From a virus (taxonomy: Duplodnaviria; Caudoviricetes), in IMG/VR virus record IMGVR_UViG_3300013121_000020, positions 290,092-354,091 of that record: a stretch of DNA of 64,000 nucleotides; one strand, given 5' to 3'. The notes beneath the pieces are model-generated. The model was not told the origin of the DNA and ran no database searches. It worked only from the letters and a program-made list of their open reading frames with translations. Within the stretch, counting starts at the first letter, position 1; every line of letters starts with the position of its first letter. Positions 1 through 64,000 of the stretch are shown piece after piece. A program made the translations under genes and the position numbers.

Positions 1-1
1 T

Positions 2-1189
2 AATTATTTAGCTACTAAAAGTATAGTTTGTAAAAATGCGTTTGTACAATCGCCACAATGTCAACCAAGTCGTGCATCAATCATGACTGGTCGTTATCCA
101 ACTGCACACCGAGTGTGGTGGAATGAAATACCAATAGCAATGACGGAACGTACAATCGGCAATTATCTTGTCGATGCTGGTTATCAAACTGGTTATTTTG
201 GAAAATTGCATTTTGATGGTGATCGTTCGCACTCAGAAATCGCACATCATTTTGGGTTCCAACGATCATTTTTGTTTGAAGATTGGCAACAATTTATCTC
301 TTCTAGACATTTATCTAAGAAAATAGCCAATCCAATAGAAACAGAATTTTATGGATCAATGAATAATCCAACATGGACTGGTGAATTTACAAATCGTGTG
401 CTGCATCATGAAGAAATAATAACAGAAAAAGCTATTGAATTCATAAAATCGGCTTCATTGCCGTGGTGTGCAATTGTTGGGTTTCACGGCCCACATCCAC
501 CATATGCGTCTCCACCAGAATTTAATCGTCAATATTCGCTTGATGATATGTCTGTCCCTTCGATGCCGGTTCACACGTATGCTGGATATAAAATATCGCC
601 AATTGAATGGAAGCAATTGAAGAGACAATATTATGGTTCTATTTCATGGATTGATGAATGTGTGGGAAAACTTGTTGCAACAACATGTGATAATACAATC
701 ATAGTATTTACATCTGATCACGGAGATATTCTTGGTGATCATGGTCATTTTTCAAAGGGTTTGTTTGCATATGATGGAACAATTAAAGTACCATTAATAA
801 TAAAAATACCAGAAATAGGTTATTGCGATTATCGCCATTTAGTTCAATCAATTGACATTTTACCAACATTATTGCATGCTCTCAATATTCCTATTCCTAG
901 ATGTGTACAAGGAATTAATTTAATAAATGCGTTTAAAAATAATAATGCTGTGAATAGAGCGGTTGTAAGCATGATTGGTTATGCACCACGTTTAAGAATG
1001 ATTCGCACTATGAATTATAAATATTGGATATATGGCGATCAAGAATATACATTTGATTTAATTTCAGATCCTGGTGAAAATGTTAATATAGCTCCAAACC
1101 ATCCTACAACTGATATGCGTTTCCAATTGTTAAAAGCTTTAATCAATTGTGAGGATTCCGTTCCTCATCCTCTTTATCATGCTACTTGA
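2..1189 (+). CDS. Sulfatase (formylglycine-dependent, choline/arylsulfatase-like), 5'-truncated by window edge
   Basis: The frame is open from base 2 and reads ...VQSPQCQPSRASIMTGRYP (CxPxR signature), upstream of the tracked ORF start at 83. It also has GYFGKLH, GPHPPY and FTSDHG motifs. Confidence 0.9.
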   Translation, partial: NYLATKSIVCKNAFVQSPQCQPSRASIMTGRYPTAHRVWWNEIPIAMTERTIGNYLVDAGYQTGYFGKLHFDGDRSHSEIAHHFGFQRSFLFEDWQQFISSRHLSKKIANPIETEFYGSMNNPTWTGEFTNRVLHHEEIITEKAIEFIKSASLPWCAIVGFHGPHPPYASPPEFNRQYSLDDMSVPSMPVHTYAGYKISPIEWKQLKRQYYGSISWIDECVGKLVATTCDNTIIVFTSDHGDILGDHGHFSKGLFAYDGTIKVPLIIKIPEIGYCDYRHLVQSIDILPTLLHALNIPIPRCVQGINLINAFKNNNAVNRAVVSMIGYAPRLRMIRTMNYKYWIYGDQEYTFDLISDPGENVNIAPNHPTTDMRFQLLKALINCEDSVPHPLYHAT

Positions 1190-1744
1190 TCATACTTTAC
1201 CAGTTGATCCAAAACCTCCATCTCCTCTTTCTGTGTTATCAACTTTTCCTTCTGTGATGATGCCTTTAGAAAATGGTGTTAAAATACCTTGCACAATTCT
1301 TTCGCCATGCTTTATTTCAATTCTGTTTAATGATCGATTGTGCATTGCCGCAAATAATTCACCACGATAATCGGCGTCAACTATACCAACATTATTTGCT
1401 AGTTGTAATCCTTTCATTCCAATTGATGATCTTATATATATTCCAAGAAATGAATTAGAATCAAATGCACACTTAAAACCAAGTGGCACCATAATAGTTT
1501 CATCTGGTAAGATGATTAATCGCCTATTTTCACATGGTGGTAATTCTGTATCAACATTACCAAGCTGTGGGTTAGTTATCATTCTAATTTCGTCTAATGC
1601 CCAAAATGATGCTTTGTCGTCGTATGCTTTTCTACATTGACGTGTCAAACACGCCGCAAAATCAATTCCGGCAGATAATGACGTTTGATATTTTGGTAAT
1701 GGCAAATCATTATTTGCCAGTCGTTCCAATGTTAACCATTGCAT
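1190..1744 (-). CDS. dut: Trimeric dUTPase
   Basis: SAGIDF, RSSIG, GIVDADYRGE and RGDGGFGSTG motifs. Confidence 0.95.
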   Translation of the reverse strand: MQWLTLERLANNDLPLPKYQTSLSAGIDFAACLTRQCRKAYDDKASFWALDEIRMITNPQLGNVDTELPPCENRRLIILPDETIMVPLGFKCAFDSNSFLGIYIRSSIGMKGLQLANNVGIVDADYRGELFAAMHNRSLNRIEIKHGERIVQGILTPFSKGIITEGKVDNTERGDGGFGSTGKV

Positions 1745-1767
1745 TGTGTATGTCCTTTTTGATAGTG

Positions 1768-2586
1768 TTACTTTGCTTCTGCGGTTGTTTCATACGGTTG
1801 CATACGCATACCGCTGACTTCTATTATTCCATCAACAACTTGTTCTACTGCACCGTGGAAAATTAACGGATATGAATTTTTCAGTAGTTTGTAAATTTCT
1901 TGAAATATATATCTGATTTCCCATTCTGCATCGCGATTGGTTCGTAGCATTATTGTGTGTCGCAATGATCGCAAATTAACAGAAAAACCAATTTCATTTG
2001 CTTGTCCGTTTGGTGCAATTCTACGAAGTGCGGAAGTTAATTTCTTTTTTATTTTGAAATTTTGGAGATTGTTGAAATTAAGTTTTTCCGCCATTTCTGC
2101 ATATTTTTGTTCAAGATATTTCTGAATATCTTTAATATCGTCTATTACCGGTTCTAAAATTGGATCAACAACAATGTCAATTTCATCAAGTCGAACATAT
2201 CGCCCACTATTTTGTGAAAATGCTGTACCCGCTCTGTGACGCACCAGTTCGTGGGTGAACACACGACTACAATCTGCGATAATAAAATTGAAGCCAACAT
2301 GTTCAAATATTGAACCATGCCCAACATCAAAGCAACCTTTGATGTTGTCGGAAATATCGCGAATTCTGCTTACGTTTGAATTCTTGCCTAACGTCAAACT
2401 CTTGTAGCAGAGTTTTGCGAATATACTACATAAAATCTCTGCGTTCGTAAGTTTCGCGTTTCGTGCTTCTATTACTGATTGCCAAAAATCATCATTCCCA
2501 CTATCTTTTAGATATCTGAGCACTTCAGAATCGTTCATTTCTGTATAACCAACGAAATATACTTTCGGTTGAACAATTCTACCCAT
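1768..2586 (-). CDS. thyX: Flavin-dependent thymidylate synthase
   Basis: GHGSIFEH, THELVRHR..FSQNSGRY (RHRx7S) and AEWEIR motifs. Confidence 0.95.
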   Translation of the reverse strand: MGRIVQPKVYFVGYTEMNDSEVLRYLKDSGNDDFWQSVIEARNAKLTNAEILCSIFAKLCYKSLTLGKNSNVSRIRDISDNIKGCFDVGHGSIFEHVGFNFIIADCSRVFTHELVRHRAGTAFSQNSGRYVRLDEIDIVVDPILEPVIDDIKDIQKYLEQKYAEMAEKLNFNNLQNFKIKKKLTSALRRIAPNGQANEIGFSVNLRSLRHTIMLRTNRDAEWEIRYIFQEIYKLLKNSYPLIFHGAVEQVVDGIIEVSGMRMQPYETTAEAK

Positions 2587-2836
2587 TGCATGTCTCCGTT
2601 ACTTTTTGAGGACAGTTAATTCCCACAATTGTTGTCGATAACACTTCTGTGTCGGTTATAATCTTTGCACTATATACCATCGAATTTTCATCAAAATGCA
2701 AAGTAACATTATTGATTAACAATTCTCTGCCAAGATCATCATATACTTTTGTGGTTCCTAGTGTTGGAGGACCAAATTCAATATGTATCTTGAACATTCT
2801 ACATGTTTTATAATCAATCACCGACAAAATTATCAT
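2579..2836 (-). CDS. Hypothetical protein
   Basis: 85-aa ORF overlapping its neighbours in a co-directional operon. Confidence 0.55.
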   Translation of the reverse strand: MIILSVIDYKTCRMFKIHIEFGPPTLGTTKVYDDLGRELLINNVTLHFDENSMVYSAKIITDTEVLSTTIVGINCPQKVTETCNG

Positions 2837-3873
2837 TCAGATCCTCCAGATTCTTTTGATGTTGCAATAGCAGCCACTGATTTGTTGATCCAAGCTTGAG
2901 CTAACGCATTTACTTGTGGATTGGCTAATATTTCATTTTGGTTTAATCTATGTTGCCAAGCTATTTCACAAGCAGCTTGTTCTACGATGCTTGATACTTC
3001 TTCTTGAGCTTGTTGAATAGTGAAATTTCTGTTTGAGTCAAATGCTTCCATGAACCAACGCAATTGTTTTTGTAATTCACTCAATTTTGTCTTGTTCATG
3101 GCTTTTCCTTCCAAAATATGCTTATTCAAATCCGATTGAATTGTTTCCATTTGTGTCTTCATTTCTTCGAGACGATCACGTAATCGTTGTTCCATGCGAT
3201 CATTAATATTCTCTGGTGGCTTTACAATTTCAGAAAGCCATACGCATTTATCATTGACACTCCAATATCGCCATAACGTGCACGGAGTTGTGGTGTTGCT
3301 TACTAAGAAACTAGCAAATTGGTCAAATGTCATCATCACATCGCAAATCTCGCGACCATCGGGGCTAGTAATAGAAATGTGAACAGTATGGTTATGTTTT
3401 ACGGCAGACCCGTTTAACCAAGAGCTACCAGCTACAATTGATAATGAGATAGTAGATTTTGATCGATCGATAGAAAATTCGTTCTGTTTTCGATTTGGTA
3501 TCGCTTTTTTCTGTGCTAGAGGGTTTATGGTATCAGTGCCATCATAACATGATGCTTCATATTCTTTACGTTGCTTTTCGCGTGAATCTTCTGCCGCTTT
3601 TGTCATAGCTTTTTGAGCTTGAATAATATGATAATATTCTTCAATTGCTTCTTCACTTAAAAATTGCCTATAACAATGATGAATTTCTTTATGTTCTTTG
3701 GCGCGATCATGCATTTGACGTTCCATATCATGAACGGCATTTTTTGAAAAATAAATGCCGTCGCCTGGAACATAAAGTTCATCGCGACTGTCGCCATATG
3801 ACCCAACAATACTTATACGTGCATGGTTGGTGGTATCAGGTTCATAATCGCCAGCCGGACTTTCAATCGCCAT
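2833..3873 (-). CDS. Hypothetical protein with coiled-coil C-terminus
   Basis: 346-aa ORF with an ATGA overlap to the next gene. Confidence 0.7.
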   Translation of the reverse strand: MAIESPAGDYEPDTTNHARISIVGSYGDSRDELYVPGDGIYFSKNAVHDMERQMHDRAKEHKEIHHCYRQFLSEEAIEEYYHIIQAQKAMTKAAEDSREKQRKEYEASCYDGTDTINPLAQKKAIPNRKQNEFSIDRSKSTISLSIVAGSSWLNGSAVKHNHTVHISITSPDGREICDVMMTFDQFASFLVSNTTTPCTLWRYWSVNDKCVWLSEIVKPPENINDRMEQRLRDRLEEMKTQMETIQSDLNKHILEGKAMNKTKLSELQKQLRWFMEAFDSNRNFTIQQAQEEVSSIVEQAACEIAWQHRLNQNEILANPQVNALAQAWINKSVAAIATSKESGGSE

Positions 3874-3923
3874 TTATTGCTCGTTGGTTAGTGTTAATGA
3901 ACGCGCGCGTTTTTGTGGCAAGA

Positions 3924-4124
3924 TTAATCGCTTAAGAACGAGACCTTTAAAACCATCATACACGCTGGGCATTTCCAAGATTCAAGCAATGGTGGTTTTT
4001 TAGGATGAATGACTGCCACTTTACAGTAACGGATTTTTATTAGCTTTCCTTCTTTTACGTAACAAAATGGACAATAATACCATCCATTGAGTGCCCACCA
4101 CCATTTACGTAAACGTTTGAACAT
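3924..4124 (-). CDS. Small Zn-ribbon protein
   Basis: Two CxxC pairs (CPFC, CPAC) in a 66-aa ORF. Confidence 0.45.
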   Translation of the reverse strand: MFKRLRKWWWALNGWYYCPFCYVKEGKLIKIRYCKVAVIHPKKPPLLESWKCPACMMVLKVSFLSD

Positions 4125-4155
4125 CTTTTCGATTCTTTAAACACAAATCGTGGAT

Positions 4156-4671
4156 TTATTGACGCATATGTCGAGTCCGTGCTTCTACTGCTAGAGTATC
4201 GCATCGAATATTGCGTTCATCAGTGTCGTGTCCTTTCACCCATTTTAATTTTATGCTTTTATGTCGTTGAATTTCCATGTATAACAATTGCCACAAGTCC
4301 ACATTTTTTAATCGGCCATCCTTCTTTGACCAATTATCAGCATGCCATTTAACCATCCAACCACATTTTGTGCGTGATGGTATCCCACATTCCCACCACC
4401 CAACACTATCAACCACATACTTGCTATCTGAATAGAGAACAACATGACATGGCTGTTTTAAAGCTTGTAAGCCAGCAAGAACAGCCATAATTTCCATTCG
4501 ATTGTTTGTGGTGTTGCTTTCACCACCACTTAATTCTTTATCATGAATCACTCCACCATTTTCATATATCAAAATAGCCGCCCATCCTCCAGTACCTGGA
4601 TTTGGACTACAAGCACCGTCTGTATAGATTGTTACATGCTGCTCATGTGTTGTTAATTTGGTACTGTCCAT
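4156..4671 (-). CDS. rnhA: Ribonuclease HI
   Basis: IYTDGACSPNPG, TTNNRME, SDSKYV and WVKGH...N.RCD.LA motifs. The start is placed at the second Met. Confidence 0.95.
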   Translation of the reverse strand: MDSTKLTTHEQHVTIYTDGACSPNPGTGGWAAILIYENGGVIHDKELSGGESNTTNNRMEIMAVLAGLQALKQPCHVVLYSDSKYVVDSVGWWECGIPSRTKCGWMVKWHADNWSKKDGRLKNVDLWQLLYMEIQRHKSIKLKWVKGHDTDERNIRCDTLAVEARTRHMRQ

Positions 4672-4675
4672 AGTA

Positions 4676-4987
4676 TTAAAACACATCCATTATGTTGTCT
4701 TCTTTAAATTGATTTACTTTTTTAACTAATTCATCAATAGGAACGATTTTTCTATCGGGACACGTTTGACAATGATATGGTGGTGAACCAGTTAACAATC
4801 CAATCCTATATTTATCAGCTTCAATACCTTCTAATATATCTTTTAAATTATTATCATGAATAGATCCAACTGAAGGAGCGTTGCAACATAAACACACATC
4901 ACCATTTGCACGGATAAAAACTTTTGCCCAAGGATCAAGACATAAGCGTGTGAAGCCTTCGGCGATTTGAAGAGAAAATCTCCCCAT
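4676..4987 (-). CDS. Stand-alone SPASM/Twitch Fe-S domain protein
   Basis: C..PW...FIRANGDVCLCC...GSI...CQTC pattern. Confidence 0.75.
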   Translation of the reverse strand: MGRFSLQIAEGFTRLCLDPWAKVFIRANGDVCLCCNAPSVGSIHDNNLKDILEGIEADKYRIGLLTGSPPYHCQTCPDRKIVPIDELVKKVNQFKEDNIMDVF

Positions 4988-5705
4988 ACACCACTCTTTT
5001 CAATGTGTCTATTAATCCTGATTTAATATCTGCTTCTAATCCATTTTGAAGACAATAACTTTCAATTTTATCTAATATTAATAAAGCTTGTTCTGCTTCT
5101 GCTTTTTCTAATTGAGAAACATGTTTTAATGTCACATTTGGTTCTATAGTTAAATTACAAAAGCAAAAAACTTTAACTCCCATATGATGACCGAATTGCA
5201 CAAGTGGGAATAAAGTCCAAATTGATTTATCACATACCACTGTACTCCAAATCCATTTTATATCTCGTTTATGAATTTTTTGTAATGATTGGATGCGCAT
5301 CATGTTGTAAATGAGATGGTGAACACTACCACCGCATCGCAATTGTTTAAATAGTGTTGGATCTATTGTGTCTATACTGACTGTTATTTGTCCAAACTTG
5401 CTTAAAATATCAAATTCGTTGTCTGAGAATGATTTAATTAAATTTGTACATATCGATAATTCAAATCCTTCAACTAAAAATTTTTCAGCTATCACATTCC
5501 AATTTTCGACAATAGTTGTTTCGCCATGCCCATGTAAAATAACAACTTTTGTACCTAATTCTTTTAGATCTTTAATTATTTTGTCAATAAAATTGACATC
5601 TAAATTTTTAGGTTTCCAATTTGGACTGCTAACCGCACAATAAACACAACGTAAATTGCAACCTGTGGTAAGTTCCACCATCGCGTGATGAAGTTTAATA
5701 TCCAT
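4935..5705 (-). CDS. Radical SAM protein
   Basis: CNLRCVYC (CxxxCxxC), GHGETT and VSID motifs. Confidence 0.9.
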   Translation of the reverse strand: MDIKLHHAMVELTTGCNLRCVYCAVSSPNWKPKNLDVNFIDKIIKDLKELGTKVVILHGHGETTIVENWNVIAEKFLVEGFELSICTNLIKSFSDNEFDILSKFGQITVSIDTIDPTLFKQLRCGGSVHHLIYNMMRIQSLQKIHKRDIKWIWSTVVCDKSIWTLFPLVQFGHHMGVKVFCFCNLTIEPNVTLKHVSQLEKAEAEQALLILDKIESYCLQNGLEADIKSGLIDTLKRVVYGEIFSSNRRRLHTLMS

Positions 5706-5714
5706 ACGAGTGGT

Positions 5715-6431
5715 TTACTTTTTAATTCCAATAAAATAATCGCCGTTTGTGAAAATGATATTAAAGAAACGGCGATATGATTCTAAAACAGGTGTGCGGA
5801 TTGTGATGGGGTGTCCAACATCGTATGATTTCATCGGATGAAATTCATCGTGGGTACGTTCACCCATAACAACAATCCCACCCGGTTTTAGTGCTCTATG
5901 GATGTTATTAAGGACAAGATAGGCGTCCATTACGTGTTCGAGTACATTGATACAAACAATGGTGTCATATTTTTCGTTATCTTCTAATAATTCTGCCATG
6001 AAAGGCAAGAATGTTGTAGGAAGATTTCGTAATTTTCCACTTCTGTATGAACAATGGGGCATTGTTGGGTAATTTTCAAGTAGTGGGTCTAATAATACGA
6101 TTGAATTTGCTGTACGATTTTCAAGAATGGTAACTGATTGGGTGAATGGTCCACATCCGACTTCTAACATGGTTCCAAGATTTGGTGGTAAAGCTTTATA
6201 TCCGTCGAATATGGCGTAATGTTCGTGGTTGCGATCACTTTGTGCGTCATGCCAGCAATTTATCCAACCATGGTGTTCAAATTTTTGGGCGGCTTGCCAA
6301 CGATCAAAATCGACTTTGACGATTCCTAAATCTGGATGTGTATAATATTTTGAATCGTTGATTTTGGCGATGTTTTCTTCTGCTTCTAGTCCTTCGCAAA
6401 TTCGTTCTGGTGAACCTACCCAAGTTGGCAT
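5715..6431 (-). CDS. Class I SAM-dependent methyltransferase
   Basis: LEVGCGP, YDTIVCINVLEHV and LKPGG motifs. Confidence 0.9.
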   Translation of the reverse strand: MPTWVGSPERICEGLEAEENIAKINDSKYYTHPDLGIVKVDFDRWQAAQKFEHHGWINCWHDAQSDRNHEHYAIFDGYKALPPNLGTMLEVGCGPFTQSVTILENRTANSIVLLDPLLENYPTMPHCSYRSGKLRNLPTTFLPFMAELLEDNEKYDTIVCINVLEHVMDAYLVLNNIHRALKPGGIVVMGERTHDEFHPMKSYDVGHPITIRTPVLESYRRFFNIIFTNGDYFIGIKK

Positions 6432-6440
6432 TGGTTTTCT

Positions 6441-7523
6441 CTATGATGTAGAAACAATGGTGTTCTTGAAAATTCGATTGTTGTCAATATAATTTTTGAC
6501 GGTTGCGGTGTTCACTATAGCTGGTTTTACTGATCCATCACTGGCACCACAAGCAGTTATTACAAAATTTAATGTGTCTATGCCAATATCAGCGGCTATT
6601 TTTTGTGCTAAATTTAATAGTTCTGTATTGCTATTAGTATTAAATAGAATATATTTCCAGCGAATTTCGCACGATTTTTTAAGTTCTTTTTTAACTGCAA
6701 CAGCTTGTTTCATAAATGAAATAGTTGCGTCAAAATTGCCTCCTTTTCTATAAGTATCATATGATTCTTTTGTTGAGCCATCAATTGAACAATTAATCCA
6801 ATCCATTAATAAATATTCTGGTTTAAATTGTTGTGTGGCGTTTGTGTCCATACTCATAACCAAACGTGGCAAATTTTCTCTTGCATATTCAAGCATTTTT
6901 GGAAATTCTTTGTTTAAAGTTGGTTCGCCACGACCAACAAATGCGATGCGTTCTAAACGTATAGCGTGTGTTTGAATTGAGTCTATGATTTGTTTGAACC
7001 ATTCTAATGGAAATAGATATGGACCAACTTCAGATCCAATTGGGTCTGGATGCCATCCATGCAAACAACCTGGGCAACGTAGATTGCAGGGAAATGATGG
7101 TTCTAATTGAATCTCATTGATCTTATCAATGCTGCCCATTGGCCAATTACGCAATTTGGCAGTTCTTTTCATTTCTTGTAGTGCGTGAAATGTTTGATGT
7201 GAGACATCATTTGCTATTTCTGAGTCACGATAACGTCGATTTTTAGGTTCTCCTTGAGTTAATAGACAACAACATTTCTTACATTCGTTGATATAATGTT
7301 GATTGTCTTGTATTATAGTTAATCTCATTTGGCGCATTTCTGGCGCATTTACAATATCTAATACAAAATCTGATATTGGAAAATTTTTATTAACAATTGT
7401 ATATCGTTCACCAGCATCACACCAGCATGGAACTCTACCATTTGATTTTACATAAACTCTATTCCATGCCCAACAATGGATACTGTGTTCAACAATTGGT
7501 AACAACATATGATTTTGTTCCAA
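6441..7523 (-). CDS. Radical SAM protein with N-terminal SPASM/Twitch domain
   Basis: N-terminal CWAW..VKSNGRVPCWC...CKKCC, followed by CNLRCPGC and GRGEPTL. Confidence 0.85.
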   Translation of the reverse strand: MEQNHMLLPIVEHSIHCWAWNRVYVKSNGRVPCWCDAGERYTIVNKNFPISDFVLDIVNAPEMRQMRLTIIQDNQHYINECKKCCCLLTQGEPKNRRYRDSEIANDVSHQTFHALQEMKRTAKLRNWPMGSIDKINEIQLEPSFPCNLRCPGCLHGWHPDPIGSEVGPYLFPLEWFKQIIDSIQTHAIRLERIAFVGRGEPTLNKEFPKMLEYARENLPRLVMSMDTNATQQFKPEYLLMDWINCSIDGSTKESYDTYRKGGNFDATISFMKQAVAVKKELKKSCEIRWKYILFNTNSNTELLNLAQKIAADIGIDTLNFVITACGASDGSVKPAIVNTATVKNYIDNNRIFKNTIVSTS

Positions 7524-7525
7524 AT

Positions 7526-8482
7526 TTACATAAATTTTTGCAATTCATTCCATATAGTATCACAAAAACGATTCCAATTATACTTATCTTCAATAATTTT
7601 TCTATCAGATCGCGATTTGGCTTCTAGATTTTCATTTGGTTCATTTAATAAATTGCGTAATGCTTGTATTGTTCTTGGAAAATCATCGAGATATAATTCA
7701 GTGAACATTGAGTCATTATAATATCCTGATTCCTTGGTGCATGCTGCCATGAGACCCCACGCTTTAGTTTCTAACAGGGTGGTAGGATTGGCATCGCTGT
7801 CGCTAACGCTGACCATAATGTCGCACCAATGACAGATATTTTTAGCCATTAATGTATCTAGGATTACCCATCCAGTAGTATTGACATTTGGAAGTTTTGC
7901 TAGTGGATGATTGCTATCTCCGCCATACCAATGTAATGTTACATCTGGCATTGCTGTCATAATTCTTGTTAAATATCCCAGATTTTTATTGGGTGTTGAA
8001 CTACCAATATAAACTAATCGTCTAGCGCCTGGTGGGTTAAAAGTGTGTTTAGTATATTGATATATATCTTTGTCTATGGCTAAATCAAGACGAGTGATTT
8101 TCGGTTTCCAATGGGCAAATGGAGTTTCTGTAAGTGTGTCATACCAATATGGTCCGCAAATCGCGAATACACGATCTGCTTGTTGAACGAGTGGATCAAA
8201 TGGAAAATTATCATTTACGCGGTGTGTGTGGAGCGGGTGTATTAAACATTTGGCACGGCATTGCTTTTGAAATGCTTTTTGAACTATTGTGTTTTTGTCA
8301 TAATGTGGATGGCCTAATATAATATCATCTGATTTGATGTCTATATCTAATATATCAGTCCAATTATAACATTGCACCTCAATTTTTGATTTTAAAAAAT
8401 AAAATAGTTTGTTTGTTATAACATATGGTGCTTGTATTACACCCATATCTGGGTGTCCGGCATAAACAAAAATGATGCGCAT
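7526..8482 (-). CDS. Glycosyltransferase (GT-B, GT4-like)
   Basis: YIGS...KNL, DANPTTLLETKAWG and KYNW C-terminal pattern. Confidence 0.75.
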   Translation of the reverse strand: MRIIFVYAGHPDMGVIQAPYVITNKLFYFLKSKIEVQCYNWTDILDIDIKSDDIILGHPHYDKNTIVQKAFQKQCRAKCLIHPLHTHRVNDNFPFDPLVQQADRVFAICGPYWYDTLTETPFAHWKPKITRLDLAIDKDIYQYTKHTFNPPGARRLVYIGSSTPNKNLGYLTRIMTAMPDVTLHWYGGDSNHPLAKLPNVNTTGWVILDTLMAKNICHWCDIMVSVSDSDANPTTLLETKAWGLMAACTKESGYYNDSMFTELYLDDFPRTIQALRNLLNEPNENLEAKSRSDRKIIEDKYNWNRFCDTIWNELQKFM

Positions 8483-8506
8483 ATCGCAGTTTTGACTGAG
8501 GTATAA

Positions 8507-9298
8507 ATGCCGAATTTAATTCATGGCGATTGTGTTAATATTTTACAGCAACAACCAGATGCAATATTTGATTTAGCATTTGTAGATCCACCATTTAATA
8601 TTGGATATAAATATGATAAATATAATGATAATCTATCAACAATAGAATATATGAAATGGTGTAGAACGTGGGCAAATGAAGTTATTAGAGTTCTAAAACC
8701 AAGCGGTTCTTTATGGTTGGCTATTGGTGATGAATATGCAAGCGATTTGGATGTATTATTTCGCAGAGAACTTGGTTTGATTCGTCGCAATTGGGTTATA
8801 TGGTATTATACATTCGGTGTTAATTGCACTAATAAATTTACACCATCACATACCCATTTACTTTATTATGTTCGTGACCAAAATAATTTTACATATAATG
8901 GACCAGCCATTAAAGTGCCGTCTGCTAGGCAAATGATTTATAACGATAAACGAGCTAAATCTGGTGGAAGATTGCCAGATGATGTTTGGATTGTGCGTCC
9001 TGGCTCTGAAATGTTTCCACCAGAAAGTGATGTGTGGAAAGAATCGAGAATATGTGGCACATTTAAGGAAAGAGTTGATCATCCATGTCAAATGCCAGAA
9101 GCGATATTAGAGAGAATTATCAAAGCAAGTACGAATGAATATGATATGATTCTTGATCCAATGGCTGGATCTGGTACTACTCTTGTGGTTGCTGAAAAAT
9201 TAAAACGCAACTGGTTTGGAATTGAATTGTCTGATAAATATATCAATTTAATTAAAAATCGATTATCGTTACTCAAACCTGAGGCGTGTTCCAATTAA
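8507..9298 (+). CDS. DNA N4-cytosine/N6-adenine methyltransferase (beta class)
   Basis: DPPF catalytic motif lies before HPCQMP and the DPMAGSGTT SAM-binding motif. Confidence 0.92.
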   Translation: MPNLIHGDCVNILQQQPDAIFDLAFVDPPFNIGYKYDKYNDNLSTIEYMKWCRTWANEVIRVLKPSGSLWLAIGDEYASDLDVLFRRELGLIRRNWVIWYYTFGVNCTNKFTPSHTHLLYYVRDQNNFTYNGPAIKVPSARQMIYNDKRAKSGGRLPDDVWIVRPGSEMFPPESDVWKESRICGTFKERVDHPCQMPEAILERIIKASTNEYDMILDPMAGSGTTLVVAEKLKRNWFGIELSDKYINLIKNRLSLLKPEACSN

Positions 9299-10079
9299 TT
9301 TTTCGTATGTTACCTATCCATGATGCAGTTAATGAAAATGTGCTGGGACTGTCTGCGATGATTGAAGCGCAGCGACTTAATAATATCATATCGACAATTG
9401 CTTCTTTCACACTTTTACTATTTCTTGTTCGCCAAAGTGGGTATGAAGATTTTGGGAAGTGGATTAATCGATTTTGAAAATGTTCTTCGAAGGTTATTAA
9501 TGTGTATGGTGAGTCGGTAGCGATAAAGAATTTATTATTCGGATATACAGATTTTAAATATTCTATAAAGAATTTGTCGAGCTTGGTGTGATAGCGTGCT
9601 GCGATTTCATGATGTTGAGTCCAAAAATCTGATCTTCTACAATGTATGCCGATTCTACCACGTACGTCAATAGTGTCTGCGATTGATATTAAATCACGTT
9701 TAAATCGAATTTTTGTGATTGCTTCTCTCCATTCGCTAGTTAAATCATCATCTGGACCATCATTATTACTTCTGAATGTTGAAAAATGGCAAATATTAAT
9801 TTTATCGGCAATTGGCACACGCACAGCCTGAGGCATTGTGTGTAATGGATAATTTATGCCGTCTTGGTATGGTGGTCCATATGTTACTGGTCCGTCTATT
9901 GTGAATAAATCTTCGATTGGTGACAATAAATCTTCGCTGAGTCCCCAATGGACATTCATATTTCGGAAATAACCTTTGTTAAGAAATCTAATCCCAGAAG
10001 ATAACGCAAGAAGTCGATTTCCCAATCCGCAAATTGGTTCTAATGAAAAATTATAATTATCAGTATTATGTTGAATCAT
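9273..10079 (-). CDS. Fucosyltransferase-like protein (NodZ/O-FucT type)
   Basis: GLGNRL, GIHCRRSD, FIATD and DMILLSRC....STFS motifs. Confidence 0.8.
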   Translation of the reverse strand: MIQHNTDNYNFSLEPICGLGNRLLALSSGIRFLNKGYFRNMNVHWGLSEDLLSPIEDLFTIDGPVTYGPPYQDGINYPLHTMPQAVRVPIADKINICHFSTFRSNNDGPDDDLTSEWREAITKIRFKRDLISIADTIDVRGRIGIHCRRSDFWTQHHEIAARYHTKLDKFFIEYLKSVYPNNKFFIATDSPYTLITFEEHFQNRLIHFPKSSYPLWRTRNSKSVKEAIVDMILLSRCASIIADSPSTFSLTASWIGNIRKINWNTPQV

Positions 10080-11017
10080 AAAAGCGACAAAACCTTATGA
10101 AGATCCGAGTCGGTGAAAAATGTTTTATTTTCTGATCTAATTGGTGCACTGGATGCTGCCATACTATTGACTATTTCTATCCATTCTATATCTTTTTTGC
10201 ACCAATTAGTTCCACATGCATTATTTAAGCCACTAGATAATCCAATATATCGTTGGCAGTGGTTAAAAATTTCTGCACATTCTCTTATTGATAAGTCGGC
10301 AAAGAAAAATGAATTTGGATATTTTGATTTAATACTGTCAAAATCTGGTCCATTATGTTTTCTGCTGGCGATTACAATTTCATTTTTAGCACATAAATGT
10401 AGCATTAAATTACTCATAAATTCTGGCGTTGCGTGTGATTGGCCAGATTCTGGGCCATTTTCAACAAGATTCTTTTTACGTTCATTATTTGGTATCTGGG
10501 AGAGAAACCTGTTAGCTTTTTCTATTTCTTGGTCTGTAAGCTTGAGAATTGTTTCTAATGGTAATTCATAATCAATATTTTCATCTTCTAGCGCTCTCAC
10601 CCACGCACAAATCAAATTGGTTCCGAGATCATTTTTAGTTGACGCCCATTTATCTGGATTGATCATTGGGTGTGGACAAAATATTTTAAAATATCCACGA
10701 TTGTCAAGCATTGGCCTGATTGTTATTAATTGGTGTAATGCTTCTTGTTTTGAATTTGATGGAGTTTCATGCAAATAAGAAATATATGGATTATTATGAA
10801 ATGCTGATCCATAAGTTGTTGATGTATAAACGTCAATAATACAATCAGGCCACTTTGTTTTGAGTGGTTTAAACATAAGAGTGCTGTTAATATTGTCGCC
10901 CCATGATCCTGGTTGCAATAGTGCTATTCTACGCGCTCCATCTGTATACAATGGAATCTGCTGCATAACAACTCTCTTTTGGTTTCGATTGCCGATACGT
11001 CGTTGAATGTTAACCAA
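10076..11017 (-). CDS. Glycosyltransferase (GT9/heptosyltransferase-like)
   Basis: GSWGDNINST..K.LK.KWPD...NNPYI and YIGLSSGL motifs. Confidence 0.7.
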   Translation of the reverse strand: MVNIQRRIGNRNQKRVVMQQIPLYTDGARRIALLQPGSWGDNINSTLMFKPLKTKWPDCIIDVYTSTTYGSAFHNNPYISYLHETPSNSKQEALHQLITIRPMLDNRGYFKIFCPHPMINPDKWASTKNDLGTNLICAWVRALEDENIDYELPLETILKLTDQEIEKANRFLSQIPNNERKKNLVENGPESGQSHATPEFMSNLMLHLCAKNEIVIASRKHNGPDFDSIKSKYPNSFFFADLSIRECAEIFNHCQRYIGLSSGLNNACGTNWCKKDIEWIEIVNSMAASSAPIRSENKTFFTDSDLHKVLSLL

Positions 11018-11729
11018 TGTGACCTTCTCTATAACGACTTATTTTACGATGATATAAATCCCATTCTGGTTCGTTAACGGCTCGGTGCCACAAATTGTCA
11101 CCGCTTCTCCAAAGATAACACGCTAAAAAGTTATTTAGCCATCTGAATTGACAACGACCAATGTAAAAACATCTGGCCCACCAATCGGCGTCTCCCAATG
11201 CATTAAAACGTTCATCAAAAAATCCATGTTTAGAATGAAGAGAACGTCGCCACATTGGGAAATGACCAACTCCAGCTATATCTAAATTGCCAGCATAAGC
11301 GCCAGGCAATCCATCTGCTGATGCTAGACCACTCGACACAACTTGGTCCCATTTTAAATTTGGAGTTCCAGTTGTATACCAACTTGGATATGTAAAATCT
11401 ACATCCAATTTAGAATCTAATATGTTTATAAGTTTTTCGTAGCCATTTGGAGCAATCAGATCGTCTGCGTTCGCATTTGTAATATAGTGGCTATTACTAT
11501 TCTTGATAATATAATTCCAAGCAGCATAAACACCAATTCTATCAGCTAATTTTATATATTGTACTGGGAATTTTTGTGGTATGTCATGATCACGAATGTC
11601 TGGACTGTTTGCGTTCACGACCCAAATTTCTTGGTCGTTGGCGGTTATGGTCTTGCATAAATTATCTAGACGATTTTCTATCCAATCACCACCAGCATAT
11701 AAACTAACCATTACTGTTAATTTTTTCAT
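11010..11729 (-). CDS. Glycosyltransferase family 2
   Basis: GVYAAWN, NADD and FDERF..GDADWW motifs. Confidence 0.85.
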   Translation of the reverse strand: MKKLTVMVSLYAGGDWIENRLDNLCKTITANDQEIWVVNANSPDIRDHDIPQKFPVQYIKLADRIGVYAAWNYIIKNSNSHYITNANADDLIAPNGYEKLINILDSKLDVDFTYPSWYTTGTPNLKWDQVVSSGLASADGLPGAYAGNLDIAGVGHFPMWRRSLHSKHGFFDERFNALGDADWWARCFYIGRCQFRWLNNFLACYLWRSGDNLWHRAVNEPEWDLYHRKISRYREGHIG

Positions 11730-11731
11730 TT

Positions 11732-12133
11732 TTAATATTGATTATATGATTTTTCTTCAATTATGGTTGATCCAAGTAAATTGTTTATTTGTCGTTTGAT
11801 GCTTGCACGTCTGTCGTTGAATTGATAAACATTGCGTGCTAGTTGTACAAAACTGTTTCCAAAATCCTTTCGCCGTTCATGGTCGCGAATATTATCTTCT
11901 ACTTCCCATATTAATCCATTGATATCTCTTAATTTTACCATAAGTTCAACTAATTCTGTGTTAACATCATTCGACAATGATTTAATTAAATCTTTTAGTG
12001 TTTTTTCTAAAATATCAAATTCAATTTTAACATTTGTTAATTTATTAACATCTGCTATTTTGTTTATTTTAATATCTAGAATAGTTAATTTGTCAATTAG
12101 TTCACCAACAGAAATTGATGTAGTTATAATCAC
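11732..12133 (-). CDS. DUF6165-like protein
   Basis: SVGELIDKLTILDIK...IWEVEDNIR...ARNVY..ND.RA.IK..IN...EEKSY pattern. Confidence 0.8.
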   Translation of the reverse strand: MIITTSISVGELIDKLTILDIKINKIADVNKLTNVKIEFDILEKTLKDLIKSLSNDVNTELVELMVKLRDINGLIWEVEDNIRDHERRKDFGNSFVQLARNVYQFNDRRASIKRQINNLLGSTIIEEKSYNQY

Positions 12134-13089
12134 TGGTGATTTCTCTCATACCAATCGATAGTTGATGCGATGCCGTCCTCTAATTTTGTTTGTGCGGAAA
12201 ATCCGAGGTGTTGTTTTGCGCGTCTAATATCAAGACATCGTCTTGGTTGTCCATCTGGATATGATGTATCCCATTGTATAGTTCCATTGAATTTTGTTAA
12301 TTTAACAATAAGTTCTGTTAATTCTTTAATAGATATTTCTGTGCCTGTTCCTATATTTATTGGTTCATGACTATTATAGTTTTCAGCTGCTAAAACAATT
12401 GCTTCGGCGGCGTCACTGACATATAAAAATTCTCTTGTAGCGTTCCCTGTACCCCAACATGTAATTGAACTATCACCATTTCTGCGTGCGTCCACACATT
12501 TTTTAATTATTGCTGGAATAACATGCGATGATTCAGCATTGAAATTATCGCCTGGACCATATAAGTTAACTGGTAGAAGATAGATAGCATTAAATCCAAA
12601 TTCTTGTCGATAGGCTTGTGCTTGAACCAACATTGCTTTTTTAGCTATGCCATATGGAGCGTTCGTTTCTTCTGGATATCCATTCCATAAATCATCTTCA
12701 CAAAATGGGACTGTTGTGTGTTTTGGATATGCACATATTGTACCTATTGCAACAAATTTGTCTATTTTATTTAATAAAGCATATTCCATCATTAATGACC
12801 CCATCATGAGGTTTTTATAATAAAATGTTCCTGGTTTCTTTCTATTTATTCCTATTCCGCCAACGACGGCAGCTAAATGAATTACAAGATTTGGTTTTGA
12901 ATAATTATAAAAATCATGTACTCCACGCTCAGTTGTTAAATCAAAATCAGCGGAACGACAGATTGCAAATGTGCCAGGAAGTGGTTGTGTGGTGCTTACA
13001 AGCCCGCGTTCGATAAGTTTTTCGCAGACATGTTTACCCAAAAATCCGTTTCCGCCAGTTACGGCGACAGTCTTTGTTTTTAGGTCCAT
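12130..13089 (-). CDS. fcl: GDP-L-fucose synthase
   Basis: GGNGFLG, HLAAVVGGI, YGIAK, NLYGPGDNF, SHVIPA and DGQPRR motifs. Confidence 0.93.
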   Translation of the reverse strand: MDLKTKTVAVTGGNGFLGKHVCEKLIERGLVSTTQPLPGTFAICRSADFDLTTERGVHDFYNYSKPNLVIHLAAVVGGIGINRKKPGTFYYKNLMMGSLMMEYALLNKIDKFVAIGTICAYPKHTTVPFCEDDLWNGYPEETNAPYGIAKKAMLVQAQAYRQEFGFNAIYLLPVNLYGPGDNFNAESSHVIPAIIKKCVDARRNGDSSITCWGTGNATREFLYVSDAAEAIVLAAENYNSHEPINIGTGTEISIKELTELIVKLTKFNGTIQWDTSYPDGQPRRCLDIRRAKQHLGFSAQTKLEDGIASTIDWYERNHQ

Positions 13090-13142
13090 ACAACATCTCG
13101 CAAAGAGTTTGTGGAATATATACGTTGCGAGATGATGCCGAA

Positions 13143-13433
13143 TTAATATTGATCGAGGAGTTTTTGTAAGTTGTCGCGTTCTTTTTTAGTAGCTTCTAAA
13201 TCAAATTCCATCAATTTTAATTGAAGTGCAGTGTCATCAACGTTATCGGCAATAATTTTACTAAATTTAATGTCGCGTGCTACAAATGCATCTATAAGTT
13301 TTGATAGCTGACGCATGAATAGCACGCAAACATTTGGCGGTAATTGTTCCACCATTCTCGATAGAACATCTAGTTCATATCGAATCTGTTCTACTTCTTG
13401 GTCGGTGGTTGCGGCGATTGGAGTCTTTCCCAT
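13143..13433 (-). CDS. Hypothetical coiled-coil protein
   Basis: 96-aa ORF with a LKLMEFDLEATKKERD tail. Confidence 0.6.
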   Translation of the reverse strand: MGKTPIAATTDQEVEQIRYELDVLSRMVEQLPPNVCVLFMRQLSKLIDAFVARDIKFSKIIADNVDDTALQLKLMEFDLEATKKERDNLQKLLDQY

Positions 13434-13573
13434 GTTTCTTGTCTATGAACTGGAATATCCTTTGGTGCGTCAATTCCTATACGCACTTTATTTCCAATTA
13501 TATCAATAATGGTTATTTTAATATTGTCGGCAATGATTATTGATTCATGTGGTCTGCGTGACAGAACTAGCAT
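13391..13573 (-). CDS. csrA: Carbon storage regulator CsrA/RsmA
   Basis: MLVLSRR.ESI.I...KVRIGIDAP..VHRQE is the canonical CsrA pattern. Confidence 0.92.
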   Translation of the reverse strand: MLVLSRRPHESIIIADNIKITIIDIIGNKVRIGIDAPKDIPVHRQETWERLQSPQPPTKK

Positions 13574-13615
13574 TAGCGTCCTTTCAGGTCATTAGTCTTT
13601 TATGCAGAGGACTAA

Positions 13616-13644
13616 ACCACCACCAACATGGTGTTGGTGGTGGT
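13616..13644 (-). terminator. Strong hairpin between the 294-aa gene and csrA
   Basis: Perfect inverted repeat ACCACCACCAAC / GTTGGTGGTGGT with a short U-run on the minus strand. Confidence 0.5.
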
Positions 13645-13657
13645 GTTAGAATCAGGC

Positions 13658-14542
13658 TCAGACTTTTTCGTAACCATCCTTGGTCAGCTTCTGCCGAGTC
13701 TTTTCCAGATCCTCCACGGAGAACCATGGGGTCTCCTTCTTCGCACCCTTCACTGGTTCACCAGCGACAAATGCATCAACCGGCAATTGGCTTGCCTTCT
13801 TGCCAAGTGCGCCGTCGTAAGTGTTGAAGCATAACTTACGCGGGTTTGGAACAAATAGCAACACGTGAGCTTGGACGTTAATTCGTTCATGGTCGAACTT
13901 AACGTTCTTTTTCGTCCACAGTTCACAATTTTCGATCTTTGCAAGTGCCGCCAGATCGACAAGAACCGGTTCCTTTGGTTCCTTTGGTTGCCGTGGTTCC
14001 TTCGGCGGCTTCGGCTTAGGTTCTTTTGCAACCTTTGGTGCCTTTTCAGCCTTTGGTGCCTTTTCAGCCTTTACCTTTTCTTTCGTTTCTGCCATTTGTT
14101 TAACTCCTGTTAGCCAGTGAAGTTGAAAAAGTTTGGAGCATGACACACAATCAATACTTTCGCCACTAGCATCGATAGTATTGGTTAGACCGCACTCAGG
14201 GCACAATGCCCAGAGCCGGTCTCCAGACTCCATGACCACTGCTTTCCCTTCTACGCTGAAGGGAAGTACACGACGATGGTGCACTCGCACCATCTTTACT
14301 CCATTGATTTCGCGAAGAGCGACAAATCCTTTTCGATCGCTTCGCTCTTGCTCAACCACATAGACTGCTTTCGATACAGTGCCATCCAATTCAAGAATAC
14401 GTACTTGCGTATCTTTCTCGAATCGCACTCTACCACCCGTATTCGGATCATAGACATCCATATCACCACCACCCACATCAAGAGTTGAATGATTTAAGTT
14501 TAATAGGTCTTGGTCTGTCATCATCATCTCAATGTGGCACAT
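13658..14542 (-). CDS. Hypothetical protein: Zn ribbon plus Lys/Pro/Glu-rich linker
   Basis: CPECG...CVSC, then a KAEKAPKAEKAPK...KEPKEP low-complexity linker. Confidence 0.7.
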   Translation of the reverse strand: MCHIEMMMTDQDLLNLNHSTLDVGGGDMDVYDPNTGGRVRFEKDTQVRILELDGTVSKAVYVVEQERSDRKGFVALREINGVKMVRVHHRRVLPFSVEGKAVVMESGDRLWALCPECGLTNTIDASGESIDCVSCSKLFQLHWLTGVKQMAETKEKVKAEKAPKAEKAPKVAKEPKPKPPKEPRQPKEPKEPVLVDLAALAKIENCELWTKKNVKFDHERINVQAHVLLFVPNPRKLCFNTYDGALGKKASQLPVDAFVAGEPVKGAKKETPWFSVEDLEKTRQKLTKDGYEKV

Positions 14543-14825
14543 AATAGATTAGTCGTTAACCTACAAATTAAATACACCAGCGTGTTGCTGGCGCAATAGT
14601 GATTATTGTTGATCGCAATCAGCTTCTGTAAGAGAAACATCGTTGATGCTATCAGCAACGATCTTCAAAATAGTGCGACATGCCTCGGATGAGTCGGGAT
14701 TTCCACACGCAGCGGTTATATGATTCATCGCTTTTAACAATTTCCAATTTATCCTCATAACACGATTTTTCTCGTTAATAATTGCCGTAATATCATCTGA
14801 AACTTTCTTCATTAATAATTTTCCA

Positions 14826-15194
14826 TCAGTTGTGATTATCAGAAACTTTAGTAAAAATAATATTGACACCACGTTGCTTACCAATAAATCCGTTCTTTTT
14901 GAAAAACAATTGTGCTATAAGATTGTGTTCGCTCACACGCACTTTCGTCATAGGTTTTTGAATATGCTTAAGCAAAACTGTGCCATATCCTTTACGGCGT
15001 TCGTTTTCAGAAACACACAATTCCCAAATTAGAGCGTAGTCTTGTTTGAGTGCGTATGCCATGAAACCAACGATTTTCGCATTGACTTCATGTACAATAG
15101 AAATTACGTTTGGGTGTGCCATCATCAATTCTTGGTCGCTTCCGACCAAGACGTTAATTTGGCTTAAATCACGCCTGATTGCCCATCGTGTCAT
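14826..15194 (-). CDS. GNAT acetyltransferase (RimI-like)
   Basis: V...RRKGYGT.LL and VSEHNLIAQLFFKKNGF motifs. Confidence 0.8.
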   Translation of the reverse strand: MTRWAIRRDLSQINVLVGSDQELMMAHPNVISIVHEVNAKIVGFMAYALKQDYALIWELCVSENERRKGYGTVLLKHIQKPMTKVRVSEHNLIAQLFFKKNGFIGKQRGVNIIFTKVSDNHN

Positions 15195-15208
15195 TTGATT
15201 ACTCTTTA

Positions 15209-15472
15209 TCAGCTATTTGGTGGCAATCTGAGACCAGTTTTAAGTATTGGATCGAATCTATTTGGTGTTACAACTTGGGCGACTTTTAGAGATGTGAGTG
15301 TGCTTTGTAATTTTTCTGCACATGCTTCTAATTGTTCTTGAATCATCGCCATTTCAGAATTGCTTAGCTGGCCTAAGCTTAAAAGATCGATTACGATACA
15401 AGTACGGCGTAAACCATCAACTTTATCAACAACTTGATATGTTGGTGGATATCCTGGATATGGTAGACTCAT
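15209..15472 (-). CDS. Hypothetical protein
   Basis: 87-aa ORF with an ATGA overlap. Confidence 0.55.
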   Translation of the reverse strand: MSLPYPGYPPTYQVVDKVDGLRRTCIVIDLLSLGQLSNSEMAMIQEQLEACAEKLQSTLTSLKVAQVVTPNRFDPILKTGLRLPPNS

Positions 15473-15876
15473 TTTTTACCATTTTCAGAGTTATCGTCGG
15501 CCAAGCCGACAATTGTTTTAATATGTGTTTTTATGATATCACCACCACGCCTTGAACATAACTCTCGTATCAATTTTAAATACGTTGAGTATTCAACATA
15601 ACCATTTATGTACATCCATATAATATCGTTGTTGTTCTTTTTAGACTTGCACGAACGACAACAAAGTACTGTGTTTGCTGGAACATTTGGACAGCCATCT
15701 TTTAATGGAAATGGACAATCTATTGTTTCTGCTTCTTTTTCACAATACGCACAATAGTTAGCTAATTGTAATATGTCTTGTATGTCTGAAACATTAAGAT
15801 CGCTATAAGTATTGTTTTTCTTAGCTCTATGGCGGGTTTGACGAACCCAATTACTGATAGTTTTATTGTTTATCAT
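15469..15876 (-). CDS. HNH-like protein (possibly degenerate)
   Basis: CAYC...TID...P...N.VLCCRSC. The canonical His/Asn residues are not all present. Confidence 0.6.
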   Translation of the reverse strand: MINNKTISNWVRQTRHRAKKNNTYSDLNVSDIQDILQLANYCAYCEKEAETIDCPFPLKDGCPNVPANTVLCCRSCKSKKNNNDIIWMYINGYVEYSTYLKLIRELCSRRGGDIIKTHIKTIVGLADDNSENGKK

Positions 15877-15947
15877 GTGTTTACATATTTATAGTTTTAA
15901 ATGTTCAGTTTAATTTTATTTTAACAATGTTAATTGATAAATAATCT

Positions 15948-17387
15948 ATGCGGACATATAAAAATTGTGGACAAGGTTCGTTTTCAGACGATATTAAAAG
16001 AAAATTTGGAACAATTTATACACCTGATTTTGTAGTAGAACAGACGATTGGTCTCGCTTTTAAACATTACAAAGGTGACCTGCTCAATTCAACATTTTGC
16101 GACCCAGCAAGTGGCGATGGCAATTTCTTAATTCACGTTTATAAACGATTGATGAATGATTCTAGATCACCAGAACGTTCATTTCATATTTTAACAAAAT
16201 GCATATGGGGTTTTGAAATTATCGATTTGATGGTAAAAGCGGCTAAAATTCGAATGTTACTGCACCATTTAGAAACAACCGGCGACAAATCGATGATGGC
16301 TGAATTGTTTAATAAATTAAATATTTATCATGGAAATACTATTTTATTACCAGAAGACAATTTTGAAAAGTGCAAATTTGAAGGTGGATTGTTGCCAGAC
16401 GAAATAAGAAACAAAAAGTTTAATGTGATCGTTGGGAACCCGCCATATACTCATTTACGTAATTTAGATAACCGAAAATATGCAGCTTATCCAAAACAAC
16501 GTGACATGGCGCAAGTTTTTGTGTGTTGGGCACTAGATCATGTAACTGATGACGGAGTGTTTAGTTATAATATCAGTGATGCTTGGTTGAACACTAAAAC
16601 GTCCGATGGTGCTATAGAAACAAGGAAACGATTACGCCATTGTGGATTAGAAATTATACAAAACACAGCAATTGCTAATTATTCTACTGATGATGGTGGA
16701 GATTTACCAACATTAATTATTGCAAGCACTGGTAATAGTAATATCGTCTACAATGAAAAAATCATAAATGATGATGATCTTTTGTCTCCTGGGTTTTTAA
16801 ATAAACAACGCACCAATCAAGCAACAAAATATTTTAAAACTTGTAGTGTTATTTCTTTTGCACCCAAATTATCAAGTTTTCGCTTACAAAAGAGACATGG
16901 TTCAAATACTAAACATTGGAAAAGTTTTATTGGAATTGATACTGGTGTTGGTGAATATTTTTTATCAATACGCAGATGCATATCTGTTAAAAAAGGACCA
17001 CACGAGGCGAAATACTATCAAGGCAATTGGAAATTGGTACGCACTGATAATATCAGTGAATGGTGTGAAATTAACGGTGAAAGTGAAATTAAAGCATCTA
17101 TGGTTTCAAAAGAACATGGATTATTTCTTTTAGGATACCTTAATTCACAAATCGCATATCAAACAATAGATTCGTGGACGAAAGCAAAACGTGCGTCGAC
17201 ATGGCCAGCGTTTACGATAGCAGCAAATCTTTGGCCACTATTGCAAGTTCCAGATTATAATTGGTATGTTGCGAACAAACCAGAGCAAACTAGTGAGTTT
17301 ATTAAATGGGTAGAAGTTAACATGGTTAACAAAGATGTGTTTATAACTGAGATTGATAAAGAACTAGAAAAACTATATGGATATTAA
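15948..17387 (+). CDS. N6-adenine DNA methyltransferase (gamma class, TaqI/Eco57I-like)
   Basis: GTIYTP and DPASGDGNF lie before VIVGNPPY. Confidence 0.88.
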   Translation: MRTYKNCGQGSFSDDIKRKFGTIYTPDFVVEQTIGLAFKHYKGDLLNSTFCDPASGDGNFLIHVYKRLMNDSRSPERSFHILTKCIWGFEIIDLMVKAAKIRMLLHHLETTGDKSMMAELFNKLNIYHGNTILLPEDNFEKCKFEGGLLPDEIRNKKFNVIVGNPPYTHLRNLDNRKYAAYPKQRDMAQVFVCWALDHVTDDGVFSYNISDAWLNTKTSDGAIETRKRLRHCGLEIIQNTAIANYSTDDGGDLPTLIIASTGNSNIVYNEKIINDDDLLSPGFLNKQRTNQATKYFKTCSVISFAPKLSSFRLQKRHGSNTKHWKSFIGIDTGVGEYFLSIRRCISVKKGPHEAKYYQGNWKLVRTDNISEWCEINGESEIKASMVSKEHGLFLLGYLNSQIAYQTIDSWTKAKRASTWPAFTIAANLWPLLQVPDYNWYVANKPEQTSEFIKWVEVNMVNKDVFITEIDKELEKLYGY

Positions 17388-17646
17388 ATATTTTATTTAT
17401 AATCGTGATCAATTGCGTAGTAAACTCCAAACAATGTCAAAAACAAAGCATGTGTCATATCTTTTAGCATTGTTAGATATTTCAACTGTTGAATTAATAG
17501 ATGCAATGGTTAATACATATTTAGAGAAGCATGTCGGCTTTGCCCCATTTGAAACAATTATTAGAGTTCCGGAAGCGTTTATTAAATTTGATACACATGA
17601 TGAGTTCTGGCAAACAATGACTGATATTAGTAAGACTTGCTGTTGA
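17377..17646 (+). CDS. Hypothetical protein
   Basis: 89-aa ORF overlapping the MTase stop codon. Confidence 0.5.
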   Translation: MDIKYFIYNRDQLRSKLQTMSKTKHVSYLLALLDISTVELIDAMVNTYLEKHVGFAPFETIIRVPEAFIKFDTHDEFWQTMTDISKTCC

Positions 17647-17770
17647 TATTAAATCATTTAGAAAACGCCATGTCGATGCGGTTCCTTTATGTTCCTTTGA
17701 CATGTGTCAGTAAGCGGCGGCTTTCACTATCTGCTAGCAAGTAACGGCCGTCGGACGTTAACGGAACGCG

Positions 17771-18097
17771 GTGTTTGATATGATCGATACTATAATAGGT
17801 GCTGTTTCTGAGATGCTCATAGACCTTGATTATGATGTATTTTTCTGGGATGGGCTTGAATTGTGTGGTAATAAATATAATGTCATACAAGTCAATCCAT
17901 CTGGATTGTGGATAGTAGTCAGAGACGGAACCATGATTGAAGTTGGTGCGTCTGTCAATATAAAAGATATGACGGTTGATGGTGGAATATTATTAGATTT
18001 AGCTGACCCATCTTCAACAAAAGAGAAACTAAAACAAGTTATTGATTCGATTTGTCAATCGTCCGATGTTGGGGCAGGAAAGGAATTACCATTATGA
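17771..18097 (+). CDS. Hypothetical protein
   Basis: 108-aa ORF with a LDLADPSS motif. A similar DLAN/LCDP tail occurs in the ORFs at 35000 and 41265. Confidence 0.55.
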   Translation: MFDMIDTIIGAVSEMLIDLDYDVFFWDGLELCGNKYNVIQVNPSGLWIVVRDGTMIEVGASVNIKDMTVDGGILLDLADPSSTKEKLKQVIDSICQSSDVGAGKELPL

Positions 18098-18660
18098 GTA
18101 ATGAATTAAAACTCGGAACTACACCAAACGGCTATGAAGGACGCGATGCCGTTCACATCGCCATCTTACCCACGCAGGCCGCAGAGCAATTGACACCAGG
18201 AACACCAGTTCGGCTTAACGATCAGCACCAAGCTCAATTGTGCGAGTTTCGCGATGCTATCGGGATCGTTGATCCATTCTTAAAACACCGCATCGTTCCA
18301 AAAGGACAGTGGTTTTGGTTATGCCTATATCCAAATACTATCACCGGTCTTCGCCACGTTTGGCAACATCCAGCCGTCCCAGAACCTCTCTCACCTTCTG
18401 CAACAGGTGACCAGGTCGAATCTCAAAAGTGGCTCACTACCTACATCCAAACCTATTGCCCATACTGGAATGGAGAACCAGACTTAGGATACAGTCGATT
18501 TATTCAGCACGTCAAGGAACGAGAGATCTTTTACTGCGGCTTAAGTTGCCATCGACTTGAAGACGTGGAAGAAGCTGACCTGTTGTTTCATCACCTTAGT
18601 GTCGTCCTCAATCAACGTATTGACGCCTCATATTTTGAGGCATTTACCTGCACTTGTTAA
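18094..18660 (+). CDS. Hypothetical phage protein
   Basis: RDAVHIA...GIVDPFL...GQWFWLCLYPNTITGLRHVWQHP. The start is at MSNELK after an AGGA RBS. Confidence 0.75.
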   Translation: MSNELKLGTTPNGYEGRDAVHIAILPTQAAEQLTPGTPVRLNDQHQAQLCEFRDAIGIVDPFLKHRIVPKGQWFWLCLYPNTITGLRHVWQHPAVPEPLSPSATGDQVESQKWLTTYIQTYCPYWNGEPDLGYSRFIQHVKEREIFYCGLSCHRLEDVEEADLLFHHLSVVLNQRIDASYFEAFTCTC

Positions 18661-18767
18661 TTGCATAGAAAATCTTGAATTGAGAAGAGTTGCCGCCATG
18701 ACTGACAAATATAAGATGGCGGCAATTCGTGCGATATGAACTGCAGTGACGTATTTAAACAATAGAT

Positions 18768-18839
18768 GCACCCATGGGGTAATGGCAACCCACTGAGCTT
18801 CAAACTCACGAGATGCAGGTTCGAATCCTGTTGGGTGTA
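18768..18839 (+). tRNA. tRNA with UCA anticodon (opal/UGA suppressor-type, not tRNA-Sec)
   Basis: Cloverleaf: acceptor GCACCCA/TGGGTGT, D-stem GGGT/ACCC, anticodon loop CT-TCA-AA (18798-18804), 5-nt variable loop, T-arm GCAGG-TTCGAAT-CCTGT. It has a C-C mismatch at the top of the anticodon stem and no encoded CCA. Confidence 0.88.
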
Positions 18840-18879
18840 TTGGTTGTTTTGGCGTTCTGTATCACAAATGGAGGATTTT

Positions 18880-19707
18880 ATGATGTCAGGTTATGGGTGA
18901 ATGGATAGTGACACATTTTATGTCTATGTGATTGTTCGTCAAGATTTATCTCCATCTCAACAAGCTGTTCAAGCTTGTCATGCCTGTCTCGAATCTGGAA
19001 AGAATTTCCCTTGGGCAGGTAAACATCCACATCTAGTGTTGGTTAATGTACCTGATGAGCCGTCACTAGAACGATGGTTGCATGGTGTGCGTCAACATGA
19101 TGTTGGCACACGCACATCGCTTTTTAAAGTTGTTGAATTCCGCGAACCGGATTTAAACAATAGCTTGACAGCTATTGCGGTTGCGGGAGTGTGTGGCAAA
19201 ATGCTTCGTTCCTATTTTAGTGCTCTGCCGTTAGCTAAGTTCACATTTGGAGAAAAAACCAAAATGGCTATTACACAAGGTCGATGGGGTTTCTATCCGT
19301 GCAGCTATGAATTGTTTACTAAGCTTAAACGGCTTAATAAATTAGCATTGCTTGCATTACGCAAATTGGCAGAACATGAACGATGGTCGCGAAAGAAACC
19401 ACACAACCGATTAATTTATATTGGCTGTCTCGAAGTTAGGGAGCCAATTAAAAAACGAATGGTTCCGAAACTTTCTCGTCAATATAAACCATGGCTTGAA
19501 CCAATATTGGCTCCAATCGATGGTGAAATGATAAGAATTATTGATAATGACTATCGAAATGCACGCATTCCAGTAGCTGACGCATCGAAAGTGCGATCGC
19601 TGGTGTTGAATGAGCAGCGAATATGTTCGTTGCTTGCGGCGATGGAGAAATGGTATATAGATAATGGTTTACGTTTGAAAAATGAAACTGTGCAGATGGC
19701 ACATTAA
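18880..19707 (+). CDS. PTH2-like peptidyl-tRNA hydrolase domain protein with in-frame UGA at codon 7, fused to a second unknown domain
   Basis: GGAGG RBS at 18870, then ATG at 18880 giving MMSGYG-UGA-MDSD... The YVIVRQDLS..QQAVQACHA...FREPDL...TAIA sequence is the phage PTH2-like pattern. There is a second RBS and ATG at 19264 (MAITQGRWG). Confidence 0.7.
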
Positions 19708-19870
19708 AAATTGTTGTTGTGGAAGCAGACCTATTTTGCAGGTCTGCTTCCACAAATGGTGTAAACATGCAACCAACAGAAGAAGAAATTCCGCTAAACG
19801 ACGAGAATGTGGCACAACCAATCGACAACGACAAAAAGAAACAACCAGATTTTTACGAAACTAGTGATGA

Positions 19871-20263
19871 TTATGGCGTATTTGAAGCTGATTGACGGCG
19901 AAAATCATCAATAATCTCATCTATTGGTTTAATATTTTCAACAATTCTGATTTCGTCATTGCCCATATTGTCACTGCGTGGTGGATTTGGATCGATAATA
20001 ATATTGTATAAATCAGTGTAATATGTTGCGATTGTGTCAAGCATTTGATATGCTGATTTATAATTATCACAAATTTGGATATTTAGCTCGCGATGGTCGT
20101 TAATTTCTTTTAAAATGGTATTCATTCGTTCTTTGTAGATCGCACTCAATGTAGCGTCCGTGAAAATTGGGAGTGTGTGCACTCCATTTAACTCAATACT
20201 AAATAATTTCATAGTCGATTTGAATTCGCCATAGGACAGTATAAAGAACGGCAACTTTATCAC
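19871..20263 (-). CDS. Hypothetical protein
   Basis: 130-aa ORF with a GGAGG RBS upstream. Confidence 0.6.
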   Translation of the reverse strand: MIKLPFFILSYGEFKSTMKLFSIELNGVHTLPIFTDATLSAIYKERMNTILKEINDHRELNIQICDNYKSAYQMLDTIATYYTDLYNIIIDPNPPRSDNMGNDEIRIVENIKPIDEIIDDFRRQSASNTP

Positions 20264-20300
20264 GTGACCTCCAGAAAAGATACCACATTAAATAATTGGG

Positions 20301-20714
20301 GTGATTAATATGCAATTGCGAATGATATTTGCATGTAGATTGTTTAGAGAGAGTGCTGATTCTCCGTATTTACAATGGCATAATTGGTTGTCGCAATTGT
20401 ATCGTAGTGCAAGAGAATCTGCGGCTCCAGAAGTTGCTATTTTGCAATTTTATGTAGATCTGTGGGATACATATAAAAAAGAAGCTGATCCGCAAGCATT
20501 TGAAGATATTGCGGAATTTGTAGTAGAAAAAATAAAGAAATTTTTTGGTTTAGTTCCATTCTTCCCAACTAGTTATCTTGATTATCAAGAAGGATGGATT
20601 ATAAGACCGCCTGGAACTAGGATGACTACTGGCAGAGTTCGAGAAGTACTTCGTCCAGGATTGCAAGATAATCAGGGAAATCTTAGAATACCGGCTGTAT
20701 GCCGTGTGGAGTAA
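20301..20714 (+). CDS. Hypothetical protein (GrpE-like C-terminal beta pattern)
   Basis: VREVLRPGL....LRIPA.CRV resembles the GrpE tail; the match is weak. Confidence 0.5.
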   Translation: MINMQLRMIFACRLFRESADSPYLQWHNWLSQLYRSARESAAPEVAILQFYVDLWDTYKKEADPQAFEDIAEFVVEKIKKFFGLVPFFPTSYLDYQEGWIIRPPGTRMTTGRVREVLRPGLQDNQGNLRIPAVCRVE

Positions 20715-20719
20715 TATTT

Positions 20720-21220
20720 GTGAAGCTGAAAGAAATTTGTGAATCGAAAAAAGATAAACATTTCTTTTCTTATAAGGAACTTGGCAACGATATGTGGCGA
20801 AATAAGCTTAAGGAAAAGCGAGATGAAACTGGTATCAATTTTGACACTGAAAACGATGATGCTATAACCCAGCGTGAAATTACAATTGACCAAAATCAAT
20901 GGGAACACACAAAATGTAAATTCAAATGTGAATTGCGAGCAGCTGGCGGAGATTGGGAAAGTCCTGTTTTATATTTTCGATGTGAACTTGTCGATGGCTA
21001 TGCTAAAGGACTTTCAACGCACAGCAACCCACATTTTGTTTTCATCCCAAACAAGGATGATGGTAACAATCTCGTCAAAGGAATGAAGGGTGGTTGGACT
21101 GCTCCTGACAACGAAGCCAAAACTAGGGGCGACGAACGAAAGGCGTGGGTCGCTTTAAATAAGTATCTAAAGAAATTGGTTGATGATGAAATTGCGAAAG
21201 TGGAAAAAAGGAATTTGTAA
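20720..21220 (+). CDS. Hypothetical protein with MKLKEICE N-terminus (putative internal head protein)
   Basis: GGAG RBS at 20708 and GTG start at 20720, in frame with the tracked ORF. Confidence 0.65.
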   Translation: MKLKEICESKKDKHFFSYKELGNDMWRNKLKEKRDETGINFDTENDDAITQREITIDQNQWEHTKCKFKCELRAAGGDWESPVLYFRCELVDGYAKGLSTHSNPHFVFIPNKDDGNNLVKGMKGGWTAPDNEAKTRGDERKAWVALNKYLKKLVDDEIAKVEKRNL

Positions 21221-22392
21221 TGCGGCTTCCTTTGTCAATGTATGTTGTTGAAACAAAAGATAACAATAGCAACCCAATTTTATTTAATACAGTCACACGA
21301 CAACACCTACCAATAAACGCCACAAACGAAGAATTAGTTAAATCACATTTCACACAAGGATCAGAGAAAGACGCTATTTGGTCATATTTATTACGTCGAG
21401 AACAAAAAACTGGTTTTACAATTATTACCACATGGGAATGTAACCTTCGATGCACACATTGTTCTGTGTCGCATAAATTAATGAAGGATGATACTACCAT
21501 AATCGATGTTGATGCTATAGTTGATTTTTTAAATAGATTTCAGCAATTTTATCAAATTCCTAGAATGATGTTAACATTTCTTGGTGGAGAACCATTACTT
21601 AGACCACAATCAATAATTGATTGTATTAATAAAACTGCACATTTAAATCCTTTTTATGGGATTACTACCAATTTAACTGTACCAATTGACGATAAAATAC
21701 TAGAAATTATGCATTCATTGCATAGTATTGGGGTGAGTGTTGATGGTACACATATAACGCATAATGAACAACGTAAATCGATTTGTTTGATATCTGACCC
21801 ATTTTTAGCAACAATTAACAATCTTAAAATATTAATTAAAGCCGGATTTAAACATAAGATAATAGTGCAGGGAGCAATTCCAGATAAATATTTAAATATT
21901 GAACATCGCAAAGAATTTTATCGTTTTTTATTAAAATTGGGTATACCATATAAGAATATTACATATGCATGCCAGCACCCGACTGTGAAACATCCAGAGC
22001 CAAACCAAGCATTTTATTCTATGTTAAAAAGCGATGACTTACGTGGGCAAGTATGTTGTAAATATCGATATCATAATTTCATTTTAGATCGTGATGGTAC
22101 CATTTTTACCGATTATTATACATGGGATAAGACTGGTCACATCACAGATTCAATAGAAACAATCGATCAAAATATTAGAGCAACTATGGCGGCTATGCCA
22201 GCACTAAACGATCCAACATGCAGATCTTGTCCAGCCATTGGTTATTGTTGGGGTGGTTGTACAAATGGTCAGATAATTGTTGGTGATTCTCCTAGTAAAT
22301 ATTGTGATAAGGATGGATTGATACGATCAATTAAACATAACGCTGAGATTGGTTCATTGGTAGGAGGAACACTTAATGATCACCACGGTTGA
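21220..22392 (+). CDS. Radical SAM/SPASM peptide-maturase-like enzyme
   Basis: CNLRCTHC, GGEPLL and C-terminal CRSCPAIGYCWGGC...YC. Confidence 0.9.
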   Translation: MRLPLSMYVVETKDNNSNPILFNTVTRQHLPINATNEELVKSHFTQGSEKDAIWSYLLRREQKTGFTIITTWECNLRCTHCSVSHKLMKDDTTIIDVDAIVDFLNRFQQFYQIPRMMLTFLGGEPLLRPQSIIDCINKTAHLNPFYGITTNLTVPIDDKILEIMHSLHSIGVSVDGTHITHNEQRKSICLISDPFLATINNLKILIKAGFKHKIIVQGAIPDKYLNIEHRKEFYRFLLKLGIPYKNITYACQHPTVKHPEPNQAFYSMLKSDDLRGQVCCKYRYHNFILDRDGTIFTDYYTWDKTGHITDSIETIDQNIRATMAAMPALNDPTCRSCPAIGYCWGGCTNGQIIVGDSPSKYCDKDGLIRSIKHNAEIGSLVGGTLNDHHG

Positions 22393-22576
22393 ATATACTG
22401 ACGAAGAAATAATAGAACTTGGAATCCCATCAGACGATGAAATTGAATTAATGTTGGAAGAACTTGATAATTTAAAACCAATATGTGGAACAAATAGTTT
22501 GACGCATGTGAATAACAACGGTTTTTGTGTGTGCTCTCATATCGGAGCGGTTACGGTTGGTTGTAATACATGTTGA
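22376..22576 (+). CDS. Putative RiPP precursor (acidic leader, 5-Cys core)
   Basis: AGGAGG RBS at 22362. Acidic N-terminal half, then CGTNSLTHVNNNGFCVCSHIGAVTVGCNTC. It overlaps both neighbours. Confidence 0.65.
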   Translation: MITTVEYTDEEIIELGIPSDDEIELMLEELDNLKPICGTNSLTHVNNNGFCVCSHIGAVTVGCNTC

Positions 22577-23676
22577 GAGAGTATAAAATTTTTTGTGAAA
22601 GTCCATCAATATCTAGAATTAATTTGTTGTTAGAGGCGTTGCTTGCATGTGATATAAACATTTCTGCGCATGAAGAGTTATTCAAAATTTGGGAATACGG
22701 TTGCAGACGTAAACACCATTATATTCAATTAAAAACATCTGGGTCGACTTCTGGTGTCCAAAGAACGTATAATTTTGGACCATTCCCAGATGTTTGGATT
22801 AAGAAATTAGAATCAATTACAAAATATCCGTCTGGATTAAAACCAATTTTAATCAGAAACAGAATGGTATTTGAACCACAACACGAAGCGCATTATGTGG
22901 TTGCAGACGAAAACGAATTATACTATTCTGGGTATATTACTGCATCTGCGTTAAACTCAAATATAACCAATGAAATTTGTCGCATTTTAGATGGGTTAAC
23001 TAAGCCATTTTCGTTAATGGCTGAACCAAATGTTTGGTTATATCTTACTTCACATCCAACATTCATTGAATATCTTGTTAATAATAAATCGATGATTAAT
23101 ATTCTTAGCACTAACTGGGAAGCATTTTATAAAACAAAACATTTACGTTCTAATGGTGTTGTTATAAATGACACTATGATTAACTGGTATAATGGTATTA
23201 ACATATACACTTGTGCTTATGGAAACTATCATACATATCCATTATTTGCTGTAAATGGAAATAAAGTTATAAATCTTTTAAACTTGAGCGGGCATGTTGG
23301 ACTTAACGATGATTTATTCATTGTTAGAAATACTGCATGTTCTTGTGGTAAATTGATTGTTTCGATGATTCCACATATTCCTGTTCAGCCAACAATCAAC
23401 AATAGTTTTATTTATAATATACAATTATCTGAATTGTTGCAATCGAAATATGAAAATTTGCAATTTATTCAATTAAATGAATTAATCGATGTCTGCTATG
23501 TTGGAGATATGAACGATCACGATAGGTCACTCATTAAGAATTTTTGGGGTGGCGGTGAATTTAGATTTCGCAATGATACTATATTTAAAATAAGCACCAA
23601 ACTTCCGGTCTTTTATAAGAACATGCTCAAGATAGATTCTGTGACATATATGCGATATGATGATGCGATACCATAA
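22570..23676 (+). CDS. Adenylate-forming enzyme (phenylacetate-CoA ligase-like, divergent)
   Basis: TSGSTSG P-loop and D......CSCG motif. Confidence 0.6.
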   Translation: MLREYKIFCESPSISRINLLLEALLACDINISAHEELFKIWEYGCRRKHHYIQLKTSGSTSGVQRTYNFGPFPDVWIKKLESITKYPSGLKPILIRNRMVFEPQHEAHYVVADENELYYSGYITASALNSNITNEICRILDGLTKPFSLMAEPNVWLYLTSHPTFIEYLVNNKSMINILSTNWEAFYKTKHLRSNGVVINDTMINWYNGINIYTCAYGNYHTYPLFAVNGNKVINLLNLSGHVGLNDDLFIVRNTACSCGKLIVSMIPHIPVQPTINNSFIYNIQLSELLQSKYENLQFIQLNELIDVCYVGDMNDHDRSLIKNFWGGGEFRFRNDTIFKISTKLPVFYKNMLKIDSVTYMRYDDAIP

Positions 23677-24303
23677 TTAAAAGTCTATTTGTAAATGGTT
23701 CATACCATGTTTCGTTAGGTATTTAAGTGCATTTTTGTTAATTGATGGCGATGCTAAATAACCTTTTATGATTCTATTTGGTGTTTCAATTGCTTCTACA
23801 TATCGTAACAATTGTGTGACATCTTTTATCGAGCAGGTTTTACGTTTTACTTCTATAACATAATCTGCATCTGTTGATTTACCAAATATGTCAATTGGAC
23901 CAAGCGATGTTTGATATTCTTGATAGATATATTCAACATTTGAATTATTAAAATATGTGTCCCAATTGTTTACAATCTTAAGTGCTAGCTCACGTTCTGT
24001 TTTAGTGATTGATATTTTGTGATCAGACCAATTTGTTAATTCTACTATCGATATTATATTATATATTCTAATTATAATCTTTTCTTTTTTATACACAAAT
24101 TCTAAAACATTTTCGTTGTATACTACCGACCCACCAGCAAGATAATTTCTTGGTTGAATTAGAGTGGAACCATGAATAGACAAACTATGATCTGGTTTGC
24201 GAATAATTAAATAATTACCACGTTGAAGTATGCTCGATGCTCTACCATCATATATCACATCACAGTCTGCAAACAATACCCAACTATCACTAAATTTTGT
24301 CAT
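23677..24303 (-). CDS. nucS: Mismatch endonuclease NucS/EndoMS
   Basis: C.VIYDGRASS.L..G..LIIRKPD.SLSIH N-terminal domain, plus a GPIDIF....VIEVKR...QLLRY PD-(D/E)XK domain. Confidence 0.88.
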   Translation of the reverse strand: MTKFSDSWVLFADCDVIYDGRASSILQRGNYLIIRKPDHSLSIHGSTLIQPRNYLAGGSVVYNENVLEFVYKKEKIIIRIYNIISIVELTNWSDHKISITKTERELALKIVNNWDTYFNNSNVEYIYQEYQTSLGPIDIFGKSTDADYVIEVKRKTCSIKDVTQLLRYVEAIETPNRIIKGYLASPSINKNALKYLTKHGMNHLQIDF

Positions 24304-24632
24304 GCTTTATATATCAATCGACAATCAAATATCAACTAACCATGGGAGTCATATCAATGAGCATGAGTTCAATATTAATCTACCGTGATTTTCCAATTAT
24401 TAATGGATACGTTCAAGTGCCACCGGTTCGTGCTACAGAAAAAACAAAAATTACTACCGATGAAGCGTTAGATGCTGTTAGCGGATCGGTTGTTACTAGA
24501 TTGTCTCTTGGGTCTGGTAGATGTCGTGGATCAAAATCTGGACAACAAGAATGGTTAAGACTTCCGGCGATCGCGCAAAATGGGTGGTACACTACTGATC
24601 CAACGATTGCTTTGGGTGGTGGTGTTGAATAA
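24297..24632 (+). CDS. Hypothetical protein
   Basis: ORF of about 100 aa filling the gap; the start is uncertain. Confidence 0.55.
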   Translation: MSCFIYQSTIKYQLTMGVISMSMSSILIYRDFPIINGYVQVPPVRATEKTKITTDEALDAVSGSVVTRLSLGSGRCRGSKSGQQEWLRLPAIAQNGWYTTDPTIALGGGVE

Positions 24633-24633
24633 A

Positions 24634-27600
24634 TTATAACATTCTAGATGGTAGAATGTTTGGTGAAGTTTGTAATTGCTTAGCAATACGTCGTCTAGCA
24701 ACTACTGTATCTTCATCTTTTAATATAAGAACTATAGATGATCTATTCTCAATGGTAGTTGAAAAACTTGTTTCTGTTAATGCGCCAGTACTAAAGTTTC
24801 GTAGATATGCATTATATTGTGACGGTTTAAGACCATTAAGAACAGCTAAATCTTTGATAGTAAGATAATTTCCTTTTGTTGTTTTACGATTTGGATCATA
24901 CAATTCACGTTGTAAAACAAGCTCACTGTAGACATTTGATGAGTCAGTAATCGCACACGATTCGATTAATTCATCATCGTCACCATCTCCTGGTTTACAT
25001 AATAATTGTCCTGGTGTGCATCGAAAATTATAATCACCATCTGGGCTGGGTGTTTCACATTCTGGAATATCAAATTCGTATGGTGGCATACGAGCAGCAC
25101 CAATAGAAATTGGATTACATGAAAGATTATTAATATATTGCATCGTTCCGACATCATCGAAACGTGGATGAAATGATACAATATAACATCCAACAGCATT
25201 TTCTGCTGTTGGGGTGCACTCAGTAACTTCTACATCTCCATCTGTGGTAAATGGCGGCAACGTCATCAAAATTTCTTTTATGGTTTTCGGTTCTGAATTC
25301 CACCTAATTGCTGATGAAGTATAAGACACTCCATTTATTGTGATTATTAATCTATAAGATCCGAAATTTGTGTCTATTATTTGGACTTTTTGTTGTTCTC
25401 TTACACCGCCGCCTCTAGTAATCTCTTGAATTACAATCTTTGTTAATCTTAATCCAATTGAAATCGCCTGCATTAGGTCCATTGGATCACGTGCATACAC
25501 TCCTTTAAATTCAACTGTCCATTGGACCGTATGCTGAAATTCATGCGGCAATTTTGTTACTTTAATATTACCAACCAACCATGGAGCTGCAGCAACTATA
25601 GCTGCAGAAACTTCTGCAGCAGATGCATTCCAATCAATCTCATCTGTGATAACCAATCCGCCAGTTGGATTTGGATTAGGTATGCTCAAAACATATGTGC
25701 CACTATTTGCGACTACCGTAATTAATTGCAATTCGTTTGCACCAACACCACCCTGCCAATCAGTTGTGATTGTATAACCGTTGACGGCTGATGTCATATC
25801 AGGAACATTCATAGCACTAAATGTTCCAATAAACCTAACATGCCATGGGCCTTGATATGCAACGTCACGATCACTAATACTGCCAGAAACTGTTACATTA
25901 TTGGTGCCGATAGTTGGGATTGCTGCAAGTGCTGCTTGCATCGCATTAAGAGATGCGTTATATGGAATATTACGAGATACAGACCCAGCAAATATAACTC
26001 TAAGATTGGAGGTAATTCCAGATTCTTTTGTGATTGTTTGTTGTTCGTTGCTTGTCCCGCTACGTAATCTACTGACAGAAGCCGAACCAGTTCCAGTTAA
26101 TCCAGAACCATCTGCCGCCATCAACTGTAAATTCATACCACCCAATTGATTTGTAAATTCTACTAGAAATGGGTCAGTTTCCGACCCAGCACCAGATACT
26201 AAAATGTTTTCTGCACCACCAGTATTTGGTAATGATCCTAGATAATTGCGAACTTGTTTAGCGTTGGCGTTCCAAGGAATTAATGTGCTATTGTCTACAC
26301 CACCATACGTAAATTGAATTGCCCATCGACCACCAGACGAAGACGGGAGAGTTATTGATTGAACTTCATTGACAGCATTTCCTTTTTCAATTTCCTCAAT
26401 CAATAATTCAGATGTACATCCAGGTAATGCATTCGCTTCTCCACGAAGTTCAAATTTTCCAAATTGTAAATTACCTTGCCCAACCGCACTAAAGAAAATA
26501 GGTGATGTGCATTGGTCGATTCCTGCCCCATCAACAGAGTCAAGTATAAAAGTTGTAGTTTCCCATCGAGCTTTATTGCCTTTTACACCATTTCCTAATG
26601 GGGTAATAGTGTCCCATGTTGGAGTTGGATAATTAGCAGAATTTTGATATAGTGAAGCTTTGTTGAATGTTGTTCTAAATTCACGTTCTTCATTTTTACT
26701 ATTACGATAACGAATTATAAAATCAAATGAATTAGCTGGATCTCCAACGTATTGGAATGGACCAGCACATGCTGCTGCGGTATTAATAATTGGATTAACA
26801 TGGTTTATTAGAATCAAAAATTGGATTGATTCAATTAACCCTGTTGGTGGATCGTCCCAAATTGTGGCTAAACCATCTTGCACTGTTCCATTTTTATTGG
26901 CCGGTATTGCCCATAGCCAATTATGTTTTGAAGTGACATCTACAATATCACCATGATTAATTAAGCCAACAGTTGATGTTAACAGTCCAAGACTGGTGAT
27001 TGAATCTTGAACTACCCCAGCATCACCCTGTTGTTTCCAAAAATCGCAAGTTCCTGGTCCGTTGCAATCTGTTGGTATGAATCCTAGGTGACCATCGTTA
27101 ATTGGAATTAAATTAACAATAGTTAATTTAAATGGGTCGTGTGGGTCTCGATAGGTAATTCGTGCAATAATATTGAAAATATTAGTAATGCTTCGTGGAA
27201 CACCATTCCATTCAATATATGTTCTTAAATTGGTGATGCTACCATCGCAATTTGGTGGTGCACTATGGCAAACTAGAATATCATCAACGATGATACTATT
27301 TGATTGTGGCCTAATCCTAATAGTTGCTCTTTCCACGCCTTCTGGTATTAATGATGAAAATGATTTAACACCAACGCTAGTAGTGCTAAAAAATTGTTCA
27401 ATAACATTGTTACTAGTATAATATATTTCTAAAATAATTCCACCGACTGTGATACAATTTACAGATAATCGTAGAATGGTGTTTGGAATCAATTCAAAGA
27501 ATGTTTGTTGCAGCATATCATTTGATAATTGAACGCTGCCACCATTAATAATACCACCAGCCCAGCTGCCACGATTCGTTTCGAATTGATCAAACGCCAA

Positions 27601-29439
27601 TCGTGTCATACCAGTTGGACAATATCCGCCCGGATCGCAACAATAAACATTTTTAACTTTTGCAATACCGTCTGAAGAAAATTCGATATAAAGTGGCCCA
27701 TCAAACTCGCTTGGTATCTGAATTATCGCATTATGCTGTGTTGGGAAATTATTAGAATTAACAATTGTGCCAGAAGCTATTGTGGTTTCATCGTTTTTTG
27801 CTGTCCATGAAAATTGCAAATTGTCGTTTGTAGCTGGAATATTCTCATATACTTCAAACATTAATACTAAATTTTTACCATTAATAGTATCATCAATGGC
27901 TATTCTTACAGGATTTGAGTTAACGATTATAGCGTTAAGTGTTGAATCCCACGATGAATTTGTGAGTGGTGTATTATTGATGTCTGTCCAACCATCTACA
28001 CCATCTTCAAATTCAGAATTCAATATAAGATTATAAACTCCAAATCCGCATGCGCCATCTTCGATTTCATACAACGATACTTCATCAACATAGATTGGTA
28101 TTATATTTGGATTTGTCCTGTTTTCAATAATAATTGTGGCTGTGCCAAATTGTGATACGGTAGCATTCCGTTCTATTGTGACACCATTCAGAATATTTAG
28201 ACCGCCACTAACAGGTTGTGCACCACCAGATCCGTTTAATTCAACATATACATCACCAGATCCAACAACACCAGCAACTTTTAAACGTAATCGTATTTTA
28301 CTTCCAGGAGTTAAATTGATTATTGTTTGTTCCACACTACCATTGTTTAAGACCATGAATCCGTTTGTGCCAGCAGACGCCCATGTTGCTGAACCATTTT
28401 GAGTCCATCCACTAATGGTTGTGTCAAATGATCCATTTATTATTCTATTGATGTTTTCTATGTTTAATGGGTCACATAAGTTTCGTAATGTTGGCACTAA
28501 AAACGATGTGATATAATATACAGATTCGATATATTTTCCATTTGATTGTTCTGCATATTTATTCATTACTTGTCTAGCTGTTAGATCATTTCCAACATTT
28601 ACAGCTATAATATTAACACCACACGATTGTGCCTGCAGTGTTAAATCGTCGATGTGTGCTTGAATTGTTGCGTCATATGTGTTATTTGAGCCACCAGGAA
28701 GTGAGTCAGTGATCACAACTAAAATTTTATATGCGTCATTTCTCCATAGTCCAGCCTCGCCGTTGATTGCTGCTTCGATGGCTCCGTTTGAATTTGTATA
28801 TCTAATTTCTGTGGTGTCAGTGGTTAGTGAGTTTAAAGCTGTCATGAATGTTAAAAATTGGGTATTTGTGCTTGAATGTGTCATACATCCAATATCTAAG
28901 CTAGTATTGATAGTAACATCGCTGCTAAATGTTATTAAAGCTGCGCGATAATTTCCAGATATGCTATCTAATAGATCAAATGTTTTGGTGATATTATCTT
29001 TTAAGTCGTTGATAGCTGTTTGTGTTGTTGTTTTATCGATTGCAAATATTATATCAATTTCGCAATTAGCTGAGGCACATCCAATTCCGCGTTCTGCGGT
29101 GAATGCACAGTCTACATCTTGTGGTATAAAAGCATTTTTAACTATATTACTGAACGCATTTAAATTTTGATGGTTTTGGATACTTTGTGGCGTTGTTGTG
29201 ATAGAATATGTTCTAGATTGCTGTTGTGTTGGTGCGATTGTGTGTGGATATGCTGGATCGCTGCTTCCAAGTGCTGGTTTTGTGTTAAATGCGGCACGCG
29301 AAAGTGAATCTAGGACATTTGGTTTGTTTGATTTTATGGTTGTGCCAGTTTTTCGTTGCGTATAGATTAACTCTACGAAAGTTGGCTGTCCGATTTCTTG
29401 AGTAAGGATTCCAACTCCATCGAATGGGTCTGTTGTCAT
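24634..29439 (-). CDS. Large vWA-domain protein with CBM-like and repeated beta modules (putative virion structural/adsorption protein)
   Basis: DIIFAID...ITD vWA region, NGSF/NSEF..G.DGW carbohydrate-binding-like repeats, and four NE(V/Q/L)Q...I.WNA/YNA modules. Confidence 0.75.
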   Translation of the reverse strand: MTTDPFDGVGILTQEIGQPTFVELIYTQRKTGTTIKSNKPNVLDSLSRAAFNTKPALGSSDPAYPHTIAPTQQQSRTYSITTTPQSIQNHQNLNAFSNIVKNAFIPQDVDCAFTAERGIGCASANCEIDIIFAIDKTTTQTAINDLKDNITKTFDLLDSISGNYRAALITFSSDVTINTSLDIGCMTHSSTNTQFLTFMTALNSLTTDTTEIRYTNSNGAIEAAINGEAGLWRNDAYKILVVITDSLPGGSNNTYDATIQAHIDDLTLQAQSCGVNIIAVNVGNDLTARQVMNKYAEQSNGKYIESVYYITSFLVPTLRNLCDPLNIENINRIINGSFDTTISGWTQNGSATWASAGTNGFMVLNNGSVEQTIINLTPGSKIRLRLKVAGVVGSGDVYVELNGSGGAQPVSGGLNILNGVTIERNATVSQFGTATIIIENRTNPNIIPIYVDEVSLYEIEDGACGFGVYNLILNSEFEDGVDGWTDINNTPLTNSSWDSTLNAIIVNSNPVRIAIDDTINGKNLVLMFEVYENIPATNDNLQFSWTAKNDETTIASGTIVNSNNFPTQHNAIIQIPSEFDGPLYIEFSSDGIAKVKNVYCCDPGGYCPTGMTRLAFDQFETNRGSWAGGIINGGSVQLSNDMLQQTFFELIPNTILRLSVNCITVGGIILEIYYTSNNVIEQFFSTTSVGVKSFSSLIPEGVERATIRIRPQSNSIIVDDILVCHSAPPNCDGSITNLRTYIEWNGVPRSITNIFNIIARITYRDPHDPFKLTIVNLIPINDGHLGFIPTDCNGPGTCDFWKQQGDAGVVQDSITSLGLLTSTVGLINHGDIVDVTSKHNWLWAIPANKNGTVQDGLATIWDDPPTGLIESIQFLILINHVNPIINTAAACAGPFQYVGDPANSFDFIIRYRNSKNEEREFRTTFNKASLYQNSANYPTPTWDTITPLGNGVKGNKARWETTTFILDSVDGAGIDQCTSPIFFSAVGQGNLQFGKFELRGEANALPGCTSELLIEEIEKGNAVNEVQSITLPSSSGGRWAIQFTYGGVDNSTLIPWNANAKQVRNYLGSLPNTGGAENILVSGAGSETDPFLVEFTNQLGGMNLQLMAADGSGLTGTGSASVSRLRSGTSNEQQTITKESGITSNLRVIFAGSVSRNIPYNASLNAMQAALAAIPTIGTNNVTVSGSISDRDVAYQGPWHVRFIGTFSAMNVPDMTSAVNGYTITTDWQGGVGANELQLITVVANSGTYVLSIPNPNPTGGLVITDEIDWNASAAEVSAAIVAAAPWLVGNIKVTKLPHEFQHTVQWTVEFKGVYARDPMDLMQAISIGLRLTKIVIQEITRGGGVREQQKVQIIDTNFGSYRLIITINGVSYTSSAIRWNSEPKTIKEILMTLPPFTTDGDVEVTECTPTAENAVGCYIVSFHPRFDDVGTMQYINNLSCNPISIGAARMPPYEFDIPECETPSPDGDYNFRCTPGQLLCKPGDGDDDELIESCAITDSSNVYSELVLQRELYDPNRKTTKGNYLTIKDLAVLNGLKPSQYNAYLRNFSTGALTETSFSTTIENRSSIVLILKDEDTVVARRRIAKQLQTSPNILPSRML

Positions 29440-29475
29440 TGGTTCCTTACCCTCATTGATATTATAGCTTTGTCT

Positions 29476-29910
29476 TTATAAGTCTGAGATTGTGTTGTTA
29501 GAGAAGTTTGGTGTTGGCATATTGCGAAGCAATTTTATTGTTTTAACCATTTCTTCAGCGTTTAATTTTGATTGTGCAGAATACGATTCTTTTAATTTGT
29601 CTTGGTTGATTGTTATCACAAACATTGGATCGATGTTTTTCATTCTATCAATTGCAACATCAAGTTGTAGACGCCACCAATCGTCTTCTTTGGTCCATGT
29701 TTCTTTTAGGATCGGAAATGCAACTTCTTTTAGAACTGTTAAAAATACTTTATATTTTATTGTTTCTTCAACTATGTGTTGCCATTCTTCGGGAGTGATT
29801 TGTGTATACAATTCAAGCATGCTTCCATCTTCATACCATTTAATTTCACCGTCTAAAACGAAGATAGTTGGATGCTGAGTTTCTCTTTTGTTCTTTTTGC
29901 GTTTGCTCAT
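29476..29910 (-). CDS. Hypothetical protein
   Basis: 144-aa ORF. Confidence 0.6.
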   Translation of the reverse strand: MSKRKKNKRETQHPTIFVLDGEIKWYEDGSMLELYTQITPEEWQHIVEETIKYKVFLTVLKEVAFPILKETWTKEDDWWRLQLDVAIDRMKNIDPMFVITINQDKLKESYSAQSKLNAEEMVKTIKLLRNMPTPNFSNNTISDL

Positions 29911-29967
29911 TATATAAGCCTTTAGATATGTTTTAATTAATTACGATTGGATTGAGAATTGATATGA

Positions 29968-30408
29968 TTAGCTATTACTTGAATCGATCCAATTTTTGAT
30001 CATTTTCAATATTCGTGATTTTTCTTTATCTGCGGCTTGTTTTGTATCTAGCATCATATTTTCTGGCATCCATTCATCTCGGTCATTGCTATAGAAAAAT
30101 TCGCCAGTATCGCGGCTCCTGAGTATATCACACACAACGAATTGTTCAACCACAAGACGTGATGTCAATAAGCTCATAATATTAGCAAAATCCATGTGTT
30201 GCAATTTTGGCAACACTGCCCTACGTGGCCATAAATCTTTATATGGTCCTTTGTATAAAACTTTTGGATGATGTTTCATCATCCATTTATCTGAATCGTC
30301 TAGATTTGGAATATTTTTAGTTGGACGCAGAATTACCCACCAAACAACGTCACCAACACGATAACGTGCTAGCTCTATTACTGAGCGTATTTTATGTTGA
30401 TCACGCAT
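29968..30408 (-). CDS. Hypothetical protein
   Basis: 146-aa ORF. Confidence 0.65.
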   Translation of the reverse strand: MRDQHKIRSVIELARYRVGDVVWWVILRPTKNIPNLDDSDKWMMKHHPKVLYKGPYKDLWPRRAVLPKLQHMDFANIMSLLTSRLVVEQFVVCDILRSRDTGEFFYSNDRDEWMPENMMLDTKQAADKEKSRILKMIKNWIDSSNS

Positions 30409-30432
30409 ATTAATTTTATCTTTTGCGTGCTA

Positions 30433-30648
30433 TTACCCCAAAATTACTTTGTTTGTAGCTTGTGAGACAATATCTTCCGCCATTTTTTGCGTTACACCTG
30501 TAACAACGGTTTCCCACTCTCCGCCACTTCGAACTTCAATTTGCACTCTTCCTTCAACTATGCTTTGACCCGCCATCGGGACTATTCTAGTATTGGTCCC
30601 GCCCACTCGTTTAATCTTTTGGATAGCTTCATTGATGTTTGCTGTCAT
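30433..30648 (-). CDS. Hypothetical protein
   Basis: 71-aa ORF with a GAGGA RBS. Confidence 0.6.
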   Translation of the reverse strand: MTANINEAIQKIKRVGGTNTRIVPMAGQSIVEGRVQIEVRSGGEWETVVTGVTQKMAEDIVSQATNKVILG

Positions 30649-30793
30649 ATTGTCCTCTACTTTGAGTTTTGCTTTAACACATTTTCAACACGTTAAAACT
30701 TTATAATTAACCATAGTTAATTGTGTTATCGACGTTTGGAGCTAATGTTTATAAATAAAAATTAAAAAGTGATTTAGGCTAGATACGAATCTG

Positions 30794-31162
30794 TTATTTA
30801 ATCATCTTGACCGTAAAACCTGGAGGAAGTTTTAAAAAATTACCATCGTGTAGATGCTTATCACCCTCGATGACTACTACCTTACCTTCCCAAAATACCA
30901 CCGTCTGCACTTTCTTTTCCAGCGATGGTTGACCAGATTCACAACTTGGTGGCTTGCAAATTGGTTGGAGAGAAAATGTGGTGCGTGAGAATTGCACATC
31001 AATAAACTCATATACGAGCCGAAAACCAATTTTATCAAGTATTGAGTTGAGTTTATTTAAAAATTCTTTAGATACCGAATCTTCTCTGGCGGTGAATTCT
31101 AAGTTTTGTTGTTCGCTCATTGTTATCTCTTCGTTGTTGATTTTATTGCAAAGTTTTCTCAA
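30794..31162 (-). CDS. Hypothetical protein
   Basis: 122-aa ORF; the true start may be MSEQQ. Confidence 0.55.
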   Translation of the reverse strand: MRKLCNKINNEEITMSEQQNLEFTAREDSVSKEFLNKLNSILDKIGFRLVYEFIDVQFSRTTFSLQPICKPPSCESGQPSLEKKVQTVVFWEGKVVVIEGDKHLHDGNFLKLPPGFTVKMIK

Positions 31163-31943
31163 GTGCTTCTAACGCCATACGCAAAGTATCTCGTTTACTT
31201 GTTGCGTTGCCATGTTTTCTACCAAGAGATGGTTCAAGATAATACCAACCATCAAAATGTGAATTGATAGCATCGCGCAGTGTGAGACCAATTTTTGCAT
31301 CACCAAAATCAACAGGTTTAAAGCCATATCCTATTTTATAATCTCGAATGTCAATAGCCCCAACAAAACTTTTTAACAATGCCCAATAACGAACAAATGG
31401 ATCTTGATTCTGACGCAATATTAGTTGTACTGGATCATATAACAATTTCCATCGTTTAAATTTCGATAATAATGGAGCAATCTCTATCGGACTGATAATG
31501 CTGGATTCACCAGTTATTTCTAATAATGGAACAATATTTGTTTCTAAACATTTATCAGTTATTAGCTGCATCCATTTATAGATTGCACCAACATTTTCTG
31601 TTGATTGAGTTCCAATATGAAATCTAATATGAGAAACACCAAAATATGATGCAATGTTGAAAATGCGTGTTATTTTAGCGTTGTCAATAGTTGCTAATTG
31701 ATTAACTGGAACTTTACCGATATCTGATATGATCGCAACTATGCTAATATTATTTCTAATTAATTCAGAACGAATTTGCTGATATACGCGATCATCAACA
31801 TCGGAAATATGCCCAACCCACGCATTACGCAAAACCGCATAATGAATGTCAAGATCCTTTAAGGCAGCACATGCTGAAACTATATCATCTCCAGCTTCGT
31901 CTAAATATACTGCCAATTTCAGTTTTTGGATCTGTTCAAACAA
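31143..31943 (-). CDS. Sugar-phosphate isomerase/epimerase-like TIM-barrel (AP endonuclease 2 fold)
   Basis: DEAG, YDP and G.G......FDGWYYLEP patterns. Confidence 0.7.
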   Translation of the reverse strand: MFEQIQKLKLAVYLDEAGDDIVSACAALKDLDIHYAVLRNAWVGHISDVDDRVYQQIRSELIRNNISIVAIISDIGKVPVNQLATIDNAKITRIFNIASYFGVSHIRFHIGTQSTENVGAIYKWMQLITDKCLETNIVPLLEITGESSIISPIEIAPLLSKFKRWKLLYDPVQLILRQNQDPFVRYWALLKSFVGAIDIRDYKIGYGFKPVDFGDAKIGLTLRDAINSHFDGWYYLEPSLGRKHGNATSKRDTLRMALEALEKTLQ

Positions 31944-31974
31944 TGCGTAATCTCATGGGTTGGGCGAACACATA

Positions 31975-33141
31975 CTAAATCATAATTACATGATTTAGTT
32001 GCGGGCCAGTGCCGATGACTGTTACCGGCAACTTAGTCACATCCTCGACCCGTCGAATAAAATCGAGAACCTTTGGAGTCAATTTTTCATATTCATTGGC
32101 TCCACTCACAGAATAGTCAATATAATTCGCAAAATTCAAAGCAATCTTTGTTGCACCATTGACTATTGCCGCTTCTTTTAATTGCGTATCTGAAAAAGTG
32201 AAAACTCTTCGCAAACGTTTAGTAACTGTTGTTAATTCAGTCTTTAACAACGACGCCGCAACATCATTTGGCATTCCAGCTTCATTCGCAACGTCTTGCC
32301 ACGTCAGTTCTTTTTGGTCAGCGTAGCAATCGCCAGAATATCCAGCAATGTTGCCGTTTTCAACTATGTTGCCAACTCTGATTGGAAATGGTCTAATCAC
32401 AAGGAACACGTCACCAAGTTGTAGGTGGCTAATTCCCATATCAGCCATATTTTGCATTGCGGTTGTGCCACGACTTGTGCAATGCGGATAATGCGAACCA
32501 TGGTTGATATCAAGGCTGAAGCCTTGGCTTCCTTCATGCAAAATGGTATAATTGTGCTGCCGCATCAACGTGTACAACATTTCTGGCAAATTCATTGCTG
32601 AATTAATGTTGGCGTTCGGCAATTTTTGCGGTAAATTACCAGATAAATGTTTGTGTAATTCTGGATAGTCTCTTGCCAATTTTAAATCTTTCTTTCGCAA
32701 TATTTTATCAGATAGAAATGTACTGCATCCTTGCATGGTGCTTGCAATGTGTTTTGTCGATGATTGTCCAACATTTTCTGCCTCTTTGTGGGCTGTTGTG
32801 ATGACACCGGCTCGTGGATGAATTGTTAGAGTGTCTTCAACACCACATTGAACTATTTCTTTTTGTAATTGTTCAATATCAAATGCTGCTGTTGCACCAA
32901 CAACTATTTGTGGTTTATAACCTGGAATCCATTGTGTCAATATTGACGCCGACGGTAGTGCTTTCGCCACGAATGCTTGACCATCAGCAGATACTGCTGT
33001 ATGACCAGCGTTTGCCATATTTGTTGTTGAGATGATTTGTGGGCGGCATGTGTTGGCTAAAGCCGTTGTGATTGCTCCTTTCCCACAACTCCCCCAACCA
33101 CCATCAGTGACAACATTAAACGACCCTTGCCGCAAAGACAT
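31975..33141 (-). CDS. purZ: PurZ-type N6-succino-2-amino-dAMP synthetase (PurA paralog)
   Basis: GSCGKG (Ser where PurA has GDEGKG), NAGHT, EGSQG, PIRV, TTVTKRLRRVFTFS and LNFANY. The start is at MSLRQG after a GAGG RBS. Confidence 0.82.
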   Translation of the reverse strand: MSLRQGSFNVVTDGGWGSCGKGAITTALANTCRPQIISTTNMANAGHTAVSADGQAFVAKALPSASILTQWIPGYKPQIVVGATAAFDIEQLQKEIVQCGVEDTLTIHPRAGVITTAHKEAENVGQSSTKHIASTMQGCSTFLSDKILRKKDLKLARDYPELHKHLSGNLPQKLPNANINSAMNLPEMLYTLMRQHNYTILHEGSQGFSLDINHGSHYPHCTSRGTTAMQNMADMGISHLQLGDVFLVIRPFPIRVGNIVENGNIAGYSGDCYADQKELTWQDVANEAGMPNDVAASLLKTELTTVTKRLRRVFTFSDTQLKEAAIVNGATKIALNFANYIDYSVSGANEYEKLTPKVLDFIRRVEDVTKLPVTVIGTGPQLNHVIMI

Positions 33142-33212
33142 AGTTAACCTCGCTTGTGATGTGTTACTACCGTTTATAACACACACGCTATGAAAACAGA
33201 ATGTAATGTTAG

Positions 33213-33608
33213 TTATGCTGATCTAAGCGATGCAGAAGTTGCAATATCATAACCATCATTATCCCACCCAGATAATTGGGCTGCAAAATTGACCTGATCC
33301 AATGTATCATACTGGCTTGTCGATAATAGAGATAAGGCGTCTGGCAAATTTAAAATTTTAATAATTATATCAACAACTTTACCGTCAGTATCTTTTAAGA
33401 TTTGTTGTACTGCTACCAAATTCTTTTGCTGTAATGCTCTTTTTATTTTCTGCGCAAGCATAATAGCTCGCAGTTCGTTAGCTGCACGATCAAGTTCCGC
33501 AGCTTTTGATTTTCGTTCAGCTTCTAACCAGTCGTCATGTCTGACAAGAAGATCGGCGTCTTCACCAAGTTCTTGCACTAAGGTTAATATGCTCATATAA
33601 TTATCCAT
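33213..33608 (-). CDS. Hypothetical protein
   Basis: 131-aa ORF. Confidence 0.6.
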   Translation of the reverse strand: MDNYMSILTLVQELGEDADLLVRHDDWLEAERKSKAAELDRAANELRAIMLAQKIKRALQQKNLVAVQQILKDTDGKVVDIIIKILNLPDALSLLSTSQYDTLDQVNFAAQLSGWDNDGYDIATSASLRSA

Positions 33609-33645
33609 GTTAATGTTCGGTGTTTATTTATTTTTGTAAATAATA

Positions 33646-34350
33646 TTATGTCGTTGGACTGTCTAAAATCGTTTTAAGTTCGTTTGGTTGTTGTAAAAAT
33701 TCTTTTACAATTGTTCTTGCTTGGGTTAGACTTACCGCGAATCGCGATGCGTTTGGAACGCCAGTCACCGATCTTACACTTGCAATATTACCACTAACTT
33801 TAATTGGTGCTCGAATAGCTTGTTGAATCGCTGCTATTGTCGAATTATGGATATCAGAATTTGCTTTGCTTACTTGCAATTTTAATTGGGTGTCTGTCCG
33901 AATAAAAGATGGAGTTCTGACTCCAATAAGGCCACGACACATCGTTAAGATATTGTCCATATCACGTATTGATGTACCAAGCACAAATCGTACTTCTACA
34001 AGCTCACCGATATGTCGTTTTAAAAATTCTGTGATGGCTTTTGCTTCATTACGTGTTGCGCCTTCATCTTTACCACCAGTTAAACATATCTCAAACCCAT
34101 CAGCTTCTAATGCGTCTGTTGATAGTCCACGCAATTTAATATTGCCGAAATTGTCGCCTTTTGGCCAGTCTACTGGTGTTATAATTCCAAAACGACCTTT
34201 TAAACGTCCTCTTATTCTGATGGCATCACCGGACAATCCTGGATGCACTACAATTGCTGGAAATCCGTGGCGGATTGCCAATTCGATACCATCGCTCAAC
34301 TCGTTGGCTTGCATTATATCTAATTCAAGTTTATTGAATATCCCACTCAT
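33646..34350 (-). CDS. DeoC-like aldolase TIM-barrel (divergent)
   Basis: FPAIVVHP...TPVDWPKG, SFIRTDT and IKVSG resemble deoxyribose-phosphate aldolase. The catalytic KTSTG motif is not conserved. Confidence 0.55.
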   Translation of the reverse strand: MSGIFNKLELDIMQANELSDGIELAIRHGFPAIVVHPGLSGDAIRIRGRLKGRFGIITPVDWPKGDNFGNIKLRGLSTDALEADGFEICLTGGKDEGATRNEAKAITEFLKRHIGELVEVRFVLGTSIRDMDNILTMCRGLIGVRTPSFIRTDTQLKLQVSKANSDIHNSTIAAIQQAIRAPIKVSGNIASVRSVTGVPNASRFAVSLTQARTIVKEFLQQPNELKTILDSPTT

Positions 34351-34996
34351 TGGTTTTTTCCTTTAGTAACTGTAGTGTCTGACTGAAGGCTTTTTCTTCT
34401 GTGTCACATCTATATACGTTCTTGCAGTAATAAAATGGTTGCTTTTCAACATTTAATTCATCAAGTATTACAATTGGTTTATTTGCAGCAATTGCGATAC
34501 CCAACTCACAATGAGTGCCATGTCTTCCAGGTTGAACCATAAAAAAGACATCACATGTAAGCACACCATCAACTTCTAATACAGCGCAATCGGCTAGCGC
34601 TGAGTCATCAAATAATTGCCCATGTTTATGCCATTTATACGTTATTAATACATTGTTAATCTCAAATTTTTTAACAATTTGTTTTGCACGCTCTATATTT
34701 AACATAGACGTGCTAACATATACAGATGGTCTAGTTTGTTTTGCTATTTCAATTTGTGAACAATTTGCGCATATTATTCGATTCTCATTTTGTTTTAAAA
34801 CAAATGGATCATCTTGACCACATTTCATGCAGTTACCAGCAACACTATTTTGTAAGCGACGATGATTACAATTAGAACAGACAATCGGTTCATTTAAAGA
34901 TGCTGATTCAATATCAAATGCAAATATCTCATCACAACCGCAATTGCAGGGGTTGTTTGCTATATATTCACGTATTTTTTGACTCATTTTAATCAT
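34331..34996 (-). CDS. Zn-ribbon + nucleoside 2-deoxyribosyltransferase-like protein
   Basis: N-terminal CxxC pairs; C-terminal VYVS...DGV..CD.....GTHCELGIAIA.NKPI. Confidence 0.7.
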   Translation of the reverse strand: MIKMSQKIREYIANNPCNCGCDEIFAFDIESASLNEPIVCSNCNHRRLQNSVAGNCMKCGQDDPFVLKQNENRIICANCSQIEIAKQTRPSVYVSTSMLNIERAKQIVKKFEINNVLITYKWHKHGQLFDDSALADCAVLEVDGVLTCDVFFMVQPGRHGTHCELGIAIAANKPIVILDELNVEKQPFYYCKNVYRCDTEEKAFSQTLQLLKEKTNEWDIQ

Positions 34997-34999
34997 CCT

Positions 35000-35254
35000 T
35001 TATATCGCTTCAATTTTGAAATAGTCATATAATTGTTGTAATGAGTTTGAATTTGCCAAATCCAAATTTAAATCAATTTTATCATTGATTCCAGACACAA
35101 CACAAATAGCTTGTTCATTGATATATAATTTACATCTCATATATATGTCAGATATTAATAAGCAATATTGTAATGGTTGATGTGATAATATCGCAACTGT
35201 AAAACCGCTCCTCACAAACAACACAATCAATGTGTCAAATATTTTATCTATCAT
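35000..35254 (-). CDS. Hypothetical protein
   Basis: 84-aa ORF with an ATGA overlap. Confidence 0.5.
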   Translation of the reverse strand: MIDKIFDTLIVLFVRSGFTVAILSHQPLQYCLLISDIYMRCKLYINEQAICVVSGINDKIDLNLDLANSNSLQQLYDYFKIEAI

Positions 35255-36255
35255 AGCTGATTTGCGTGTTCTATAATTGCTTGAACTGCCGTCTTATGGC
35301 TCATGTGGTTGTATTTCTTAACGAACTCGTGTTCATTGTAATCAGAACAAAACGTAAAACGCATGCGTTGTTCTTTGGTCATTAGATCTGCTGCTACATC
35401 ATAAAACTCAGCTTCTTTTATAAAACGTTCCTTGCGAACTTTAGGATCTACATCTGGATTTTGTCCATAAAAATGTAAATTCCCGTTTATACCATTTGGG
35501 TTCATATCACATCCAAATATATAGATATGATTGTGTCCCATCCACATTCCGATTTGCATTGATGCAAATACTGATGATCTTCCTACATGTAAACCTTTTG
35601 TTAAATCATAACTCCAGCCTTTTCCACCAACATTTTTAAACTGCATGGAGGTTGATTTTTGACGTTTGATTGCTGTACTATTAAAGATTATGCCATCATA
35701 TCCATTCCAAAATGCTTCATGACGTACAAATTGGGAATGATCAAAAAAGGCCCAATATTTAGTTGGCCAAATGCGTTGATCGGGTTTGTTAATAGTTAAT
35801 AATTCAATTTTTGGATGGTTAGTTAATTCATTTAACTCAGCTTCTAAAATCGATGGTCCGTTTCCGACAATTATTAGTATTTTACCGCGACCGCTGTTTT
35901 TTATGGAGGCTATTTTTGCTGCTGATTCTGGTACTGGATCAGCGGTAATATATTTAACTGTTGATTTTGTACTTTTTCGCCGTTGTTTTATTAATTGTTG
36001 TCTAGAAATAATCGATATCGGAGTCCTTTTTGTAGGTTGTTCAACTGGTGTTGGTCGCGATACTGGTTTTGGAGTTGGTGTTGGTGTTGGAGTTGGTGCT
36101 GGGGTGGGCTTTGCAATTTGTCGTTTTAATGACTTTATAGTTGTTGTTTGCGCACGTTTTTGATTTACAACTACTGATACATTTTTTGGATAAGTTATTT
36201 GTGTTTGTCTTCTGACAAGTTGCGGTTTTGCTTTTGTTATAATATTATTCGCCAT
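35251..36255 (-). CDS. DUF115/Maf-like (glycosyltransferase-like) protein with Pro/Thr linker
   Basis: IIVGNGPSI and MG..HIYIFGCD motifs; PTPTPTP linker. Confidence 0.7.
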   Translation of the reverse strand: MANNIITKAKPQLVRRQTQITYPKNVSVVVNQKRAQTTTIKSLKRQIAKPTPAPTPTPTPTPKPVSRPTPVEQPTKRTPISIISRQQLIKQRRKSTKSTVKYITADPVPESAAKIASIKNSGRGKILIIVGNGPSILEAELNELTNHPKIELLTINKPDQRIWPTKYWAFFDHSQFVRHEAFWNGYDGIIFNSTAIKRQKSTSMQFKNVGGKGWSYDLTKGLHVGRSSVFASMQIGMWMGHNHIYIFGCDMNPNGINGNLHFYGQNPDVDPKVRKERFIKEAEFYDVAADLMTKEQRMRFTFCSDYNEHEFVKKYNHMSHKTAVQAIIEHANQL

Positions 36256-36278
36256 ATGTCACTTTTTGTTATTGTAAG

Positions 36279-37052
36279 TCATCTTGTTTTAACAAATTTT
36301 TTGTGGGTGTATACTCGCAAAGATCTGCGTGAGTCTGGCAGTACTCCAGCTTCAGCATCAGCTAAAATGCGATTAATTCCTTTATGATGTCTTGTTCTAT
36401 TATTCATAATTGAATACATTATTCTGTGAATGGTTGTAGTTAACAAATTGAAGACAGGTGCCATACCTGGGGTGTAACGCAATTTGTAAGTTGATAATTT
36501 TTGTATGACTTGGACTAATGCGTCTTGACTTAGCTCATGTTGTTCATCGATTGTGCGTGGTTTGAATCTTGTGGCAATGCCGTTGCAGATTTTACTGATA
36601 TCTTCTATCATGGCACACCATGTTTTGCTTGTTGGTAATTCCTTTAAGTATCCTTTTGCGATAAGATTTGGAACTATTACTGATTGTTGTTGTGGTGGGT
36701 GGTCTAATTGATGAAGGGGTGAGTCTGATAAAAGCGTTAAATCTTCGTCCAACGGCAATTTTTGTTTGTTTTTGCCATGTGCCATACCAGTTGGTTGTGG
36801 GACGCCATCGTAACTGTTAAAATAGATTGGAGTAGCTAATGCGATACAATGAGCACGAATTGGATAGGATGGATCTTGTAGAACTTTGCCGTTTCGACGT
36901 ATTGGGACACCGTTATTGTCTGTTGACACTCCAATAACTTTAGTCCACAATAATCCTAATTCTCTATACTTTTCAAGAGTTGGTACTTGAGATGACAATA
37001 ACCAATAAAACCAGTTTTGTTCGAGTTTTTCTGAATCACAATATTGAGGCAT
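36279..37052 (-). CDS. Phage sigma-factor-like protein
   Basis: The C-terminal I.KICNGIA.RF....ELSQDAL......Y.P...VFN.LTT.I resembles sigma region 2 of phage late sigma factors. Confidence 0.5.
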   Translation of the reverse strand: MPQYCDSEKLEQNWFYWLLSSQVPTLEKYRELGLLWTKVIGVSTDNNGVPIRRNGKVLQDPSYPIRAHCIALATPIYFNSYDGVPQPTGMAHGKNKQKLPLDEDLTLLSDSPLHQLDHPPQQQSVIVPNLIAKGYLKELPTSKTWCAMIEDISKICNGIATRFKPRTIDEQHELSQDALVQVIQKLSTYKLRYTPGMAPVFNLLTTTIHRIMYSIMNNRTRHHKGINRILADAEAGVLPDSRRSLRVYTHKKFVKTR

Positions 37053-37118
37053 GAGTTAATCCTTGCCACATTATGTTGCGGTTTATAAGATAACCAAACA
37101 CGTTAAAACGTTCTAAGA

Positions 37119-38462
37119 ATGCTAATTGCATTTTTAACGTGCACTAAGGAGTTTGCGATGGCTAAAGTTCGTCAATTGCCAGAACTATATTTGCGAGGAT
37201 CGCTTGCCAATATAACAATGGCCAATCTAACACAAGACCAAAAAACACACGCCAACACAATTGTCGATTATGTGACAAATCACCCGGACATGAGAACTCA
37301 TAAACATAAGGTAATGAAAAAATTCGGTGTCACAATCGGTGCCGACTATGCGGACGATAAAGAAAGCGCAGAACAAGAATATAGAATCGCAGTTTGGAGA
37401 GGGGTAATCAATCTATTTTATCATCGGAAATATAGTTTTCAATGTCGTGCTTGTGGACAGTCACACTACATGACAAAACGATCAAAACCCAAACCCATCG
37501 ATCGCATTCAAACTCCATGCCCAAACTGTCGACAAATTGAAGTTACAGACCCAGGAGATGTAGCGGATTTAGTTAAAGGACAATTTATCACTATCGATGA
37601 ATTTCAAGCGTCCTATAAAAATATGCCAAATGGTTTGCGTGCGCCAACATACAATTCAACAATCAACTATGTTGAAGGCGAGCTTCGATACTTAAATCCA
37701 AATAATATTATAAACGATGACAAGCAATTACAAAAATTCTTCGGCGAATTTGTTTGGAATTATTTTAGACAACAAATTAACGAAAACAAGAGAAAAGAAC
37801 ACCGTAAAGAACAAGAAATCATAGGCCCAGCAGATTATATCATCATGCAAGACATAATCTCGCTATGTCTTCGGATGAAAATTGATTATAATTTTTGCCA
37901 AAGGACAGAACCAAGCGATGGGAAGTATACCATTAGAGTTTCTGGGTTGCTTACAGCCCCCGAATTTACTGTAGAGCTTGGACTAATCAGAGCGCGTGCA
38001 GTAACACATGACATTAAAGTCACGGCGGATAGTACTGGAATTTTTGTTCATTTAAATTCAAGTGCTCCGCATATTAAAACAAGAATATTGCGTCCAGAAC
38101 ACGTGATGATTCTCGATAGTTTTTCATGTGTTGATAACCAGGATAGTGGTTATCCAACATCTCAAATTAGTCATCGAACAGTGGGGACTGAACGCATGGA
38201 CCAAGAAGACCACATTCAGATGTATGAATCTGGCGAATCGATTGAAACTGTGCGAACAGCTTTGCCAGATGGACATTGTAGGGATGTTTTTGACATTTTA
38301 TGCCAGCAAGGTGAAAAATACCTTCGGTTTTCTGAGATTTACGGCGATGGTGAAGCAAGAATAAATCATATCGCTACATTTCTTGGAATAACGACGAGAG
38401 CAGTTAATAATTACAAACAAATAATCGAGGTCCAGTGTCTAGCGAACGATTTAGTACCGTGA
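37119..38462 (+). CDS. Zn-ribbon/HTH protein, sigma-like transcription factor candidate
   Basis: CRAC...CPNC and a C-terminal IATFLGITTRAV helix-turn-helix. Confidence 0.55.
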   Translation: MLIAFLTCTKEFAMAKVRQLPELYLRGSLANITMANLTQDQKTHANTIVDYVTNHPDMRTHKHKVMKKFGVTIGADYADDKESAEQEYRIAVWRGVINLFYHRKYSFQCRACGQSHYMTKRSKPKPIDRIQTPCPNCRQIEVTDPGDVADLVKGQFITIDEFQASYKNMPNGLRAPTYNSTINYVEGELRYLNPNNIINDDKQLQKFFGEFVWNYFRQQINENKRKEHRKEQEIIGPADYIIMQDIISLCLRMKIDYNFCQRTEPSDGKYTIRVSGLLTAPEFTVELGLIRARAVTHDIKVTADSTGIFVHLNSSAPHIKTRILRPEHVMILDSFSCVDNQDSGYPTSQISHRTVGTERMDQEDHIQMYESGESIETVRTALPDGHCRDVFDILCQQGEKYLRFSEIYGDGEARINHIATFLGITTRAVNNYKQIIEVQCLANDLVP

Positions 38463-38731
38463 ATCAATCTCAGGTACACCTAAAAAGACTTGATATATTT
38501 TTAGGTGTACCTGATGGCACTTCGTTTGATGTTCTTATTAAACATCGTGATCCTGAAATAATAAATCAAAAATTGTCGAAGTGGGGTATTATATTAGATA
38601 GATATGGTATGGTTCCAAAAGACCAACGCCATAAATGGAAGCAATTAATGCAAGAAGCTGAAATTTCGAAAAGATATTGGAAAGATTTCGATATTTTAAT
38701 AGATGATAGAGAAATAGACGAATTAGCTTAA
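38435..38731 (+). CDS. Hypothetical protein
   Basis: 98-aa ORF. Confidence 0.5.
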   Translation: MSSERFSTVNQSQVHLKRLDIFLGVPDGTSFDVLIKHRDPEIINQKLSKWGIILDRYGMVPKDQRHKWKQLMQEAEISKRYWKDFDILIDDREIDELA

Positions 38732-39472
38732 AGCGGCAACTCTTACCCCAGCGGTTTTTGGGTGGTCAAAATTGGTACTAGATCGGCCAAAATCAAAAAA
38801 CGCTGGTTCTCTTCCTTTGAATGCCATATTTCCGCCGTGTGGGTCTTGAGATAGTACGCCAGTTCGTTCTTGCACATCAAATAATGCATCAACAACTTTC
38901 TTTACGATTCCAGGCATAGATGGATCAGATTTACTTCTAGAATCTAGATAACGATCGACCACCACTCTGACTACAGATTCAGGATCTTCTATAAAACCGG
39001 CGTGATCATCTAGATAACTATACACAGCATTACCAGCCGCTCGCATTTTCTTACCAACTCCTGTGTTTAATCGCTGCATTGCAATCACAAACAAACTGCG
39101 ACGGCGACCAGTATTTTGATCATCAATTGAAAAGACACGTTTTACATCATAAATGTTGGCCGCATGTGGTGAATCATGTCCTTTTAACACTGCTGCGGCG
39201 TTTGCTTCTTTTGGATCTGTGGTAAATTTTATAATATAATCATTACCTATTGGATAAGCGCGGCCAACTCCACCAGCCATTGGTTTACCAACAACACCTT
39301 CAATTCCTAAAGATTTTAGCCAATTTATAAATCGTTGATCTTTAATGGTTGAAGTTGCCCATTCTTCAGGCCATGACAATTCCCTATTTTCGCTAATTGT
39401 TATATTACCATACAATTGCATGATTCCAGCAATAAGTGGATTTGTTTCACAATACAATGACGACAAATGCAT
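38723..39472 (-). CDS. Protein-kinase-like (Ser/Thr or APH fold) protein
   Basis: GGVGRAY, IIKFT, DPHGGN and FDFG motifs. The start is at MHLSSLYCE after a GGAG RBS. Confidence 0.7.
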   Translation of the reverse strand: MHLSSLYCETNPLIAGIMQLYGNITISENRELSWPEEWATSTIKDQRFINWLKSLGIEGVVGKPMAGGVGRAYPIGNDYIIKFTTDPKEANAAAVLKGHDSPHAANIYDVKRVFSIDDQNTGRRRSLFVIAMQRLNTGVGKKMRAAGNAVYSYLDDHAGFIEDPESVVRVVVDRYLDSRSKSDPSMPGIVKKVVDALFDVQERTGVLSQDPHGGNMAFKGREPAFFDFGRSSTNFDHPKTAGVRVAALS

Positions 39473-39650
39473 ATTATCTCCAAACAATTATTTTGAATCG
39501 TCGCCTTGAGTATGTTTTATTTTTCCAGCGGAGAAGTGAGTTACTTCAATTGTATGCTTATCCACCCATTTATACATTAGTCCTAGTAGTCGTACACGTC
39601 TTGTCCCTGGCGTAATAGGTGTTCGTTCAATTTTTCGAACAGTTGCTTTG

Positions 39651-40553
39651 TTATTCATGCGCATCATCCGGTGTTGACCAAGATTCATCTTGTGCAACGT
39701 TTATGTTTATTATCCCAAGACAATTTTGCTTCCATTTCGGCCACGTCGCCACTTCAGCAGACGCCTCTTCTAAATGTTTTATAAATGCTTGTTTCTTGCC
39801 CTCTGGCTCGTACCGATTCCCATTAACATCATGCTGCATCCCAGCCTCGCGACGTGCCCAATCGAGAGCCGCATCGCCGACATTCGAACGCAGCACCGCG
39901 ACGTCGCGGCAGTTTGAAAGCGCAGACCAATAACGCGATGGCAGTCGATCCACTCCGCCCAGGTAGAAGGTTTCGTTTCCGCTAGACGCCAAAATGTCGA
40001 GGGTGGAGAATAGTAGTTCCGTAACGGGAAGCATTCGCACCAACCCGGCACCCGTCGACGAAGCAGTTCTAAAGAAGCCGTAAAAAGTCTCACAGTGATG
40101 GCAACGGCAATCAGTGGTGTTATCTAGGTGTTCGATCCACAAATCAAGGTTGGCCCACCGTACAAAAAAAGCCGGGTAAAACACGCCGTCCTGATGGCAG
40201 CTCGATATTGTTTGCGTCGATGTCGAAAATCGTGCCGTGGCTTTTTCGGCTCGCATCTCAATCGACTTTCTAAATCGCTTGAGACCGCCCAAGCTGTCGA
40301 ACTGCTCAATTAACCAGTGTGCCATGAGATCTCGCGGGAACTCGCAGCAGAAGCGAACTACTTCCTTATTGTCGATGGTGTGGAGATTCTCCATCATCCA
40401 CCGAAGGAGATAAATCACTCGTCGCATCTGCCGTCGAGCCAGCGCGGAACTTTCGTAATCGGCCTCGACGACCATCTCGTCGATCACCGGCCCTAGGGCC
40501 TGCGGCCCGTGGTCGATCGCGGTTTGCAAGCCAGCTTGGAAATCAAAGCTCAT
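39651..40553 (-). CDS. Hypothetical protein, anomalously GC-rich
   Basis: 300-aa ORF, visibly GC-rich over about 39830-40550. Confidence 0.7.
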   Translation of the reverse strand: MSFDFQAGLQTAIDHGPQALGPVIDEMVVEADYESSALARRQMRRVIYLLRWMMENLHTIDNKEVVRFCCEFPRDLMAHWLIEQFDSLGGLKRFRKSIEMRAEKATARFSTSTQTISSCHQDGVFYPAFFVRWANLDLWIEHLDNTTDCRCHHCETFYGFFRTASSTGAGLVRMLPVTELLFSTLDILASSGNETFYLGGVDRLPSRYWSALSNCRDVAVLRSNVGDAALDWARREAGMQHDVNGNRYEPEGKKQAFIKHLEEASAEVATWPKWKQNCLGIININVAQDESWSTPDDAHE

Positions 40554-40558
40554 ATATA

Positions 40559-40771
40559 TTATGTACCGACTTTTTGATCAGTCTCTGTGTCGTCGTCATT
40601 CACCCACACAAATTGACTGTTCGGCCAGACTGGATAATGATTATTACATCCTGAACAATAAAGCGCAGCATAAAAACCCGGACTACGCGCACACAATTCA
40701 GCCATGTGGATATTCATGACTGTTATTGTGCCGCATTTAATATGTTTATATTTTCTACGAATTGGTCTCAT
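40559..40771 (-). CDS. Small Zn-binding phage protein
   Basis: RPIRRKYKH..CG...YCSGC..HYP...FVW...KVGT pattern. Confidence 0.6.
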   Translation of the reverse strand: MRPIRRKYKHIKCGTITVMNIHMAELCARSPGFYAALYCSGCNNHYPVWPNSQFVWVNDDDTETDQKVGT

Positions 40772-40772
40772 A

Positions 40773-41255
40773 TTATTCGTTGTCGTATCCGGTTGCTTCT
40801 TGTAGTTGCTCTTTAGAGTACATGCTACATGCGTCTTGAAAAAGGCGTGCTGCTGCTTCAAAAATTCGTTTTTTCGTAAAAGCAAGCTCGCTTTCGTACT
40901 GTTTGACTTTTTTCATTTTATCATTATAAAATAATATAAATTCTGAGATATCAAATCCGGGCAAGTCTTTTAGTCGCGTAATGAGACTTTCGGTATACTC
41001 AAGATCGTAAAGACTAGCTTGAAATTCTGCCAAACCTTTTGGCATAAAGTAGCACAACGGCCGCTTGATGTACGTTTTCTTCAGCCATTTGACCGCTTCC
41101 AATTTAGTAGGAAATCCACTTGTTACAGCTTCATCAAAATCAACATGATTGATATTCCAGCGGTTTTCATACCCAGGTTGATTTGATTGCCATATATGAA
41201 ATAAACCGTCTGGTGTCTTGTAGCCTTGATTGTTTGGAAGTCGCTTTAATTTCAT
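40773..41255 (-). CDS. Hypothetical protein
   Basis: 160-aa ORF. Confidence 0.6.
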   Translation of the reverse strand: MKLKRLPNNQGYKTPDGLFHIWQSNQPGYENRWNINHVDFDEAVTSGFPTKLEAVKWLKKTYIKRPLCYFMPKGLAEFQASLYDLEYTESLITRLKDLPGFDISEFILFYNDKMKKVKQYESELAFTKKRIFEAAARLFQDACSMYSKEQLQEATGYDNE

Positions 41256-41264
41256 AATTCAGTC

Positions 41265-42176
41265 TCACAATAGGCCATTATAACGGCACGCATCTACATA
41301 TAATCTAGCTTTAAACGATTTATCGTAGATATCCATAAAAACCTTGTCATAATCAATAGATGGGTCACACAGTGAAAATGTTTTGTATATTGAACGCATA
41401 CCATCATGACAAAACATATCATCGTTATCATGTCCAGAAATAGTTAATGTTTGTGCTTTAGCATCAACATCAACAGTGCAAATTGTAGATAAATTGCTAC
41501 TACGATTATTCTGGTGGTACCATGTATATATTGGAAAAATCCAATGTGCAATTACCATGTGTGGGTTTAAATGAGAAACACCCCACCTTTTTTGATATTG
41601 TACTGATATTGCGTAACTTTTTGATAGTTTGTGTGAAGCTAACACATTTCTTAAATGGTGCATTATTACAGCTGACGCTACACAATTATCTATTTCAACT
41701 GGTGTATCATCGAACCTAATTCCAGACGTATATGATCGTCTTTTTGAATATGATAATGGCAATAAAACTAATCTGGCGTTTTTCTTACTAAATGGTTGTT
41801 TGCTGTGTATTTTATCAATTCCAATGTCGAATGTAGCATGTCGTCTCCAGGCATCAGTTATGCAAAATTCTGCACCTGTTAATGCGCATTTGCCCTGCTG
41901 GTCATGCCATAGTGATACGAAATCACGAATTCGTAGTGTTAGTTCTTGTCGTTGCAAATACTCCTGTAGTTTAAAAATTACATCAATTTCCGCTGGTGTC
42001 CAACATTTACCGCTTTTGTATGCTATTGGACGTATGGCAGTTCCGCCAGTTTCAAATGGCTTCGAAATTAATTTTCGTGAAAATTGTTTTCGTTCTCTTT
42101 TTTGTGGAATTCTGATTTTTTCCGTGGCTTTAAACATAATTTCCCTCATTTCTTTGAATTGCTCACCGCTCGACAT
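41265..42176 (-). CDS. Hypothetical protein with degenerate HNH/EndoVII-like segment
   Basis: Q.GKCALTG....IDKI.....N.RLV pattern. Confidence 0.55.
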   Translation of the reverse strand: MSSGEQFKEMREIMFKATEKIRIPQKRERKQFSRKLISKPFETGGTAIRPIAYKSGKCWTPAEIDVIFKLQEYLQRQELTLRIRDFVSLWHDQQGKCALTGAEFCITDAWRRHATFDIGIDKIHSKQPFSKKNARLVLLPLSYSKRRSYTSGIRFDDTPVEIDNCVASAVIMHHLRNVLASHKLSKSYAISVQYQKRWGVSHLNPHMVIAHWIFPIYTWYHQNNRSSNLSTICTVDVDAKAQTLTISGHDNDDMFCHDGMRSIYKTFSLCDPSIDYDKVFMDIYDKSFKARLYVDACRYNGLL

Positions 42177-42262
42177 AAGGTTTCTTCGGCGGCGCGGCGA
42201 GTTGGAAATTCCATGAGTGAACCGTCAATTATTAAAACGTTGTGTCATCAACAATCATTATG

Positions 42263-43351
42263 TTAATGCTCAATCATGTTTAATATAGTATAATATATCA
42301 TAAAAATTTTGTCAAATACAGTTGCTGCTGGTACTTTCGATAAAGCCCAATCACGATTATCAAGAGATAAATAGAATGTTGTTTGTGATCTATGATAAGA
42401 ATTTGGTGTAATTTTGCTATGTTCTGTTATATAGTATTCTGCTTGATGTGAAATTGGATGAAAACCATAACGTACTGGAATATTATCACATCTAAGGTTC
42501 ATTATAAGATTGTTAAGTATTTGCCACGAGTTCTGTGTATGTGGCAATTGAACATCATAAACCCATGGCACATCTCGATGCGATGTTGATAACCATGAAC
42601 ATTGTGAATTAAAAAGTGATTCAAGATGTCGTCTACTTTGATAATTTATATGATATGTATGATTATCTAGATTCTTTAATACCAGCGATGCTAAAGAATT
42701 TGATAATCGATAGTTGTAACCACGTGGAATGTGTTCATAGTTATGTTTATCAGTGAAACCCATCGATCTGCGCATTCTTGCGGCATTGGCTGCTTTGATA
42801 TCTTTAAACCAAACCGCACCACCTTCTTCACCACCAATAACTTTATTTTTATAAAATGACCAACATATAGCATCAGCTAATGGAATATTATCCAAATCTC
42901 GTGCAATTTCCCCTCCGTGAGCTTCTGCCATATCTTGAATAATTTTACATGACTCCTTAAATGCTCCATAATTGCGCAATGTTGACAATCCAGCAATATT
43001 TGACATTCGACCATAGGTATCAACAGATATTACTGCAGACAAATTGTTTGTTAAACACTGTAATGTGTTAGTACATAAATTGAATTCATCTACTGTGCCT
43101 TTTGCGCCTATATCTCCAATCACAACTTTACCGCCCGCCAATGATACAGATCGCGGTATCGCAATCATTGAAAAATCTGGTATTAAGACTTCGCGATCTT
43201 TTGGTGGTAAACAAAATAGTCCATCACCATCCCACGCACATTCTAATGCCAAATGTAGCGCGGCAGTTCCAGAAGAGCAACAAACCATGTGTTCTGGGTT
43301 TAATTTACAAAAAACGGCAAAATCATTTTCTAATAGTTTATATGGTTCCAT
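42263..43351 (-). CDS. DegT/DnrJ/EryC1/StrS PLP-dependent sugar aminotransferase
   Basis: CSSGTAALHLAL, QDMAEAHG, SFYKNK.IGGEEGG and GYNYR motifs. Confidence 0.9.
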   Translation of the reverse strand: MEPYKLLENDFAVFCKLNPEHMVCCSSGTAALHLALECAWDGDGLFCLPPKDREVLIPDFSMIAIPRSVSLAGGKVVIGDIGAKGTVDEFNLCTNTLQCLTNNLSAVISVDTYGRMSNIAGLSTLRNYGAFKESCKIIQDMAEAHGGEIARDLDNIPLADAICWSFYKNKVIGGEEGGAVWFKDIKAANAARMRRSMGFTDKHNYEHIPRGYNYRLSNSLASLVLKNLDNHTYHINYQSRRHLESLFNSQCSWLSTSHRDVPWVYDVQLPHTQNSWQILNNLIMNLRCDNIPVRYGFHPISHQAEYYITEHSKITPNSYHRSQTTFYLSLDNRDWALSKVPAATVFDKIFMIYYTILNMIEH

Positions 43352-43357
43352 TTTATC

Positions 43358-43597
43358 CTATAGCTTGTTAATTGGTATCGCCCACGATCCGCCGCAATGG
43401 ATATATTTATCTCCATCTACTCGATAATGTTCTTCAATGCGATAACAACCATCATATTCAATCGATGATTGTGGTAAACCACAATATGGACATGTTATTA
43501 ATACGTCTTTTTTAAAGAAGTATTGTATGCATTTAACCACTGAAACAATAATCCCAATAAATATAATGACTGCTAGGACGTTTATTTCAACAGTCAT
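43358..43597 (-). CDS. Small membrane protein with Zn-ribbon
   Basis: N-terminal hydrophobic helix and CPYC. Confidence 0.5.
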   Translation of the reverse strand: MTVEINVLAVIIFIGIIVSVVKCIQYFFKKDVLITCPYCGLPQSSIEYDGCYRIEEHYRVDGDKYIHCGGSWAIPINKL

Positions 43598-43627
43598 TAT
43601 ATATTCTCACAAAATTGTTAAAATACA

Positions 43628-44218
43628 TCACATACTATATGGGCGTGAATAGAATTGTTGTGGCATGCCCATCATAGTTTGTCTTGCGGCGTACGGTTCG
43701 CCAGGAACACGAATTGGAACTGTAGGAGGACTTAGATTGACATAGCCGTTATCATGATTGCTAAGAACTCTTGTGATGAATGTTATGACTTTACGTGGTG
43801 TTGTTTGTTTTCTTGCGGTGTGATATCCGGATTCTGGAATACGCACCATCCCAGATCTTATTTGTCTTGCTAAATCGTGTAATGAATTATGATGTGTTTC
43901 ACCAAGATACATTCGCTGACTACCCAACACAAATAAATTCCATCCAAGCACTGCTCGTCCCATTGCCGTATCAATTTCTTCTGCGAATGGGACAACTTCT
44001 ACTTTGTTAGATAAAACTGGTACAACCATAACCAAATCTTGCATTAATGCTGGATACATTTGGCGGTCAAAACTTTCACCAAATCCTTTATCTATAAAAT
44101 ATCTAATTAATAATCTGCGAACCACTTCGGCGTTAAGAACATGTTTGCATTTATCAATGGTATATGAATCGACATTTGGTCCACGTAAGATATTATCAAT
44201 TTTACTGCGTGATGGCAT
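43628..44218 (-). CDS. Hypothetical protein
   Basis: 196-aa ORF. Confidence 0.65.
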   Translation of the reverse strand: MPSRSKIDNILRGPNVDSYTIDKCKHVLNAEVVRRLLIRYFIDKGFGESFDRQMYPALMQDLVMVVPVLSNKVEVVPFAEEIDTAMGRAVLGWNLFVLGSQRMYLGETHHNSLHDLARQIRSGMVRIPESGYHTARKQTTPRKVITFITRVLSNHDNGYVNLSPPTVPIRVPGEPYAARQTMMGMPQQFYSRPYSM

Positions 44219-44267
44219 TGTAATTATCTCTTCATATTGCTAATATAGATTTTCGTTTGATATTATA

Positions 44268-44546
44268 TTAGAACTCAACAACAGCCCATCGAATATCACC
44301 GTTGTAATTATATACTATTTCGGCGATTTTTGGGGTGCGAATATTTGCAGACATTGTATATCCAGTTGTAGGGTCGCTGGCTTCAATCATCGGAGTGCCA
44401 CACGGTGTCGGATATACTTCATCTATTTGTGTATAACATTTTTGTGTTGAAATAAATCTAGATGCCTCAGCCGCCAATTCAGGTTTAACAGGATCAGCAC
44501 CATCACTATCCCAATTTGCCGCAAACGACATTAAATATTCTTTCAT
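44268..44546 (-). CDS. Hypothetical protein
   Basis: NWDSDGA.P motif in a 92-aa ORF. Confidence 0.55.
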   Translation of the reverse strand: MKEYLMSFAANWDSDGADPVKPELAAEASRFISTQKCYTQIDEVYPTPCGTPMIEASDPTTGYTMSANIRTPKIAEIVYNYNGDIRWAVVEF

Positions 44547-46390
44547 ACTAATTCCAAATGAGAGAACCTGTTTTTACGCGTAACTTTAATCTCGCGAGAA
44601 AACACATCACACATCATATTACGATGTGACACTATTAAAATAGTTTCAACACGATTAGCTAAATCAGTCTTAATAACATTGATTAATGCATCAATTCCAT
44701 CATCATCAAGTCTCCCATCAACCTCATCCAATACTAGAATATTGCACTGCCTTCCAAACATATATTCATGAAAATCAAAAGTGGCTAGCATAAATGCCAC
44801 ATCAGTCCGTTTTCTTTCACCACCAGACTCAAATTCATATCCCCACATATTGCTAGTGACGCTGAGTGAGTCTGTCAATTCTATTTTAATATCTAAGCCA
44901 AAAACATCAAGGTAATGCTTTAAACGACTATTAATAAATGGAACATGGTCTTTAAACACACAACTTTTTATTTTGTTTCTATCAGTATACGCTCTGTTAA
45001 TATAGTTATAATGCTTGTTTAGATATTCATGTCGTTGAATATCTTCGTCAATCTTCTGAATTTCGCTCTGGCATTCTTGGATTCTCAATTCTGCATTTTG
45101 TATTGAAGTATAGTGCGGATTTTCTTCGTTAATAATTGACTCTGCAAGTTTACGAAGGCGTAATACTTCTTGATTGTGCCTATTCCATTGTTCATGAATA
45201 CTTTGTGCGTCTCTAATCGTTAATGGTGGCTGTTTTTGTGCTATAATCGCCTCAGCATTGCTAACAGCTTTCATCATTTCAGCATACTTATTACGCAATG
45301 TTTTTTGTTGGTCCCTAATGGTGTTTGCTGCTGTACGTTCGCTATTAGCTTTTTGTATTAATGGTTCAATTCGATTATCAACATGTTCATGTGGTATTGA
45401 TTGTTCGCATGATGTACATATTTTACCACCTTTTTCTTTCCACAATCTGATTTTATTATCGCACGCTGAAGCGGTTGACTCGTGTTCAGAAATTGCTGAA
45501 TTTAAATTATCTGCTTCAGATCTTATGTTGTTTGCGTCTGCTCTTTGTGCGTTGATTTTGGCTTGTATTTGTCGCACCACTTCCCATTTTGATTTTAGTT
45601 TTTCAATGTCTGGGAGTTCGATGCTGTTTCGTGTTTCTTCTTCTGTTACTGCTGCTGCAAGCATCTCTTGTCGTCGTCGTTCTTTATTAGCTGTAAATGT
45701 GTTAGCGGCTTCTGTTAAACGTTGAATTTCAACTTGTAATCTATTCATTTCTCGTTCTAGACTTGATTTTTTAACATTGGCATGTTCGACTTGACTATCG
45801 AGTTTATCACATTTACCCTTAGCAACTTTAGCATAATATGAAAATCTATCAACGTGCAGTAAACGTTCAAGAGCTTTCTTGCGTGATTGATCAGACATTT
45901 CCATCCATGGCTTACCATATTGGTTGAAAAATGTTGATCCGCAAAATATTTCCCAATCAAGATCGAATGTGCGTGCTAGTTTTGCTTGTTGATTTTTTGC
46001 GGTTGATAATGTTTCAGAAACGCTTCTATTTTCATCTCCATCTTTGACAACTATTAATTCATTGTGACCGTTTACGTTTCTTGTTCTAGTGATACTATCG
46101 CCATTTTTAAATGTGATTTGTCCCCAGCAGTCTTTTCCTGTAAACCAATTTACAACTGCATCACCGGGGTTTGCAGAATGCATTGTACGACCAAACAACA
46201 CCCATTGAATAACAGATGGGATTGTTGATTTTCCAGCACCGTTTGATTTTCTAATTGCTCCGATAACACCATCATCGTCGATAACTTCACCAGTTATCAA
46301 ACATTGTCCAAGATTCGATAATTTTAAGTCGGTTTTGTAATTGCCATATGATAGAAAATTTGACCATGAAATTGTGTCTATTTCAAGCAT
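44543..46390 (-). CDS. SbcC/Rad50/T4 gp46-like SMC ATPase
   Basis: NFLSYG, NGAGKS, coiled coil with a CTSC hook, SGGE and ILVLDEV motifs. Confidence 0.93.
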   Translation of the reverse strand: MLEIDTISWSNFLSYGNYKTDLKLSNLGQCLITGEVIDDDGVIGAIRKSNGAGKSTIPSVIQWVLFGRTMHSANPGDAVVNWFTGKDCWGQITFKNGDSITRTRNVNGHNELIVVKDGDENRSVSETLSTAKNQQAKLARTFDLDWEIFCGSTFFNQYGKPWMEMSDQSRKKALERLLHVDRFSYYAKVAKGKCDKLDSQVEHANVKKSSLEREMNRLQVEIQRLTEAANTFTANKERRRQEMLAAAVTEEETRNSIELPDIEKLKSKWEVVRQIQAKINAQRADANNIRSEADNLNSAISEHESTASACDNKIRLWKEKGGKICTSCEQSIPHEHVDNRIEPLIQKANSERTAANTIRDQQKTLRNKYAEMMKAVSNAEAIIAQKQPPLTIRDAQSIHEQWNRHNQEVLRLRKLAESIINEENPHYTSIQNAELRIQECQSEIQKIDEDIQRHEYLNKHYNYINRAYTDRNKIKSCVFKDHVPFINSRLKHYLDVFGLDIKIELTDSLSVTSNMWGYEFESGGERKRTDVAFMLATFDFHEYMFGRQCNILVLDEVDGRLDDDGIDALINVIKTDLANRVETILIVSHRNMMCDVFSREIKVTRKNRFSHLELV

Positions 46391-46394
46391 GTGA

Positions 46395-46616
46395 TTATTT
46401 CGATTTCGATTTTTTAGAACGATGTTTCTGCGATTTCAATACTGACGAAGGCTCTTTTAAATATGATTCATGTGGAGGATATCCATATACTCTTTCAATT
46501 TTTGAACAAAAACAACGTGGGCACCAATTAAGTGATCCTATTCCTTCTGTATATGGCGATCCAAAAAGTTCTAGCCATTTGAATCTACATCTTCTACATT
46601 TCGCATTAGCGTCCAT
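46395..46616 (-). CDS. Small Zn-ribbon protein
   Basis: CRRC...CPRC in a 73-aa ORF. Confidence 0.5.
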   Translation of the reverse strand: MDANAKCRRCRFKWLELFGSPYTEGIGSLNWCPRCFCSKIERVYGYPPHESYLKEPSSVLKSQKHRSKKSKSK

Positions 46617-46648
46617 TTTGACAACCGCTCAAGTTGAGTGTGATCGTG

Positions 46649-46766
46649 GTGTTCAGCGGAGCTGTTGACTCTCCTGTGTATCTCATGCCAGCGGGTGGTG
46701 TGCCAGCGCGATGAGTTATTCGGCATGATGTCATATCAGCGGTGATCCTCGTGTATACGTCAGCGG
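46649..46766 (-). CRISPR. Micro-repeat array A (five 10-11 nt repeat remnants)
   Basis: Plus-strand GTGTTCAGCGG 46649, ATGCCAGCGG 46685, GTGCCAGCGC 46700, ATATCAGCGG 46733 and ACGTCAGCGG 46757 match the end of the 36-nt repeat. Gaps between them are 5-25 nt. Confidence 0.65.
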
Positions 46767-46784
46767 CATACTTACTGGTAACAT

Positions 46785-47025
46785 CTCGCTGTGATGGCTG
46801 TACTACGTACCCACAATGGCATTTTACAATCTATTCAAACCGCTAGATTGTAAAATGACTCTCACCAGTTATGGTTTGTTAATCCATGTGGTACTTGCTA
46901 ACAATTGTTGAGTTTCAATCTGTAATTGAAACTGCTTGCTTCGCAGTTACGTAGTGATTTACACTAATAGCCACCAAAGTAATGTATGACTTGTTTTTAG
47001 GCTAGTCATACATTTAATTGCGGTT
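46785..47025 (-). ncRNA. tracrRNA-like RNA copy A
   Basis: Aligns with 47127-47359 and 52169-52408, with covarying stems and an anti-repeat CAGCG at the 3' end. Confidence 0.8.
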
Positions 47026-47059
47026 GTTCTAATTATCAAAGATCGTCATAAATCTCATG

Positions 47060-47105
47060 GTGTTTCAGCGGCGATGTTCATCGGGGATACCGCGTGTGCC
47101 AGCGG
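47060..47105 (-). CRISPR. Micro-repeat array B (two remnants, 24-nt spacer)
   Basis: GTGTTTCAGCGG at 47060 and GTGCCAGCGG at 47096. Confidence 0.65.
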
Positions 47106-47126
47106 CATACTTACGGGTAGTAACAT

Positions 47127-47359
47127 CCGCTGTGGTGGCCGTATTACACACCCACATGGCACTCTGCTATTATAAGAACCGCCAAATAGCAGAACGACTC
47201 TCGCCAGTTATGGTTTGTTAATCCATGTGGTACTTGCTAACAATTATTGAGTTTCAATCTGTGATTGAAACTGCTTGCTTCGCAGTTGTGTAATGTTCAC
47301 ACTAACCACCATGTTGCATATAGCTCGTTTTTAGGCTAGCTATATGTTTTGATTGCGGT
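47127..47359 (-). ncRNA. tracrRNA-like RNA copy B
   Basis: The most diverged copy. It has compensatory changes (ATTACACA/TGTGTAAT vs ACTACGTA/TACGTAGT) and an anti-repeat CAGCGG. Confidence 0.8.
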
Positions 47360-48021
47360 CACAGTTTTTCAATACATGTATCATTAGATTCATTTATAAT
47401 GATACATCGTGAATAATCAGGCACATATGATTTAATATTGGTAGCATCAGCCCATTTTTTGAAAAATGATTTCAATTCATTCCACTGGTCCTGCGATATT
47501 TGTTCATATGCACGTTCGTGCATGTTATCTTGGATATGATCACAAACTTTGTCTTTAATATCCATTGATGATAATAATTCTTCTTTTGTAAACCATAAAT
47601 ATTCAGGACTATCACCACCACTTTCGACAATTGATTGAACGGCATCTTCAATACCGTCAAAATAATATTTATCATTAATATATAACACACCATGATAGTT
47701 TAAAGGTAATTCAGTAAGTTTTTGCGCTTTTTCAAAACGATTCTGTTCTTTTATTCTATCAAGCTTGCAGCGATGTTCACTGAAATGTTTCTTACATAGT
47801 GATTGCCAATCTGCAAACGCTTCTTCACCACAAAGTTCACAGCGATGATTGCAACATCTTTCAGCTGTTTTTCTTGCGTACTCTAGACGTGCATTTGGAG
47901 TCAATTTCTGGTTTTCAAGTGCTACTGGCGCATATTTCGCACTATGAATTGTTTGGCATTGACTACATATCCATGCGTCTAACTTCTCGCCCTGTTCATT
48001 ACATAATCGCCATGGATTCAT
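47359..48021 (-). CDS. Hypothetical Cys-rich phage protein
   Basis: 220-aa ORF with CSQC...CC..CELC...C. Confidence 0.65.
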   Translation of the reverse strand: MNPWRLCNEQGEKLDAWICSQCQTIHSAKYAPVALENQKLTPNARLEYARKTAERCCNHRCELCGEEAFADWQSLCKKHFSEHRCKLDRIKEQNRFEKAQKLTELPLNYHGVLYINDKYYFDGIEDAVQSIVESGGDSPEYLWFTKEELLSSMDIKDKVCDHIQDNMHERAYEQISQDQWNELKSFFKKWADATNIKSYVPDYSRCIIINESNDTCIEKL

Positions 48022-48050
48022 TGATTGTTGCTCACAGTTTTGTTAAATGA

Positions 48051-48362
48051 TCAGACATATAATTTCATTTCACATATGTCAGAGAACACTCGTTTGATTG
48101 CTGCTATACGCTCTTCTTTTGTAGCAAATTGTCGAGCATATAAAAACGCAATCAATTCAATGGTACCGAATCCGCCTCTACATTCTGATATATTTAGTAA
48201 TTCTTCCTGTTGGTGTCCCAAATCCACATATGATGCATATGCTTCACGGTGAAGCCATTCCGGTATCTGGATTGCCTGAGTTTGAACCGGAAACATTAGC
48301 TTATTCATATCATTTCCCTCCACATCGTTAATTAACGCATGAGCAATTGGTGCTAGATGCAC
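48051..48362 (-). CDS. Hypothetical phage protein
   Basis: IP.W....AY..Y...Q.....RGGFG..EL pattern; the true start is probably MNKLMF. Confidence 0.6.
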   Translation of the reverse strand: MHLAPIAHALINDVEGNDMNKLMFPVQTQAIQIPEWLHREAYASYVDLGHQQEELLNISECRGGFGTIELIAFLYARQFATKEERIAAIKRVFSDICEMKLYV

Positions 48363-50310
48363 GTTGCTTCATATATGCCAATAATTCATCGCCAATCATA
48401 GCACGAAACTTTTGTTTATCTTCAGACGACTTTGAAACATATTGCTTCCAGTTGACCATCCATGACTTATCGACGGCGACTTTAATCAGATTTATTGCCG
48501 CATTTAAATCGCTGTTACGTTGTTTCTTACAGTTTACGCACCAGAACAATGGTCCACAATATGCTAATTTAACCTTATTATTCGATTGTGTAAATCTACC
48601 ACCTAAGTGACCACATACACCACAAACTCGTGATGTACCATTGGACATTACTGTTCTTACCATGATGCCATGTCGTGATGCTATAGATTCTAAATAGAAT
48701 TTAATAACACCATGCAACATAGTGGTAATTCGATTATTTGCAAATCTATTTTTCTCAAGGCTTGGTAATAGTGTCTTCAAATCCTCAATTACAATATAAC
48801 AAGCCAAATCTGGGTTTGCGCGTTTAGCGTCAAGTGCAATTTTCATAATTGCACTTGCAGTCTTCCGCGCTCTATCTATAATCACATTTCGTTTGTGTTT
48901 CTGTAGTTTCGAACCGTGATGTTTTGTAACTCGTCCGGTCAAGCTTCTAGATCGTGCAATACGCCGATGTAAACCATCTATCCCACGAATAGTTTTAGTA
49001 TGTGGTAATGATTTAATGGCTATAAATTTTGAGAATTTAATATCATTTTTATGACTTGTTGCGACTGCACAATATGCTGGATATCTAATTCCAAGATCTG
49101 CGGATACATAAATTGCTGGTTTCGTTTTGTCTGGGGTTTTCCATTGTGATGTACATTCAGCGGTGAATGCAAATATTGGCATTTTATTTGGGAATTTATA
49201 TCTAAGCGAGATGTTCGTTAACCGTATGCTTATATCACCATCTATCGTTCCAACTGGCGCGATGGTTTGACGTTTATTTTTTAATGTTACCGTTTGTTCA
49301 CGCACATTGGCATTCACCAATCTTTTATCGGCGGCGAATTTCACTGTCAACCATGGGCTTAATCCGTCAACAGTTGGTACTCTTACTTCTACTGATCCCA
49401 ACGATTCGCCGTTTATATTCAAATTGCGTTGTGTATTTGTGCGATATAACATTAGCCATGTTGGGTGATGGATTGCTGATGGTAATGTAAAGATTGCTGG
49501 TTTGTCTATTCGTCGAAGTTTGCGATATTCCTTATACGTATTATCTAAAGCGTGCAACTCTGGATTAAGTTGAAAGAATTTCTTTCTATACTTGATTTGT
49601 CCAGATATAAGTTTCCGATTTTGATCGCTGTCTATGGTGGCGTTTTTATCTCGCCATGTCACAAGCCGTGAGTTGGTAGCTATCCATTTAAGATATCGAT
49701 GCCATCTTAGACGATTGTTTTTAATGGCACCATGTTTAGTTTCCCATTTTTTAATCTCTGGTAATGCGTTATTCATAAAGTCTTGATTGTTCTTTATGAA
49801 TTTGGTAAATTTTAATCGTTGTTTGCGTCGATTACGATCTGATAATTTCTTGATTGCTACATATGCCTTTAATTTTGCAACAGCTGCTTCGATCGCTATT
49901 TCTCTGATTTTACCAAATGGATGAATATCTGTTTTTGACAGTAATGATGCAATAATTTTAGAATTGGCTTGATAGTCGTCAAATAATTTCTTAGTGCGTT
50001 CTGGGCCAAATTTATTTTCAGAGACTTTAATAGCGCACTTTGGTTTCCAGTCTATACGAGAAAATGCGTTGGTGATATAGTCTGATATATCTACCTTCAC
50101 CATCGCCAATTCCACAAGCGAACGACAAATGTCTTTGATATGCTGTGGTTGATGTAAAAGTTTTCCACGTCCATTATATATATCAAACAAACTGGTGATG
50201 GCAGTTCGGACACATGAATTAAATATTTCATGACCTCTGAACAACAATTTTTGCGTTTGTTGATCGCAAACACAGCGTGAAGTATATATTATGTGTTTTG
50301 AACTAGCCAT
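48328..50310 (-). CDS. cas12: Compact type V CRISPR effector (Cas12b/Cas12g-like), 660 aa
   Basis: RuvC-I VSADLG, RuvC-II IVIEDL, Zn finger TSRVCGVC...CVNC and RuvC-III NSDLNAAINL. The N-terminal L...H..FN..VR and FTLP.A..HP.W motifs resemble Cas12b. It is flanked by an array and tracr-like RNAs. Confidence 0.85.
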   Translation of the reverse strand: MASSKHIIYTSRCVCDQQTQKLLFRGHEIFNSCVRTAITSLFDIYNGRGKLLHQPQHIKDICRSLVELAMVKVDISDYITNAFSRIDWKPKCAIKVSENKFGPERTKKLFDDYQANSKIIASLLSKTDIHPFGKIREIAIEAAVAKLKAYVAIKKLSDRNRRKQRLKFTKFIKNNQDFMNNALPEIKKWETKHGAIKNNRLRWHRYLKWIATNSRLVTWRDKNATIDSDQNRKLISGQIKYRKKFFQLNPELHALDNTYKEYRKLRRIDKPAIFTLPSAIHHPTWLMLYRTNTQRNLNINGESLGSVEVRVPTVDGLSPWLTVKFAADKRLVNANVREQTVTLKNKRQTIAPVGTIDGDISIRLTNISLRYKFPNKMPIFAFTAECTSQWKTPDKTKPAIYVSADLGIRYPAYCAVATSHKNDIKFSKFIAIKSLPHTKTIRGIDGLHRRIARSRSLTGRVTKHHGSKLQKHKRNVIIDRARKTASAIMKIALDAKRANPDLACYIVIEDLKTLLPSLEKNRFANNRITTMLHGVIKFYLESIASRHGIMVRTVMSNGTSRVCGVCGHLGGRFTQSNNKVKLAYCGPLFWCVNCKKQRNSDLNAAINLIKVAVDKSWMVNWKQYVSKSSEDKQKFRAMIGDELLAYMKQRASSTNCSCVN

Positions 50311-50471
50311 AAATTTTTTCTATTGTGGTGATAAGTTACTAATTATTAAATACATGGTACGCAGCGTGGCGATTAATAATAATTATTAAATATGTGTGCG
50401 TTATAGGTTTACGGCGAGTTTCGACTCGCCACACTCTTATGGCTTTGACAACCCAATAATCGGAGAGTGTT

Positions 50472-58709: not shown

Positions 58710-59485
58710 GATTGTCTCCGTAACCGATTGAGTGTAAGATTGTGGATCGATTTTAGATCTATTGGAACTCTTCTTAGTACATTTGCAATGCAATATGCCG
58801 CAAAATAATCACCGGCACCAACAACATTCAATCCAGTCTCTTTAGTGATAATATATTCATCATAATATCCGTCAATTATATAATATATGAGATCCGGGCT
58901 GTGAACTATAATGCCTTTTCTGGTTTGAATATGTCGATCTCTTATCATTCCAACATCAAGTTCAGATACAATAATATAATCAATGTCACAAAGCAAATGT
59001 GAATATTTATCTATATCATTGATGTTACAGAAATCGGCGGAAATTGGCGATTTGAATTTTTGTAATGTTGCGTTATCAATTTTAATTCTATCAAGATACA
59101 TGAAATGATGCCAGTCTGCGTTTTGTTCTGGTTCCCAATTTGTTTTCTCAGAGCAAGCTCCCCATTGCACAATTCCAGTTCTGGTGTTTGATGATATGTC
59201 TGCTATAACTGTTGCGTTGGTTGTGTTAAATTCTGTTCTACTAATTGATATATTAGTACATTTTAAAATGTGTGATAATACTATATTGCCGATCTTATCG
59301 TTGCCAATGTCGCTTATAGCTTTACTGGCGATTTCTGTATCTGCCAATGCGCGGCAAAAATTCGCTAATCCACCAACACTTTCTATTATTTTCATGCAAT
59401 TATGAGAGCCACCCGACACAAGTGGCGAATCTATGATAAGCAATTTATCATAGATTAAATTACCATAAACAGCTATTAATGGCAT
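58706..59485 (-). CDS. PfkB-family carbohydrate kinase
   Basis: GGLAN, IGND..G and VVGAGDYFAA motifs. Confidence 0.8.
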   Translation of the reverse strand: MPLIAVYGNLIYDKLLIIDSPLVSGGSHNCMKIIESVGGLANFCRALADTEIASKAISDIGNDKIGNIVLSHILKCTNISISRTEFNTTNATVIADISSNTRTGIVQWGACSEKTNWEPEQNADWHHFMYLDRIKIDNATLQKFKSPISADFCNINDIDKYSHLLCDIDYIIVSELDVGMIRDRHIQTRKGIIVHSPDLIYYIIDGYYDEYIITKETGLNVVGAGDYFAAYCIANVLRRVPIDLKSIHNLTLNRLRRQS

Positions 59486-59988
59486 GGCGGTATAATATCA
59501 AGTGGATGCATTCTGTTATAAAGGTTCATGATAGCTCCGTAGCCACCAGCTTTGGTTAAAAATTTGATTCCACTTACCATTTTAAATTGTGGTACGGCAT
59601 TGGCTGTACAATATGCAGATCCACCATTACTAATTAACGCTTTCATGATTGGAATATCAAAAAGATCATCACCAACATAAATTACATGTCTATATTCAGT
59701 TATCTTATAATGTTCAATTAGTTTCGCTAGCCATTTTACTTTATCAATAGTTCCATCATCATCTCGTGAATACCAAAAATCAATTTCTCGGTCTTTTGCA
59801 ACTGCAGCGTTGACAGTTTTGTCGGCAGATAACCAACATACTTCCCAACCTTTAGATTTAAATTTTTTAATAGCTGTAAAATCATGATCACAAAATCGTT
59901 TAAATATGACTTTACCATCTGGACCGTATGCTTTTGTCCCATCGGTCATGACACCATCGACATCTAATATCAGTAGTTTAGATTTCAT
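59476..59988 (-). CDS. KdsC-like HAD phosphatase
   Basis: LDVDGVMTDG, YVGDDLFD and GG.GA motifs. Confidence 0.85.
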   Translation of the reverse strand: MKSKLLILDVDGVMTDGTKAYGPDGKVIFKRFCDHDFTAIKKFKSKGWEVCWLSADKTVNAAVAKDREIDFWYSRDDDGTIDKVKWLAKLIEHYKITEYRHVIYVGDDLFDIPIMKALISNGGSAYCTANAVPQFKMVSGIKFLTKAGGYGAIMNLYNRMHPLDIIPPCH

Positions 59989-59991
59989 AGT

Positions 59992-60810
59992 TTACTCTTG
60001 ATAGAACTCGTTTTGTGACAAAAAACCAGGAAACGCTGAACCAGTCATATTACCATTGGCGTCGAAGATATGCCAACCATTGCTTCTGCCCCAATGATAT
60101 TGCTCAAAATTGTAATTTGGATTTAATAATTGCGATTGCATTTCATCTGATAATTTGTCAATATTATGAAAATTCCATCTTAAACATGTAAATTTTAATT
60201 TATCAACATCTCTAAAAGAGCAATTTTGTTTTAATAATTTATACCAATTATCGCTGCTTTTAACTACATTTCTAAAATTGATAGCAGTGTTTTGTAAGCC
60301 GTCTGGATTGTGAACTGGATTATTTTTATGCCATATATCATTTAATAATTGCGCATCGCCATACATGAAACAGTCACCCATGCGTTCGTGACCGGTTTGC
60401 TGCGTTATTAAAAGTCTTTTATTTTCATTATTAAGAATTCTATTGCAATATGATGTTATGTTTTGAATACCAATTATACAATCACCACGAGTCTTTAATA
60501 TTCTATCGAATTTCTTTGATAATGCATGTTCTATTCCAATTGACACATATACAAATTGCGCTGGCATTCCTATCACATATCCGTGTTCATTTAATGGCAA
60601 TAATTTTTCATCCCAATAATAGTAATCACATAATTCCAAATTTTGTGGTTTATGTCCATGCCCAGTTATTATAATATATGAATTTGGATTAAATGTGCGT
60701 AAATGTTTTATACCAAATTCAACGAGTTTCAATTTATGTTCTTTCGTCAATCCGCCTTGCACATCGTAATCTGGAATATGCACTTGTGACACAATACAAT
60801 TAAAATTCAT
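59992..60810 (-). CDS. WavE-like glycan synthesis protein
   Basis: Q......GI.......LKTRGD pattern within the glyco cluster. Confidence 0.5.
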   Translation of the reverse strand: MNFNCIVSQVHIPDYDVQGGLTKEHKLKLVEFGIKHLRTFNPNSYIIITGHGHKPQNLELCDYYYWDEKLLPLNEHGYVIGMPAQFVYVSIGIEHALSKKFDRILKTRGDCIIGIQNITSYCNRILNNENKRLLITQQTGHERMGDCFMYGDAQLLNDIWHKNNPVHNPDGLQNTAINFRNVVKSSDNWYKLLKQNCSFRDVDKLKFTCLRWNFHNIDKLSDEMQSQLLNPNYNFEQYHWGRSNGWHIFDANGNMTGSAFPGFLSQNEFYQE

Positions 60811-61399
60811 ATTTAAATTCCTCTATATCACGTTGATACAATTTTCTTATTGCTTCTTTTGAATCATCGTTATAATATGTACGATAATCAGAATTATCGT
60901 ATTTTCCAACATTCATTTTCAGCAAAGGTGGGCTAATACCAATTTTATTGCAGATAATATGGAAATCTTGTATAAAGTTTTCAAATCTGCCAATATATGA
61001 CATATTAATTTGATTATTATAACTTAAAAAATCTACTTGCGAGCGTAAAAAGACATCTTGCATCCATGGTGAAGTATGTATGTTGAGGCAGAAATCAGTG
61101 AAGTCTTTAAATTCTCCAAATAATGGTTTTTCATGTTTTACTTTAGCGGAATATTGATATATTCTATTTATTGTAAAATCCTTATAAAGTGATAATATTC
61201 GTGCCCATGGGTTTCTTACAAATGAGAATTTAAAGAAATCAATTGCGTGTTTATTAGTGTCTAGAATTTGTTGTAGGCTCATATGATAATCATTTGGCTC
61301 TGGGATGTCATGTCCATACCCAAGGCTAAATTGAATGCTGATTGAACCTGTTTTTGGAATAGATACGAAAACATATTTATGATGATTATCAACTATCAT
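60800..61399 (-). CDS. Sulfotransferase family 2 protein
   Basis: FVSIPKTGS, FSFVRNPW.R.LS.Y, IGRFEN and Y..D...F.Y motifs. Confidence 0.85.
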   Translation of the reverse strand: MIVDNHHKYVFVSIPKTGSISIQFSLGYGHDIPEPNDYHMSLQQILDTNKHAIDFFKFSFVRNPWARILSLYKDFTINRIYQYSAKVKHEKPLFGEFKDFTDFCLNIHTSPWMQDVFLRSQVDFLSYNNQINMSYIGRFENFIQDFHIICNKIGISPPLLKMNVGKYDNSDYRTYYNDDSKEAIRKLYQRDIEEFKYEF

Positions 61400-61842
61400 T
61401 TTTCCCTCTGATATTGTTCTCTTAGCGTTGCGACTATGTCGCTACAAACACCAGCAGCTAATTTCCAATCACATTCTGTTGTTTCAGGTAGGACACAAAT
61501 GGAGCGGTTGGTAAGTAATCTGCCGGGATATGTCCATATATAATTTGCGGATGTTAATGTTATTTCATCAATATCATGAAAGAAACAATGGGAATTTAAT
61601 GCTAATAATTTTGGTAGTGCTTCAATGTTTTTGGCATGACACCATAGTCTTGGATGTTTAAGAAAATCTGAGGCTATGTGATTTAATGGTTTATCATGTC
61701 CTAAGTAGAATGATTCACGATGCCACCATATGTCAATTTCAACACTAAATCCAAGATTAATAGCTTCCATAATATATTCAAAAGTATTTTCACGTTCTTG
61801 ATTTTTAGTTATTATGTTACCGCGATGAGCAATAAATATCAT
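61396..61842 (-). CDS. GDPD-like phosphodiesterase
   Basis: IAHRGN, EN, VEID, LGHD, HAKN and WTYPG motifs. Confidence 0.75.
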   Translation of the reverse strand: MIFIAHRGNIITKNQERENTFEYIMEAINLGFSVEIDIWWHRESFYLGHDKPLNHIASDFLKHPRLWCHAKNIEALPKLLALNSHCFFHDIDEITLTSANYIWTYPGRLLTNRSICVLPETTECDWKLAAGVCSDIVATLREQYQREK

Positions 61843-61849
61843 GTCTTAA

Positions 61850-62332
61850 TCATTCTCCGGTGCGAACATGCACTGCTTTAGTAATTCCACGTTCTCTTCG
61901 TTGATTTTTTAATATAATACTTACAACATTTGCGTCGTGGGTGATAAAAGTGCCTTGTGTGCAAGAGAATGTTACTTGATCTATTACTTCTCCCGGATCT
62001 TCGAATAAATCTGGAATTCCCATATCTGCAAAATAGTCGTCATCTATATAATATCCGTTTGCATAACTTATATCGCCATCTATGATAATTCTATCAAATG
62101 TAAAGCATTTTGGTCTATCTATACCACCACGTTGTATTCTATCAAGATGAATCATGCGGACACCCCATGGGTGTGCTATGATTATTTCAGTGTTGTGGAA
62201 AAATGCTACAGTACGTGATCCAAATGGTCGCTGGATGCCATAGTGTTCAAAATCGCCATGTCTTGCTTCGAGAATATCAACTTGGGCATATGATTGACCA
62301 CGTGACATGCTTATCAATTCTGCGTGAAACAT
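61850..62332 (-). CDS. Hypothetical protein
   Basis: 160-aa ORF. Confidence 0.55.
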   Translation of the reverse strand: MFHAELISMSRGQSYAQVDILEARHGDFEHYGIQRPFGSRTVAFFHNTEIIIAHPWGVRMIHLDRIQRGGIDRPKCFTFDRIIIDGDISYANGYYIDDDYFADMGIPDLFEDPGEVIDQVTFSCTQGTFITHDANVVSIILKNQRRERGITKAVHVRTGE

Positions 62333-62427
62333 GAATTACTCACTTTGGTTTTTATTTTTGAACTAAGATTAGCGTTAGTTTTTGTTGTTTGTGTGTTATA
62401 TCTTTTTTATTTTTCATGGTAAAACAA

Positions 62428-63525
62428 ATGAAGATTGCTATTACTGCAGATGTTCATGCTGGTGTTCCTGGAAGGTTAGATGATATTATATGGGCTTGTC
62501 GAACTATTAGAGAATATTGCCATGTTGCTGGTATAGATGTTGTGGTTGTGCTTGGAGATTTATTTCATGATCGCAGATCACTAGAAATAGAAGTTATTTC
62601 AGCAATGTCGAAGTTTTTTGAGGATACTGTTGAAAAGTATAATCAGCAATGGGTTGTGTTTCCTGGCAATCATGACATGTTCTTGCGTCATTCTTGGAAT
62701 GTTAATAGTTTGACACATTTGCGAAAGCATTTGACAGTAATTGAAGATGTTAAATTATTGATGTTAGATCATCGGAGATTTTGGGTTTTACCGTTCATTC
62801 AATATGAGCGGTCGTTTATGAAAGTGCTGTGGAAAATTGAAGATCAACATGAGGATGGCGATACATTACTCACTCATATTGGAGTGCGTGGTGCGACGTT
62901 AAATACTTGTTTTCTTCTTAAAGATTGGTCAATTATCAATTTTGATGAAAGTAAGTTTCAACGCATTTATACTGGACATTTTCATAGTAAGCAGAATTTA
63001 GATAAAAAAGTTTTTTATCCTGGGTCTCCCATACCATTCAAATTCGATGAAGGTGATGTGCCGCATGGGTTTTATGTTCATGATTTAGATGATGATTCAT
63101 ATAAGTTCATAAACATTTGGAAAGCTGGTAATCAATTATTGCCTAATGAGAGAATGCCGCCTCAATTTTGCACATTTTCTGATGATAGCATTAATAATAA
63201 AACGAAGGATGATGTTTATAATAATATTATTAGAGTATCATTACAACGTGAGTATACATTGGAGGAGAAACGTGCTATTAAAGATCATTTGATGCAGTTG
63301 GGTGCTGTGGCGATTCGGTGGATGAATTTGACTCAACAGAAGTCTGATAAGATATCTGAGGATATTCCACAGATTGGGTATTCTCAGAGGAATTTCTTTA
63401 GAGCGTGGTTGGAGGCGGATAAGAAGGGTGTGAAGGATTTGGATCTTAGTGTGCTTGAGAGAGTTCATAATGATGTCGTGCAAGAGGGCGATGAGATTTA
63501 TGCGGTTGAAGAGTCGGATGTTTAG
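62428..63525 (+). CDS. SbcD/Mre11/T4 gp47-like nuclease
   Basis: ADVH, LGDLFH, GNHD, GHFH and YPGS metallophosphoesterase motifs. The start is at MKIAIT. Confidence 0.92.
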   Translation: MKIAITADVHAGVPGRLDDIIWACRTIREYCHVAGIDVVVVLGDLFHDRRSLEIEVISAMSKFFEDTVEKYNQQWVVFPGNHDMFLRHSWNVNSLTHLRKHLTVIEDVKLLMLDHRRFWVLPFIQYERSFMKVLWKIEDQHEDGDTLLTHIGVRGATLNTCFLLKDWSIINFDESKFQRIYTGHFHSKQNLDKKVFYPGSPIPFKFDEGDVPHGFYVHDLDDDSYKFINIWKAGNQLLPNERMPPQFCTFSDDSINNKTKDDVYNNIIRVSLQREYTLEEKRAIKDHLMQLGAVAIRWMNLTQQKSDKISEDIPQIGYSQRNFFRAWLEADKKGVKDLDLSVLERVHNDVVQEGDEIYAVEESDV

Positions 63526-63850
63526 TGTTTGATGCGCTTTCTGTGTTATGCGGTTGTATGGTTGTCCAGGCCATACTATATAATGGCTCTGTTTGCCATG
63601 TTAGTGTTTGGTGTTACTAAGCCAACTGACCAGAACTGTGGTTTTTTAGGACGTTTTTGGTTAATGCGGGATTGTTCCGCATTCCGGCTCCGGTCGCCTG
63701 TTCTGGTTGATCTTTCATGGTTGGAAGATCTAAAAGAAACGTTCAGGACGCATAAATGCAAAGGCCAATGATGGTCTTGTGTCTGTGGAGTTGGTGACCG
63801 TACGCATGTTATTGATAACTGGAATCTACTCGGTGTAACGACGGACATTC

Positions 63851-63994
63851 TTGAACCAGTTGAACCAGTTGAACCAGTTGAACCAGTTGAACCAGTTGAA
63901 CCAGTTGAACCAGTTGAACCAGTTGAACCAGTTGAACCAGTTGAACCAGTTGAACCAGTTGAACCAGTTGAACCAGTTGAACCAGTTGAACCAG
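63851..63994. repeat. Perfect 9-bp tandem repeat (TTGAACCAG)x16
   Basis: Counted directly. It reads EPV repeats on the plus strand or GST repeats on the minus strand. Confidence 0.95.
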
Positions 63995-64000
63995 ATGAAG

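What the first reader, a model, noticed from the sequence alone, without database searches (positions are those of the whole stretch)
18768..19707. Opal-suppressor tRNA directly upstream of a PTH2-like gene interrupted by an in-frame UGA
Seen: the tRNA has a UCA anticodon. About 40 nt downstream, GGAGG-N5-ATG opens MMSGYG, then TGA (18898-18900), then the PTH2-like frame continues. The ATG at 18901 has no obvious RBS of its own. Many other genes here end in TGA, so the genome is not globally recoded. Inference: a readthrough-gated module in which full-length hydrolase is made when the suppressor is active or RF2 is limiting, similar in logic to prfB autoregulation. Re-initiation at 18901 is the alternative.
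Basis: partly seen in the sequence, partly recalled or inferred. Interest (0 to 1): 0.75.

Follow-up and report, generated by a model that had tools for sequence, protein, structure and literature searches.

The report
Stop-reading tRNA gates neighbouring phage gene
A 354-kb phage that otherwise uses UGA as a normal stop carries a tRNA that reads UGA right next to a tRNA-hydrolase-like gene that begins with a five-codon leader ending in UGA. Dozens of related phages keep this pairing with stop codon and tRNA always matched, so the protein is probably made only when that tRNA overrides the stop.

Summary
A 72-nt tRNA with anticodon UCA lies at 18768-18839. It is followed by GGAGG-N5-ATG ATG TCA GGT TAT GGG TGA (18898-18900), in frame with a 268-aa ORF.

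The ORF's N-domain has the Pth2 fold. Its C-domain has no known fold.

The genome is a near-complete 354-kb phage on the standard code: 145 of 399 long ORFs end in TGA, and no other gene has a convincing internal TGA.

In 75 non-redundant related loci, at least 61 have SD + start + 1-9 codons + an in-frame stop directly before the domain. All 38 that also hold a suppressor tRNA match it (TAG/CUA 31, TGA/UCA 6, TAA/UUA 1, no mismatch). The stop type switches several times on the protein tree. Only 2 of 61 have a start-like codon after the stop, so re-initiation is not the general route, although this window's ATG allows some.

The amino acid inserted, the enzyme's activity and the purpose of the gate are unknown.

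This scan has found the same cassette class before on other DNA. I found no paper describing it. Cultured phages XacN1, RAS14 and Xoo-sp13 carry a UAG version and make it testable.

The parts
18690..18725 (+). 10-bp inverted repeat (TTGCCGCCAT / ATGGCGGCAA) between the upstream gene (ends 18660) and the tRNA. It may mark the left border of the cassette.
   Evidence: Read from the sequence. Not called as a terminator by the scan, because no T-run follows.
18768..18839 (+). Opal-suppressor-type tRNA, anticodon UCA (18800-18802), 7-nt loop CUUCAAA, A73, no encoded CCA.
   Evidence: ARAGORN. Rfam RF00005 60.4 bits, E 8.6e-13. The scaffold differs from the tRNA(UCA) of the closest relative L001, although the proteins are 73% identical.
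18870..18874 (+). Shine-Dalgarno GGAGG serving the leader start (5 nt before ATG 18880, 8 nt before ATG 18883).
   Evidence: Sequence. Relatives have an SD at the same place.
18880..18897 (+). Leader codons M-M-S-G-Y-G. The homologous leaders are M-S-G-Y-V, M-S-G-F-V and M-T-G-F-T, so 18883 may be the start actually used.
   Evidence: Family-wide, F or Y at -2 in 38 of 61 loci and T at -1 in 23 of 61.
18898..18900 (+). In-frame UGA 'gate' (context GGG UGA A).
   Evidence: An in-frame stop is conserved at this place in relatives and matches the tRNA anticodon in 38 of 38 non-redundant loci.
18901..19245 (+). Pth2-fold domain (aa 1-115 of the 268-aa ORF), with conserved S-Q-Q-A-V-Q-A-C-H-A and E-P-D motifs.
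   Evidence: Profile against PDB Pth2, E 1.5e-7. Foldseek target-normalised TM 0.68-0.78 to 2zv3, 3erj and 1q7s. phrog_3668 'hydrolase' 5.6e-6.
19255..19707 (+). C-terminal domain (aa 119-268) plus TAA stop. Basic, with a conserved G-x-x-P-C ... R-W-x-R-K-x-P-x-N-R motif. It is a separate gene in many relatives.
   Evidence: Alignments A1 and A3. It lies in a separate frame or gene in L006-L022. AF2 pLDDT 90.8. No Pfam, PDB or Atlas match.
19719..19749 (.). 11-12-bp GC-rich hairpin (GGAAGCAGACC / GGTCTGCTTCC) just after the gene. It may mark the right border of the cassette and may act as a two-way terminator.
   Evidence: Read from the sequence. Not called by the terminator scan.

Best explanation
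This is a two-part cassette. It holds a phage-encoded tRNA with anticodon UCA and, 40 nt downstream on the same strand, a gene for a Pth2-fold protein fused to an unknown basic domain.

The only good ribosome-binding site opens a five- or six-codon leader that ends in UGA. Ribosomes that meet release factor 2 there release a harmless tiny peptide. Ribosomes that receive the charged tRNA(UCA) insert an amino acid and go on to make the full protein. The amount of protein therefore reports how well that tRNA is decoding UGA.

Shown: the anatomy, its conservation, and the co-variation of stop codon and anticodon.

Inferred: that the tRNA is expressed and charged, that readthrough really occurs, and why the gate exists.

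My preferred purpose is that the hydrolase-like protein is needed, or tolerated, only while stop-codon readthrough is active. It would then either clear the peptidyl-tRNAs and stalled products that readthrough creates, or trim the suppressor's own charged pool as negative feedback.
For: (1) Anatomy is confirmed.

(2) The closest relatives L001, L002 and L003 (50-73% identical proteins) keep SD + 5-codon leader + TGA in frame. After the TGA they have GTT, GTG and GTT. Two of them have a tRNA(UCA) upstream. The third has a tRNA-like copy with UCA in its loop that is called by neither ARAGORN nor Rfam.

(3) Of 75 non-redundant loci from viral and metagenome contigs, 61 pass a strict gate definition, and most of the rest are double-gated or lack a canonical SD.

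(4) Stop against tRNA in the same held DNA: TAG/CUA 31, TGA/UCA 6, TAA/UUA 1, and 0 mismatches. Random pairing of these counts would match about once in 9e7, uncorrected for phylogeny.

(5) On the N-domain tree the TGA gate needs about 5 changes, and starred branches force at least 3. L009 (TGA, UCA) is sister to L065 (TAG, CUA). L037 (TAA, UUA) is nested among TAG/CUA loci.

(6) WIN and L001 have 91% identical N-domains but unrelated tRNA scaffolds that share only the UCA anticodon.

(7) Only 2 of 61 loci have ATG, GTG or TTG right after the stop, while 33 of 61 have a Val codon.

(8) The genome is on the standard code, TGA ends 36% of long ORFs, and no other gene needs the tRNA.
Against: Nothing is experimental.

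In this window the codon after UGA is ATG, so termination followed by re-initiation could supply protein without the tRNA.

A suppressor strong enough to matter should also extend the 36% of phage proteins that end in TGA, and I found no enrichment of back-up stops behind TGA.

The Pfam PTH2 score is below its cut-off. By the alignment, the Lys that I recall as catalytic in archaeal Pth2 is a Gln here, so hydrolase activity is not assured.

The tRNA/stop match counts are not independent events, because many loci are related.
Confidence: 0.75

Rival explanations
1. Termination followed by re-initiation. The short ORF MMSGYG is an ordinary upstream mini-ORF. The ribosome terminates at UGA and restarts at the abutting ATG (TGA-ATG), so the hydrolase is made without any suppressor, and the tRNA next door serves another purpose.
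For: In the window the stop is followed directly by ATG. TGA-ATG junctions between ordinary neighbouring genes are common in this genome.
Against: Only 2 of 61 non-redundant relatives have a start-like codon after the stop. The nearest relatives have GTT, and the next in-frame start would cut into the first beta-strand of the Pth2 fold. This rival does not explain why the stop type tracks the tRNA anticodon, nor the loci where the frame is +1 with TGAA.
Confidence: 0.12
2. Incipient or partial code change. The phage reassigns UGA late in infection, as TGA-recoded phages do, and this gene is simply one of several recoded genes.
For: Phage-encoded tRNA(UCA) genes are the known means of TGA recoding, and standard-code relatives of recoded phages can carry one (bioRxiv 10.1101/2021.08.26.457843).
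Against: 145 of 399 long ORFs end in TGA. No other convincing internal TGA was found. Code-11 ORFs are tightly packed. No release-factor gene is present. The gate sits at one conserved position at the very start of one gene family.
Confidence: 0.05
3. Decay or coincidence. The gene is a pseudogene or is mis-assembled, and the tRNA adjacency is accidental.
For: The genome is a single metagenome-derived assembly, and there are no expression data.
Against: The frame is intact for 268 codons. The fold is confidently predicted. The leader, stop and tRNA recur in about 70 independent contigs.
Confidence: 0.02

Closest known systems
Stop-codon recoding in phages by phage-encoded suppressor tRNAs (TAG or TGA reassignment; Borges et al., bioRxiv 10.1101/2021.08.26.457843; PMC9523058)
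   Same: A phage-encoded tRNA reads a stop codon inside a phage gene while the host uses the standard code.
   Different: Here a single gene is affected. The stop is at a fixed place in a 2-10-codon leader. The gene sits beside the tRNA. The rest of the genome uses TGA as a frequent stop. Recoded phages carry many in-frame stops, mostly in late genes.
prfB (release factor 2) autoregulation
   Same: An early in-frame UGA makes the output of a translation-factor-like gene depend on how UGA is being decoded.
   Different: prfB uses a +1 frameshift at CUU UGA with an internal SD, and it senses its own product. Here the frame is unchanged, the sensed molecule is a separate tRNA, and whether the product feeds back on decoding is unknown.
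Pth2 peptidyl-tRNA hydrolases of archaea, eukaryotes and jumbo phages (PF01981; PMC7824862 notes PTH2 in jumbo phages as a ribosome-rescue factor)
   Same: Same fold and the A-x-Q-x-x-H-A and acidic-loop motifs.
   Different: The sequence falls below the Pfam cut-off. A Gln sits where I recall the catalytic Lys. The domain is fused to, or paired with, a conserved 150-aa domain of unknown fold. Its translation is gated by a stop. The jumbo-phage survey does not mention suppressors or gating.
Orphan suppressor tRNAs of cultured jumbo phages (XacN1, PMC5852040)
   Same: A standard-code jumbo phage with suppressor tRNAs. The authors reported that they could not find target genes.
   Different: XacN1 ORF364 (HD-like + Pth2-like) is preceded in frame by GAGGA-N8-ATG AAG TAG. 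RAS14 and Xoo-sp13 have the same M-K(-K)-TAG leader, and each has a tRNA(CUA). That version uses UAG, and the tRNA lies far from the gene.

Membership tests
Pth2 peptidyl-tRNA hydrolase (PF01981) | Sequence match to the Pfam model above its gathering score | tested here: not met
   14.7 bits (whole protein) and 17.1 bits (aa 1-120) against a cut-off of 23.
Pth2 peptidyl-tRNA hydrolase (PF01981) | Significant profile-level similarity to solved Pth2 enzymes | tested here: met
   The profile of 150 relatives hits 24bt_A at E 1.5e-7 and 2zv3_A at 4.2e-6, over profile positions 13-112.
Pth2 peptidyl-tRNA hydrolase (PF01981) | Pth2 alpha/beta fold | tested here: met
   AF2 pLDDT 92.7. Foldseek probability 1.00, target-normalised TM 0.68-0.78 to 2zv3, 3erj, 1q7s, 1wn2 and 1xty.
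Pth2 peptidyl-tRNA hydrolase (PF01981) | Catalytic residues (a Lys before the A-x-Q-x-x-H-A helix and an Asp in the D-A-G loop; residue roles recalled from memory, not verified here) | tested here: inconclusive
   In the alignment the G-K-K/M of solved Pth2 aligns with S-Q-Q here, and the acidic position aligns with the near-invariant E82-P83-D84.
Pth2 peptidyl-tRNA hydrolase (PF01981) | Hydrolysis of the peptidyl- or aminoacyl-tRNA ester | not testable with these tools
   Needs an enzyme assay.
Nonsense (opal) suppressor tRNA | Canonical cloverleaf with a 7-nt anticodon loop, U33 and anticodon UCA | tested here: met
   ARAGORN. Rfam tRNA 60.4 bits.
Nonsense (opal) suppressor tRNA | Expressed, CCA-tailed, aminoacylated, and decodes UGA in vivo | not testable with these tools
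Amino-acid identity could not be inferred: blastn to annotated phage tRNAs matched only the T-arm.
tRNA-Sec (ARAGORN's label) | About 90-100 nt, long variable arm, extended acceptor/T helix | tested here: not met
   72-74 nt, 5-nt variable region, 7-bp acceptor.
Genome-wide TGA reassignment (code 4 or 25 type phage) | Many genes with in-frame TGA, TGA rare as a terminator, low coding density under code 11 | tested here: not met
   TGA ends 145 of 399 long ORFs. The top same-frame TGA junctions are ordinary gene boundaries with their own SD and ATG.
Stop-gated suppressor-tRNA / Pth2-like cassette (class seen by this scan; unpublished as far as I could search) | SD + start + short leader + in-frame stop directly before the Pth2-like domain, with the stop complementary to a co-encoded tRNA anticodon | tested here: met
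   Window. Relatives: 61 of 75 strict gates and 38 of 38 matches. The stop type switches several times on the tree.
Termination-reinitiation coupling | A start codon overlapping or abutting the upstream stop, conserved among relatives | tested here: not met
   Present in the window (TGA ATG) but in only 2 of 61 relatives.

The most novel reading that the evidence does not exclude
The cassette is a self-contained homeostat for a dangerous tRNA. The Pth2-like/C-domain protein specifically strips the amino acid or nascent peptide from the cassette's own suppressor tRNA. More readthrough then makes more hydrolase, which lowers readthrough. This would let a phage whose genes end in TGA 36% of the time keep a UGA-reading tRNA at a low, set level. 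The same logic would extend to the UAG, UAA and four-base (UGAA) versions in relatives.
Probability: 0.2. Interest if true: 0.9.

Novelty: new variant of a known kind. Interest (0 to 1): 0.75.

Why it matters
Suppressor tRNAs turn up in many standard-code phages with no known target. The XacN1 authors said so explicitly (PMC5852040). This cassette gives such tRNAs a dedicated, conserved target. It also suggests a natural genetic switch that reports whether a stop codon is being read through.

If readthrough is confirmed, three things follow:
- It would be a natural, portable sensor built from an orthogonal-looking tRNA and its matching gate, in versions for all three stop codons.
- It would point to how phages tolerate or exploit stop-codon readthrough before a full code change.
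- It would assign a context to the jumbo-phage Pth2-like proteins and to an uncharacterised 150-aa partner domain.

Cultured phages carry the UAG version, so the idea can be tested directly.

Tried and rejected
- Megablast of 6 kb against GenBank phages gave no match.
- Pfam on the whole protein gave nothing at E 0.01.
- C-terminal domain: no Pfam family among 63 members. The best PDB matches are generic helical hits at Z 5.6 or less. ESM Atlas TM is 0.38 or less. The fold is unassigned, which does not show that it is new.
- tRNA amino-acid identity: blastn to annotated phage tRNAs matched only 24 nt of the T-arm, and inspection of the acceptor and discriminator was not decisive.
- RNA structure that might stimulate readthrough: the 151 nt around the gate fold no better than shuffles (z -0.52).
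- Back-up stops behind TGA-ending genes: no enrichment (Mann-Whitney p 0.45 and 0.12).
- Conserved neighbours: only one flanking ORF is shared, and only with L001, so the cassette is the tRNA plus this gene.
- Phage release-factor gene: none. Second copy of the gene: none.
- The phage's own TTDACG-N14-GCCACA promoter-like motif: 35 exact sites in the genome, but none within two mismatches upstream of the tRNA. The sigma-70 scan found no plus-strand site upstream of the tRNA; the one plus-strand hit lies inside the gene.
- Rfam on the 520-nt GC-rich spacer of L002 gave nothing credible, and its tRNA-like copy is not called as a tRNA.
- Literature: six full-text searches and three targeted reads found no description of a stop-gated Pth2 gene paired with a suppressor tRNA.

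Full report
**What is in the window**

The window is the last 64 kb of a single-contig virus record: 354,091 bp, 38.7% G+C, estimated 98% complete, with seven tRNA-like genes.

ARAGORN finds one tRNA in the window, at 18767-18840 with anticodon UCA. Rfam's tRNA model places it at 18768-18839 with 60.4 bits. It has a normal cloverleaf, U8, U33 and a 7-nt loop CUUCAAA. It is 72 nt long, so ARAGORN's 'SeC' label only reflects the anticodon.

Thirty nucleotides further on lies GGAGG (18870-18874). Then come ATG ATG TCA GGT TAT GGG, then TGA (18898-18900), then ATG 18901. The frame then runs open for 268 codons to 19707.

**The protein**

Pfam alone does not place it: PTH2 scores 14.7-17.1 bits against a cut-off of 23.

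A full scan of 1.8 billion representatives found 875 relatives (one search was too early; result). A profile of 150 of them hits solved Pth2 enzymes at E 1.5e-7 and 4.2e-6.

The AlphaFold model is confident (pLDDT 92.7). Its first 115 residues superpose on archaeal Pth2 and human Bit1 with target-normalised TM 0.68-0.78. The fold is therefore Pth2.

In the alignment the residue that I recall as the catalytic Lys is a conserved Gln, while an acidic E-P-D motif is kept. I therefore call it Pth2-like and leave its activity open.

Residues 119-268 form a second, basic domain:
- It is a separate gene or frame in many relatives.
- It folds confidently on its own (pLDDT 90.8).
- It matches no Pfam family, solved structure or Atlas cluster.

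**Genetic code of the phage**

The phage is not recoded. TGA ends 145 of 399 ORFs of at least 120 aa. The best same-frame TGA junctions in the genome are ordinary gene boundaries with their own SD and ATG.

A search for SD + start + at most 8 codons + stop + a long coding frame returns this gene and one other, unchecked candidate at C1:267282.

There is no phage release-factor gene and no second copy of the Pth2-like gene.

**Comparative evidence**

This is the decisive part.

*Closest relatives.* Sequence search gave 15 full-length homologs. The gene callers had started all of them inside or just before the first beta-strand. The DNA of three of them shows why:
- Each has an SD, then M-S-G-Y-V, M-S-G-F-V or M-T-G-F-T, then TGA in frame.
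- The codon after the TGA is GTT, GTG or GTT.
- Third-position differences in the leader are synonymous (TCA/TCT, TAT/TAC, TTT/TTC), so the leader evolves as coding sequence.
- Two have a tRNA(UCA) upstream.
- The third has a copy of the window's tRNA scaffold with UCA central in the loop, which neither ARAGORN nor Rfam accepts.

*Wider set.* Scans of viral and metagenome contigs added 100 loci.
- After removing N-domains more than 90% identical, 75 remain.
- 61 of the 75 meet a strict definition: an SD-preceded start within ten codons upstream of an in-frame stop that lies no more than 20 codons before the domain.
- Most of the other 14 are double-gated (M-x-TAG, six to seven residues, TAG), lack a textbook SD, or are cut by a contig end.
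- Three need a +1 step at TGAA.
- Of the 61 gated loci, 38 also hold a suppressor-type tRNA in the 3 kb fetched on either side. All 38 match: TAG with CUA 31 times, TGA with UCA 6 times, TAA with UUA once.
- Random pairing of those counts would match about once in 9e7. That figure ignores relatedness.

*Phylogeny.* I therefore built a tree of the N-domains.
- The TGA state needs about five changes, and well-supported branches force at least three.
- A TGA/UCA locus (L009) is sister to a TAG/CUA locus (L065).
- The TAA/UUA locus sits inside a TAG/CUA clade.
- The window and L001 share 91% identical N-domains, yet their tRNAs are unrelated scaffolds that share only the anticodon.

Stop and anticodon thus change together repeatedly. 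This is what a functional dependence predicts, and neither ancestry nor chance predicts it.

The window is one of only two among the 61 loci with a start-like codon right after the stop. 33 of 61 have a Val codon there. Only two have any in-frame ATG between the stop and the domain.

Starting at the next available start codon would delete part of strand 1 of the fold.

Re-initiation cannot be the family's mechanism. It may still add a tRNA-independent trickle in this phage.

**Other features**

- The tRNA lies either 115-170 nt upstream of the gate, as here (131 nt), or 830-950 nt downstream, after the gene or genes.
- No terminator-like site separates tRNA and leader, and no significant RNA structure surrounds the gate.
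- Two GC-rich hairpins bracket the cassette.
- Neighbouring genes are not conserved, so the unit is the tRNA plus the gated gene.
- The leader itself carries a motif: F or Y at -2 in 38 of 61 loci and T at -1 in 23 of 61. I cannot explain this.

**How it most likely works**

Ribosomes start at the SD-served leader. At UGA they either terminate, releasing a peptide of five or six residues, or accept the cassette's tRNA and continue into the Pth2-like protein. The gene's output therefore reads out the tRNA's decoding activity.

Shown: the anatomy and the co-variation.

Inferred: expression and charging of the tRNA, and actual readthrough.

The purpose is open. Because TGA ends a third of the phage's own genes and back-up stops are not enriched, strong suppression should be costly. 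That favours one of two roles for the protein:
- It clears the peptidyl-tRNAs and stalled complexes that readthrough causes.
- It limits the suppressor's charged pool as negative feedback.

I cannot separate these two.

**Relation to what is known**

Phage suppressor tRNAs and stop-codon recoding are well described. PTH2 genes in jumbo phages have been noted as rescue factors. In six full-text searches I found no paper linking the two or describing a stop-gated leader.

The XacN1 paper states that no targets of its two CUA tRNAs could be found. Yet:
- XacN1 ORF364 is preceded in frame by GAGGA-N8-ATG AAG TAG.
- Phages RAS14 and Xoo-sp13 have the same M-K(-K)-TAG leader.
- In RAS14 no ATG follows for 25 codons.
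- Each of these genomes encodes a tRNA(CUA).

**Earlier notes of this scan**

The scan has reported the same class on other DNA many times: UAG, UAA and four-base versions, some with an arrest-peptide leader. My analysis was done independently on loci fetched here and agrees with those notes. One of them carries a later check that rates the observation as solid but the 'self-contained switch' reading as unproven. I share that caution.

This window adds three things: a UGA version in a clearly standard-code jumbo phage, with leader and hydrolase in one frame and the two domains fused.

**Verdict**

It is best classed as a new variant of phage stop-codon recoding. It is unpublished as far as I could search, and it is experimentally untested.

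Noticed in passing
G000:C1:267215-267480 (about 22.9 kb before the window's start): An exact TTTACG-N14-GCCACA promoter-like site is followed by AAGGAGG-N5-ATG CGA CGA GAT GTG TGA (MRRDV-UGA). Next comes a 14-bp GC hairpin, then GGAGG + ATG of an ~80-aa ORF that lies in the same frame as the leader. This may be a second UGA-ended leader that could respond to the same tRNA.
   Followed up: partly
G000:C1:144918-144987 and 211614-211683 (outside the window): Two tRNA-like genes whose anticodon arms share the sequence TTTCCA in a 6-nt (or 5/7-nt) loop. ARAGORN calls one '??? (tc)' and the other 'Glu (ttc)'. Their function is unknown.
   Followed up: no
L004:2863-3010, L031:2535-3010, L012:2862-3010: In these relatives the SD-served leader ends in TGAA, and the Pth2-like frame is reached only by a +1 step (for example ATG TTG TGAA TGC...). 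The tRNA next door has UUCA in a non-standard anticodon loop. This fits four-base decoding, or out-of-frame reading of GAA.
   Followed up: partly
L027, L058, L068, L070, L076, L080 (leaders 60-100 nt before the N-domain match): Double-gated leaders: M-x(1-4)-TAG, then six to seven residues that mostly end in F/Y-G, then a second TAG, then the domain.
   Followed up: partly
L104:925-970 (XacN1), L105:940-1020 (RAS14), L106:925-975 (Xoo-sp13); tRNAs in L108, L112, L110: Three cultured Xanthomonas or Stenotrophomonas jumbo phages have an M-K(-K)-TAG leader in frame with an HD-like + Pth2-like ORF. Each encodes a tRNA(CUA) far from the gene. The annotated starts lie downstream of the TAG.
   Followed up: partly
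L002:2450-2960: About 520 nt of GC-rich, apparently non-coding sequence lies between the tRNA-like copy and the gated leader. There is no credible Rfam match.
   Followed up: partly
L005-L019 and others (N-domain, about residue 40 of the window protein): Ten of 51 TAG-gated relatives carry a second in-frame TAG at a conserved spot (A-P-G-TAG-D-Q-E-H-P-H). None of the TGA-gated ones has an internal stop.
   Followed up: partly
window 15948-17387 (+) and 21220-22392 (+): The neighbours are an Eco57I/MmeI-type N6 DNA methyltransferase (PF07669, 3e-14) and a radical SAM protein (PF04055, 8.6e-13). Neither is conserved next to the cassette in relatives.
   Followed up: partly

Follow-up and report, generated by a model that had tools for sequence, protein, structure and literature searches.

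The locus lies in a phage record of 354,091 bp, estimated to be 98% complete, and the window analyzed here comprises its final 64 kb (64,000 nucleotides). Read along the minus strand, it opens with scaffold copy C and its upstream block (52427-52175), followed by a long hairpin and an array of 36-nt repeats (52053-51519) with a repeat-shortened tail that runs to about 51329. The opposite strand then carries folD, after which the minus strand continues with a cas12-like gene (50310-48328), a pair of small ORFs that belong to no recognized family, the scaffold B cassette, and the scaffold A cassette. A small zinc-ribbon ORF and then an SbcC-like gene complete the order. The guide-RNA region is non-coding within a densely coding genome. 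Individual features are listed below in window coordinates.

52175..52395, minus strand: scaffold copy C (split type), with an upstream block at 52396-52427
52169-52174, minus strand: copy C anti-repeat, CAGCGG
52099..52168, minus strand: long perfect hairpin of about 30 bp behind copy C (-38.4 kcal/mol, z = -8)
51519..52053, minus strand: CRISPR array; its 36-nt repeats end in CCGCTGACAC and its spacers measure 34-38 nt
51329..51730, minus strand: array tail in which most repeats are reduced to handles of about 10 nt
50472-51308, plus strand: folD (methylene-THF dehydrogenase/cyclohydrolase, 2e-54), complete
48328..50310, minus strand: cas12-like effector gene, 660 aa (Pfam PF07282, Cas12f1-like TNB domain, 7.9e-10)
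47133..47346, minus strand: scaffold (tracr-like) copy B (81% identity with copy A), which shows the consensus fold and compensatory pairs
47127..47132, minus strand: copy B anti-repeat CAGCGG, paired with 47105-47100 in the minimum free energy (MFE) structure
47106..47126, minus strand: copy B linker of 21 nt, a small hairpin that extends the stem
47096..47105, minus strand: copy B handle CCGCUGGCAC (= CCGCTGGCAC), a 10-nt repeat remnant, CCGCTG + GCAC
47072..47095, minus strand: copy B fused guide, 24 nt, 58% G+C
47062..47071, minus strand: second handle behind copy B, tail AAAC
46792..47012, minus strand: scaffold (tracr-like) copy A, with a conserved block upstream at 47013-47044
46785..46791, minus strand: copy A anti-repeat CAGCGAG, which carries a mismatch and forms 5 bp with the handle
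46767..46784, minus strand: copy A linker of 18 nt, homologous to the copy B linker
46757..46766, minus strand: copy A handle CCGCUGACGU (= CCGCTGACGT), CCGCTG + ACGT
46743-46756, minus strand: copy A first guide, 14 nt
46628..46756, minus strand: copy A guide cassette, with guides of 14, 24, 5, 25, and 23 nt separated by handles of 9-10 nt

The folD gene splits the CRISPR locus between the array and cas12. Three small minus-strand ORFs of 103, 220, and 73 aa lie beside the guide cassettes (47359-48362 and 46395-46616). No Pfam or PHROG family was found for any of them, and the products of 220 and 73 aa are cysteine-rich and zinc-ribbon-like. Position between cas12 and the guide RNAs suggests accessory roles for these ORFs. 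A search of the phage genome found neither cas1 nor cas2, and the guides of this phage are therefore largely hard-wired. At the extreme end of the record, a perfect 9-nt tandem repeat (TTGAACCAG) is present in at least 16 copies (63815-63994).

The effector has a single RuvC-like domain with a D-E-D triad, which is split by a zinc-finger (TNB) insert. Residues D405, E509, and D601 and the zinc-finger cysteines C563, C566, C591, and C594 are invariant in an alignment of 15 homologues. Its AlphaFold model (pLDDT 88.9) shows the bilobed Cas12 fold, and the best Foldseek matches to that model are Cas12b (4e-18), Cas12g (3e-14), and Cas12h (1e-13). A family profile matched Cas12g best (2.6e-37) and Cas12b next; the 660-aa protein alone, searched with phmmer, did not reach either of them outside the TNB domain. 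The gene adjoins a CRISPR array, as expected of a type V system. Judged from sequence and predicted structure, the effector is an unclassified Cas12, with Cas12g and Cas12b as its nearest relatives.

Among 1.8 billion representative proteins, searched exhaustively and without a profile, only 126 relatives came up. In a FastTree phylogeny of 86 homologues, which was midpoint-rooted and contains many long branches, the effector forms a four-member clade with its counterparts at loci L006, L005, and L004 (support 98); this phage clade joins a polytomy at the base of the Cas12b/g-like group, beside 23 shorter homologues (388-685 aa). The bacterial members of the family occupy ordinary type V loci with cas4-cas1, cas2, and arrays whose repeats end in ..ACAC, and have separate tracrRNAs with long anti-repeats. 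Arrays are present at the related loci L087 and L089, and the latter additionally carries cas4-cas1 and cas2. Word-based protein searches with P0001 and P0002 each found only the other. A scan of IMG/VR proteins recovered only distant TnpB/Cas12 relatives (22-35% identity), and nhmmer found the scaffold RNA beside none of them. Matches to the conserved RNA motif, one in IMG/VR and four in JGI metagenomes, were judged to be due to chance. The same phage encodes a second RuvC/TNB-like ORF of 509 aa outside the window (G000:C1:176734-178263; locus L100 1120-2649, minus strand), for which the Pfam TNB match (0.0018) is below the cut-off. Comparison with the 660-aa effector detected no similarity, and no scaffold copy lies nearby.

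As proposed in the initial annotation, copies A, B, and C are paralogous structured RNAs on the minus strand. They are 80-90% identical to one another (BLAST 81-85%) and share a common fold. The consensus comprises 82 predicted pairs, and 14 of these have changed on both sides while continuing to pair, which marks the scaffolds as real RNAs under selection. Many consensus pairs are G-U, which fixes the RNA strand as the minus strand. No Rfam family was found for the scaffolds.

A conserved block, CTTTGAnA ... AACCGC, precedes the scaffolds. It occurs at 47013-47044 and 52396-52427 in the window, at 7196-7230 in L006, and at about 6770-6800 in L005; the version upstream of A recurs at copy C and, in part, at L006 and L005. 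A motif check on the phage ruled it out as a general phage promoter motif. Its AACCGC element is complementary to an invariant GCGGUU loop within the scaffold and also occurs in the 36-nt repeat, and a putative AACCGC/GCGGUU pseudoknot is conceivable. No convincing sigma-70 promoter or terminator was found beside A or B; the scan gave fewer sites than shuffled sequences and carried little information.

In copies A and B, the scaffold runs through an anti-repeat and a short linker into a handle and a guide. This fused arrangement had been described beforehand, and every substring of it was recovered base for base on the minus strand at the positions listed above. The homology proposed for the two linkers is likewise borne out: their flanks are identical and an indel lies mid-linker. 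Behind the 14-nt guide of copy A, four more handle-guide units extend to about 46628. The second handle behind copy B is probably degenerate, because its AAAC tail does not fit the pairing with the scaffold GUGU described below.

The anti-repeat and handle of A and B can close a hairpin in cis, as the initial annotation supposed. This terminal hairpin is present in the whole-RNA MFE structures of both copies, and in that of the L006 RNA. Folded alone, the copy A hairpin has an energy of -7.2 kcal/mol and is no better than shuffled sequence, with 71 of 200 shuffles as stable. The copy B hairpin, with a bulged stem of about 13 bp once the linker is included, reaches -13.5 kcal/mol and performs modestly better (19/200). 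Given folding energies this near to those of shuffled sequences, the case for the predicted cis helix stands on sequence comparison, not on energy.

That comparison draws on the handles themselves. With up to one mismatch allowed, the handle motif has 21 minus-strand and 4 plus-strand sites in the 354-kb genome, and counts of related motifs place nearly all minus-strand matches within the locus, in three clusters. Such a concentration greatly exceeds chance expectation. We examined 17 substitutions in 19 handle-like sites against a pairing partner consisting of CAGCGG and the conserved, unpaired GUGU of the scaffold. Watson-Crick or G-U pairing is kept by 13 of the 17, where 23% would be expected (p = 5e-6), and two of the four exceptions belong to a single site, probably a spacer sequence that resembles the handle by chance. 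The 13 pairing-neutral changes are without exception transitions at tolerant positions, with none where a transition breaks the pair; even if only transitions were permitted, the probability of this pattern is about 0.01. We conclude that the handles appear to evolve under a pairing constraint.

Copy C is organized differently. It is followed by its long hairpin, a 45-nt leader, and an array of six 36-nt repeats situated about 1.2 kb from the cas12 gene. Fused and split guide forms thus coexist beside one effector gene, A and B representing the former and copy C with its array the latter, in agreement with the initial annotation. The accompanying statement that copy C lacks the linker holds in part: a long hairpin does stand before the full array, but the initial ~20 nt past the anti-repeat weakly resemble the A/B linker. 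From this weak similarity it would tentatively follow that one indel of about 130 nt is enough to interconvert the split and fused forms. The long hairpin was rejected as a classical terminator, as a 3' U-tract is absent on both strands, and it may be a processing or boundary element. Derivation of the 36-nt repeat from the fused terminal hairpin, by copying, was considered separately and dropped; the repeat folds weakly (-3.7 kcal/mol) and is equalled by 21 of 200 shuffles.

Handle-only guide units trail both the 36-nt-repeat array (51329-51730) and scaffold A (46628-46766) on the minus strand. The preservation of scaffold pairing by handle substitutions suggests that a crRNA of this system may need no more than about 10 nt of repeat.

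The closest relative of the effector is encoded at L006, in a 370-kb phage assembly (GCA_902731625.1, contig CACVJO010000001.1), and is 41-48% identical by different measures, one giving 45-48% and another 41-45%. Its cas12 is split into two ORFs by one frameshift at about 5848-5857, so that residues 2-245 and residues 243-659 are read in different frames; the frameshift could be real, programmed, or an assembly error. A homologous RNA lies about 65 nt 3' of this gene (nhmmer 8.6e-63), and 18 of its predicted pairs have changed on both sides. At its 3' end, a conserved CCAUCA is followed by a stem strand CGGCA, a 5-nt loop, the opposing strand UGCCG, ACAC, and then unique guide sequence. The terminal hairpin has a stem of 5-6 bp and a loop of 3-5 nt (z = -4.6 when folded alone), and two pairs of the stem are compensatory relative to CAGCGG/CCGCUG. 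No array was found within 6 kb on either side of L006 cas12 (13 kb of the 370-kb phage covered). Since its loop is too short for a separate crRNA gene, the L006 RNA appears to be a genuine one-piece guide RNA. Comparative support for the fusion comes from this single relative with its frameshifted cas12.

The more distant L005 effector (28% protein identity) has a different layout. Its RNA, downstream of cas12, continues from a conserved CAUCAC into a long hairpin, GCGAG...CUCGC. This hairpin (7104-7157; -39.4 kcal/mol, z = -5.5) is the counterpart of that behind copy C: it covaries, and the two have common GCGAG...CTCGC ends and unlike interiors. By these predicted structures, the few known members of the clade include both fused (L006) and split (L005) layouts, and our phage has both.

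On balance, we lean towards A and B being natural single-guide RNA genes for the adjoining 660-aa Cas12. The fused design is probably functional, because a distant phage relative has the same design. Several results count against this reading: no protospacer turned up in the collections searched, the copy A hairpin folds no better than shuffled sequence and its anti-repeat is mismatched, the first guide of copy A has only 14 nt, A and B have no convincing promoter or terminator, and the comparison draws on one relative. Minus-strand transcription of each gene would yield a product of about 270-300 nt. Covariation shows the structure of its scaffold, in which a 5' hairpin and an outer stem are combined with internal hairpins. 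At the 3' end, comparison of the copies and relatives supports a structure in which the anti-repeat CAGCGG folds over the linker hairpin onto the handle CCGCUG, and the substitution pattern supports pairing of the four-base RYRY tail of the handle with the conserved GUGU bulge of the scaffold. The next 14-24 nt would be presented as the guide. Both contacts would be made in trans by the handle-guide units farther downstream and by crRNAs from the 36-nt array. Given the intact RuvC triad, cleavage of complementary foreign nucleic acid is the most likely activity of the complex. The target is taken to be DNA by default, and RNA is possible because, among solved relatives, Cas12g is nearest in sequence.

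A different processing route leads to much the same pairing. A and B could be co-transcripts of a tracrRNA and a mini-array, with the cis helix a mere intermediate; a host or phage RNase would cut the linker and the junctions between units, and the mature form would be a two-piece tracrRNA:crRNA. The linker-extended stem of copy B is a possible site for a double-strand RNase, the further handle-guide units behind A must work in trans regardless, and in the bacterial relatives the tracrRNA is a separate molecule that forms a long repeat:anti-repeat duplex. Against this, the short stem and loop of L006 are too small for processing, which points to a true single guide within the clade. Loop cutting would also leave the paired strands unchanged, so that this route would differ little in function from a single-guide gene. 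We regard it as unlikely for A and B.

The cassettes might instead be dead: decaying duplicates of copy C and its array, produced when a deletion joined the tracr to the first repeat. Several irregularities in A and B would fit decay, including short or uneven guides (14 and 5 nt), last handles whose tails (AAAC, AACA) violate the pairing rule, the mismatch in the copy A anti-repeat, the weak resemblance of the linker to the start of the copy C hairpin, and guides whose targets were not found in the collections searched. However, the three copies have diverged by 10-20% while keeping nearly all helices, with 14 compensatory pairs; the handle substitutions are strongly biased to pairing; and the fused plan recurs in L006. 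Decay is accordingly an improbable account of these genes.

The guides average about 50% G+C, compared with 38.7% for the phage. No match beyond chance was found between the guides, including their first 14-20 nt, and the phage's own 354-kb genome. The elevated G+C and the lack of self-matches fit a foreign origin of the putative spacers. Among GenBank phages, matches did not rise above chance: the best had E values of about 0.1-0.8, and one of these, of 25/27 nt, spans a handle. Searches of E. coli genomes and plasmids gave nothing beyond chance, as did searches of IMG/VR for exact 20-mers of guides B1 and A2, array spacers C2 and C10, and the L006 guide, and of GTDB genomes for guide B1. Three GTDB matches to the L006 guide were set aside as chance-level, as they stop at exactly 20 nt and two represent the same gene in sister cyanobacteria.

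These searches also bear on whether the fused RNAs serve some purpose other than interference. They might be regulators that direct binding without cutting to host or phage genes, or decoys that soak up the related effector of a rival phage. The 14-nt guide and 5-nt unit of copy A would suit such a role, and there is a precedent in the repression of the cas9 operon by a naturally occurring single guide (bioRxiv 10.1101/2020.05.21.102756). The guides' first 14-20 nt, however, have no match in the phage genome beyond chance, the guide of copy B has a normal length of 24 nt, and the RuvC site is intact. We therefore give regulation or decoy function little credence and continue to favor single-guide RNA genes serving the adjoining nuclease.

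The coexistence of guide formats invites a broader, evolutionary reading, though a rather doubtful one. The initial annotation allowed for either an intermediate or a reversion between TnpB-type and CRISPR-type guides, and the polytomy at the base of the Cas12b/g-like group fits an ancestral as well as a secondary fusion. The one-piece (omega-RNA-like) guide may be ancestral to the Cas12b/g lineage and have been kept by the phage clade, and the locus may capture an RNA split in progress. Equally speculatively, the stages of that split would comprise the fused guide, the scaffold with a hairpin and leader inserted ahead of its guides, and repeats of either 36 nt or a 10-nt handle. If true, the locus would display, still in use, the steps by which the 3' end of a single guide RNA gives rise to CRISPR arrays and tracrRNAs, and a 10-nt repeat would be shown to suffice for a working crRNA. 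Were one effector to use fused, split, and micro-repeat formats, the route from transposon guide to CRISPR array would be testable in a single system. The locus also suggests how a phage without cas1 or cas2 keeps a small hard-wired set of guides.

Several known systems share parts of this arrangement. TnpB is a protein of about 400 aa in an IS200/IS605 or IS607 element, accompanied by TnpA or transposon ends. Like its omega-RNA (reRNA), A, B, and the L006 RNA are long structured RNAs beside the gene of a RuvC/zinc-finger nuclease and, in silico, carry the guide 3' of the scaffold in the manner of an OMEGA-type single guide. Our effector differs in its length of 660 aa and in a full Cas12-type REC lobe, as modeled. 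In addition, the omega-RNA overlaps the 3' end of its gene, whereas the RNAs described here lie downstream of theirs, have a repeat-derived handle before the guide, and share their locus with a CRISPR array. No transposase was seen within about 10 kb of cas12 and no IS ends were noticed nearby; the neighbors are folD, two family-less ORFs, and the SbcC-like gene; identity as a TnpB element was rejected on the basis of protein size and the lack of transposon context. Type V-K CRISPR-associated transposons provide another parallel, as they have delocalized crRNAs with truncated repeats outside the main array. These resemble our units in the shortened repeat, but are not fused to a tracrRNA and serve transposon homing with an inactive Cas12k.

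TranC systems (Jin et al., Cell 2025) are comparable in a further respect. As described in two articles (PMC13565253, PMC13639567), one lineage combines a single-piece guide with a split tracrRNA/crRNA, and RNA splitting is proposed to create CRISPR-type guides. In both cases, one-piece and split guides would be tied to one effector lineage. Going by those accounts, TranCs are TnpB-sized or slightly larger and fall among TnpB lineages, whereas our effector joins the Cas12b/g-like proteins at a basal polytomy and its fused and split guide forms are separate paralogous genes at one phage locus. In type II-A Cas9 systems, the tracrRNA gene yields a natural one-piece guide, tracr-L, which imitates the duplex although it has no real repeat or spacer, and which is directed at the promoter of its own cas genes (bioRxiv 10.1101/2020.05.21.102756). 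The RNAs described here have a real handle and a spacer-like guide, and no self-target appeared among the matches in the 354-kb phage genome. Autoregulation of the tracr-L type was set aside on the same result. One-piece guides are, in summary, already known from TnpB omega-RNA, TranC, and Cas9 tracr-L.

A further comparison is with Cas12g (type V-G) and Cas12b (type V-B), which provide the best profile and fold matches, depend on a tracrRNA, and have repeats ending in ..CAC. Our protein is 100-450 aa shorter and belongs to its own four-member clade. In the engineered Cas12b sgRNA, a short loop joins the anti-repeat to the repeat just before the ..CAC tail. A, B, and the L006 RNA are naturally joined in this way, whereas the fusion is man-made in the known Cas12g and Cas12b systems. 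The locus is consequently of interest to both CRISPR biology and tool building: it may supply an sgRNA already designed by nature for a compact nuclease of 660 aa whose active site is intact. Engineered single guides were a laboratory invention for tracrRNA-dependent Cas9 and Cas12 enzymes, and a natural, conserved fusion would represent the same solution reached in nature.
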